DNA of 64,000 nucleotides from Azolla caroliniana. Lineage: Eukaryota; Plantae; Polypodiophyta. The notes beneath the pieces are model-generated. The model was not told the origin of the DNA and did not search any database. It saw nothing but the letters and a program-made list of their open reading frames with translations. The stretch covers positions 26,908,001 through 26,972,000 of the forward strand of contig JBHGNT010000002.1 of NCBI GenBank assembly GCA_043228905.1. Reading direction: 5' to 3'. The position numbers were made by a program, and so were the translations under genes. Shown here one piece after another: positions 1-64,000 of this stretch. Numbering within the stretch: the first letter of the stretch is position 1; every line of letters starts with the position of its first letter.

Positions 1-707
1 ATAGAATTTAGTGCTTGAATCCTGAAGAGAATGAGTTTTCTAGAGTATATTGCTTAGTTGGTGTAAGGGCAGTGCTTGAATACCATGGATTTCTCCACGA
101 ATGCGAATGTGGATCAATATAATTTGGTTGATTTGAATTCTTAAGAGAAGCGGACAGAGGCATGCATCTCTGAATTAAAAGTAGAGGTGAACCAAGTTGT
201 GAAATTCTGCCTAACGATGGTATTTAAAAAAGAGAGGATAAAATGGTAAATGACAATATTTGGAATATGATGGGAAGAAATTATGATAAACAGGATATAG
301 CAGATTTCTCTCTCGGATCTCCACCCTACTACTGTTTACAGCTAGATGCACACAAGGATGCATGCAGAAGAGAAGTTGGTGCAGACTCTGCAAAACTGGC
401 AACTAGTGACAATATGCTTACAATAGGAGTAGCAGATACAAGCTGGATAAGAAGCTGAATACTGCTTGTGATAAATTCCTATGAAAAGCTAATATATAGC
501 AGAATATTGGTTGCTTGTGTAGAAGTGACAAAAATTAGCCATTGTAATAATCAGAATGACCAATGTGACTGAAACTGCATTTTCGTAAACATAGATAGAT
601 GTGTTTCTCTTTGTCTTGTGCAAGCATATCTATAGTAGTATTTATAAACAAAGGTCACAGTGTTAATTTATGGAAAGTAAAAGTTAATGTTTGCTGTCGT
701 GTTTCAG

Positions 708-3048
708 GATGTTAAGGAAAATCCAGTGTTGCTCTACATGAAGGGTGTTCCGGATGCCCCACAATGTGGATTTAGTGCAATGGTTACGCGTATATTGCAA
801 GCGCATGGTATTTACAGGACACCTCTATAATATCTAGCTGTGTTGTAAAGTTACGGAATTGATCATGCATATCATTTGAAAAGAACTTGAAAACTGATGC
901 TTTGGTGATTAATTTGAGTTTTATACTGCAGGTGTGCCCTTTGCAGCAAGAAACATCTTGGAGGATCAAGAACTTCGACAAGCCATGAAGAGTTTTAGGT
1001 ATGGCCATGAACGTTCATATTTGAAATCTTGTGTGGGATTTTGGATTGTGTTCTTGATTTCTTGGCGTGGATCATGGGAAGAGCTTATTGAAACAGTACA
1101 TTGATTCAATAAAGCTATGTATGTTTCTATTTGAAATTGTGTGTGGGCTTTTGGATTACGTTCTTGATTTAATGGCACAGATCCTGGGAAGAGCTTATTG
1201 AAACAGTATATCATTACATAGATTCAATAAAGCTATGTATGTTCCTATTTGAAATCTTGTGTGGGCGTTTGGATTATGTTCTTGATTTCATGGCACAGAT
1301 CCTGGGAAGAGCTTATTGAAACACTATATCATTACATAGATTCAATAAAGCTATGTACGTTCCTATTTGAAATCTTTTGTGGGCGTTTGGATTATGTTCT
1401 TGATTTCATGGCACAGATCCTGGGAAGAGCTTATTGAAACAGTACATCATTACATAGATTCAATAAAGCTATGTACAGTGATGCACCACACATATTTATT
1501 GAACCTCAAATTTCAAGCATCCTTTTTCCTTTTTAGATGATTTTTTACTATGTACCCACTGAGGATTCTCTTCCAGGATTAATCAATTAATCCCTCAATC
1601 ATTCTTCATAAGAGAAGTCTCATTGTCAATTGTGATTGGGTGATGAAAGGCTGATTCAAATCCTTTTTTGAGGTATTAGTGCTTGGATGGTGGCCCATGA
1701 TCAACCTTATCGTTTCATATGGTTGATTTTGTGTATAGCAAGGAACCAGAGATGGGTTTGTGAATACCATCAATATCTACAGGAGGAGCTGTGATGAAAG
1801 CAATGATGAATATGGCACTTGTGGGTTGTAATGCGGGAATCGTTAAGACACTGAACCATCCAAATTGCAGACAGTTTTCAGTGCTGGTGATCCAGTTGCA
1901 GATGTGACCCCATAGGCTTTGTCTCCGTAGTGGTCTTGACTTAACTTGAACACCACCGCAGGTACATGTGAAGAAGTCACCTTCTCAATGATCGGATAAC
2001 GGACTGTCTTATCTTTAGGTCTACATTGATATGTCGAAATGGGCCAATCAAGGGACATCACTTGAATATCACTACAAGTACATGTGAAGAAATCACCCTC
2101 TAAATGATCGGCCAACAGATTATCTTATCTTTAGTTTGTCATTGATACCAAGGTACAAAGCATCAAAACTCCTTTAAGGTCAATAGGCAATAAAGACCAG
2201 TTTTATTAGACCATGCAGCTAATTTATACTCACAATTTCTTTGGCTTAAAATCTGTAGGGATTTCTGAGATGTTATATTTCATTTAAACTGAATAGATAA
2301 TACTAGAGGAAAAAACGCTTGATGCTTCTTAGATTGACATATATCATGGACTTTGTGTGCCCATTTTCTTACACTTCGGGAAGCGTCTAGTCTATTTACT
2401 CTCTTGGAGAATCTTTCTAAGCATCCACTGAGTGATGGATAATAAGGATTGGCTAATCAAGATGCACCATTGGTAGCTACCATTGAGGAAACTGCACAGT
2501 ATTTTGATACCAGATTTTTTGTCTACAACATCCATTTAGCCATTTACTGTTGTGTCTATGCCACTTAACCTTTTTAATGTAGTTTCAATACTTGAAACGC
2601 AGTTCTGTGATTTTCTGGCAGCCCTTTGTTGTCAGTGTGTGATTGTCGCGATAATTATATTTGTTTGTGTCTATTCATATGATGCTATATGTGCCATATT
2701 TCTAATGTATTGCTGTGTTTTCTCGGTTGTGGCATCAATAGTTTTACATGAATTGTTATTTTCCTATGGTACTGGCATGCAGCAATTGGCCTACTTTTCC
2801 ACAAGTTTATATAAAAGGAGAATTTGTTGGAGGCTGTGATATCTTAAAGAAGATGCATGAGGTAAAGCTATTTCTAGACATTAAATAAATAGAGCATAAC
2901 TGTTCTTACAGATGTAAAGTATGATCAAGTTTGGATACCTACATTTGATTTTGATAAAAAGAGTGCTAAAACTTTGTAATCTCCATGTGTTATTTGGCAG
3001 TCTGGTGAGCTAGAGGAGATGCTCAAAGACATTCCTGGGAAACAGTAG
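708..3048 (+). CDS. GRXS15: Monothiol CGFS glutaredoxin (GRXS15/Grx5 type), 3' exons only; 5' exon(s) lie upstream of the window
   Basis: GT-AG exons 708-807, 932-998, 2783-2861 and 3001-3048 join in frame to [107 protein letters not shown] and GGCD motifs are present. Confidence 0.93.
1019..1476. repeat. Intronic tandem repeat, about 4 copies of a ~110-119 bp unit
   Basis: The unit ATTTGAAATCTTGTGTGGG...GGGAAGAGCTTATTGAAAC...GATTCAATAAAGCTATGTA recurs four times in the GRX intron. Confidence 0.92.
1962..2147. repeat. Direct repeat, 2 diverged copies of ~70 bp, ~116 bp apart
   Basis: GTACATGTGAAGAA(G/A)TCACC...ATGATCGG...TCTTATCTTTAG...CATTGATA occurs twice. Confidence 0.8.
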
Positions 3049-5309
3049 AAATCATTCAAAAATTTGCGAGGATTTGTTGCTCTTTGTATGTTGATTGGTG
3101 TATATCTGAGAACACATATTGTTCAATAAAGTTTCCAAAGCTTGCTTTGCATTTGTAATTAAGGTTTTATTTTTTACTCTAATTCCAGGGCACACAAGTT
3201 TGAACAAGGAGAAGTTGGTTGATCAGGATGGCTGGGTTACAATTGGTGTGCATGTAAATTTTCGCCAGTATATGCACTGCTGGAGTCATTTGATAATGGA
3301 AATTAGATTGAAGTTTATTTTCTTGCAAAATGCTGTGAAAATGATTTGGTATATTCCCCTTCTTGTAAGGGGTGTGAATTTCGTAACTTTTTATATTTGC
3401 CTTCACTCATTAAAGATAGACCATATACATCATTGATGAAGATGTTTTTTTGTCAAATGAATACCTTGTTGAGGGCATTCCCTCGCTCGTGGTTTGTCAG
3501 ATGTTTGCCCTTTGAGTTGGTCTCAGCTTTAACTGGGGAAAGGAAACATGCACCATCTTTGGCATATGTGGAGTAAAGCTCTTATTTATTCATGATGGTT
3601 TTCTTGGTTTTATGCACATAGATCACAATTAAGCTGTCTTCAATCAGCCACGATTGTGTAATGAGTGCTGTTTTTAGATCATGGAAGTTTGAATTGTAGT
3701 TTAAATTTATTGTTATCCCTAAGCTCTAGGTTTTGAGCATCAAGAAACTGTTAATGGCATAACGTGATGAATAATGGCATATTGGAACTCCTAATATGTG
3801 TGGATTCAAATTGGCATTTGTTCTTTTGAAATGTATTGGACTCATATTCACATGGTATGTGGATCTATTTGGCAGTTATACAATTTCACTGGCTATACCA
3901 TTTGGCCCCAGTTCAAACTTGATAAATTCATTACCCATGTGCTCTCAGACCATCTTTACTTAAATGTATTTTCTCTGATCAGCACATCTTAGGCCCTGCA
4001 GTGCACATTTCTCCTCGTGTACATTATCACCATTATTTTGTTCATAGACTATTATAGTGTTGAACTTGGAAGTGTCACACTCACAATCCGTACTATTATC
4101 TCCTTTTTTGGAGGCCTAACTTCAAGATTGGGAGAATAACGTACTGTGAGAAATTTACTAGCGGCAAATTAGTCTCTGAAAATTTGTAGTGTCCTTATTA
4201 TGTAAGAACCATGAATATCCTTGAACTCTTGTAGAATGATTGTTTGAATGGTAGATGCAACCTCAAAGACCAATGTTGGTGGTATGCACATTTGATTTTA
4301 AAGAGCTAGAATGTGATTGCATCATGTGAATTTCCTATAGAACACTCCTAAAGCTAAAAAGGCATTGGCATAAGATGGCACAAACCATAATTCACAACAT
4401 ACCAAAAGATAGGAGAGAGAATTTGTTGCAATTTGATGAACCATTGGTAGTCTTGTGATGCTTGATGTTGTGAACAAACATTATATTCTAAAGTATGATA
4501 CTCAAGCATTTATTACCTAAAAAATGGTAAAGTTTGTGACTCGTGATTGGTATCATGCACTTAGAGACACCATTTGGAGACATGAGTCTAACAAAGTGCA
4601 AGAAAAGCATCTATGATTGAGATTTTTTATGTGATTTCATGAGATTTTTAACAATACTCCCTTGATTCTTCCAAAACATAGCCATTATAAGGCTTAAGAG
4701 TTAATCCAAACTCTCATGAAAACGAAGGCAAAAATTAGAAGACTATGGTGATAACTATAACTCGTCCCACGTTTCCATCCTTCCAATAACGATTTCTAGC
4801 ATTGGATATGTGCATGCCAAATTTTCACATCATGAAAATGATAATCACCAGCTTCAGAGTTGGCATCATTTGAATCCTCGCCATTATCATCATACAACAT
4901 CTCGCTCTTTAGGTAGAGATCGGGGTCAAAATTTGTAAGCAAACATTATGGGCTATATATAAGGTGAAGTCGAGAGAAGAGGCCAATACGTATACTGTGG
5001 GATGGATTCATATGATTCGGGTGCTGCTTGCCTCTCTCTCGGTGCAAATTAATGTTCCGAATAAGTGTGAGAATGAATCACATGTTGTTGAGACTTGAGA
5101 GTGAGAGAGAGGAGCGAGAGTGAGGACATCCATCCATGCAGAGTGATTGTGACATGACACCCTCGGCAGGCATCCGAACCACCCAAAAAAAGAGTCCCCC
5201 AAAAAACTATCATAAATAAAGTGTGGGTTGCATGAAGCAATTGGGCCACAAAGAACAAAAATATTCACTATAAAAAACAAACAGCAAATAAGATCTCTGC
5301 TCCAGACAG

Positions 5310-5316
5310 AAAGGAA

Positions 5317-5357
<41 letters not shown>

Positions 5358-5415
5358 GGAAGAAGAAGAAGGAAGCAGCAGGAAGCAGGAGGAGGAGAAG
5401 GAGGAGAAGGAGAAG
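5310..5415. repeat. (GAA/GGA)n purine microsatellite upstream of the ACP start
   Basis: Direct sequence. It explains the spurious poly-K/R and poly-L ORFs here. Confidence 0.9.
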
Positions 5416-5453
5416 CCGTCGTCACATTCACCTCCTCCCCTTCTTTATACCCA

Positions 5454-6369
5454 ATGGCCTTTTCTTTGTCTCTTGCTTTTCCTTCTTCTGCGTCTGCTAC
5501 CGATGGCTTTGCTTCCTGCATTGGCATTCCCAGTTCTTCCTCCAACACACTGTCACTTCTACCACATAAGGTATTCTTCTTCTAGTCTTCTTCATTCTCT
5601 TCTCTCTCTCTCTCTCTCCCTCTAACTTCGTATGTCCTTCATTAGTCTGATCGAGTTTTCTTTATTTCCACTGTTTTTTTGCCTTTGCTCCTCTGTCTGG
5701 CATGGCATGGCATGGTATGGTATGGTCTTGAATGGGAAAACCCTCGACCTTCTCTGGAGTGAAGAGTCCTTCTGCTATGTCCATGGGAATACTGAGGAGG
5801 AGGAACCAGAACATAACAATTTGCAAGGTACTTAACGCTACCACAACAAAGACCCCCCAAATCCCACATCAACCCATTCTTGTTGATTTTAATTTTTTGT
5901 ATGAGCTTTCCATGTTTCCACAGGCTGCCACTGCATCTGATGCTCTGTCGGCAACCCCTGAGACAGTGAAGAAAGTGGTGGAGATTGTGGCGAACCAACT
6001 CGCCACTCCCACCGACACCATCGATCCTCAGTCCAGATTCCAAGAACTCGGTGCGGATTCGCTCGATCAGGTGGCTCCATAGACCATAGATTGTGGCTAG
6101 AACTGATCCATAAGACCATAGATTTTGGTGCTCTTGTTTGAACACTGTAGCAATTGACATGCCTGCCTTCCTAAACATGAGAGCAGCCTTCCATAATAAT
6201 TACTTGCTTTTTCGGAAAATGTATGTGAACCTTGTAGGTGGAGATTGTGATGGCCTTGGAAGAGGAATTCAACATCAATGTTAGCGAGAATGGTGCCGAT
6301 TCCATTTCGACAGTGCAGGATGCAGCAGATCTCATCCAGAGAGCTGTCTCCGAGAAGGATGGACAGTAA
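5454..6369 (+). CDS. ACP: Acyl carrier protein, probably plastid (Ser-rich transit peptide)
   Basis: Exons 5454-5570, ~5765(or ATG 5732)-5827, 5924-6070 and 6238-6369. Mature part [17 protein letters not shown]...[26 protein letters not shown]...[11 protein letters not shown] has the DSL phosphopantetheine serine. The exon 2 acceptor is ambiguous. Confidence 0.92.
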
Positions 6370-7271
6370 TGTGCAGACTGCGGACCAAGGAATAAGGAAT
6401 TAATGACGAAGGATTAAGGAATAAGTGCGAAGAATCACATAGTTTCTAAGATAATTGCAGAGCGTCCTGAGAATTCGCCAGTCTCCGATACTGTGATGCT
6501 TGATTTTGATTGATACAATTCAAATCCAAGGGTAGCTCCAACAACCCAACTCATATGATGTACCATCTGAATTCTGTTGTTGCCATAGGAAACGTCATTT
6601 ATGGATATTGATTACACGAGGGACTATACAATGAAGTGTGGAATAATAGGGGGATACAAGGGTAGTATTTAATACAATGAAGATTGAAACAATTGTTTGG
6701 GGGGGGGGGGGGGGATATTCAAGGTTTTAGTTGGGGATAGGACAATTGGGTAGTCACTATTTATATATGTAACCTCCTTGCTCAATTGAGCACATAAAAA
6801 ACATGATTGCCATCAACAAAGTGTATGTGATGTGTAAGTAAGCATGCGTGTGTCTGAGAGAGAGAGAGACTCAATTGTGTGGTGAGCTCGTTAGTTTTTT
6901 GTTGGTTTATAATGTGGTACAAATATGAAAGCAGCATTTAATTGACATGGACATAGGTTGCCGCCTCTACTACTAATGTGCAAATCTTTGAAATCGTTGT
7001 ACTTTTGAAAACAATCCTTGATAGATTTATATATTGCTATAATGTGATGTCATTACCACAATCACAAAGCGCATAATGAACCCATTTATTTTAGCTTGTT
7101 TTTGCAAATGTGTATGATTGAAATAATCACATTATGCAAGCATACACAAATAATGAGGTATTACTTTCAAACCTATTTCCTTTTCGAAATAACTACATCA
7201 AAAGATAACATGTACCCTACTTATATTATAAGTTAGCGTGTAGTTTCAAACACACATACCAATCTTTTCAA

Positions 7272-7411
7272 TGTTGAAATTGAGCATGGGCACATGTAAA
7301 CACCGCTCTACTTTTGGTGACCTTACTCAACATGATTGTGATTTGTTGAAATTGAGCATGGGCACAATTGTCCAAACACTATTATACTTTTGGTAACCTC
7401 ACTCAACATGA
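7272..7411. repeat. Tandem duplication, 2 x ~72 bp
   Basis: TGTTGAAATTGAGCATGGGCACA...TACTTTTGGT(G/A)ACCT(T/C)ACTCAACATGA occurs twice. Confidence 0.85.
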
Positions 7412-8203
7412 CTCTGGAGTAGAATCAACTGAAAACACGCTTTGGCTGGGCTAACTTCCCATAGACCTGCAAAACATAATAGCATAGGGAGATGGGTAAG
7501 AGGGTTGGTGGTTGCGACCAAACCCTCCACACTCTTGCCTAAATGCTCGTATGCTCAAGTGTGTTTCTGATTGTGCATAAAGACACATGGGGCATGCTAG
7601 AAAGCATTGGTAAACCTAGAAGGTCGAACACACATGCATTGCATGTGCATGTTCGCATACACAATGACACATATATAGTTCTTTCTACATGGGCAAACCA
7701 AATGGGCTATATATGCCTAGGTCCCTGTCAAGGGCAAAACCAGGATATGTACATAGATAGATAGAGTTCACTATCAATCAATCAATCATGTGTGTATGTA
7801 CATATAATGTACCCCCACACCTTTCCTTTCCTTTCGTTTCCCTACCTTTTTCTCTCTGTCTTTTAGAGTCCCTGTCAAGAATCGATCTTGGATCTCCCCC
7901 ATGGCTCTAGAGTCTACACACGCATGCAATTATATATATGTATGTATTTAGTTAAAAAAGAAAAGAAAAGACACAGAGAAACAGAGTGTTCCATCCTTCT
8001 GGAGTAAATCCCCCCCTTCCCCTGCTCCCCTGCCGTTGCAACAGAGTTACCTGTTTCCTTCCATCCATCCATCCATGGCTTCTCCCTCTCTCCCTCCCTC
8101 ACTCTGTTTACTCATCTTCCCACCTGCAACTAACCATCCATCCCTGCATACCCGCCTCACCCTCTAAAACACATAATCTCTCCTCCTCCCCTAACACAGT
8201 TAG

Positions 8204-11200
8204 ATGGCTATGGCGGTTGGAGATACTCCCCCCACCTCCACTTCCTTCCACGTTCACCATCCCACCCTCCCACATCCCAAATTCCCTTCTCCATCTCCTC
8301 CTCCCCCTATATTGCGTCGCTGGTGCTCTATGTTGGCTCGCCTGTCCCCATGCTTGTTCATAGCCTCCCTGCTCTTCTTCTTCCTCATGGTTCAGTTCGA
8401 TTTAGTACCTCAGATAGATTCCCCCCAGATCAGGGTTTTCCTTCACAAATTAAGAAGCTTGCCATTGCCCTCCACCTATTCATCATCATCACCTCCACCA
8501 CCGCCATTGTCGCCCATACCCTCCTCCTACTCCTCCTCCTCACCAGCACCAGGAAAAGCCCACCCATCACCTCCCCGCAATTCCGAGGTTGCGAATTCTT
8601 CTGCCAGCCCATCCAAGTCAACAAATTCTGCTGCAAATCCGACAGGCCGCATCGCGATTTGTATTGTAGGCGGTGTCAGAGAATTCGAGCTTACAGGGCC
8701 ATCTATGAAGGAATATCTCCTCCAAAGCTTTGCCAATGCAGATGTGTTTCTGCATGCCCCTTTCGACAAAGACTCCTACAAGCTTTCTATCCTTAAAGAC
8801 ATTCCAAATCTTGTACATTTTCGCATCTTCAACCCGGAAACTATTTCCGAGCCCAGGACTTATACAGATATTCTTACAGCTAGCAACTCTCCTCATGGCA
8901 TTCAGGTACTCTTCTTTGAATACTTTATTTATGGTTGATGTTTGTAGGATTGCACACGCCAACTGATGTCCTATTAACCAGATAGCCAATTTTTTTATCA
9001 TTCCATTTTTTATGACTTATGGATAAATATCTTCACCACAGTCCAAAGTTTTCCTTGTCTGCCCCTACTGCATTGTGTCTTTGACGCTAGTGTTCCCCGG
9101 GAAGTCTCAGATATTAAAATTGTTAATCTCGGAGTTCTTGAGTTAAGCGTTCCAATGCCATGGCCCATGGATTAAGCTAGTATTTTGTCGAAATCTCAGA
9201 GTTCTTGAGCAATTCAACACTGTCGACTAAGTTTGTGGGCAGTTGCATGCAACTTTCATTTTTTACTCTTTTCCGTCTTTGTTAGTAGATTGATTACTAT
9301 TATAAGTTTGCTAGTCCAGATTCACAATTCATACTGATTGACATGTAAAGTACTTTCCAGTCAGTCCCAATTCTTAATGTCCATTTTGGCATGTTCCAAA
9401 CTAGGTTATTGTGGTGTCTACCATGGAGCTGTTTTAAGTATCACCTATTTACAAGATTAGGACTTGATAATTGGAGAAAGTTAATAGAACATCTTATAAA
9501 ATGAAACTGCCTATACGCTAAGGACTTGGCTGAGAATAATCGCTATGCACTTTCCAAATAGGTAAGTATAGCATGCCTTCTTTGTTATGTCTTTTCCACC
9601 TCAACGCTGCCACATCAGCACTGCACAAACTGGAAACACAGATAGAAAAGCAACAGATTTGACTAGCTTAATATAGCCAACTTCAAACCTATTTGAGAAA
9701 GACCCACTATGAATTTATTGACAGATGATCTGTAGTTGTTTATCATTTAGAGCCTTGGTAAACATATAAGCAAGGGTGGGTTTCCTTTGAAGGACAACAC
9801 TCTGATCTGATTCTGTTGGCATTAACTTGTTCTTTCACAAAGTGATATTAGATATTGATATGCATAGACTTTGTATGAGAACAGATAGTTATTGTCAAAG
9901 TAGTTGATTGTCTCATTAATTGCATTAACCACGTTGCTTTAGAAATAAACAAAATATGTGCTGTCTTTTGATTCTGTTGAAAAAGTTGATATAAAAATTT
10001 GCTTCATGGTTAGCCTAGAAATAGTTCCACCACCAAACATGGAACAATATCCTGAAATTGACCTTCTATCATCCACACATTGTGCAAAATCAGCAAACAG
10101 AATAACCATAAACCTCATTACCATTAGAGCATGTTATACCATCATCAGGCGTGTTTGAAAGGTATCTCCACACCCTCAATGCCTCACACCAGAGTGAGAT
10201 TTGAGGATTGCTAGATAATTGACTCAATATGTCAATTGAATAACTCACACCTGGCCTACTATGAGGTAGATACAATCGAGATCTGACTCAGCGTGCTTAA
10301 AGTTGAGTCAAGTATGTTTTAAATCTACATACTGTAGTCTTTCAGCAACTGTTTCAAGTACTTATATTGTGAAATAAATTTAGAATCTTTGAATGGCCAA
10401 ACTTTCATGGTTATGTAGTAATGCAGATGACCAAGATCATTGATCGCAAATTGAGAAGAAAGTTGTTATTCAATGCAATCTGTGGTCTGGTTGTATGCTC
10501 TAGAAATAAGCAAATTATGAAATTTAAATTACCAAGCTCTAGGAGCTCACTTTAGTCCATGCAACGTTTCCTTGAGCCTGGGTACCTTGTCTTTATTTAA
10601 TTTACTCAATAAAATCTGGAGATTGCTCAACTTTGATGTCTTCATCATGATCTCCATTTAGGGAAGCAGTCTTCGCATTCATGAGAAAAATCTGCTACCC
10701 TGTTTGAGCACGCCAAGCGATGCTATATTAGCTTTGTTTTCGATCTCTTCATTGTGATCTCCATTTAAGGAAGCAGTGTTCGCATCCATGAGAAAAATCT
10801 GCCACCCTGTTTGAGCACACCAAGTAATGGTATATTAGATTTGTTTGAACCTTGTAGTTGTAGAGAAATTTTCTTCATAGTCCACAATTTTTGTCTCTGT
10901 GTAGCTCTGATTGCTAATCATGCATTAAATTTGTCAAGACTTCCATCAGTTTTGGACTTACTTAAACTTGGATATCCATTTTACACATTCCCAAGTATTA
11001 TTGATGGCATGCAAGATATTTCAGCCTCCATTGCCTTCTTCTACTGTGGCAATCTCAAGACCTCCTCTATTCAAGATGACTCTTCTTAGAGTGAGATTAA
11101 TTACATTCATAATCAATGATTCCTTTGCTTTGAGATAATTTGCCTTCATTTAGAATATCGCGAACTTCAAGTTCTGAATCTTTTAATGCAGAACTCATAC

Positions 11201-13804
11201 ACTCTGGTCAAAGCATGACTTTAGTATTTGCACAACTTAAGGCAGAGATGGAGGAGTAATAACATCAGAATCTTCTTTAGTTAAAAAATGCTTACTAATA
11301 ACAACAGTATGATTTCCAAACGAAAGAAATTCAAAGGCACTTGACCTTTTTTCATCTTGTTTGATGAAGTGTTCATAAGTAGCATCCTTGCTAACAGTGA
11401 CCTCTCGTTTCCTTATTAAATTCCACAACCTGTCTGCGTTGCTTGTAGACCAGCATCCAATAAAATTCGTCTTTTGGAACGTTAATTAACATCTTCTGTT
11501 GTTAATCTAGAATGTGAACACGAATTAAAATAAGAGAAACCAATCTTTTGAAATTTGGCACCCAAGCTTTAAATCCACAGAAAATTTATTATGGTATCTC
11601 ATCTTTAATTGCCTTGATCAGAGCTCTATTGAGAATACACACTGCACATGAACAAAAACAGGATGACCATTTTTTTAAAATAGAACACTGGAGGTTTAGA
11701 AACACAATTTATTTCAAGATGGCATTCTGCGTTTCTTTCAAAAGCCAAAACTTTGTTTCAAGAGAGATGGTGATGGTAGTAAACATGTTGAAGCTGCATT
11801 GTTGAAGTGGACCATTTCGCATTTCTAATGGCAAATTTCCTTTTGCCATTATCATGGAGGGATACTAATAGGTCATATGTTTTCCCATTGTGACAACATA
11901 CCACTACCTTCTTAGCAATTACAATTTGTTCTGCAACTCTTAACATAATTGGAGGACATGCAACATATTCATTTTTGTGCTCATATATTTCATATCTGTT
12001 GCTTCAAAGGTTGCAATGTCACATCTGTCAAAATCAGTACCCTATTGTGGCATTTTTAACCTTGTGCAATGTCTTCGGAGGACATGCAATGTATTCAATT
12101 TTGTGCTCATATATTTCATACATGTTACTTCAAAGTTCACAATGCCACACCTGAAAAAATCATTACTCTAGTGTGACACTTGTAACCTTGTGCAATGTCT
12201 TTTATGTGCCTTCCACATCTGTGAAAGAGAAACCCTCTCCGACCTGGACCATGATTTTGGAAGCTATAGCAGAAGAATGGGATGACAGTACCACTACATT
12301 AAAAATTAGATATAAAAGCTACATGAGCTCAAACAATGTGTTCAGTAATTCCTGAAGAACTGTAAGTTGTCTTCTCTCCAACAGTGACAATTTTACAGTG
12401 GCATTATAGTCCCTCTTGGTTATTCACATTGTGTGGAGTTTATAGTCAGTCTAGTCATCAAATGTAGCATTTTTTGTAAAATACTTAATGGTTCACTTTT
12501 GACATCTGATGGTGATACACAAGGCAAAGAGCTAGGCACATAACATCCAACCTCGGGGTTTCTTCCTTGTATGCTTCTTTACAGTAATAGGGATATCTCT
12601 TATGCTTAAATAAATAAATAAGAACAATCATATCTCTGTAAGATGCTTTACAAAGAACGGGGAAAAACCTGCAACATGATCATAACCTGGATTCTTTGTC
12701 CATTCACAATCACTTCAGAACCTTTCACATCAGTCATAATGCTGGCCGAATTTTAGGATTATTACTGTTGACCTCTGAAACTGTTTCCACAGACCACTTG
12801 TTATCTCAACATGCTGAAAATCACAGAAGTGTTTGGGGCTCTTTTTAATTCATAGTTCTTGGTTAGATATAAGTCATACACAGTTTCTTTTCAATAGTAC
12901 AGGTACATGTACATGTTCATGTATTGCACATCATATAAAGAATGATGTTTCATTGTAATTGAAATTCAAAGCTCAGTGATTCCTTTTAATTGAAAATCGC
13001 ATATTCCTAATTGCCTTTCTATGACGTTCACAGGGATTATTACAATATTTCAACCTTGTTGAGGGATGTGCACACATGATCAGTGAGTATCAACTGCAAC
13101 ATAAATTTGAATATAAGTGGGTAATTAGAACACGTCTTGATGGATACTGGAATGGGTATCTTCCACCATTAGATGAAATGGACGAGAAAGCATATACTGT
13201 TCCTGTAGGTTCTCAGTTTGGAGGATTAAATGACAGACTGGGCGTAGGCAACTGGCAGATGAGTGAAGTTGCATTATCCAGGCTGTCCCTTCTCCCACTT
13301 ATTCATGCACATGGTGCCAAGGGTCTCAACTCTGAATCGTCTTTCAAGCAACAATTGAGAATTAGGGAGGTGCCATACAAGCTACATGATTTTCCATTCT
13401 GTATTCTGAGCCGGCGGAAATATGGATGGCCCCCCGGGCGGCGAGGTGTACCTGTAGCTTCCATGTTCAACCGGGGGCATCTGAACGGAGCCAAGTGCAG
13501 GCCTTGTCACCCTGTGAGTAGTGGTGCCGCAGCAAAGTCTATTCTAGAAGGCCTTGATAGGGGTTGGAGTTGGCCTGGTAATGTTGACGACATAGAGCTC
13601 TGCAACCCTACTGGGGATTGGGAACCACAATGGCAAGATCTTTATGATACTCTGGCTGGTCCTGAAAGAGCCATGTTAAGAGTGACACTCACCCATCAAA
13701 ATTCTACTGAATGTATCCAAGAAAATGAAGCATTAAGAAAGCAAGTTCAGGTCTGGGACGCTCCTTCTCCAGCAATGATTTGTGAGAGAGCATTGAGAAC
13801 TTAA
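8204..13804 (+). CDS. Conserved plant uncharacterised type II membrane protein (TM anchor, Ser/Pro-rich stem, globular domain)
   Basis: Two exons, 8204-8905 and 13034-13804, join in frame (NSPHGIQ|GLLQYFNLVEGC). Motifs RIAICIVGG, FELTGPS, RTRLDGYW, GGLNDRLG and GAKCRPC match a plant family I recognise but cannot name with certainty. Confidence 0.85.
9900..12400 (-). mobile_element. Degenerate Ty1/copia LTR retrotransposon internal region, in an intron
   Basis: Minus-strand fragments: RNase H ADFAQCVDDRRSISGY...GGGTIS...KQ...STES; RT-end YLPHSRPGVSY...LSQ...ALRVWRYL; WNL...VTVSKDATY upstream of RT. Many stops and frameshifts. No LTRs recognised. Confidence 0.8.
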
Positions 13805-15216
13805 AGCACACCATACAATTGGAAGGAACGAAACCAGACATTGAGTTTAATAATCGTTTCATTTGAAATTGGACGTGCTTGATGGGTTGCCATCTATCTG
13901 ACGATTCCTAGTGATTTGAAGAAGAAGCTCATTCAATCTCTGGAAATTCGATAAGATGGATTCATTTCTCATTCAATCTCATTATATGGATGCATATCCC
14001 TGTCATTTTTTTGATTGCCTTTCAATAAATACATGAGTAGACATCATTATCTTTGCTACTACATGGTGTAAGACAAATCTCATCAGTCATACATTCCAAT
14101 ACCTCTGGTTTTGCTTAAATTGAGAAAAATGCATTGTTACCTTATTCGCTGAATTTGTTTCCTTCAACCTGAAACATACTACCATTTCAGAAGTTAACAA
14201 GAAATTCTCTGTACGTGAACGTATGGCTTGCTACATCTGATAGCTGTCCCTCTTTTTTGAATTTTGTAGTTAGTGGTTATCATTTTGTGTGCACACGATG
14301 AACATTACAATTTTCCAACATGTGATTTTTTTATTGTTATATTTCGAGCACAGGAGCTAACTATGTATGTGAAAACTAAATGCCATGGAGTGGCATGTAG
14401 CCTACAGACGTGAGCAAAGTTCAAATGGGGGTATTGTATTTATTTGGCAGTTCAAGCAGATGCATCGTAAGGTGGAACTCAAGTTGGTGGGATCCCTTTA
14501 GAGCACATGGTACATTAGGTGGACTTAATGCCAACAGACCTTATACCCAAGGATGAGCAACAATGAAATCATTTGGGATGTATGGCCAATGCTTTATTGC
14601 AAGATTGTGTGAGGAGACCGGTCTTTAGTGAAGAGGTGAACGTAGATAGTAAAGATGTGTTGAGGTCATTTTCAAACTTTTTATGGGTAAAATACCATCA
14701 CCAGATTGGGTTAAACAACGGTTGGGTCAAGTCTTGCAATAAGATTGTGTTGAAGATGTTTATGCAGCCTTTCATGGTTATTTTGAGCTGCATCTAACCT
14801 ATTTTGACAATATTTGATCTGGCATATCCTTCACTTTTGGTGATATAATTATATACTCTTTGCATGGGTAGTAATTCTATATAGGCCGAGCATCCATTTC
14901 TAATACCATGGCTAGATCAAGATTAGAGAGAGTCATTATAGTGACAAGGACTGATTGGGCTGCCTCTATTTGTTTCATGTTGAGTATTTCATAATAAAAT
15001 GGATGCTTCGTTTGGCTTTCACTATTCGACATCGGTACATCTAATATATGTAACTACAAAATCGCAAGCGAAACAGAGAACCAATGTAGATGAAGTCGAA
15101 AACTGAAACAAACTAGCAATATCATGAAAGCCGATTAACAGGTGGGTGTTTAAAGTTTAAACTTAGATTGAAATTATTTTGAGAATTAGTGAGTTGTGGG
15201 GGGGGGGGGTTAGTTT

Positions 15217-15224
15217 TAGGGTTT
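15217..15224 (-). promoter_or_regulatory. Telo-box (AAACCCTA) upstream of the PLS-PPR gene
   Basis: TAGGGTTT on the + strand ~40 bp before the ORF. A single short motif, so it could be chance. Confidence 0.35.
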
Positions 15225-15258
15225 CTGTAAAACTTTAGGGGCATGTTTGTAAATTTGG

Positions 15259-18200
15259 ATGATTAATGCGTACGTGGACACACACACTACACGTTTGCCG
15301 GCGACTGGGCGACACAATCTGAGGCGGAGTTTCCCGGGGAAATGTCGCAGGATTCCGGCGGAGATGCACAGTAGCGGATGGGTAGCAGTGAGCACAACGA
15401 GGAGGCCCTTGCCTGCCCCTGTCTTGATCCTACCTTGTCTCCATCCCGGTGCCAATTCTTGCAGGAAAGGTGCATTTAGATTCCTGAAACCTCATCATCA
15501 GTATGCCTCCCCTCATCCCCTCCATAATTCTATGCATCCCAGCTCTAGCTATGACTTTGTGTCTCTCCTCAAATCGTGTGCTGCGAACAGGGATCTTAAC
15601 AGGGGCCTTAATATATACGCTGAGATTTGCAGAATCCATACCTTCCAAGATGATGTTTTTATCGGGACTGCACTCGTTGACTTGTATTCCAAATGCGGCT
15701 TTCTTGTTCTGGCTCAAGAAGTGTTTGATAATCTTCCAGTCAGGAATGTGGTCACATGGAATGCATTGTTAACAGGATGTGTTGACACTGGTTGTGCTGA
15801 GGAAGCACTGGATTACTTTGAAGAGATGCATGTAGAAGGTATCCTCCCAAATTCTATAACGTTTGTTTGCATATTAAAGGCTTGTGGTAGCAGTGGAGCC
15901 GCAAGCAGGGGTCAGAAAATACACACTGAGGTTGAATTGTGGGGTTCACTCCAAATGAACATTTATGTTGGAGGCGCACTGGTTGACATGTATGCAAAGA
16001 ATGGGTGGCTTATAGACGGGCGCCATGTATTTGATAAGCAGCGATGTATCCGGGATGTAGTCTCCTGGACTGCCTTAATATCAGGATATGTACGACATGG
16101 GCACAATGAAGAAGCACTCAAATTGTTTGAAGACATGAAGCTTCAAGATGTCCATCCAAATGCTTTCACCATGGTTCACGGCTTGAAAGCTTGTGGAAGC
16201 ACAGGGGATGCAGTGAAAGGCCAACAAATGCACTCAGAAATTCAACAGAGAGGTTTAGAAGAGAGTAATGCTATTATTGGAAGTGCCTTAATTCATATGT
16301 ATGCAAAATGTGGCTTGCTTGGAGAAGCTGTGCAAATGTTTGAGAAACTTCGGCTTAGAGATTCAGTTTCTTGGACTTCATTAATCCATGGCTTTGTTAG
16401 TGATGGGCAAAGTGAAACAGCACTAATGTATTTTGAACATATGCAATATGAGGGCGTGCATGCAGATGCCAACACATTTCTTTGCATTTTGAAAGCATGT
16501 GGACGTATGGGAGCTATCGAAAAGATCATTGATATACATTCGGAGATTGAAAAAAAGGGTTGGTTGCAAACCGATATTTCTATTGGCAACTCCTTGGTGG
16601 ATGCATATGTCAGATGTGGTTGTCTTTCCAAAGCACAGGAAATATTTGACAAGCTTCACAGCCGAGATATCATCTCATGGAATACATTACTGGCAGGGTA
16701 TGCTGAACAAGGCCATGGAGAAGAAGTGCTGAAGTATCTAGATAAAATGCTACTAGAATATGTCGCTCCAGATGATATCACTTTTATTTGTGCATTGAAA
16801 GCTTGCGGCAGCATGCATGCCATCAATATTGGCCAAGATGTGCATGCTGAAATTGAACGGAAAGGTCTTTTCGAGGGGAACATTTCCATTGGTAACTCTT
16901 TGATTGACATGTATGCCAAATGTGGATTTGTTAGAAAAGCTCGAGATGTGTTTGACAGACTTCTTGTCCATGACATAATCTCATGGAATGCCTTAATTGG
17001 AGGATATGTTGCACGGGATGATGGGCAATCTGGACTCAACTGTTGTGAGCAAATGCAACTGGAAGGTATCTGTCCAGATGAGATCACAATTGTTAACATC
17101 CTAGGAGCATGTGGAGCTGTAGCAGCTCTACGGAAGGGGCAACAAATTCATGCTGCAATTGAAATAAGTAGACTGCTACATGGAGACCTCACAATTGGCA
17201 GCAGTTTGGTTGATATGTATACCAATTGTGGATGCACGGAGATAGCACAAGCTGTGTTTGATCAGTTTTCATCTCATGATGTTGTGTTTTGGAATGTATT
17301 AATCTTGGGATTCACAAGATACGGACTCAATGAGAAAGCCCTCACATATTTTGATCAGATGCATTTAGAGGATGTCCTCCCAGACATGGTAACTTTTCTG
17401 TCCTGTTTGAAAGCTTGTGGAAGCTTACATAACATACAAAAAGGTCGGGAAATTCATGCTGACATAGAAAGAAAGGGTTTACTGGGAAAAGATGTTGCAT
17501 GCAGCCTAGTTAATCTGTATGCAGAGTGTGGCTCACTTTTAGAAGCACAACAAGTGTTCAATAAGCTGCATGTCCAAGACGTGAACTCCTGGAATGCGTT
17601 AATCACGGGATATGTGGAATCTGAACATGGTGAGGAAGCACTCGTAAGCTTTGAACAGATGCAGCTTGAAGGTGTTAGTCCTGACTATACCACTGTAGTT
17701 TCTACGCTGAAAGCTTGTAGTAGCATACAAGCCACAGAGAAAGGTTGTGAAATACATGCTGAGGTGGAAAGGAAGGGGCTGCAAAACGAAAACCTCTTTA
17801 TTGCCAGTTGCTTGATTGAAATGTATGCTAAATTTGGCTTGATGTCAAGATCGCGCCATGTTTTTGATGCACTTATATCTCGAGATGTAGTTTTATGGAA
17901 CACACTTATCACAGGATATGCTGAGCTTGGAGATGGGGGAGAAGCATTGAAGTGTATCAAAGAAATGAAGCTTCAGGGTCTCTCCCCTAATTCTGTCACA
18001 TACATTTCTACGTTGAAAGCATGTGGTGCTATAGGAGCTCTGGACATGGGTCAAGAAATACATTCTGAAATTGAAAGAAAGAATTTACTTGGCACAGATG
18101 TTATCAGAAATACTTTGGTTGATATGTATGCCAAGTGTGGATCCCTTGCTGAAGCCCAGCAATTGTTGAAGAATCTTCCAGCTCATGATATAATTGCCTG

Positions 18201-18597
18201 GAATTCACTTATTGCTGGATATGCTCAGCTTGGAGAAGTTGACAATGTAGTCCATACGTTTGACTTGTTGCTATGCAAGGGTCTAAAACCTGATTCAGTT
18301 ACTTTTGTCATTCTTCTAACTGCATGCAGTCATCTGGGCCTAGTGAATAAGAGTGAGCATTACTATGAGTGGATGATTAAGGGGTATGGTCTTGCACCAA
18401 GATTTGAACATCACAGCTGCATGATAGACGTTCTTGGCCGAACAGGTCAATTAGAGAAGGCTACAACATTGATCAGGAGACTGCAGTGCAGTCCTGACCT
18501 TGTTATATGCCGTACAATTTTGGGTGCTTGTAAAAAATGGGGACACTTAGAACTGGGAAAGAAGATTTTTGAACGTGCTGTGCAACTTGATGAATAA
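15259..18597 (+). CDS. PLS-class pentatricopeptide repeat protein (organellar RNA-editing factor type), intronless, ending in the E region with no DYW domain
   Basis: 1112-aa ORF with repeated PLS triplets (VVSWNALI.GY / P.FVCILKACG / .LVDMYAKCG), then EHHSCMIDVLGRTGQL and ILGACKKWGHLELGKKIFERAVQLDE (E1/E2). The true start may be a downstream ATG such as 15364. Confidence 0.95.
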   Translation: MINAYVDTHTTRLPATGRHNLRRSFPGKCRRIPAEMHSSGWVAVSTTRRPLPAPVLILPCLHPGANSCRKGAFRFLKPHHQYASPHPLHNSMHPSSSYDFVSLLKSCAANRDLNRGLNIYAEICRIHTFQDDVFIGTALVDLYSKCGFLVLAQEVFDNLPVRNVVTWNALLTGCVDTGCAEEALDYFEEMHVEGILPNSITFVCILKACGSSGAASRGQKIHTEVELWGSLQMNIYVGGALVDMYAKNGWLIDGRHVFDKQRCIRDVVSWTALISGYVRHGHNEEALKLFEDMKLQDVHPNAFTMVHGLKACGSTGDAVKGQQMHSEIQQRGLEESNAIIGSALIHMYAKCGLLGEAVQMFEKLRLRDSVSWTSLIHGFVSDGQSETALMYFEHMQYEGVHADANTFLCILKACGRMGAIEKIIDIHSEIEKKGWLQTDISIGNSLVDAYVRCGCLSKAQEIFDKLHSRDIISWNTLLAGYAEQGHGEEVLKYLDKMLLEYVAPDDITFICALKACGSMHAINIGQDVHAEIERKGLFEGNISIGNSLIDMYAKCGFVRKARDVFDRLLVHDIISWNALIGGYVARDDGQSGLNCCEQMQLEGICPDEITIVNILGACGAVAALRKGQQIHAAIEISRLLHGDLTIGSSLVDMYTNCGCTEIAQAVFDQFSSHDVVFWNVLILGFTRYGLNEKALTYFDQMHLEDVLPDMVTFLSCLKACGSLHNIQKGREIHADIERKGLLGKDVACSLVNLYAECGSLLEAQQVFNKLHVQDVNSWNALITGYVESEHGEEALVSFEQMQLEGVSPDYTTVVSTLKACSSIQATEKGCEIHAEVERKGLQNENLFIASCLIEMYAKFGLMSRSRHVFDALISRDVVLWNTLITGYAELGDGGEALKCIKEMKLQGLSPNSVTYISTLKACGAIGALDMGQEIHSEIERKNLLGTDVIRNTLVDMYAKCGSLAEAQQLLKNLPAHDIIAWNSLIAGYAQLGEVDNVVHTFDLLLCKGLKPDSVTFVILLTACSHLGLVNKSEHYYEWMIKGYGLAPRFEHHSCMIDVLGRTGQLEKATTLIRRLQCSPDLVICRTILGACKKWGHLELGKKIFERAVQLDE

Positions 18598-19032
18598 CAA
18601 GATGCCTTCGCATACTTCTTCATGTCTCAAATCCATGCAAGTGCCAAGATGCTTGGCGCTTATGCTGGTTTTATAATCCGCAGGAAGCAACAGGCAAGAA
18701 CAGATAGCAGTAAGTAATTGAGTAGAAAACTGAATGATTTCCATGGCCACACAAGCATTGCTCAATATGCAAATAAACCTAAGATGGCCACTTCAGTGCT
18801 TGCAGCAAGGGCTAAATGGATAAGAATTTCATATCTCAATTTTGGGTTCACATAAGACATGCTAAATTAGAAGCATTCTTTTGTGATAATGCCAAATTTG
18901 TCGAAACTTATAGTGATGAAAAACCTTAAACAACAGATGTCTCTGGAAGCAAAAGCTGAAGAGGAAACCCTGTCAACAAATTAATTTCGAGATAGCCAAT
19001 GTCTTAGAAGAGAGACGGAAGTGGATAGACAT

Positions 19033-19069
19033 ATCCCACTCGAGGAGGCATGTGGGTTGTGGCATATAA
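19033..19069 (+). promoter_or_regulatory. snRNA promoter: USE-like ATCCCACTCG (19033-19042) plus TATAA (19065-19069)
   Basis: One base short of the plant USE consensus RTCCCACATCG. The TATA is ~30 bp before the U2 5' end. Confidence 0.6.
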
Positions 19070-19097
19070 GATGGGATGCAGGCACACCTGTCAATTC

Positions 19098-19295
19098 ATA
19101 ACTTTCTTGGTGTTTTGGCTATGATCAAGTGTAGTATCTGTTCTTATCAGTTTAATATCTGATACATGGTGTATAATGACACATGATATTAACCTAATTT
19201 CTTTCATGGAGGCAGCTCACACTAAAGGTGGCTTGCTGTCGGGAGCTGTGTGTGTCATCTCAGTCTTGCATTGACACTGAGATCACACAGGTGGC
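19098..19295 (+). ncRNA. U2: U2 spliceosomal snRNA (divergent variant or young pseudogene)
   Basis: Contains GATCAAGTGTAGTATCTGTTCTTATCAGTTTAATATCTGATA (branch-point recognition and stem IIa) exactly. Stems IIb, III and IV can fold, including ATCTCAGT/ACTGAGAT around a TTGCA loop. Stem I and the Sm site deviate. Confidence 0.93.
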
Positions 19296-20235
19296 CAATG
19301 ACAATCAACATTATCAAGTGATGAGGAGAGTATACAATATGCAAGAATGTGCATGCAACAAAAGAATTGGTTGAAGTAGACCCTTTTGGGGTCCACCGAC
19401 GGACATTATTGTCATTATTAAACGGGTTGGGTTGGATGATATGCCTCATTTCCAGCGTCCATGGGTTGATCACACCATTCTTGGGTATCCCCTCCCAAGG
19501 TGTGGTAGTGCACCTCCCAACGTGTATTGACAAGGAACTCCAACTCCACACACCGCAAAGACAATGAAAGAATTACATATTACATACTCACCTTGACATA
19601 ATAAACTCTACCCACCAACATGCAGGTTGTATGTTGTGACAAGACAGTTGCACTAACGGCTTTTCCGGAAACTAAATGCAAGGAGGAAGATAGAAATGGG
19701 AAGAAGAAACGTGGGCTGGGGACAAGCGAACCAAAATGAACTGACCACGATTAAGAAAACCACTCAAAATATGAGAACCACTCCCTTATACACAGAACAT
19801 ATTAAAGTGCTAGCTAGAGTGGAGGATGAGGAGATGAAAATGGATGCGTATTCTAACATTTCTCCGAGTTTTTTAGATGATTTACTGATAGAATTGCTGA
19901 ACTATATGAATAAATATGCATTCTTTTTGTCCAAATTAAATGATATACTCAAGATTATAGAAATCACAAGTACCATATAAGGGAATTCCCGAACTAGCTA
20001 TCCAAAATCGGAAGGGAGAACATTGCATCGATGCCAAAGTAGCTATTTCAATATGAAGTGAAGTTTGTATCAATTTGCCATCAGAATGAACTTTGGCGGT
20101 GGCTTTTTCCCAGATTTAGGTCCCTGTCCTATACATATTGATATAACATATATACATATGTACATACACACATATCTGGCCCAGGCTAGGCTATAAGCTG
20201 GTTTATCCTGCCTCTGCCTCTGTTGAACAGCGGCC

Positions 20236-23200
20236 ATGGCAACCTTCCCCACACTCTCCCCCTTCTTCATTCCACGACCTGCACCTGCCCTTACCTCCTC
20301 CGCACTACATCGTCATCAGATGCTCATGGTGCAATATCCTCAAAAGGAAGAGAAAGAAGGACCACCACTGACTGTTATAACATCATCATCAACAAGAACA
20401 AGAAGCGCCAGCATCAGTAGCAGCTCACAGCTAGTATCGCTCGTGACTGGACGCTGGTTGAAGCTCATCTGTGGGGCAAGCTTCGAGGTAAATAAACGAA
20501 AAATATTTAACATTGCCAATCCGACACCAGGGCAGGCCGACGTGTTTCATCTACTAGTAATAATGACAAGAATTGTTGTATACCTGCAGGATGTGGCACA
20601 TGTGCGGAATTTATCTCTGGTATACACACTGGCTGGAGGTTAGGTCTTCCTTCTTCTTTCAACAGCCCTTATCAGAAAACTTAATATTAAGTCATCATAT
20701 GATAAACCTGACCTCCTGCATATAATATATGATCATCAGTGGACTGCATTGATTGTGCTGCGGATCCCTCGATAGTAGCGGCTGTAAGAGAGGGCATTGA
20801 TTCGGCTCTTAATATATCTGGTGATGTCAAACATGCAGTTCCTTTGCATATCCCGTGGGTCATGGTCAGCATCAATGACGACACAGACCTCCATTTTCGT
20901 AAAGCTGGTTAGTGTTACTTCTTTTCTCTTTCTGGATAAAATGGTCAAGAAAAATCTCAATATTAGACAACAATATCAGATTGATATGTGTATCCCTGCT
21001 AGAAAATCTGAGTGACAACCAGGACTCTGTGAACTCTGGGGAGTGCTAAGCTCCAAGGGTCCTAAGATCTAGGTTTGCATAGAGTATATGAGTTCTCTCT
21101 CCCTGCCTTTTCTCATGAATCCCAATTCAAAATCCCCTTTAACAATTCACATTATATATTTGGAGACTCGAGAGTATGTATGAGCACAGTGAAACCTCAA
21201 TTTATAAGGCATCTTTATCCACATGTCTGTTCAGGACATAAACTTAAATGTATGTTCATCCATGTAGTTTAGTAAACTACAAGGGATTGGTTATAGGAAA
21301 TCCCCTTAATTCTGTGTCATGTTACCAATATGATATAGCAAGTATATATACAGGCTACCTGACCTGTAATTTGATGCTCCATTGTTTTTAGCTTTCACTT
21401 TAAAAAAATGATTAAAGATGAATTTAACTGATCAAAATGGTATGCTGTATTTTCTCCAGAATTTGTTGCCAGTAAATGTCCTTCAAATTGTTCACGGCCG
21501 TGTGAACGTGTATGCCCAGCATCTGCAATTTGGTTCAACACCACTCAAAATCAAATATCTTATAATAATTCTTTAGTATGGAGAAGTTGCACATTCTTAC
21601 TCTTTACTCGAGATAGGTTTTTATTCATCACAATATTTCATGCCATTGTATCTGTTGCTTTTATATTGTTGTCCATAGGGTGGAGTATTGTCTGATCGAT
21701 GCTATGGCTGTGGAAGATGTATTCCAGTTTGTCCATTTGGTCTTATTGGTACCTTTTTTCCTTATATTAAATATCGATTAATGTATGTAGTGCCATACAT
21801 TTGATCTTACTGGCAGTGTTATACTAGGTGCGAATTCTTATGTGAGAGATCCTGAAGCTGCCTCGCAATTATTTGAATCAAAGGATGTTGATGCAGTGGA
21901 AATACATACTACTGCCAGGTTTGCACGTATTTTCCTTTCTTTGACTTTCTATTAATATGAAAATGAAATGAATGAAGTATGAATCGTACAACCCATTATA
22001 AGATCATGCATGGCATAAATACTATCTGTCATTATTTTTTGGATAACTGATGAATTCATAATGTCTTTTTTCTTTCAGTGGAAAATATCTCCAGTTAAAG
22101 TTCCCTGTTTTTCTTCTCCAATTGCTGTTGTCCGTTTATTCTAAGTCGTTTTTATTTCTTTCTTCTGGAGCAGGAATCTAGAATCCTTCAAGAAATTGTG
22201 GGAAAGGATCCATGTTTCAGCCCAATCCCTCAAACTCATTGCTGTATGAAGACTTTTTCTTTCTGAATAGAGTAAAAAAAGAATCAATAGGCAACATTAT
22301 ATAGAATGGGGCTACAGTAAATGCTGTTGTATGGTGTGGTTGTTCAAAAACGTTTTATGGTGAAATACATCTTAGATTTAACACATTATTTCTAGTATAT
22401 TTAAACCTGAAGAATAAGCTGAAGACATAGTACTGGTAATGTATTATGAATATGCAAATGATAAATTGGAATAGAGTGGCTTCGTATCAGTGTGATGGTT
22501 GTATACTGCTTTTCATTTATAGGATAGAAAACAACAAACTTCTGAGTCCGAAAGTCAGGGGGAAAGGCCATTCAGAGAATCATAATCTAGGTTACTATTT
22601 GGAAGGAGGATGTTCTTTTGGTACCACTGTCTGTGTGCTTTTATTAGAATGTGATTTTAGCACACTTGAACCAGTTTGCACTGGTCAAGTGACTCGAATA
22701 TGCTGTCAAGAGAGTTACAATGTGAAATATCCTTTATAAATGTACAACTGGAGAATTGTCATACCTTCATACCCAACACTGTTTAGAAAATTCCTTATAT
22801 TATTCTCATTCTTTGATTAGATGAGAAGATAACCTAATGCAATGTTCATCATGAAACCAACATGAACACCTTTACAGGGAGGTGATTAAGCATACTTAAT
22901 TGCCATTAGCTTTTATACAATTAATAATCATTGAAATTAATGTGTGAGAAGAGAGCTAGAATTTAAAAACTTGATACAATGCACTGATTGGCCCCAAAGC
23001 TTGGTGTCACCATTGGCATTTTATTATTAATCCAACCAGAATTAAATATTACAAGAACAGTGTTTCAGCAAGCACAACTAAGTCCATGGGAACATCCTGG
23101 ATATTTTCCTAGATGAATAGGTAATGTTGATCCCATAGGTCTTATTCATTATCTTTTTGTGCTGATTTTAATCTGACATATAAGTCAGCAACTCTAGTTT

Positions 23201-26200
23201 ATTTGTACCTGACAGGTACAGGTATCATTATTTTCAGAATACTGTAACTGCATGTGATTATCATACGATTTCTTTTTTTTGTGTTTTTTGTAGTTCATTA
23301 ATCATGTAACACGCACAATCAAGCCAGTTCTAGTTAGACCTGGCAGCACTCCTTTTCCCCTCAAAATAAAGAATAGAAAATCACCAGTTTGCATTTTGGG
23401 TATATTCGTAGTTATTGTCAATAAATCAATTTTGAAGTGTTGAAATCTTTAAATGTTCATTAACATGAAATGATTACCTCTTGAAAAATACAAATGTTCA
23501 GAAAAACAAATACAAGGATAGCTATGCTTATTACCAGTAGGAATCTATTATGTAAGTATGTGACTATTATAATAATACTTTCACCATGTACTCAGATAAG
23601 TCTGCCTGATATTGGGGATGATATGATTCCAACAATGTGGGATTTATATAGGACAATGAGACCTGAATTAAGCTCCCTGAATATCTGGCAGGTGACTTGC
23701 GTCTATGCTCATTTATATTTTTAAAGTTGCGTACATATTGTTGAGGATTTGCTTACATTAAGGCTTCCTGTTAGTTAGATGGGCGCCCCATGAGTGGTGA
23801 TATTGGAGCTGGTGCTACGAAAGCTGCTGTTTCTCTTGCTAGGAGGATTGCTGCATGTTCGAATCGACCTCCTGGTAAATTCAGTTCAAAGTATTGAAAT
23901 TTCAGTTTGTATAAAACGTGCCCAAAACATTAATCCAAAAATACATTATGTTGCAGCAGATGTCAATTTCTGTAGACTGTATGCCATAGTAACAGAGGAT
24001 ATACATTTTTGGATGCTCAAGATATGATGTTATCCTATTATTTATTCATCTGTTTATATACCAGGATAAAAGCTTGAAAGCCAATGCTCATCTGTTTTGT
24101 TTTCTTGAATGAACTATGTAAAGACTGTGTCATTATGGGATCAACTAAGGGGTGAAACTCTACAATTGCAGGTTTCTTACAACTTGCAGGAGGAACAAAT
24201 GCGCATACAGTACATGCAATGAGAACACATGGATTTTGCGAAGAGACTCTTGGCAATTTACCTTTCTCACAAGGTTTTCTCCTTGAATCAAATTAACATC
24301 TTGCTTGCGTTTTATGATTTATGGTTCCACATTCAGAGTTCTCTTGCTGTCATATATCTATTGCTCAAAATGTCAATGCTGAAAATACACTAAACCTGGT
24401 GTCAGAGGTAAAGTTTAGTTGAAATGTTGTTACAGCCCCTGATTCCCAGAATCTGTTCTCTGTTTTCAGAATCTGCATCTTGCCACAAGATTCGCATCCC
24501 TTAGATGGATATATGGAAAACGTTCATTGATGGACATTTATGTGATTGTGCTAGATTTCTTCTATATGGTCTACTTTAGGCCTTCGTGCTTGCAATTGCA
24601 TTTTTATTTTTTTAGGGGATTACAAGTCAGTCACTATAATGCTGTAACAAAAATGGTCCTGAGGTGACAGACGCTAAGAGCTTGAGGGGTCAATGTATAG
24701 CCATATGACCTAGGAACGACAGAGCTGTCCACATTCAATTTATGCTACATTTTCATGGCTAAGTTGGGCAAGGCCAACAATCATCCATACATGGTGATGG
24801 CTATATAGGGTACTGCAAGTGAGGTATCTAGGACCTCCAACTAGAGAAAAAAATTAGGCTTTTGAGATACACGTGGTGTTCAATTCAACTAATTAAGACG
24901 CATGCGAAGAAAACATTAAAAACATTTGATGGCTAGGAAACTCTGGTTTTGGCTGGATGAAATAAAAAAGAGTGGTTCGACAATTGATTTTCGCTGAAAC
25001 CTGGTTATCTTGGATTTTCTTTTGGTAGCAATAACGGGTCCACACTGTTTTATGAAAATTGTGGCAGCGACTACAGAAGCAATAGCTGCATAATCAAAGA
25101 GTTTTGCATATTTACAGTTCTTTGTATCACTTTAGATTCAGAAAAAGAAAACGAATGATTTTGGAGCTGATTTGTATGCTGGTTCTATCTGGTAGAAAAA
25201 GGTAGCAATCAGAACATTGGATACAGGAAAACTGATTTATCTGATATTTGCATAGACAAAGTTAGAGCCAATCATGGGAGTTTAGACGACAATATTGTGA
25301 GTTCTCAAGAGATGGAGACCTTAACTTGACTTGAAACTTCAATGTTAAAAAACATGACACGATCTTCCTTCTTTGATACTTTATGGGATCTGCAAATGAG
25401 CAAACCATTTTGAATGGTCTAGACAGATATCCACCAAGTTGTGGCTTTACTTACTTTCTGCGCAGCCATACTGGTACCATGGTGGATTATATTCCATTCT
25501 CCAACACACCAATACCTGGTGTACACGAGTTCTCAGAGGTCACCCAGACCCATTGTTGTAGCAGTGAGTCATCCACACTCATCCTTCAAAGTGGACTTTT
25601 TACTACATTAATAGTCTGCCTCAACAGAATACATTGCATTATCTGATGTATACTTCCTTCTGGGTGACAGATGGGGAGTACACAGGAGAGATTTAGAAAC
25701 TCTTCCTTGTGGAGGATCCCCAGTGATCTCTGGTTGAGTTGACGCAGATGTTAAGTAAGACTCTACATTTAACTGCGACCACAGTGTTTCTATGTGCTAA
25801 TTGGATAAGGAGACCATATTCAGATATTATGAATCAGAACAACCTGTGCGATAGATGAGAGCCCAACCTTGGAGAGAAATAGTCCCAGGCCTCACTACAT
25901 ACAGCCAGTCATGCATTGTCTTTCATCATCTCATTTATAAAAGGCCTTTCCTCCTCAGTTGGAGAAAGATATGTACCAGTTGTCTATGCATCTAGATAAC
26001 AGGGAGACATGGTAACTCATCTAGGAGAACTCTCCATTTCCATCTACACCTCCCTGGATATATGGAGGCAATACGCAATGTACTAGAGCAGCCACGTTTA
26101 CCGGAGTAACATCCATCAACGATGTTTCTCCACTGCAGTTAAGGTGAAGGAGGCTATTGACAGACAACACAGGAAAGGTGCAACATCATGATAGTATAAC

Positions 26201-27707
26201 TGCATTATCTTATACATGCATGAGATATGATTGCGGAGTAATTGTCCTTGATGTTCAATAGAGCAATGTGTGAAAGCTTTCTTGAGACTTGGGGGTACCA
26301 CCACAATGGTGATTAATCTCATATCAGGATACCTTTCTTCTCGCTCTGTTAGGTTGTTTGCATCCATGTGTTGACGATGAGAGGTGCAGATCAGCTGAAC
26401 GTGGGGGGTCTTTGAACCAAGGGACAGTCAGGATTCAGGCGATTTTCTAGTTCGAATCAGATATTCACTCCAAACTACCATCAAGGAGGAATGATCCCAT
26501 AACAAATAGATTTACTGTTGCTGTGGATTTTCGCAAAGTTACACTGCATATGGCAATATTCATTAGAGGGTTACAGCATTTGGGAGCTTCTTGAGAACTC
26601 AAACAGGGAATCGCGTCATTTTATCATAAAATGGGAGTTGTGGATATTCAATAGTCTTGTTACCCCTACAATTCTTTATGCCATGCATACTTGTGGTACT
26701 CGTTATGACATCATTCTAGATCTAAGGACACTACTGCTGCCTCTTTAGGGAGGAAATTGAACCACTTTTCTGATCAATACTGTTTTTCCAAAGAGCCAAA
26801 GATTTACAATCTCTATAGTAAATGGTAAACAGAAGGAACGGGTCACTCTTATGCAGAAGGCCATGTCAAGAGACCTCAGAACAAGCATATTTAGTGCACC
26901 TTGTAGAGGGATACTCCTTCACCAAGCAATTGATTTTTTGCTGGAGAATACACACATTCTATGAGGGATATTTGTTGACCGAGCAGTCCATTTGGCTCTC
27001 CAAGTGCTCAAGGATATGTGCATTATGACATAGAAAACATACTGTGCACTGAAATACAGAATACCATTGCCGAGATTAAGCATGATCTCCCAAGTCTTAC
27101 TCACGTTTTGCATCTCTTAGATACATATTTATTTTGTACGTTGTATCCTACACATTCTTGAACTGTGTTTCCTATATCATTGTACATATGGAATACCTAG
27201 TTAAGTTAGAATTTAATATTTTTGTTTACCAGACTATTAAGATCCTCATGATTCAGATAGCTATTGTCCTCATCTTACTGGTCTATAGAAATTTGAAGAT
27301 ATGTGTGCAAATTTAGACTAATCACCAAGTTACATACACATTGATAAACATGTGTTGAGATATTTCAACCAGTAACAAGCTATTGGAATGTGGATGCCCT
27401 TTTTTGCATGTGAAAGAAATCGAGCTGACCACTAATGAAAAGATAAAGAGGGAGAAAATCAATTGTGCTCCCATTGCTGGGATTGCATATGGTGGCTATG
27501 CTCGGAAGGTATACTAAATTTTAGATCATTTTCACATTAATTGTAAACTAATGTTTTCATTAAAATGTTATGCATATGCAGATTGTGTGCCAAGTTCTAG
27601 AGAAAATGAGTGTGGGTGATGATGTAAAGTTGGAGAATCATCCCTTACTCTTAACAGAAGCCTTGCATCGAGCAAGGAACTTGGTCAAGCAATTGAAAAT
27701 GAACTAG
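20236..27707 (+). CDS. ldpA: LdpA-family 4Fe-4S ferredoxin-domain protein, probably plastid-targeted
   Basis: 12 GT-AG exons (20236-20487, 20590-20638, 20740-20907, 21460-21575, 21679-21748, 21828-21918, 22174-22243, 23596-23691, 23775-23874, 24172-24273, 27373-27508, 27582-27707). They give WLKLICGAS, DCIDCAAD, PWVMVSIND..DLHFRKA, CPSNCSRPCERVCP, CYGCGRCIPVCP, DAVEIHT, WQLDGRPMSGDIG, QLAGGTN and GIAYGGYARK. Confidence 0.9.
24800..27300 (+). mobile_element. Highly degenerate non-LTR retrotransposon (LINE) remnant in LdpA intron 10
   Basis: APE-like pieces (GDLN ~25315; ILNG...FTYF...TMVDY) and post-RT pieces (LWIFNSLVTPTILYA) in broken frames. Boundaries are approximate. Confidence 0.55.
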
Positions 27708-28852
27708 AACAATCTTTAGGGTAAAGTCTGTCATCCCAGAGAAATGAAATAGCAAAAATGCCGGCAAAAACATACGAGTTAAAAAGATAATGTAATCACA
27801 ATCAAGTTCCTGTCAAATCAATTTGCAAAATGACGGTCATCCGTATGTTGAAATTGTTATAATGTTATTTAACATGAGGATCAATTATGTTTACCTAGAA
27901 CATCAATAGATTGTTTAGTTCTACAATAGATCAGTGATATAATTAAGCCCCTTTTATATTTGACCTGATAACATTTATACCCCTTACATTTCTGGATGTG
28001 GTAAAACAAATTGGACCTGTTAACAGGGAATGCAAAGTTAAATATACTTCAATGAGTTAATTTGGTGCCATTTAACTAGGCAATCAATTGTAGCTATTAA
28101 TAGGAGGCATTGGAGCTAGCAGTAACTTTTACTCCTACTTGAATTGGCAACTCCTTTATAGAATTCAATTATGGATCAATGCAAGATTTAGGCATTAAGG
28201 AGTCAATTAATTTGTTACTTCATCATTGATCATTGATGGTGATTGCTTGCTCACTTGGATAGTTAGTCATATGCAATAAAGCCACTATTTGTTTCTCTAT
28301 TTGTCTCTAGGATGAGTTTTAGATTCCATACACCCAAAAATTTGCTTATATGTTGATCCAAAGATAAATTCAAGGTATCCTTGAAATTGTATTGAAATGA
28401 TGGTACTAGCATACATGTATTTTCATTGGGGTGTGTTTGCTCTTGCTACTTCAAATAAATCTCATATGGCTCTTAAGACCACCCTCAAGTGTGTAAACCT
28501 TGTACCAAACAGTCTTTAGCCTTCATAATTGATTAAAGTGTGTTTGGTACTTGGTACTTGAATAAGCAAATAAGCTACACTCTTAGTTTTCAAGTTAAAA
28601 AGCATAGCCTAGAATTATTCGTTTACTTACTTGAGCCATCTCATAAGGAGGTATCATTACATGGTATAGTTATTTTTCTTAGTGAAACTCTAGGATGATG
28701 TTGTTTCTTTATTCCTTTTCTTTAATAGCTTCGTAAAGCTTTACACATAGAAAATGGATCAATTGATGACAAAAAACTTGGTTGGAGAATATCCAAAGTA
28801 GATATGAGCAAGCAATTATTGAATATGAACTAAAGGATAACTTAGAGGGGGA

Positions 28853-28853
<1 letters not shown>

Positions 28854-28898
<45 letters not shown>
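28854..28898. repeat. (GT)n microsatellite
   Basis: About 22 uninterrupted TG/GT units. Confidence 0.95.
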
Positions 28899-28901
<3 letters not shown>

Positions 28902-29468
28902 CTTGTTCATAGGTCAAATAACATGGCTTAAGGCCTAAAGTGTATTTGATTAGAGAGAGAGAAGAAGAAGAGAGCATAGAAATGAGTGCACCATGAAGAC
29001 ACTAGCAATCCCAATAGTAGATAGTAGTGCATGTTAGTGCGTTCAATGGACCCCCATTATGGACGAATTGTGTGCAATAATGGGACGCCCATAAAATAAA
29101 TGTTTGAAGGAACTTATATGATGTAATGAGATTACCATTGGTAAGGGGAGCAAGATGAGATAAAGAGATTCTCTTAGGGAGGGTCATAATTAAAGCAACA
29201 AATAAAAGGTGGTACGAACCCCCATTAACTAGTGATGGCTAGGAGAACTAGCTACAATGTTTTCTAGTTCATTTGTCCTTGCATTATTGAGGATCCTTTT
29301 CTCATAGACCTTTAATGTTTGTCGTTGTTAATTTAACAATCATACAAAATCAAGAAAACTTTTATCAAGTCCCAAGTTGTGTTTTGCATATATAATAAGT
29401 TGCTATCATTCTCTTCATTTCCAGTACTAGTCTCTAGACATTCATTTGACACACAATTGTCGATAACA

Positions 29469-32400
29469 ATGGCTACTAGTAACAGCAGCAGCTCACAAGG
29501 AATACCTAAATCACATGGTAATATTTGCTACCCTCCCATGACAGTTGTCTCCAATGGTATCCTCCAAGGTGACATACCCCTCAACTTCGCCTTACCATTG
29601 TTGATTGTCCAGATTGCCCTTGTGCTCCTTGTCACAAGAACCATGGGCATCTTGTTCCGACCCATCAAGCAACCCCGCGTGCTAGCGGAGATAATTGTAA
29701 GACTACTATCCTAATGCATTTCCTTACTCTTTGTGTGTGTCTCCATGCAGTTCATAGGTTCTTGAGTTTGTTCTAAATTCACACTCTCTTCTTGTCCCAA
29801 AGACTTTTGTGTTTTGCTTATTGTTCTGACTGAATTCACATTCTCTTCTTGTCCCCAAGACTCTCTGTTTTTGTTTACTTATGTTGGTTATTAGTAGATA
29901 TGGCAGAAAAACATGGGAGGGTATGCGATTAAGGAACATGGATTCCCAAAGAGAGAGATAGGTGGACAGAGATACATAGGAGAGGAACAGAGGTTGTGCA
30001 TGATCTTAGGAAAGCGGGATATAGAGAGCCAACACTATAAGATTTATGTTGGTGGATTCTCCTGTTTGAACGGATGGATTGATTAGACAGCATTGGGCAT
30101 TCTAATGCATCGATTCTGTTGTCTATATTGATGCATGCATGTACATATTAGATTTGAGTCCAGATGCACTTTCTGATGAAAATGATGATGATGGCAGGGG
30201 GGTGTGGTCTTAGGTCCAACAGCATTGGGCAGAAACGAGCTATACTTGAAGACCATCTTCCCTCCTCAGAGCATGCCTTTGCTAGAAACTGTTGCCAACA
30301 TGGGGTTAATGTTCTTCATATTCATGGTTGGGCTGGGCCTCGATCTCGATGCCCTAAGAAAGACAGGCAAACACGCGCTTCTTGTTGCACTCATCGGAAT
30401 CGCGGTGCCATTGGCAGCATCCATTGGTGTGGCAGAGCTGGTGAGAAAGACAATATCCAAGGGGGTGAGACTGGTTCCCTTGGTTGTGTTCTTGGGTGCT
30501 CCCATCTCCATGAGTGCATTCTCCGTGCTGGTGAGGATCCTGGCAGAACTCAAGATGTTAAACACGGACATCGCAAAGTTAGCAGTGCCATCAGGAGCTT
30601 TAAATGATGTGGTCATATGGACACTATTGGCCGTCGGGGTAGCAACGGCTGGTCCCACGTCAGACCAGGCTAGCGCACTCACGCCCATTTGGGTGCTGCT
30701 GTGCGGTGCAGCTTATGGATTGATCATGTTGACGGTCGTGAGGAAATTGATGCGAATAGTGGCCGAGAGAGCTGTAAGTGCATCAAGAGCTCCAGGAGGT
30801 AGAGGCAGTGAGTTGTATGTGTGCATGACTTTGATGGCAGTCCTATTGGCTGGCTTGGTAAGTGATGGCATTGGGGTGCACCCCGTGGTCGGTCCTTTCC
30901 TGTTGGGGCTGGTCATACCCAAAGGCAACGAGTTCCCGAGGATGATGACAGAGAAGATGGAAGATATTGTCACAGGATTGCTGGTCCCTCTCTTCTTTGC
31001 TTCCAGTGGATTGAAGACAAACCTAGGGGCACTTCATGGCACCACCTCCATTGCTTTCCTGATCCTCTTCTTTGCTACGGCAGCAACTGGTAAGATAGTG
31101 TCCACATTCGTGACTGCAAGGCTCATTGGGTTGGACAATAGGCAAGCATTCATCCTGGGCTTCCTTATGAACACCAAGGGCCTTGCTGTTCTCATTGTTC
31201 TCAACATTGGTAGAGATCTCAAGGTAAATCATTTTCAGTACCAACTCACTCTAGATTTCCATCTATGTTTTTATGCTCTTAGAGATTTTTGAAGCAACAC
31301 ATTGATCCGGTACCATTGACATCTACATAAGTTTGTTTATGTATGTCTGGGCCAAGCCTAGAGGAGCAACTTCATTAAGAATTAATTCAAAACAATAATG
31401 CTGATTATGACATACCCTAATGGGTGGGATTAACGATGTAATCACAACAATGAAACATTATACCTAACCTAATGATTTGGTTACATGTTGGGGACTTCTT
31501 GTAATAATCACAATAATGAAACATTATACTGAACCTAATGACTTGGTTACATGTTTGGGACTTAGTGTAATACATTATTTAAATAAAGGTTTCTGCTTCT
31601 AACCATCAAAGGTTATGGGTTCTAATACAGGTATTGACAGATGAGACATTTGCCATACTAGTGGTGACATGTCTGTTAACGTCATTTGTAACCACACCAA
31701 TGGTGATAACATTATGCAAGCCTCTTGTTAACGATGGCGACATGTGTCAAAGGCGGAGGAGTGTGGAGGAGGTAACCATGGGAGCTATTGGTAGTGAACA
31801 AAAGAAGAGAAAAGACGGATTATATATCTTAGCATGTCGATACGAGTCACGCCAGCCAGTGGCTCCAATTACAAATACTACTACTGCTTGTGCCAACCTT
31901 CTGGAAGCTATGAGAGGTAGCATTCAAGCGACATGCCCGATCAAGATCTACACACTCTCCCTCCTGGACCTCGCAGACCGTCCATCCACTCTCTTGGACA
32001 TTACTGACATAGGATGCCCGAGTGATATCCCTGGCCCTTGTCCCTCCGATACTCCTCCCTTTCTCCCCTTTGTCTTCCCATCTTCTCCTCTCCTTCATAA
32101 GCCCGCAAACCACACCTTTGCAACACTCTCTGAAGTCGACTCCATGGATGAGGACATCCTCAAATTTGCATCGAAGAAATGCGCTTCTCTCATCCTCTTA
32201 CCTTATCATCGACCCTCCCATCACCTATTCCGTAATGGTTTCCATAACGTGAACCAAAAAGTCCTTGACCATGCTCCTTGTTCTGTTGCCATCCTAGTGG
32301 ATCCAGTTTCCATGGAAGTTACCCCATCATTCTTTGCCTTCAGTACTTACAAGGTGACGGTCTTGTTTATTGGAGGACATGATGATAGAGAAGCTCTTGC

Positions 32401-32896
32401 TATTTCCTTTAGAATGCTAGATCATCCTGGAGTTACCTTGAAAGTTATAAGAATGGTCAGTCCTCCCCAGGCCCAACATGATGAAATGGCTGGCCAGAAT
32501 CTTGCTATGAGTAGCCTCAAAGACTCATCGACATTTCTTGATGAACCTAAAGAGAAGAATCTTGATGATGATGCCATATCCAACTTTAAGGGAAAAGCAT
32601 CACAAGATCCATTTGTGTATGAGGAAGTGATGTTACGAGGACAAACATTGCTCGAGGACATAAAAGCTATCACAAAAGACATGAATGATGTTAATTTATT
32701 CATCGTTGGAAGAGGAAGCCTGAGGTCAAGACTAATACTTGGAGTTACAGATCAATGTCAAAGTGAATGCAAGGAGCTGGGACTTGTTGGGGATGCTCTA
32801 TTATCGATGGGGCATGATCGCCATGCATGCCTTTTGGTGGTTCAACAACATCCTTCATGTATAGACACAAAGATACGAACTTTGAGAAAACCCTAA
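29469..32896 (+). CDS. CHX: Cation/H+ antiporter, CHX (CPA2) family
   Basis: Exons 29469-29696, 30198-31223 and 31631-32896. Motifs: SNGILQGDIPLNFALPLLIVQI, KQPRVLAEII|GGVVLGPTALG, RILAELK, ND, LMNTKGL, HAPCSVAILVD, GGHDDREAL, ELGLVGDAL and LLVVQQ. Confidence 0.95.
29776..29877. repeat. Tandem duplication, 2 x ~57 bp, CHX intron 1
   Basis: AATTCACA(C/T)TCTCTTCTTGTCCC(A/C)AAGACT occurs twice. Confidence 0.8.
31437..31570. repeat. Tandem duplication, 2 x ~66 bp, CHX intron 2
   Basis: ATCACAA(C/T)AATGAAACATTATAC..AACCTAATGA(T/C)TTGGTTACATGTT(G/T)GGGACTT occurs twice. Confidence 0.85.
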
Positions 32897-34566
32897 TTGC
32901 CCTAATCATATATATTTGCACGACCATCATACATACATAAGTTTTGCATCTCCATAAGCATACCATTATGAAGATGTGAATCATTCCAATGCAACCAGAA
33001 CAGCCTCATCATCACATCCACCGGCTAGTGACATTATTTGAATGGCTAATATTTTGTCAAATGAAAGTTGATTACAAAGATTTCAAGTTCTTTCACACAA
33101 TAGTTCTTTGGCACGGGAAGACTGGAATGCCATGAAAAACATGGATCCATCTATGCTGTGAAAAGATTGATTTTCTTAAATGTGAGAAATAAAACGTTAG
33201 ATAGATATATATATGACATCTGCAGTCCCTCCCAAATTTGTTCAGCAGTAAACGTATAAGTTTGGGCAATGTTTTTCCCTAAAAAACTCCCTTCCAAAGA
33301 TAATCTCAAAAGGTTGCATCCTTATGCTTCGGGAAATATGGTAATAGGATATATTTTGTCTCCCATGAGAGTCTTGTAACCCCTTACCCCCTTCTGTGGA
33401 TGCCAATTATAAAAATGAGGGATAAAGGTGAAAGAGCAATTATGTACAAAAAAATGCAACACATCTCTATTTCCCAAGGTACACATGTGTAGTATGCTGT
33501 GACATTCTACATAGGAATCATAATGGAATCATTGTTTAATACCTTTACAGTAGACAAAATTGATCCCCCCACATATTTATGTGTTACGTTGATAAAAGTA
33601 TCACTGAAGGGAAAGAGTTAGTGTTAATAGTGATATCAATGCAAAGATTGGATATTCCAATGCAGAAGTTATAATTTTCACTCACGCAGAGATGTTTGCA
33701 TTTTGTTTTGTAGCATATAAGTTGCGGTGGGAACATTACACCTGAGGAATTCCTCTAGTATATTAGAATAAGTACATTTCTCACAATATCCCCTAACATG
33801 ATCAATTCCAGGCATGCTTTGGCTTCACTTCGACATTACTTGGTAACTTTATGAATTTGATTTACAGGTGTGCAAGCCACAAATCTGTTCTGGAATTTAG
33901 GCTCAACTTTCGAATTTTGCATCAAATCTAAGGTAGGATACACTAGTTAGTTCTAACAGCTCCGTTGTTGACATGCACAATGGTAGCAAATTCAAATGCA
34001 TCAGAGAGGTTCAAATGAATTAGTACGAGTGCCAGTGCGTACTCAACAGCTTCCTTCGAAAAATATGTAAAACACAGGTAGAACATGAATATACAGGCAG
34101 GACTGAAGTTAGGGCAGTCGCTTAACAATTGAATTGTGGATCATCTTTGTGAAAAGCAGCAGTACCCAGAATAGAAAAGCCAAAGAACATTATGAGAGTT
34201 CATAAAACAGAGTTTGTCCATTTTACAACATGGAAAGATAGTACAACAAAATCCACACATGAATGAGTAGGTGGAGCCGTGGTAGTAGTACATTAGTTTG
34301 GAATGGGTAGTAATACACTAGTCATACAGTAGTACAGCAGGCTAAATAGAGAGAATGGAATCATAGCTGGGATAATTATGCAGAAAGGATGGGGTCATCA
34401 CCTCAATACATTCGAACCCGCGACTTTAGATTCATAGCCTAGATGACTAAAGAAGGGCCCGTTATGATCTGTTACTGCAGATCCAGTAGGAACTGTAACG
34501 ACTTGTTGAATAATGGTCGGCCCATCACGGGATGAGCGGAACAGAAAGACAGAGAGAGATGGACAG

Positions 34567-35304
34567 TCACGAAGGCAAGCTGTGCAGGGAATCGAGCCAT
34601 GCGGTAGTGACAGGATAATCGAGGTGGAGGTCCGCATCGTTGAAGAGCGAGTCATCTTCTGGAAGGATCCATCCCACCTCCCATGACTCGCCGTCAACAG
34701 AATCAGCTGCTCCATCAGGTAGCGCAAAAAGCTCGGATGGGAAGAGTCCGCAGAAGTCGTCCTGATCGCAGGTGGAGTGGATGCTACTTCCGCAGGACTG
34801 AAACGCGTCACACTCGACCGCTTCTTGTCGATGCTGCACCCTTCTTGATAGCTTCTTCGCATGGCGATTCCTATCATCATCGGTGCCATAGCTTGAGTTC
34901 AGGCCGGAGGAATTAGGAGAAGCAGAAGCAGCAGGCAAGGAGACCTCATGGACAAGGCGACGCTTACGGTTGGGGAGCTGAGGCAGAATCATGAGGGGAA
35001 TCCTGCCTTCTTCTCCCTCCTGCGCCGTTTCGTCTTCTACTCCACCTTGTCCGTCTTCTCTTTCTTCTTCTTCTTCCTCCTCCTCCTCGTCGCTGGAAGA
35101 GTCGGTTGCATCAGGGTCTGTGCAGATGACCCGCACAACACGCTCTTTGGGAGGAAGTGCTGCTGCGGATGCAGATGAGCAGATGGATTTTGGGAGGGGA
35201 AAGGAAGCAGGAGCAGGAGCAAGGGGGGCGGAGGGGTGGAAGGACAGGGGGATGGATCTCTTGATGCGTCGAGAAACGGTCTTCGAGGGTTTGAGGAGAG
35301 GCAT
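34567..35304 (-). CDS. CRF (cytokinin response factor)-domain protein lacking an AP2/ERF domain, 245 aa
   Basis: Intronless ORF from ATG 35304 (MPLLKPSK...). CRF signature RVVRVICTDPDATDSSSDEEE...RKRRLVHEV, followed by an acidic C-terminus. No YRGVRQR/WGKWAAEIRD/WLGTF in the ORF or in the listed overlapping ORFs. Confidence 0.8.
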   Translation of the reverse strand: MPLLKPSKTVSRRIKRSIPLSFHPSAPLAPAPASFPLPKSICSSASAAALPPKERVVRVICTDPDATDSSSDEEEEEEEEEREDGQGGVEDETAQEGEEGRIPLMILPQLPNRKRRLVHEVSLPAASASPNSSGLNSSYGTDDDRNRHAKKLSRRVQHRQEAVECDAFQSCGSSIHSTCDQDDFCGLFPSELFALPDGAADSVDGESWEVGWILPEDDSLFNDADLHLDYPVTTAWLDSLHSLPS

Positions 35305-35408
35305 GGCGATGGCTATGGCTATGGCGATGGCGCAGAGAGACAGAGAGAGAGACACACACACACACACAGACAAACAAACAGGGGAGGGAGGAGGGGAATC
35401 GAATTAGC

Positions 35409-35499
35409 GCGCGAAATAGATGGGGTTTAGAGTCTACTGCCCTATTCGCGCCCTTTTTTCCCGCCAAGTGGTTAGGGTAGGCGAATCGTTTCGCGCCAA
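35409..35499. promoter_or_regulatory. Cluster of four E2F-consensus sites (WTTSSCSS) upstream of the CRF-domain gene
   Basis: GCGCGAAA 35409-35416 (TTTCGCGC on -), ATTCGCGC 35444-35451, TTTCCCGCC 35457-35465 and TTTCGCGCC 35489-35497. Confidence 0.75.
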
Positions 35500-35669
35500 T
35501 TTTTGGGGTGCCGCCAACACATCAGAGCCAGGCTGGCAAACTGAGTGTGTTCTCTTTTTGACTCGTTCCTCGGAGCTTAGACATTGGCATGGCGTCCTTG
35601 TAAGTCGTGGCCATGTATGTCCCCATGGCTTTCACTATGAGTTTGCATCTGCTCATCATCGTGGCTAAA

Positions 35670-37400
35670 GAATTTCTAAAAACCTTCCAAACGTAGGGCG
35701 AATATCTGAGTCTACTAACATGAAGTTAAAACCAACTCTTGAATTGTAAGAGGATTTCATATGAACTTCTTGAGAAATGCTACAAGGGAATATGTAGTTT
35801 CCTATGGGGAATGCAAAGAACATGAGTGGTCATGGAATTGGTAATAATGAGTTAGGAATAACTACATATTAACACCCTTCAAGGAGCTAAAATGGCCTAT
35901 TAAACTACGTAAGAGAGGGAGAGAAAGATTACATCTTAAAATGTTCTATTGTTTCTAAGAACATCAAACCAATATAAATACAACTAAATATGTCTAGGGT
36001 ACTTTTAAACATCTCCAACATTGGTTATCCCAATCTTGAGGGATGATTAAAGCAAGGGAAACACCGTCTGTGTTAGGTGATAATGACCCTTCCTATCGAT
36101 GACAAGGGTGACTTGGTCGTGGTGTAAACAATCATGGCATATATCATGACATATTGTGATTGCCCAATCTATTGTTGTTCCATTTAAGTGTTGTGGTCAA
36201 TATCCCACTTTGTGTAGCCCTTTATTGACTTGTAACACAAAAAAGAAATAATGGAAGTAAAGGATGAATGATGGTTATTTGTTGGTGGGTTATTCTAGTC
36301 AAGATCCTACTTTATATAGCTCTTTATTTACTTCTAACACAAGAAGTAAATGATGTAGGAGACAGATGTTATAAATTATAATGGTTATTTGTTGATAGGT
36401 TGTCGTGGTCGTATTATTATCTATTGACAACTTTTCTCTATGTCCCTCAAGTTCTAGCAACACAAGTCCCAAAGATCAATTGTCTTCATACATCCATGAC
36501 CTTGTGTTGTGAACCAAATCTATGTTCGAAGAGTTAGTGGTATATCTCTCTTATTTCAGTAAAAACAACATGATAGCAAACATAACATTCTTCTTAATCC
36601 ACCTCCCTAATTGGGAAATCCATGCGACCATAAATTTATGTGTATAACCATTTATCTCAAACTCTAACTAATAAAATAAGGTAAATAACTGGCTTGCCTT
36701 AACATAGTGCATAGTATAAGGCATATATGTCTATAAGTTTTGATGATAAGTCCCTCTAATGAAGTGTGGGAAAACAATGCATTGTAGTGGCCCAGCTTCC
36801 TTCTCAACAATGTTGAGGGATTGATCCATGTTCTTTCGTGTCCAATTTAATGATATTAGTTTGGATCACTCTATCCTCTTTTACTTTAATCATGTTTGGA
36901 TGTGCGCAATCTAGGCGACTTTGGAATTAGGGTAATGCATTCGTACTTGCATCATGTGGATGTGGTCAATATTTCATCACCAACAATGTGACTTTCATGT
37001 ATGCACATTGATTTGCTTTAACAAGGTAACTCTTGAGTTCCAAGTCTCACAAACCATCATGAGTAGATAGGACCCATGAATATACCTGAAGGTTAGACAA
37101 GTTATAATTTACCCATTTAGTCTGAAGATATTCTTGCTTTCCACTTTGTTTGAGACGAGGGTATGGCAAGTGCCTAAGTGACACTCTACCTCGAATGCGC
37201 TCGATTGTACATATTTTCTATAGCCTTGACGTGCATATCTATCCTTGAGTAGAGTTTGGATTGTGAAGAAGAAGATGGATTAAACAACACCTTTACATTG
37301 CTTACAATAGATACACTTTCACATCGATGCAAGAGACCAAAGCTAGTGGGCATGCATGCTTGTTTTAGTCTAAACATGCTAGCCATGATCTGATATACAC
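35670..37400 (-). mobile_element. Degenerate LINE 3' portion (ORF2 C-terminus and 3' UTR)
   Basis: Homologous to 40381-41230 and 44120-44830. The minus strand shows a broken Cys/His-finger region (EECYVCYHVVF.EIR..YH.LF). Shares the family tail motif. Confidence 0.7.
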
Positions 37401-38175
37401 CATTACATGCGTTGTGGGTTCAAAATATTTGCTTCTCCTAAACTACAAGATACATCACAAACTAACGACCTTACACGAGCACTGAAACAATATTTACGAC
37501 CATCACAATTACGCCCTAATTCTCTTTCTCTCTCTCTCTAGCGTGTGTTTTGTTGTACTATTGTATGACTAGTGTACTGCTACTACTACAAACCCAATCG
37601 GTGTACTACTACCGAGTAGTGCTAATGTTTGGGTTTCCTTGTACTAACTAGTTCCTTGTACGTAGTAAAAAGGTAGTTATGGTCCCATCGCTCAAGGTAT
37701 GTTCCCCTATCAAAATAGTGGAGATAATGAAGAGTATATATATGTGTGTGTATATATATATATTATATATATATGGGTGATAGGCATTAGCGAGGTTGGG
37801 ACGAGCAGGGGCCTCTAGAATACATATTTGTGTGCGTGCAGTGTTCAGGAAATACTTACATACTGATACTGTATACATATGTGATATGTATGTGATATGT
37901 ATGTATGTACAGAATGAATGATACGTCGTCGATCGAACCAGAGCCTCAATTCGCAAATCACGAGATTAAGAAGATCAGCGTGCACCCGGAGATGATTAGA
38001 TTAGAGCGGGGCATATGCAAGGCAGAGCATGATTGATTGCTCTGTTTTACAAGAACAAGAGGTTAATAATCAATTTTTGCTGCTACTTGTGTATATGGCC
38101 TTCTAGAAACTTAGCCTCTCCTCCTGCAAGATCACCCACCTGTTTATATATGTAAAGACAGTAGCTGCAGCGGCC

Positions 38176-41100
38176 ATGGCTGCCTCCACAGCGACTTCTG
38201 TTGCTTTCGACTACCTCACTATGAAGCATCCCAGCTTATTTATATTTCCACAGGAGCTAACATCGTTATGCAAGGCTAATTCTAGATCACATCTCTACCT
38301 ACTCAAGAAGAAGAAGAAGAAGAAGAAGAGCAATGGGTGTAGGCCTCCTTGCATTGCCTTCTGCCTTTGCACCTCGACTAGTCCCTCTGATCCTCCAGGT
38401 TCACCTGCCCGTGGCCTTCGATCCATCTTTGAGTATATCCCTCCACTCTCAGACAACGACAACAACGATGATGACATAGTCAAGTGGGACTTCCCCCAAC
38501 TCATCCAATTCCTTCAAGGAGAAGGATCAACAATGATTACATTGCAAGGTTACGATGAAACACCACCCTCCGGGAGTACCCCAGCGAGGGATTCCACAGA
38601 TTTTTCAAAGGAAGAAGGATCAATTTTAGTTAAAGAAATTGAAGGGGAGATAAGTAGTAGTAGTAGTGTTTTGGGAGTTCATGAAATGTCAAAGCTGGGA
38701 AGTTCAATATCAGCAGTAGAGATGAAAGGGGAGAGTATGCAAGAAGTAGAGCTTGAACTCGCAATGAAATACAAGAATGTCCCCCATGCTCTGTGGACTA
38801 GGCTTCTGAGAGGTTTGTGCAGACACGGAGAAGTGGAACTAGGCATAGAGTTAATGAAGTGGATTCGTAAACACAAGCTCATTAGGGCATTGTATGATAT
38901 TGATCTGTTGAATGCTGTCATAATCGAGGGTCTTGGTGCGAGTGACAGGATTAACGAGGCAATGTCTTTTGTAAATAATTCAGATGTGAAGGGAATGCAG
39001 ACTTACAATGCATTGATGCAGGTATGCTGGAGGAGGAAAGAGTATTTGGGGCTGCTTGACTCGGTTAGAAGGATGAGGGAGGAGGGGCTGAAGCCTGACA
39101 TCGTTAACTACACATTTGCAATCCAGGCATGTATCAAGAGCAAGGTAGGGAGTGATGCAATTGTGGAGCTATATGAATATATGTTGGAGGACCAAATCCA
39201 GCTGGATGAGAAACTCTACAATCATGTGATTTATGCACTTGCATCTGCAGCTGATGCCAAACAAAGCATACGCCTTTTGAAAGATATGAAAGATGCAGGG
39301 TTTATTCCAAATGGTGCTGCCTATACCTTTATTATTTCTGCTCTAGGTTACACAGGGAGGATGGCTGAGGCACAGGAAATTTTGAATGAGATGAAATCTT
39401 ATGGGCGGATACCCAAACAAAGAACATATAACTCACTAATTAGAGGATATGCAAGAAAAGGGCAGCTAGATTTAGCTGAAGAGGCCATGCGTTCTATGAT
39501 GGAGGACAAAGTGCAACCTGATGAGCAGACCTACAACATACTCATTGATGTTTGCGTAAATGCGCAGAACCTGGAGAAAGCCTGGGCTTTATTCCAAGAG
39601 ATGAAAGCTGCAGGGTTGCAGCCCAGTGCATTTGTCTATGGTAGGTTGATGACTGCATTCAAAGCAGCTGGCCAATGGTTTTCGACAATGAAAACCTTAC
39701 GTAAAATGGAAGAAGCAGGCATTACTCCAAATAGGCACGTGTATAATATTGCAATAGATGCACTTAGTAAGCACAGGAAGGCTCAAAAAGCACGGGAACT
39801 ATTCAAGAAAATGAGATCCGAGGGCATAGAACCTGATGTAATAACATGGAACTCACTTATAGAGTGCCATTTTAGGGCAGGTGAAACAAATATGGCATTG
39901 CAACTCTTTTCTACGATGAAAGAAGAAGGATGTAAGCCGAGTTCCCACTCTTACAACATTCTCATATATTGGTTAGGGTGCCTAAAGTGTTGGGACGAAC
40001 TCAAGTGCATTCTTGAAGACATGAAGGGCATTGGCATTGTTCCAAATGCTGTTACATATACTACATTAGTTGATGTGTACGGTCAATCTGGGAGATTTCA
40101 GGATGCCTTTGAGTGTTTGGAGACGATGAGAACGCGATCATCAAAGCCTGAAGCAAGTGTTTATTGTGCATTAGCAAATGCGTATGCTCGACAGGTATGT
40201 GAATTTTGTACTGCTTATGTTTATAATGATGTGTAATAGAAGTACTCTAGAATAATTGCTTCCATATATCCAGCGCGAATATATTCTTCATGACAGTGCC
40301 AATCACTTTTCAATAAGTGGTAGAATCCTGGTTTGTGAACTTTCTTTATGAGTTTACATCTCCTCATAATCATTGCTAACCAATTTCTAAAAACCTTCCA
40401 AACACAATGCCAAGATTATTTATATTAATATAAAACTGAAACAAACTCTTAAATTGCAGGAGGATTGGAAATGCTACAAGAGAAAATGTAGTTTCATATG
40501 ACAAATGGTGAGAACAAGAATTGGTAATGGTTGGCAAGAAAGAAAGAAAGACATATTAATGTGTTTTAAGAGTGGCCTATGAGACTGAACATGAGATTAC
40601 ATCTTAAAATGCTGTCTTATTTCTGAGAACAACAAACCAAATTAAAGGCTACACAAAAATCTAGATAACTAGGCACTTAAGATTCGAAATTTCAATAGAC
40701 TGAAACGTTCGCCTTCAAAATATTTCCATCCTTGTCCGATTCAATATGGAGAGATCTCCAATGTGAGGGTGCTGGGTGATAATGGTCTTTATTTGTCGTT
40801 AAAGAAGGTGAGGGAGCTGGTTCAGATGGCTGTGTACAATGTGTATGACTCATTGCTATTGCCTGTTCTATGGACTGTTTCGAGTGTTGTGGTCGATATC
40901 CCACTTGTGTAGCCCTTGATTGACCTGTCGTGTGAGGAAGGATGAAGTCAATGAAAGTTGTGATGGCTCTTCATTGATGAGTTGTAGTTGCATTCTTGTC
41001 CCTCAACAAATTTTCTCTATGTCCCTTGAGTTCTAGTAAGAAGCGTCCCAAGCACGGTTGATCTTTATATTCCATTGCCGTTTTTTGTAGGCTGGAGCCT

Positions 41101-43319
41101 TGTTTGAAGAGGCAGTGGCACCACCCTCTTATTTTATAAAAAACAGCAGAATGGCAAGCATAACATTTTTCCAAATCGAACCTCAAAGGCAGAATTGGCA
41201 GATCCATTTATGCATAAATTTATGTGACTCATTGCATATTTACTGGGATGCCAAGGGCTTCAAGTCATTGTATGAGCCGATCAGGTAGTACAACGTTGAA
41301 GGCTCTGAGTTTGTTCGCAGTTTGCATGAAGCTATGAGGATGTTTCTATTTTGAATCTAGGTTTTGTGATATGCTTTTCAAATCACCTGTTTAGAATCAT
41401 GGGATTAATCAAATACTTTTGTTGTTTGAAGCAATGTTAAGCAATGTTGGATGTTGTGTTTGTTTCTTTCGTTTGCAATAAAATCTGATGGCGTTTGCAT
41501 TTGTAACTCCTTGGTTGTTTTATTATTGCACAGGGACTTTGTGAGCAAGCTATGGCCGTCTTCAAAAAAATGGAAGCCGATGGCGTTGGGGCAACTATAG
41601 TCATGCTGAATTCCTTGTTAAACTCCTTCAGTGTAGCAGCTAAGCCAGAAGAGGGATTGTCTGTGCTTGATTACATGCTTCAAAATGTAAGCTCATCCAA
41701 TTTCCTTGATACTAAATGTCCTTATTGAAAATTGGAAGGGGTAATTATGGATTTGAATTTATATAGCTTTACTGATAGTAAATAATTTAATCTAGGGTTC
41801 TTGATATGTGGAAATAGAAGTGGGATGGAAAATTTGGAAGCCATATGGGAATGATGCTTAAGCATATACATTATATATTTTTATTCTTTGATTTTAAATA
41901 TGTTTAATTCTTAAATTTAGAGGGCAGAAAGAGAATAGAAAACGGGGGAAAAACTGGGAAATTTAGTAAAAAAATAAAAAATTGGGTCTTGCTTGTCTTA
42001 ATTATGCATTCCGAAAAGGCGACTTGAAACAGCAGATGACATCCCCTGTGACTAATGTTTAGGAAACATCATCACCTACCCATCATGGACAGCTTATGGT
42101 AGCTTTTAAAGCAGAGTAAATTCTAGACAAAACAATGCCCTAAACCCTGCTCGCAAGGGGTGATTGGAATCTGATGTTGACATGGCAAACTTCATTGGTT
42201 GCAAAGAAAGGGCAGAACTTGTAGTTTCTAAAAATGCCTTGCAGGATCACAAGATTTAAAGGTAAATACATATTAAAAAGCAGCGAATTTGGACTTAAAC
42301 TTGTACGCAACCAAACTTCACCTTTCTCCACTGAACCGCTTTGGCATCCTCCTCTTGTGAGCATGAAAAATGTTTTTGACTTCTTTAATATTGAAAGGTT
42401 ATTGTCTTTTGACCTTGGTTGAATTGTATTTGAATGGATTGAAATTTCACATGCTATTCCATCGCCCATAAAAGCTTCACATTGATGATGTTAATCTTCG
42501 TTCTCCTTTGGCCTCTTTGTGGAACAATGATCTCTAAGAGCAAACATGGAGGGTTGGAATCTCATTTTCTGGTTTCTGAACTAATAATAATAATAATGTT
42601 CGCAAGGTTATTTTATTGGGAATGATAATAATGTTGTGATCCTGTAAAAGAAGGAATAGACTGGCATTGTCAAAAAAACTGAACACTGTCTTAAGTTTCT
42701 CAACATAATTCGACTGAACAGCTTGGTGGCAACATTTCACTAGTTTGCATGTAAAAGCTAAATGCAAATTCAACTTGACTATGACTAGGGCAGAAATGAT
42801 CCTGATGACTAGTTCGTTGTCTCTTATATGATTATGTGTTGCAGATTAAAAAAGAACTTAATTTCAAGAGGGTACCAATATGTCAAATGTATTTGATAGC
42901 TTAGACCTGACACTGGTTATTTGGAAGAAAGCGCAGATATTAAGACGGTCTCATGTAGTTAAATTTATCAAACTTTGCTGATATCTGAATGGTTGGTTGG
43001 ATTAGGGAATGACGCCAGACCTGGTGACGTATACAACCCTAATGAAGGGCTTCATCAAGGCTGAGAAATTTGATGAGGTATGATGTGGTGTGCAATACCA
43101 AAAGGATAGTGTGAGGAGATTTAATGTTAGTATTTGGTGGTGTTCAATATAATAAGGATACTGTAATGGTATTTAAGGCTAATCTTGATTTTATCCCAGG
43201 CTGTGCTTATTTATGACAGAATTAAACAAGCTGGCCTTACTCCAGACAAGAAAGCCAAGGACATGCGTCGATTTATCACAAAATATGCTACAAGAACTAA
43301 TAGACCACAGCTAACATGA
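38176..43319 (+). CDS. CRP1: P-class PPR protein, CRP1 (At5g42310)-like, chloroplast RNA processing/translation factor type
   Basis: Exons 38176-40194, 41534-41686, 43006-43077 and 43200-43319. Tandem 35-aa P motifs; C-terminus YCALANAYARQ|GLCEQ...|G.TPDLVTYTTLMK.FI...|...G.TPDKKA typical of the CRP1 family. It may be a CRP1-like paralog. Probable 3'UTR intron at 43342-43434. Confidence 0.85.
40381..41230 (-). mobile_element. 5'-truncated LINE copy in intron 1 of the CRP1-like gene
   Basis: Minus ORF 40971-41207 CYACHSAVFYKIRGWCHCLFKQG...MEYKDQPCLGRFLLELKGHRE resembles a LINE ORF2 C-terminus. (GAAA)n tail motif at ~40537. Confidence 0.75.
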
Positions 43320-44119
43320 TCATTTCATGGGCGAATGAAAGGTACGTTTTTATAACTGTATCTTCAATTTCTATTTTGTGTCTTCAGAATCCTAATGTCC
43401 ATCATTGTGATTTTCGTTTCATTTGGCATTGTAGGCATTAGGGAAGCTTATGCTATTATGCAAGAAAGATATTAGAGCTTTCTGATGTTTTGGGTCCCAA
43501 TCAGCTTTAACATCTTTAAGTAAAAACCAAATGTTATTATGTCTACCTGTCATAAGTCTGTTTCCTTGACCAGATAATATGATCTCTTGGATAGGACCGA
43601 AGTCATTTTTTGGAGATAATGACTAAAAACCTTATTTCAGTATGGGCGACATTGGAGGGCGTGGATGGTTTTTAGTACATCGTGTGCAGTGCATTTGAAG
43701 GTCACAAATGATGGATCCTACAAAGGACGTGATCCCTGATCTGTTATAGTCTTGTGAAAAGATTGGTCTTCATATTACTTTGTCAGATATGCAATCACGT
43801 GGTGCCCTTGTATTTTGGGATAAATCACATTCATTAACTATGGTTGACCGAAGGGAAGCCATAGTGATTTAATCATTTATTGATTTGTTACACTCTCCTT
43901 GGAAGGAAAATTGGGAGAACCTAAGTTTTCCTTTAGAAAAGAAAAATTTCAGGTGCGAACAATTTGTGACATAAACATCTGCTATTTGTTATAATAGAAA
44001 TTGCTACCATCTCTGTTTTGATGTGATTAATGAACGTCATCAAATTTTAATGAATAGATTTTGTGGTTTTTGTGTTTATACATTATCTTCATAAACGATG
44101 AGGCAGACCATGAGGTGGG

Positions 44120-44830
44120 GTCTACATGCTCGACAAATTGCTAGTGCTGGATCTATTGTAACCCCTTTGCAATATCTTGGTTGGGACCCCTTGATTGACT
44201 TGTAGTATCAGTAGAAATGATGGTGCTAAAGAAAGTTGTGATTGTCCTTTGTTAAATTGACTGGCAATATCTCTCAATGTCGCTTGAGTTCTAGCAAGAA
44301 AAGCCTCACCCAAATACTATAGGCACTCATATTCTATTACTTTCAGTGTTTGGCTGAAACCTTACTTGTTTCATAAAAAACAACACAAGTGTACTTTAGA
44401 TTCCACTCCTTGATGACACAATTAGAAAATTCCTTCTTTTAGAGGTATTCGTACATACCTCAACCTCTAACTAATATGAAAATATTTGCAATTGCCCTAT
44501 CACACTTGGTAATGCATAGGATAGATTATAGGGTTTGATCAGGAATCCATCCTTTGATGTATGTAAAAAGTGTCTTATTTATAGTGGGCCATTTTCTTTC
44601 CAAGAGATGCAATGGGGCTAATCCATGTTATCTTGTTTTCCAACTTTTTAATATCAGTCCGGATCACTCTATTCTTTACCACTTTAATCATGTTTAGATG
44701 GGTACAACCCAAACTATATATTGGAGTGGGGGGTAATGCATTTGTTTTTATGCCATGTGACTTGAACATTGATGTGTTTCAGCATATCAACAATGACGAT
44801 CTCCATATTCACAACTAGTTGATTTGATGA
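44120..44830 (-). mobile_element. Third degenerate copy of the same LINE family
   Basis: Shares GAGTTCTAGCAA..., CTCTAACTAATA, GGATCACTCTAT.CT.T.TAC.TTAATCATGTTT.GATG and GGGTAATGCATT blocks with 36440-36940. Confidence 0.65.
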
Positions 44831-46585
44831 TATTGTTAACTTTTTGGCCCATTCTTTATCCAAAATTGAGGATCCAAAACTAAGAGGATCCTCCAACTAG
44901 TGGGACAAAAAGTTAACAAATCTCCACCTTGCCAAACTTGAGTACCTTCGTTTAGGGAGCTCCCAAAACCATTGGATATTGGTCACTGATCGAAATAATA
45001 CCTTGATGATTAATGGGGGCAGCCCCCATATGTGCCCGGATTATATCATGGGGCACAATGCTTTGCTCCTTAGCATGCAAGCAATGATTGAGTCTAAAGA
45101 TCTGTCTAAATATTTCCATTTATTTGCCTCGTTGAAACTTGAACACTAGGTTTCGACTCCATAGACAAGAGTTGGTGTGACGAGTGTATAAAAAATAGCC
45201 ACAATTTAGATAGTGGCTTTTGGAATTGCAAATGTGTACATTACCTTTTAGTTGCACCAAGGGTTGCATGACCACAAGAGGGTCGAGTGGAAGTATGAGA
45301 CTTAAGGCTCTTTGAATGTTAACTCAATTCAAGCTTGAGTTTTCTTAACTGGTTTGAACTCAGTTTGGTTTGGTGAGACAGATAGAGAGAGAGGTAACAT
45401 ATCCCTACATAGTCCCAAGAACTCTTAGAGAGAGAGAGCAAGAAAGATGCCATTTCAAAAGAAAAACATTGAACCAGAAAGTATTGGTTTAGCTCATAAC
45501 TACTTCAGGTTCAATTCAATTCCTGTAAGGTTTGAATTCCCCTAAACTGGTTAATAAGTATCCAGTTTGGCTTAAACAATGCTAAATTGGTTAAGCCAAA
45601 ACCAAACTGTTGGTGATTCCTAATTGTGAGAGCTCATCTAGTTTATCTACCTTTAATTAGCTATGCAGATGACCATGCTGTTCCAATCCTAGATTTCAGG
45701 ATGGTGATATTGAGGAGCAACCTACCTTCTTTGGCTCAATGATCACAGACTCCCAATTGATAAAACCAGTTCCAAACTGGTCAGTTTTGCACATTCAACG
45801 CATGCTAAAGACATGGGTGGTGTGCCATTTCTGCTTCTAAATGGCCCTAACCCCGTCAGTACATCTAATTAAGCCAATTAACGACTTGACCATCCACACA
45901 GGTAAGGTATTCATTTCATTTTGCTCATGTTGATGCTTTCTCCTCTTTTTGGTACGACCATGGGTTAGAAAGGGCTTAATTTTGGACATCAATAAGACAG
46001 TGATAAGGACAAACATCTTTAATGTCAGAGGCAAATGAAGTAAAAACACGTTAAGGTAACAGGAATTATCTAGGCTTGACTTTCTATCTACCATTACATT
46101 ACCTCTCCTGACTTCCATTGTTATATGCTACGTAACTCCTCCCTTCAGTCCAAACGAAGAAGAATTACGAATAAGTGGATGAAAAAATGGTTGGTTCTAT
46201 CACTAGTAGTATCCATTGGTTCCTCAATCTCCTTTTTTCTATTCCATTATTTCCTTGAACTAAGTACTCCCCCCAGCACATTCTACAAACCCATTCTTTA
46301 CCCAAATGAGCACAAGACGAAGTTGCAGAAAATATGGAACATTATCGCATTACTTTACGTAAAAAGCAACATTATGAATGAAAGTTTAGATCGAGTGCTT
46401 CCTTCAAAAACAGATTAGTATTTCATCAGATGCAGAAACCTTTCTTTGATTAAAGAGAACTTTCTGGTGAGTTTAGCACATTTCTTCACTAGTGCTACAA
46501 AACTTGATATGTTTTGTATAACAAATCCCCGTATCTTAACTGTTGCTTCTTTTAACTTTGATTTCTTCCTCCCAGCATATGACAC

Positions 46586-49500
46586 TCAGTTTACTTTTGG
46601 CTTGGTTCGCCTTGGCCTCAGCCATAATAAAACAATAATCACTGACATGATGATACCAATTCCTGTGTACATTTCGTATCCCACTGCTAGATTGTGCTGC
46701 TTAGTGCAGAGAATTGGGTGAAGCTCAGCAACAGTTGCATTGGTAGCTCTTACAAACCTGGGAACAAGCCAAATGAAATCATATAAATGTAGTACGTGAA
46801 AATAAGTTCATTTAAATGTAGTATGTGAATATCACGAAATGCCCAAGATAGCTTAACGTCTTGAAGATTCAGGGGATTGGCTTTCACTTAAATTCTCACA
46901 AATACCTTGTTGATGCATCCTCAAGAAGATGAAGCACACGCAATGCATCTCCATAACGAAGATCCTCCATGCTTTTGGCAATCTTTAGATGTCAACACAA
47001 CAGAAAGGAAAATCAGAAAACATATTTCCTTCAAGTGCACTTGCCATGACCAATTAACTTACCCTCTTCCATAGGTTGATGACTGTATTATAGTTGTTAA
47101 GAAGAATATGCTCCTGCCCTCTGAAGGGTTCAAATGATTCCTTGTCTGTTTTTGTCAAAGATTGAAGCCATGTATTCGATTCTGAAAATGTTTACAAGAT
47201 TCAAAAAACATTTTTTCCTAAAGGATACATGTTGGCTCTTTAGCAAGTTGCTTGATCGCCTCATTCATTCTTTCAACTGATTCATCCAATGTCGTTATGA
47301 TGTAACTTCTCATCATAGCATCTGACTGAAAAAGAGAGACACGCCATCCTGATGCTGTGCTGGAAAATGGGTGACAGCCTACTGCCCATCTCCAATCCTG
47401 TAGAACAAGATCAAGTATTAGCCTAATCATAGTTATCTGGTAAGTATAAAGGATTCATAACACAAACCTGATCTCCACTACTGTGGGCTTCACTATAAGC
47501 GAAGTGAGAAGGCAATAATCCAGCTATATGCTCAGCTGTTGCTGCTACTGCATCTTTTAGAGGACGGCTGTCATTCATTACAGTACATAGATACAAGAGT
47601 TTAAGTATTATTAGTACTTAGAAGGACATAATTAAATTTGGACCTTGTAATTTATTCGGCTGTTTAAAACAGACCTGAGGTCCCAAAGAATAGGTTTCTT
47701 GTTGCACTGGAGATGGCTTGCCCATGAAGCTTGACTAGATTGCACCACCACCACCATATCAGGCAATGCCTTTGCCACATAGTGCTTATCGATAAAAAGA
47801 GGCTCACCCTGCTGTATGAACCAAAAGATGGGCACCTCCAGAAAAGTTCTCTCATGTCCTAATAAAGGGCAGTGCAACCTTCTAGCAGTCAAAAGATGGA
47901 TTCGAAGTTGTAAAAGGTCACATTGCAAAAACTAGTAAATTATTTTGGATATTAATATTACACTACCTAGCACTGAGCCACTCCCACTTAAATGTTGAAG
48001 CTGATGCTGTAGAATCAGAGAATCGAGATATAATCGTGTTGTGGTCTTGTGGGTACCATTAACTAGTAGAACAGGCACAGCAGCTGCCCTTCTGGCTACA
48101 GAAAATGCCATTGACAAAGCAGTATCTTCAGACAAAGCTAGCCTGTAAAATCAGGCACAAGAAAGTTTAAACCTCAAACTTGCTGCATAATAAAAAATTC
48201 AAATGTAAAAATATAAACGTAGGAAATAAATCTGAAGGCCAAATCATGTATGTATTTCTCTTTTCAATTGAATATGTAGAAAACCAAACATGATTGCCAA
48301 ATGCACTCGAACACAAAACTCATTAGTAAATGTGTTATTTTGAATATGAGAATGCCACAATAATTTTATCAAAAAACTTCTCTTTGAAATCCAGTTGAGC
48401 CATTAGTCATACATGTGAGCAGAAGTTTGTGAGAATAGAGCTTGAATCCATGCAGAGACCGGAGAAAGATAACATTTCCCCAAATACATCAAAAGAGGTT
48501 TGCAAGTTTGAATCGCAGATTTGACCCTCCAAATCCTTGTTTACGAGCGCAATGTCCATAAAAAGATGTGGATTTTTTGAGTACTTTGACACTGTACCAT
48601 TGCACAGCTTACAGATCGACTAGACGCCCTTTTGAGTCCCAATAGATATACACTAGGGAACCTATGTTCTATATGAATCAGTGTCAGGAAAAGTGCAATA
48701 GCTTGTCAAAGGTTGTGTCTAGCAGGATTGGAGTAAAACAAGGATGACTACTCGCACCCGCTCTCTTCAATCTAAATACAGATTTGTTGGTCAACATTGA
48801 AAAATTGTGTTTTAACGAGAACAGAACCAGAATGTTTTCCTTACAAGGGGAAGCCTGTGCTCAACTTTATCATGGATATCCAGCAATTGGTACCACTTAA
48901 GGACAGTGTGCACATATACAGTCCCAAGAACCACAAACTACATTGTTACACCAAATCTTCTATACTGAGTGCATGTACAGTCATACAAGCTGTTTGGCAG
49001 GTTTCCGTCATGGCAGTTGAGCACCATAGCCTATGTGAACCTTCTTTGCATGCAATTATTGCATGGTTTTCTTTGTCCAACATGCAATTTTATTGTGACT
49101 TATGTACAATTACCCAATGCCAAAAAGGGAAAAAGAAATATACATTCGTATAGAATATTGCACTTTTTGACCAGGTGCAATGACTCCAGCCAGAGCTTCT
49201 TTGAACAAGCTGACATCCATAAGTAACAAATCCTTGTGCTTGACTTTCTGTAACAATAAAGAAAGAAAGAAATATTAACTTCTTTAAGAGGCCACAACAG
49301 TCTTTGAGACTGAGTAGCAGTACATCTTAAAATGTTGTTCATCTTTGAGAACCATAAACCAGAATAAATATAGTGTGAAGGCACACACATGTCATTACTC
49401 ATTTCATCATGATTCATACATAATTAAATTACAAGAACCCACACACATGTAGATATGGACCATACAAGAGGTTCTAGAATTTCAAAATATGAAGCTGCCT

Positions 49501-52500
49501 GGAATGAAATGATAGAAGAGAAATGAGACAGAATTAGGAATTACAAAATGGTTGTTCCTTGTAATTATCTTATCATCATTAATTATGTTATCCTCATTTA
49601 TGATGGAATCCATAAAGAACTTCAAAATCCATCTTTATTAAGAAAGCATCTCGTACACTTATCATGCAAATCCCAGCTATGCTCTTGCTTATACAAACAA
49701 ATCTTAGTCAAATATTGTTTAGTTCAATATCCATCGAACACCAAATCAGTCAAGTATCCTAATTCCAATAACTGTACAGAGTATATACAATTCCTATAAA
49801 TATATTAGCTAATAAAAGCCATGTGTAATGAGCTACTACATTTGAGTGTACTAACAGACAAAGTCTCAAAGGGGCCAGATGGAGAATAGGCGAATATGCC
49901 ACTGGGTAGTAATGAAACTTTGTCATGTTTCCTGTGCTGCCTTTCCTGAGCCAGCGGAAGCATCCCACTGAATCCTCTATGAGTGAATAATCTTACCTAG
50001 AATATTGAGTACAATGCCTCTTCCAAACACACCATAAAATAATACTGGATACTGTAGAGAAGATAATTCTATGCTAGTGATCTGTTAGTTTAAAGGTAGT
50101 GTATCCAGATTGTCAACAAAGAGATGCCTGTTTCCGATCTTCTTCTTTTTTCACTCATCCTTCTCATCATGTGTTCCGAGCCACTTTTGACTTATCCAAT
50201 TATCCAATGATTTTTTTGCATCCAATCTATTTTATTTCTTGTATACGTGTACTATATGGACATCATTTTAACATTCATAATTCTTCTTTGACTCATGTGC
50301 TACTCAGGCATCATTGTTTTAACATGACCCTTGGTGCCGTATTTTAGTACAACGCAGTTATGCGCATTCCAATCGATGATTGTGTCTTCATATTCCCCTT
50401 CTGTACTATATGGTAGTATGCTACATGTAAGGGGCAAGGGATTTGCTTTCCGAACACTAGATTGTGTGTTTCATAGTACAGCCTACTCATATGGTGGTTG
50501 ATATAAAAAATTTGAGAGTGGATTTCCCTCTGTATGAAATTGAGATTCAGTTTTTGACATTTACATGGTCTGCCTCTTTCTTTTGCATTTGGCACTCACA
50601 TATACACAAAAAGTTGGGAATTGTGGTGTTTGTGGTTTTATTTCTGGTCCCCCAAATGTGTATTAATGTGGAATGCTTTTATTCCTCAGAAAATGTAAAG
50701 TCTTTTTATACAGAGTGCATCACAATGAAATTTCATACAGATTCTAGTTCTCAAAAAGAGATAATAAATAGATTATGCATAGAATCAGTTCTAATAATCA
50801 TGAAAATAACATCAAGTATAAGGGAAACAATACAAATGTTACTTGACTTCTACATTATCACATGTAAAGGTAGCTGAAATCCATGTAACTTACCTCTTGA
50901 GTAATTACATAGATTTGGAAGTCAATCTTCTCATAATAATGAAATGCACCATCTGCAGTTGATGGTGTGATGACATGTTTCATAGAAGACCATAATGTAG
51001 CTGCCAAATTTGCAAGAAACCAATCTCGACCAACTGAAAAGTTACCAATCTGCTGCAAAATGTATGTTTAGATAAGTTATCTTCAAAAACCCATATGCCG
51101 AAAATAAATCCACAGAGAACACATCCAATCTTTGTTGGAGGGTGACAGCTCCCCATTCTGGATTGACCGATGCTAGAGATCTTTTAGAGACAAAAGTTAC
51201 AAGATATCTAACTAGAGAATCTTACATGTGCCGAAAACCAGATTCTTTTAGTCTCTTCTAAACTTATTTACTTAGTAATATTTATTTTATTTTGATTTGT
51301 TGTTCTCATAGACGAGACAACACTTAAGGTGTAATCTCTTGTTTTGTCTTATAGGCCATTTTGGCCTCTTAAAAGACATTAATATATCTTTATTTCTTTC
51401 TTTCTCCTGTCTACCGTATTCACTCGACTTTTTGAACTAGCCACTACATCATACAGCATTTACTACATTGCTCTTTTCCCTCCACTCTCCCACTACAACT
51501 CATTATGAGCCAGGAATATTTTACAAATGCATATGATACAAAGAACACTCTCATTTTTGTATTTAAAGTCTTTGAGCATCACTAAGAAACATAGTTCTTG
51601 TTTTAGTTTATCTTTAAGCTGTTGCTAGACTCTTAGGCACCTTACAAATGTTCATAGCAGTTTTCTCACAAATTTCATGATTATAAAAATAGAGAATTAG
51701 CGTAAACAAAGCCGACACACCTGAACATCATGGGCATCGCTGAAGAGATTCCATCGCTCTATTCGTTTCAATGCCTCTTCTGCCTTTCTCTTGTGAGCTT
51801 CTTCTACATTTTCCTGTTGCAAAAATTGTAGTTCTTCTTTCAAGTCCCCCATTCTCTCTTGAAGTTCTGCATGTTGAATCATGTAAGTAAAAGACAAGTT
51901 GTTCAATGAATGGTCATCTAAGTAAACTTTCACAAGCTTCTTGAAGAGAAAATTTGTGTCACCACTTTTTTAAGGTTATTAAATTATTAATTTTAGACTG
52001 TTGCCACGAATAATCAAACAATTCCGTTTAAAATAATGCCAGAGATGCAATGAGCATCAATCTCTGGCAGTATATCCCGAAAGTTAATGTCATGTATGGT
52101 ATACATCTCAACAGAGTTATCCTTATAAACAAACCTTGTAGCAAATGTAAATCGTACATGTGTGTCATCTAATAGTTTCTTATCTTAAATAATGCAACTT
52201 TCAATCCCCATTAATATAGTTTGTTTTGGCTTAGGCAGTATAAAGATTCAAGTTCTTTTCCAAATGTCAATCTCACAATAGTCATTGCTTGAAGTTGTGA
52301 GGATTAAAAAACACTTACAAGTCGCAAAATACATGTGCACAACTAAATACCAGACATTCAAAGGTACTGCTTGCTGAAGCATTATAATAATCACATCACA
52401 CTTATACAGAGGTCAAAAAGTGCGCACAATATCATTTTATCAGATGATTCATATACTATATAATAAGGAATCGCTTACTCCTCTATAGTGCCATTAGAGT

Positions 52501-55500
52501 AAACTATTCAAAATATATAATAAACCAATTGTGGATTTTGTCAGATGTTTGTCGATCTGTAAGTCATATATCTTCTAGATTTAATGGATGAGAATACTAT
52601 CAACCCCGCATTTTCATCAATTTATATCAACATAAATTAATAGTCTTATTTTCAAAGTTGTGTATTTTGATTAGCTGTTCTCCAAGATGAGACAACATAT
52701 GGAATCTATTACTTGATCTTAGGGGCAATTTTGATCTCTTGATAGACATCAATATATATTTCTTTCACCAGAAAACTTTCTGCAAAATTTAGTATCACTA
52801 TAATTTCCACTGCTAAGTAACTTTTCTTTGGCTGTTGGCTTACGTATCAGTCTTTATAATGGACTAGACAATACAAATATTTAGGAATAATGCATGTTAT
52901 AATTTTTGACATTGTATTCAGTGTAATTGGCATGCCTACAATGTCTTATTTGGGCCGTTACAATATATACATTACATGGGTCAAGTAGTAGCTACACCCT
53001 TGCAGCATATGATCATCACAATAAGTCAGAGAACCTATCTTCATATAAAAACATTAAAAATAATATAAAAAATTGTATGAAAGGAAATTTGCATCGATGA
53101 TACCGTCACAAAGTGCAACTTTCACTCTTCTTCCTTCACAGTGTCTTTGAGAGAAGACTTCATAAATGTCTATCTCCGCAAGGAGTGTATCAACTGCATG
53201 GGGAGATTCCTGCACAATCAAAAGATTGCAGGAGCTAGTTATTTGACTCAAGCACCATGTAAATGCGTTAGAGATGACTTGAAAACAGCATATATGTTGA
53301 CAATTTTAAAAGATATTTCCTAAAAATTGTTTTTCTAAACAATATTATTTATAAAATATTGCCGTGGAAAACTCAGGTGCACAGGAACCTTTGATGGGAG
53401 TTTTAAATTCAACAGTGCATTCAACATTACCAGAATAAAATAATGTTAGTTTTAAATATAAGTGTCTTTCTTCTTCATTTAAACATTACACAAATGTGCC
53501 TTTGCATATGAAAGCCTTCAAATATTTTTAAGAGTGATCTAGCATCTATTAGTTACCCCCACGAGTGGGACAGGAAAGAGTGGTGCAATTAATGATGTAC
53601 ACAGGTTAGCCATATGGATTAACATATTGAATTATACGAATTTTACAGACAGCTAGGGTTAGTTCTTCACTTCACTGAGTTATATCTATACCTGCATGCT
53701 TAGAAGTATCTGTTTATTTATTCCTATGTTTAAATATTGACATCCTTCTTCATCTTGAATTAAAAGAACTCTTGCATTGCATATACATGTGATTCTTAAA
53801 TTAGTTTGTAAGTTACCTCGTCAAACACTGAAAATCTTTCTTCAACAAGATTGGAAAGATCATCATGTGCCTCATCTTCAGAAGAATCTATAAATAGAAT
53901 AAAATTATAATGATACATAAGCAACATTATACTACTATCTAAAGGCTATCAGAATATACCATCATTACCAGAAAGGGTTGCCAGCAGGTTATCGACAGAG
54001 GGTAGAGTATGTTCTGTTCTTACACCCACACCACCAACAGATGGACCCCAAGAAAATGGTCCTGCACTTAAATCAATAAATGCCCACCTGCAATCGAAGT
54101 GAAGAATAATTTCATTGAGAAACATCAATGCATCATTTGAAACGATCAACCACTTTATCATTATACATAGATGGCCAGACAGGTGAGAGGTCAGAGTAGA
54201 GAATGCATTTTAAACAATCAGATTCGAGGTTTCAACTCACAGACAATTTTATTTTTCAAAACATAATACCTCGGGGGAATTCAAAGCATTCAACGCACCA
54301 ATTGAGAAATGTGAATAAAAAATAGTAGGCAATTGACTGCAATGATATGAACTATGTTGTGTTGCCAATGGCACACGATCGGAAACCACCTCCAAAGCAA
54401 GTAACTTATCTAATGTATAATAAACACAAAGAGCGTATTTCGAACTCAATACCCTTCCTCTTTGAAGGAATATAAGTATCACTAAGATAACTATTTCATA
54501 TGTTAAAAACATACTACATTCTTAAATACATAGTCAATAAAATTATTGTAAGTCAGCTGAAGCATGAGCACTAAGTGGTGACAATCTATTAGACCTTAAT
54601 GCATGTGAGACCCTATATAAAGGTGTTCTCATCTTATGTAAAAGGGGGAAGAGAGAAAACAATCAATATCCATGTCTCAAAAAATAAAAGAGCAATGTGG
54701 CGCAAAAAATCTCAAAAGGAGGGTTGAAATTTGAAGTTTAAGTTCACATAAATTAATATAATCATATCTTCTTTCCATTCGAGTATATTTATTTAAGTCG
54801 TTCAATATCTATAAGTTAGAAATTTTAATATGTATAAATAAATAGATAAATATTCAAGGATTGTTTTGGTTTATTGGTGGAGATTATTTAATCTATCGCA
54901 AAGTTTGTGGGTTCAGACCTATCTTGATAAAAACAATCCTTTTGAACCATCTTTTAGAGGCCCAGTCCTTCTCCGCGCATGTATGACACGCACTTCACGA
55001 CAGCAGAGAGTTGAATTCATGGTTTAAGAGTTTTTCCTGCCATTAGATAATTTATACTCGCATGCAGTGTATCAAGATAGTCTTTGATCAAATTCGGTTT
55101 GAAAACTTTGTAGTACGAATGGCATAGCATTTCTGTTGGATATCCCATTCATTTCCAATCTACCATAAATCAGCATCTATGTATCAACATTAGATTTGAT
55201 ATATCGACTCATAAGAAATGAGAGAATTTATTTTTTTTAAGCCAAAATACAGTGTAAGAAAGAAAGTAATATTCTCGCCTACGAAAGCCCAAAATGACCA
55301 GTGATGTGTTACAGTAATGTCGCCTACAACTCCTATGACCAGCCATGAACGCTTTTATCTTTTTGAGAAGAGTGAGGTTGTGGATGGGCTCCCTGAGGTC
55401 ATGACCATTTTGTGTGACAGAGTGTTGTAGCTCTCCTGCCATGGCAGGTGCTTCCCTCGCTTCAGAGGCCTCTCAATTCTGGATCGACCTAAAAAACTTT

Positions 55501-58500
55501 TGATTTTTTGTTCTCAAAGACAAGACAACACTTACAATGTAATCTCTTGTTTGGTCTTATTGGCCATTTTGGCCTCTTAAAAGACATTAATATTTCTTTC
55601 TTTCTTTCTTTCTACCCTCTTCAGACTGCACATCAACAGGGTAGAGGAATACATCTGATGGGGAGGCGGCAAGAGAATTGATTCATGTCTTTTATGCTGA
55701 TGACAGAATCTTGGTGTCAATATCATGCAGGCTGCAACATCTCAATGCCCTATGGCTTTCACAGGGCAAAAAGAGTTTTGGTAAACCTAGGAAAAACTAA
55801 TATCTTGATCTTTCATAAATCCACATCGACTTGCAGTCCCCCCATCATCAAGGTAAGTTGACGTAGAGGCTTCCTATGGATATCTAGGGAGTCACATGTA
55901 CACGAACAAATGAATGCTTCTCTATAACCCAGGTTGCCAAGGATCAACTCAAGCCTTATGCCACCTTAGCATGATACAATGCCACAAGGCACACAAGCAT
56001 GGTAATTCAACACCACAGTCAACCCTGCTCTCATTTACAATACAGCTGTATGGGCTCCAAGCCTCCTCATGTACATGTGGACACAACTAGAGAGTTCACT
56101 AGTAATGATGTTGACATGGATGATGCACACAAAGCATCCACACCACATGAAATCATTTGTGCTGAATTGGCAACACCCATTATGATGGTAGAAGCATTAT
56201 CCCAGATAGTGTGCTTCATCAACCAGATTCAAACCATGCCAGCTCAAAGAATTACACTGAAGCATCAATGCAAATGGTGACAACAGAACATGCAGAAGAA
56301 TCATGGTATTCACAGTTGATATGGCCTCAACATCGAGAACTTTCCATCCTTTTGATATTGTACAACTCTACAAAATGACGAATGAAAGAAGATATTATGG
56401 CAAGATCCATGGCAGGTTTATACCTAAAAGACTTGGGTCACACCAATGGTGCCTCTTCCCCTAAAGATGGCCTCCCGCGAAGATAATTTTATTGACTTTT
56501 CAAAGGATGGATTCATACACAAACTGAGGGACATGGACATCTACATGCCACATAGTGCTTGCAAGAAATAGGCCAACTTACAGTTTACACCGACCAAATA
56601 GAGATTAAAGCAGGACAAGCCCTTCACATACCTAGAACTGAAAGATGTATGTCAAGGAGAAATCAAAAGCAAGGACCATCTCATACATAGGTGCCCAGCT
56701 TACAAGCATGTCTGAGAGAAATATGCTATTCTATACATGAGCTCCTTCATTTGACAAAACAAATAGGGAAGAAGTCGAATGTGCTCAAACTTTAAAAGCA
56801 TATGACTTCTTCCATAGCTCCACACCTCTACTAACAATGTGCCAAGGAGTCAACATAGAGCAAGAAAAGGAATGCCGAGAACATAGACCATGAGTACTAG
56901 AATACAAGGCACATGGTTCATACCATCAGCAGATCATGGAAATTCATTGCTTTCCATGTTTGATCTGCATGAGGACACCAAACTGCAATTGTTCAACTTT
57001 GTCATAGCCTTGTTCTACTGCACCAACCTCGGATACAATGTCCAATCATCACTATTCAAACCATACATATTAGTTATGCAGTTCATGCTAGTATCCCATC
57101 TCCAAAATCATTTTGCCAGATGTATTAAGATCACAATCATGAAACGGTAGGAAACCTAGAGCTTTTATTTTTGTTTCAGTATCAACAACATGAATTCACT
57201 CATATTTGTAATCATGATTTGTCTCGTAGACCAACTTTGGCCTCTAGTAGACATTAATATATATTTCTTTCTAGGGTGGCTCTGCTAGGGCATGTTCTAC
57301 TATGTGTTGAGTTCGGGGGTAGACATGATGGGAGCTATGAAGAAGTTAGTGATGGTTAACTTGGAACCAAAACTGCATGCAAATTAGACTGTTTTCTGCT
57401 GCCCTCAGCAACCAAAACTGTGGTTCTGTAAAAGTAATATGTCGTCTCACATAAAAACACAGGTCACATGACAATCACAAAAACCCCTGTCAGTTATTGA
57501 ACTGGATTCCAGATTTATTGATTATGCTAAGAATGCGATGAAGATCATATCCACTTAAGTTCTTTGTTGGCACAAAACACCATTTCTATGATGTGTCAAG
57601 GTACCACCATTACAGAACCTTCACCAAATTTAATATGAGCATAGTAATGGCACCTTGACACGTCATAGGAGTGAAGTTTTGCAGACGGAGAATTTGATGT
57701 GGATATGATCTTCCTCACATTCTTAGCATAGTCAATGAATCTAGAATCATATGCAACCGCCCTTTTACTAAATAAGAAGGAAGAAGAATATGATGAAGGC
57801 AGTACTTATATGTGCATACATACACACTCACAAAGATATTTATTATTTATTTATTTTATATTTATATTTATATTATACCCACAGACCAAATAATGCAGTC
57901 TTTTTCCACTCAAAAAAAATGTGACTTTCTGTGAAATCTCATGAACACAACCTTTCAATGCCAACCCAAGTATCAACAAGACAATCTGAATGAAGACCAG
58001 CATTTTCCTCCAGGCTTAACTCCCGTTGAAGGGCCAAAGCTATGTCTGAACCACTCTTATGTAATACCTGCACAACCACTTTACATGAACACTATACCAT
58101 GTTGAATTACTCATATAAGAAATAAAAGTTCGAGAATCCTAAAGTCTTATCAACTAAAGAAGTGAATAAAGCTTCCATATAAAGGACATTATTTTATTGT
58201 AAGTGACAATGTAGTTAGAAAATGTGTTCACTCAAGAATGAGTTACCTCCTGTGCCTTTGCAATTACAATTTCTGCACCAGTTTTATCCTGCAATGATGT
58301 TTCTATCGTTTTCAAAGCATCAAAAGATGCATCAATCCAATGTTCCTGGGATAAAATTACCACTTATATGTCAACAGTTCTGTAGATACCAAGGACAGTA
58401 TAAATCAAGATTTCTCAATTACCATGTCTGCTTTCTCCACAGTTGACCAAGCAAACCTCAGCATAGGATGGTGTTCATACAAGGGACTCGTCTTTCTTTC

Positions 58501-61500
58501 CATGTCTATACAAAACTATTTTTATCAACGTGAACAACTCTTGTCAAGAGTTTACAAAATTATTTTGTGCTCATACCTAGTGGATTTGAGATTTTCCCAG
58601 ACTTTGATTTAATAACAGCCAGCCGTGCTTCGTTATCCTGACATCCAAAATAAAATACTCCTTCAGAGGGCCTAAATACTATAACCTTGATCCAAAAATA
58701 AACACAAAGAAACTCTAACTAGTTAGCTATTGATCATCAATCACTGTATGTACAATTTATTTATAACCAACACATAGAGAGAGTGAAAAAAATGTGTCAT
58801 TGATGAGCTGAGAGGAGAAATGAAGTCTGCTGTATTTTACCTCCTTCAGAAACCGTATCTCTGTATCAGATAAACCTTGCCTGTATAAAATGTGTCAAAG
58901 CTATTAAGATCCACTTGTCACAACTTTAACATCCTGCTTTACATTTGCTGCTCTTTAATCAGCATTATCACTTGCATAAGCTTACCTATAACCATAATGG
59001 GCACGATTTGGATTACGTTTTGGATTCAAAATGAAGATATTGTATGCATTCCCAAGTTGCAAATAATGCACCAAGCTTGAGAAAATATATGAAATACTGT
59101 CAACATCAACTTGCCATTGGACATCTGAATCAGGCCTGCCAGATCATATAAAGAGAAATAAATAAATAACACAGCACCCAACACAAAAAATATGGAGCTT
59201 CTCAGATGACAGGAGACATACCTAGCATCCTTTAAGTCTTCCTTCCGTGACAGAACCTTCAAGGCATATTCAAATACTGCTGTAACCTTATCTGACATTT
59301 CAATAGCATGGACAGAATAACTGCAAAAGACCAACTATGTTTTAACATACCCAACATTTGCTTAGGCACACAAATGGAACTATGTTCTCTTTACTTGTAA
59401 TGAATATGACTAATAAGTGGAAGATGATGCCGCTGCTCTCCGTCAGCTCTTTGTCTATAAAATGGTGTAAGTGATTCTCCCACTTGGGGAACTCGTGTAT
59501 GATCCAGCACATGGTCTATCTGATTGAACCATCGCTCAAGCTCTTCTTGTCCAAGTCTCACATCTTAAAACAAGAAAAGGAAGTTAATGCATAGACTATA
59601 AATATTCACTTGTAAAACCCAAATCATGCAGCTGCTCTGGAAATCAAATCAAGTAAATGAGGAAAAAATTTAAAAGGTAGTATTTAAATGCATATATATT
59701 AAGTGTTCTATTGTCTATTAGAAAATTGAAAATAATGGTGTTTTCATAAATGACAAAAGAAACATTTTACAATGAAAATGAAAATACAAAGACAAATAGT
59801 TGAAAAGAATCCTAGATAACAAAATATCACGAGTCAAAATATTAAACAGAAAACAAATCTACGCTAAATAAAAGCAAAGGGAATCATATTATGGTTATGC
59901 AATCCAGCTAACACTTTTTCAACATAGATAGCATGGTTGATATTAACTGTACAAGAAATCCATCAAAATTTTCATGTGTCCAAATTATGAGGATGGTACA
60001 AAAGGAGTATGCAAAGCTGCAGACCTGACTGCAAGAAATTGTCATTGGGTTTTTACCACCATGTAACACAACCACATGTAATTTGGCTGCAAACAAAATC
60101 AAAGGAAAGGCAAGAGCGTCCCTAAGATACGATAAAGCGTGCCTTATTGTATCTATTCCATTCCGCTAGTTAAGGCATTACATTGACTCCTCATGGTCTC
60201 TTCCAGATGCACCACCCAGTATTTGAGTGCAACATCTCTTCCAGGTATGCCACAAGGTGATGATGGGCATCTGACTAATCACAAGGCAACACATCCATAT
60301 TGCATCACATAAAATAGCAAAAAGATGAGAGCTGCTGAAGTCCCACATGAGACAAATGCATATCCAGTCTATGCTGCAACCGCAGTACTGTTCCCCAAGA
60401 AAGAAAACATGTATGAAAACCTGAAAGTGGAAGAGCCGACCATCCAACACATGTGGGATGCAATCTATAATCAGTCTGCAACTCTAGCACATGGTTATCA
60501 CGCCTACTTACAAGTGGAATCGTCTCCAACCCTCAGGGTCGAATACTACCATAAATACTGCATGTGCAGCACGCTAGTGGAAGTGAACTTCTCCAAAAAT
60601 GATTGAGAGATTCATTAACAACTCCTGCAAAAAGCCAATGTCCTAACTGTGGAAATTTCATGATGTTCTCCTATCAACGTGTGCCTCTTACATCCAAAAC
60701 ATGGCAGAATATGCAATACAAAGACATGCTACATCCACTCAACTTGATCCATATATGAAACTATTACAGCATGAGATACAATAATTTCATGTGTTGAGAG
60801 CACCAAGATCAGCTTACAGATAAGCTGGGCTTCTTTCACACAATTCTCTTTGCAAACAAAATAATTTATGGCTCTAGTTATCTACAAGTACATCAGAAAC
60901 TTCCTAAGTAGTATGATATCTATACCCTTTTCAAGCAATATCAACTAGAAAATAGACTAAAACTTTAGCAAGTGCTTTTCTAAATTAATGTCTTTCAATA
61001 ACATGGACAAAGGATTGTTCTAACAAATCAGAGATCCCTTTCTCAAAAGCAAAACAAAGAGGACTATTAATATATGAATGTCACATGAGAAATTTAAAAC
61101 TTGTTCATTCTATAAAACATATATGCTCTAAATTTTTCTGCACATAAATGCCAACAACATATACATATCTGTAACTCATAAACTCACAAACAAGAAAGAT
61201 TTATCCCAGTGCAGTCCAAGAAAAAATTGCACTCATAATTTACATATGTATTCCATACCTGTACTAAAATGGAAACGAAATAGACTGTAGATGTAATGAG
61301 AAAGCAACTGTATCAATGTTAAGAAAGAGACAAGCAAACCTTGGTTTCCTTTGCCTTCAAAGCCTACAAAAATGAAGTTAACTGGTAATGGCAAATAGAT
61401 GGACTCCACCGGTACCAGCTTCAGGTAATCTGCTACAGATGCTGTAGACAATGCAAGTACACTTGAGCAAAAACAGCTACTTTTATAAGACTAGATCTCT

Positions 61501-62809
61501 GAATCAAGTATTGAGCAACTAATGTATTAGTGATTAGAGATGACAGTTTTCTCACATGAAAAAACAGCAACAAGTAAAACAAATGTATTGATAAAGTCTC
61601 GGTGTATTGCAATATGCCAGAATTTCTTTTCTTCTATTGTCTCATTTTTATAGTTGTTACAATGCTACAAGCAACTGGAGATCCATGAATGCACAAATGT
61701 GAAAGAACATCTCTTCAGCTAAGACTTTAAATCTGAGCAGAAAGAACCACTTGAAGGTATGTCCAGCACCAGCTGTAAATTTTTTCTCAGGTTCATGATA
61801 ACAAAAACAGGATTTTTCCTAATTTGATTATCTTCCACAAAAAAGATTAGAGTTAACCCTTTTTTATGCATCATATTATTTAGGTCCATAAGCACAGATG
61901 ATGTCCTAGGAGACCAATCCTCGCTTTTTTTCATTCTCAGGCTCACCATCACTGGTTCCTCCATTTCCGAGCTTGGTGGTTACAGATAAACTTTAAAAGC
62001 CTTGCAACTTTAAAAAGTGAACAAATTGGAAGAGAATTTCCATTACTCTGAAAACAAATTAAATTTTCACCAGTGTAGAGAACATGTAGAACAATTTAAT
62101 TTAATAACACCCCACAACAAGTTTCATGGTATCTGTAGGACTGCTTAGCCCTCAACAGAAATGCTTATGAAGTAGAAGTGTCCATGAGACTGTACCTGCA
62201 GTTGTAAAATTTGAGATGGCGGCCTTTGTGGACTTGGGATCAGGTCGCTCCAAGTCATCGAAGTCTATTCCAAAGAAAAGACATGTGTTAAGAACATACA
62301 GATGCTTTATCTCCTCTACACATTGAGGACTGCCCGTATGGTTGCAAAGGATGACCACTGATTCATTAACCACAGTTGGGTCCCTTTACCTGCCTGCATC
62401 ACCTTTTCACTCCAAAACTTATTCTTTTCTCTCAAATTGAACAGCGACAAAACTGGGGATGAGGATTTAAGCCAGCCTCCATTAGCAGGCCGTTCAATGG
62501 CAGAAACCTTGAGAGAGAAGAAAAACAAATAAACAAAGAAATATGTTGCAGCAAGTGAACGTGAATGGAGTACAGAAAATGCAGTGTACGTTATTTTAAA
62601 TTCTAAGCCTGAAATAAACGGATATGATCTCTGCAAGAGACAACTGTTGAGATTGCATATGCGTTATTTACCTCTGATGTGGAGAGAAGAATTGTGATGA
62701 GCAGAAGCAGAGGCAAAGGCAGAATGGAGGAGACGGAGCTCCGCTGCTTGCCCATATCCAAAACCATTCCAATCCGAACTGCAGTTCCCGATCCAGGGCC
62801 TGCTTTCAT
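46586..62809 (-). CDS. At5g58100-like uncharacterised type I membrane protein (~25 exons)
   Basis: Exons about 62809-62672, 62507-62390, 62264-62196, 61441-61340, 59563-59395, 59320-59222, 59135-58985, 58881-58841, 58638-58577, 58505-58423, 58345-58247, 58047-57951, 54088-53969, 53887-53817, 53209-53104, 51866-51721, 51054-50894, 49247-49144, 48143-47968, 47859-47677, 47567-47468, 47398-47229, 47145-47082, 46982-46906 and 46758-46586. Motifs: SLFNLREKNKFWSE, PVNFIFVGFEGKGNQ, RWAFIDLSAGPFSWGP, AFSVARRAAAVP and DWRWAVGCHPFS. Signal-like N-terminus, C-terminal TM, ends RPRRTKPKVN*. Confidence 0.9.
47146..47228 (-). other. U12-type (minor spliceosome) GT-AG intron
   Basis: Donor |GTATCCTTT; branch-like TCTTTGAC followed by AAAAACAG| with no pyrimidine tract. 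The reading frame is restored (EPT-Y-KESF). Confidence 0.85.
49258..49352 (-). mobile_element. Short retroelement 3'-tail copy ending in (TTTC)n
   Basis: GTTCTCAAAGA...GGCCTCTTAAAG..TTAATATTTCTTTCTTTC matches the copies at 51302, 55510 and 57205. Confidence 0.75.
51302..51405 (+). mobile_element. Short retroelement 3'-tail copy
   Basis: GTTCTCATAGACGAGACAACACTTAAGGTGTAATCTCTTG...GGCCATTTTGGCCTCTTAAAAGACATTAATAT...TTTCTTTC, nearly identical to 55510-55613. Confidence 0.8.
55510..55613 (+). mobile_element. Short retroelement 3'-tail copy ending in (TTTC)n
   Basis: Near-identical to 51302-51405. Confidence 0.8.
55620..57272 (+). mobile_element. 5'-truncated LINE (RT C-terminal half to 3' tail)
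   Basis: YADD (TATGCTGATGAC ~55693), VNLGKT.ILIF, Y.YLG and HLIHRCPAYKHV.EKY finger-like segment. Ends GGCCTCTAGTAGACATTAATATATATTTCTTTCT. Confidence 0.8.
57505..57748. repeat. Long inverted repeat / foldback (MITE-like), ~105 bp arms and ~30 bp spacer
   Basis: Left arm GATTCCAGATTTATTGATTATGCTAAGAATG...GTGTCAAGGTACCACCATTAC is the imperfect reverse complement of GTAATGGCACCTTGACAC...CATTCTTAGCATAGTCAATGAATCTAGAATC. Confidence 0.9.
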
Positions 62810-64000
62810 CGATCTACAGACCTGTGTCCATCACAGTCTCCTCGCCAGTACTTTTGATCTTTAGGAATGGCTGAACATACCCTGTTTCTGGGTCCTTTTG
62901 TTTTGTAGTGGAGTATATTGAAGCACAAAGTGAATTGCATAAGTGGTTTGAGAAGAGATCATTAATGAAGGGCTCCTTGTATTATCAAACTGCAATTTAC
63001 TTTTTGGCACCCGGTCACATGCATACATCATTGGTTTAGGACGTTAATGACGGCTTCATTGTAAGATCATCGGATTAAGCAATGGATTAATAACATCTTT
63101 CGGATATAATAAGTTGATTGCGAACAGATAGTAAAAGTGTTACATATGACATGTTGATCAATCATAGATAATGAAAGTGCTAGGATGCAGTAAGTTTATT
63201 TAATCAGCTTTTGAGTAGGATTAGTGAATTAAGAAATTGGTTAACAAAATTGTTAGTATATATAATAAGCATATTAGTGAATTAAGAAATCAAATAATGA
63301 AAGTGTTAGGATATAATAAGCAAATTATCTAATGAAAGTGCTACAAGATAATAAGTGCATCGATCATTCAAATTTGGTGGTGTTTAGGATACTAGATAGA
63401 CTGTTGGATTGGAAGCAAATTAATGGATAATAATGGTTGGATCATTATGCATCAAAGGATTTATTAAATCACAATTCATTCAGGGAGCATTTGATGTGTT
63501 TTGAGACTTCGTTAGGGTTATGGAATAACGCAAAAAATATTTTTGAGTTATTTCAATTACTTATTTGAGAACTTGAGATCAATTAAAATCTATGAGTTTC
63601 TGCGATATCATTACTTTTTAACAAGTTTAACATGGTATTTAGGTGAGTAGTTGATAGAGATGAAACTTTCATACCTCTCGTTTCTATTGCTAAAGTATAG
63701 CGAACATTGAAGCATATTTCTAAAACATAAAACCTTTATATATTATACTTAGAGACCTCCATGGATGTTTAAAGGAGGCACGCTGAGTTTAGTTGTCTAG
63801 CCTTATGAAACAGTTCTAAATGCTCATTTAAAGAATTTAGAGTAAGTGAGAAATTGATTATTGTAGGAATTGAAACAAACCCATAAGGACGTAGGATATG
63901 CGATGGTCCAAGCAACTAACGAGTTTAGTTATATAAAGGGAACTTGCTACCCACTTTAATACAATATCTCAAGAGGCTTTGACTCGTTATCAGTGAGGCA

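Follow-up and report, generated by a model that had tools for sequence, protein, structure and literature searches.

The window analysed here, a 64,000-nucleotide stretch of Azolla caroliniana DNA, carries on its minus strand a single-exon open reading frame (34567..35304) whose translation, the 245-residue protein P0001, combines a CRF domain with an acidic-aromatic tail and is without an AP2 domain. Translation of the minus strand from 35304 to 34567 yields the intact 245-codon frame, with the motifs quoted for it, that a first-pass annotation of this DNA had described. Upstream, the frame stays open as far as 35403 without an earlier in-frame ATG. A probable 5' UTR with dinucleotide repeats and a CpG-rich start region, assigned from the sequence, occupies 35305..35391, and a probable 3' UTR occupies 34199..34566 (both on the minus strand); near-identical contigs from public runs continue beyond the stop codon to 34199 (run X1) and to 34239-34276 (X3, X10 and X2). 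The open reading frame is CpG-rich, as had been noted, with an observed/expected ratio of 0.74 versus 0.38 for the 64-kb window, and the 2-kb bin with the highest ratio in the window is 34001-36000. On the plus strand, a plant cation/H+ antiporter (CHX-type) gene with at least 3 exons is located at 29337-32896 (Pfam), and the contigs listed for it are mostly copies less than 90% identical. Pfam confirms a P-type PPR gene at 38176-40236 (plus strand), and a 1114-codon open frame at 15253-18594 (plus strand) resembles, by eye, a long PLS-type PPR protein. Neither a tandem copy nor an informative repeat was found within the window.

All segments of P0001 described below are encoded on the minus strand. 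The CRF domain begins with a core, RVVRVICTDPDATDSSSDEEE, at residues 52-75 (35080..35151) and is completed by a basic second half, RKRRLVHEVSLP, at residues 113-124 (34933..34968), which corresponds to the RLVHEI-type block of canonical CRFs and could possibly serve as a nuclear localization signal. A long acidic spacer within the domain (residues 76-112; 34969..35079) sets the core-to-second-half distance at 53. The place of AP2 is taken by a 62-residue linker of low conservation (34747..34932), which shows no similarity to AP2 and contains a basic patch (34825-34869). It leads into a conserved acidic-aromatic tail at residues 187-231 (34612..34746), a predicted activation-type domain. An AlphaFold model of P0001 contains only two short strands (residues 56-59 and 119-122), one from each half of the CRF domain, and a short helix at the end; with a mean pLDDT of 54 and so few elements, it is too weak for a fold search.

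Cytokinin Response Factors (CRFs) constitute ERF groups VI and VI-L (Rashotte and Goertzen 2010, PMC3095348), and membership was judged by an N-terminal CRF domain and an AP2 domain. The first of these is present in P0001: an independent HMM trained only on 9 canonical CRF proteins assigns it 47.6 bits, and both halves of its CRF domain align with those of 46 other CRF proteins, which bears out the CRF signature recognized earlier. Like CRFs in general, P0001 carries both halves N-terminally, has an acidic C-terminal region and is encoded by a single exon. Its core is identical in type to that of Sphagnum and Psilotum CRFs, the named carriers of the exact core type VRVICTDPDATDSS, which occurs in 31 of the 127 proteins compared. 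The spacer is unusual, as the core-to-second-half distances of P0001 and its distant relative P0002 (53 and 50, respectively) are the longest among 79 measurable proteins, the other 77 having a median of 22 and a maximum of 38. Searching PDB sequences with the CRF profile returned nothing significant (best E 0.12). The best ESM Atlas matches for P0001 are AP2/ERF clusters (0.86-0.87), and for P0002 no usable match was obtained when AP2 clusters were left out.

The second feature, an AP2 domain, is missing from P0001, as the first-pass annotation had also claimed. A Pfam scan of the protein detected no family above the cut-off and no AP2 match at E<=1. The AP2 HMM search of all frames proposed in that annotation, run here in six frames over the whole 64-kb window, reached at best -4.9 bits, whereas true AP2 domains score 88-116 bits. 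Profile-profile comparison of the 62-residue middle segment with 69 AP2 domains gave a probability of 0.06%, and 80 of 100 column shuffles scored equally. The basic patch had been placed where AP2 would begin, and its position stands: it starts 83 residues past DPDATD, within the range of canonical AP2 starts (59-218, median 77, n=95). An AP2 relic is not detectable there, and we rejected this interpretation of the linker: the AP2 HMM finds no domain, and the profile-profile comparison remains at chance level.

Contigs assembled from public runs provide an independent view of the locus. Eleven runs contain part of the stretch; none of the 11 is recorded as RNA, and RNA is guessed for most. The contigs of four of these runs, each under a different organism code, were aligned to it. 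A single 819-nt contig of X10 spans 34534-35294 without gaps and with 2 differences, and X1 contigs, each with 0-2 differences, together cover 34199-35294. A further 110 and 58 letters of the X1 and X10 contigs, respectively, are unplaced and presumably come from upstream of 35294, where a repeat was skipped in the alignment. The gapless match across the open reading frame indicates that the assembly is correct here and, should the runs be RNA, that the transcript is unspliced. The five listed contig joints all fall inside the antiporter gene, the contigs cross the open reading frame without a joint and the window holds no AP2 exon, in agreement with the earlier remark that none lies downstream. 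In the four runs, contig cover is zero in bins 31439-33931 and 35317-35593, to which we assign no evidential weight. It is very improbable that the missing AP2 is an artefact of an assembly deletion or of an unrecognised exon. A likely gene-model version of such an artefact does occur in Ipomoea, where the protein P0055 equals P0051 minus its AP2 segment, but P0001 was read directly from DNA, AP2 is absent from all 64 kb and the contigs of four runs agree with the DNA, so this explanation is largely refuted. We conclude that P0001 is encoded by a real AP2-less CRF-domain gene.

The X1 and X2 contigs also contain a second copy, approximately 86-94% identical to the P0001 gene, which may be a paralog or a homoeolog. 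The listed pieces of this copy cover regions other than the CRF core. The piece at 34674-35011, which corresponds to residues 98-211, has 46 differences (46/338) and a 6-nt insertion, and since it spans the place of AP2, the second copy is without AP2 at that position as well. Over the last 44 codons and 27 nt of UTR (34540-34698) there are 10/159 differences, and in the 3' region (34410-34563; a piece also present in X10) there are 22/154. The tail piece is therefore less diverged than either the 3' piece (p=0.025) or the middle (p=0.015). X2 contains 12 nt of gaps across 35167-35294; as the listed indels within the open reading frame total 6 + 12 nt, the frame is preserved. In the 3' region, 44-46 unplaced letters precede 34408-34411 in X1, X10 and X2 contigs, which suggests that the allele in the window may be without a short stretch that other samples carry.

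A more distant relative was identified by searching 1.84 billion representatives, which returned two matches at E<=0.001: a canonical grass CRF and P0002, a 207-residue metagenome protein encoded on a JGI/IMG contig of 1915 bp. P0002 matches P0001 with an E of 4e-24 and about 40% identity and has the same layout: its CRF core is followed by a long acidic spacer, AP2 is missing and the tail is acidic-aromatic. For regions chosen after looking, the two proteins agree at 22/24 positions of the core, 6/12 of the second half and 21/45 of the tail, compared with 14/62 of the linker, whose length is nearly equal in both (62 residues in P0001, 61 in P0002). The two tails align with a score of 97, which none of 10000 shuffles reached, whereas the P0001 tail scores no higher than 44 with any of 122 other CRF tails. 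A single-sequence word search retrieved none of 947 candidates at E<=0.1, and a two-sequence profile retrieved 9 of 7989 at E<=10. Scanning 7 of 64 metagenome parts gave 6 loci from 600 stretches, none with a P0001-type tail, and genome and viral scans for loci found none. Orthologs that all keep AP2, which the first-pass annotation had named as evidence against its reading, are not what these comparisons reveal, as AP2 is missing from both relatives that share the tail, namely the second copy and P0002. Based on one distant relative, the comparison points to an AP2 loss that is old and has been maintained by selection. The simplest reading of the sequences would be a single loss from a canonical CRF in the common ancestor of P0001 and P0002, followed by selection on two modules, and a single origin is also suggested by their shared, longest spacers; separate losses in the two lineages are possible.

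Separate losses are also part of an explanation that we consider improbable, namely that P0001 is a decaying CRF duplicate with little or no function whose likeness to P0002 derives from an AP2-bearing ancestor. AP2-less CRF debris does exist: three moss-type CRF copies from metagenomes (L004:4815-5120, L005:1335-1700 and L006:1306-1671) have an early stop, a frame change and no AP2. However, their cores are decayed and their frames broken, whereas both are intact in P0001; the second copy has frame-keeping indels and lower divergence in the tail; and P0002 matches P0001 in layout and linker length at 40% identity. The marks of a pseudogene (a broken frame, decayed motifs and no constraint) are not seen in P0001, whose frame and core are intact, and the divergence of the second copy is uneven. 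The open frames of L005 and L006, approximately 100 residues long, are of microProtein size and pseudogene-like.

Our CRF-domain profile matched 1706 proteins among 7987 scored candidates, and among the best 120 of these 1706 matches four are without PF00847: P0002, P0006, P0052 and P0055. The sequence of P0006 (Psilotum) stops where AP2 begins, P0052, likely truncated, originates from a 946-bp contig, and P0055 (Ipomoea) is P0051 with an internal AP2-containing segment removed. The P0055 cluster, from Ipomoea batatas and I. trifida (NCBI nr), consists of four annotated CRF4-like proteins of 254-256 residues, and P0055 matches I. triloba P0051 on either side of a gap of ~106 residues, which may reflect a false (predicted) intron, alternative splicing or a true deletion. 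Two further CRF genes have AP2 behind a frame change (L001:229-570) or an in-frame stop (L002:3971-4201), each representing an assembly error or a pseudogene. Several top matches (P0012, P0003, P0028 and the Physalis POS1-named proteins) far outscore single-domain CRFs, and P0003 contains two CRF and two AP2 domains; judging from these sequences, duplication is another way in which the CRF layout has been remodelled. Remodelling is likewise seen in CRF7 and CRF8, which have no C-terminal third (PMC3193008, excerpt), but these proteins and the Physalis POS1-named proteins all keep AP2 (PF00847), unlike P0001. No AP2-less CRF is described in the literature searched, which was mostly open-access text without supplements, where a mention in a gene table is possible; the available passages of PMC3875448, PMC12115143, PMC7718014 and bioRxiv 10.64898/2026.10.13.758753 do not mention one. 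AP2 serves as a filter or check in CRF work (PMC6399210, PMC6171139 and PMC10002603, all in excerpt), and family surveys that discard proteins without AP2 would miss AP2-less CRFs.

The C-terminus had been described as acidic in the first-pass annotation, and the tail indeed fits a composition rule for acidic activation domains. According to the Kotha-Staller rule, a 39-residue tile qualifies if it has a charge <= -9 and >= 7 W/F/Y/L on the published boundary (PMC10550315, excerpt). By this rule, which is based on human proteins and has modest precision, 29 tiles qualify in P0001 (residues 178-244) and 26 in P0002; 70 of 119 canonical CRFs also qualify, versus 71 of 1000 whole-protein shuffles. 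The tail is thus predicted from its composition to be an acidic activation-type domain. P0001 contains no EAR-type motif, and the SP(T/V)SVL motif found in about half of CRF members is absent. By eye, homology to the tails of canonical CRFs looks plausible, and the compositions are similar; alignment lends it no support, 407 of 1000 shuffles scoring equally for P0001 (130 of 1000 for P0002). C-terminal activation by CRF5 is reportedly a result of Striberny et al. 2017. A review terms the CRF C-terminus a transactivation domain (PMC11062136, excerpt).

The role of P0001 is best approached through its CRF domain. That this domain mediates CRF-CRF and CRF-AHP interactions, as the first-pass annotation had stated, is in print for the bare domain of Arabidopsis: in BiFC assays CRFD, a 60-residue fragment of Arabidopsis CRF2, bound CRF1-8, AHP1-5 and ARR7 (Cutcliffe et al. 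2011, PMC3193008, excerpt). Like CRFD, P0001 is a CRF domain without AP2, and retained pairing is a reasonable expectation from the Arabidopsis result; it differs in being natural rather than an artificial piece, in its length of 245 residues and in having a conserved tail. A predicted complex between the CRF domains of P0001 and a Psilotum CRF, calculated with alignments unused, scored 0.02. The reading we tentatively prefer is that P0001 acts as a DNA-free partner, pairing with normal CRFs and bringing a predicted activation domain to their targets. By analogy with the Arabidopsis data, its CRF domain would pair with normal CRFs and perhaps with HPt/AHP proteins; the basic patches suggest that it would be nuclear; and the tail, given its composition, would bring activation to the targets of the normal CRFs. 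In a heterodimer of P0001 and a CRF, a single AP2 would be combined with two acidic tails, and P0001 would thereby tune CRF output. The 30-residue acidic insert in the CRF domain could alter pairing. The sign of the effect is uncertain, as CRF9, a canonical CRF, can be a repressor (PMC10002603, excerpt).

At high dose, P0001 could also titrate CRFs or co-activators, which leads to a second explanation. P0001 might be a dominant-negative decoy in the manner of LITTLE ZIPPER or ID proteins, drawing canonical CRFs (or HPt/AHP proteins) into complexes with poor DNA binding, its tail setting stability or squelching co-activators. We regard this as somewhat less probable, although P0001 does have an interaction domain without a DNA-binding domain and sequestration is the standard mode of microProteins (PMC5381583, excerpt). 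A pure decoy would not need a conserved 45-residue tail, P0001 has no repressor motif, and the literature examined contains no demonstration that CRF DNA binding needs two AP2 domains. The conserved tail shifts weight from a pure competitor towards a cofactor, and its activation-type composition, together with the absence of an EAR motif, tips the balance slightly to a tethered co-activator; both modes may coexist, depending on dose.

Less probable still is a role unconnected with canonical CRFs, in which HPt/AHP proteins, response regulators or an unrelated factor are the partners of the CRF domain while the tail engages a separate protein. Such a role would fit the lack of alignment between the tail and its canonical CRF counterparts, the unusually long spacer and the binding of AHP1-5 and ARR7 by the CRF domain (PMC3193008, excerpt); however, the core of P0001 is nearly the same as in CRFs of non-seed plants, which fits retained CRF-type partners.

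Compared with known systems, P0001 is CRF-derived, yet it has no AP2 domain, a spacer 30 residues longer, no SP(T/V)SVL motif and a tail unalignable to canonical tails. It resembles trans-microProteins (LITTLE ZIPPER, miP1a/b, MINI ZINC FINGER, KNATM and ID; PMC5381583, excerpt) in being a separate, transcription-factor-derived gene product that has kept the interaction domain and lost the DNA-binding domain. Unlike them, it is 245 residues long and has a second conserved module and no TOPLESS/EAR-type motif. MicroProteins are further defined by a limit of 140 residues (PMC5381583, excerpt) and a single domain related to larger proteins; the CRF domain is related to the larger CRFs, but P0001 exceeds the limit and has the tail as an additional module. 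The interpretation in the first-pass annotation is thus upheld for a real AP2-less CRF-domain gene, and its microProtein-like label is not. In having an acidic, aromatic-/leucine-rich activation-type stretch and needing a partner as its tether, P0001 is like CITED2 and VP16 (PMC10550315, excerpt), to which it is unrelated in sequence, the likeness being an analogy only. It is best filed among transcription-factor derivatives without a DNA-binding domain, and as this class is already well known, the surprise is limited.

The finding bears on what CRF-domain interactions are for. The role of CRF dimerisation and CRF-AHP binding has so far rested mainly on BiFC in Arabidopsis, and P0001 would offer a direct test of their purpose if it is kept by selection. 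We see about an even chance that P0001 represents a conserved, undescribed subfamily of AP2-less CRFs in non-seed plants, probably ferns, which would give the CRF network its first natural arm without DNA binding, one that dimerises with canonical CRFs or HPt proteins and sets their output through its activation-type tail. If true, such an AP2-less CRF, maintained by selection, would be the first case in vivo of a CRF domain used independently of DNA binding.
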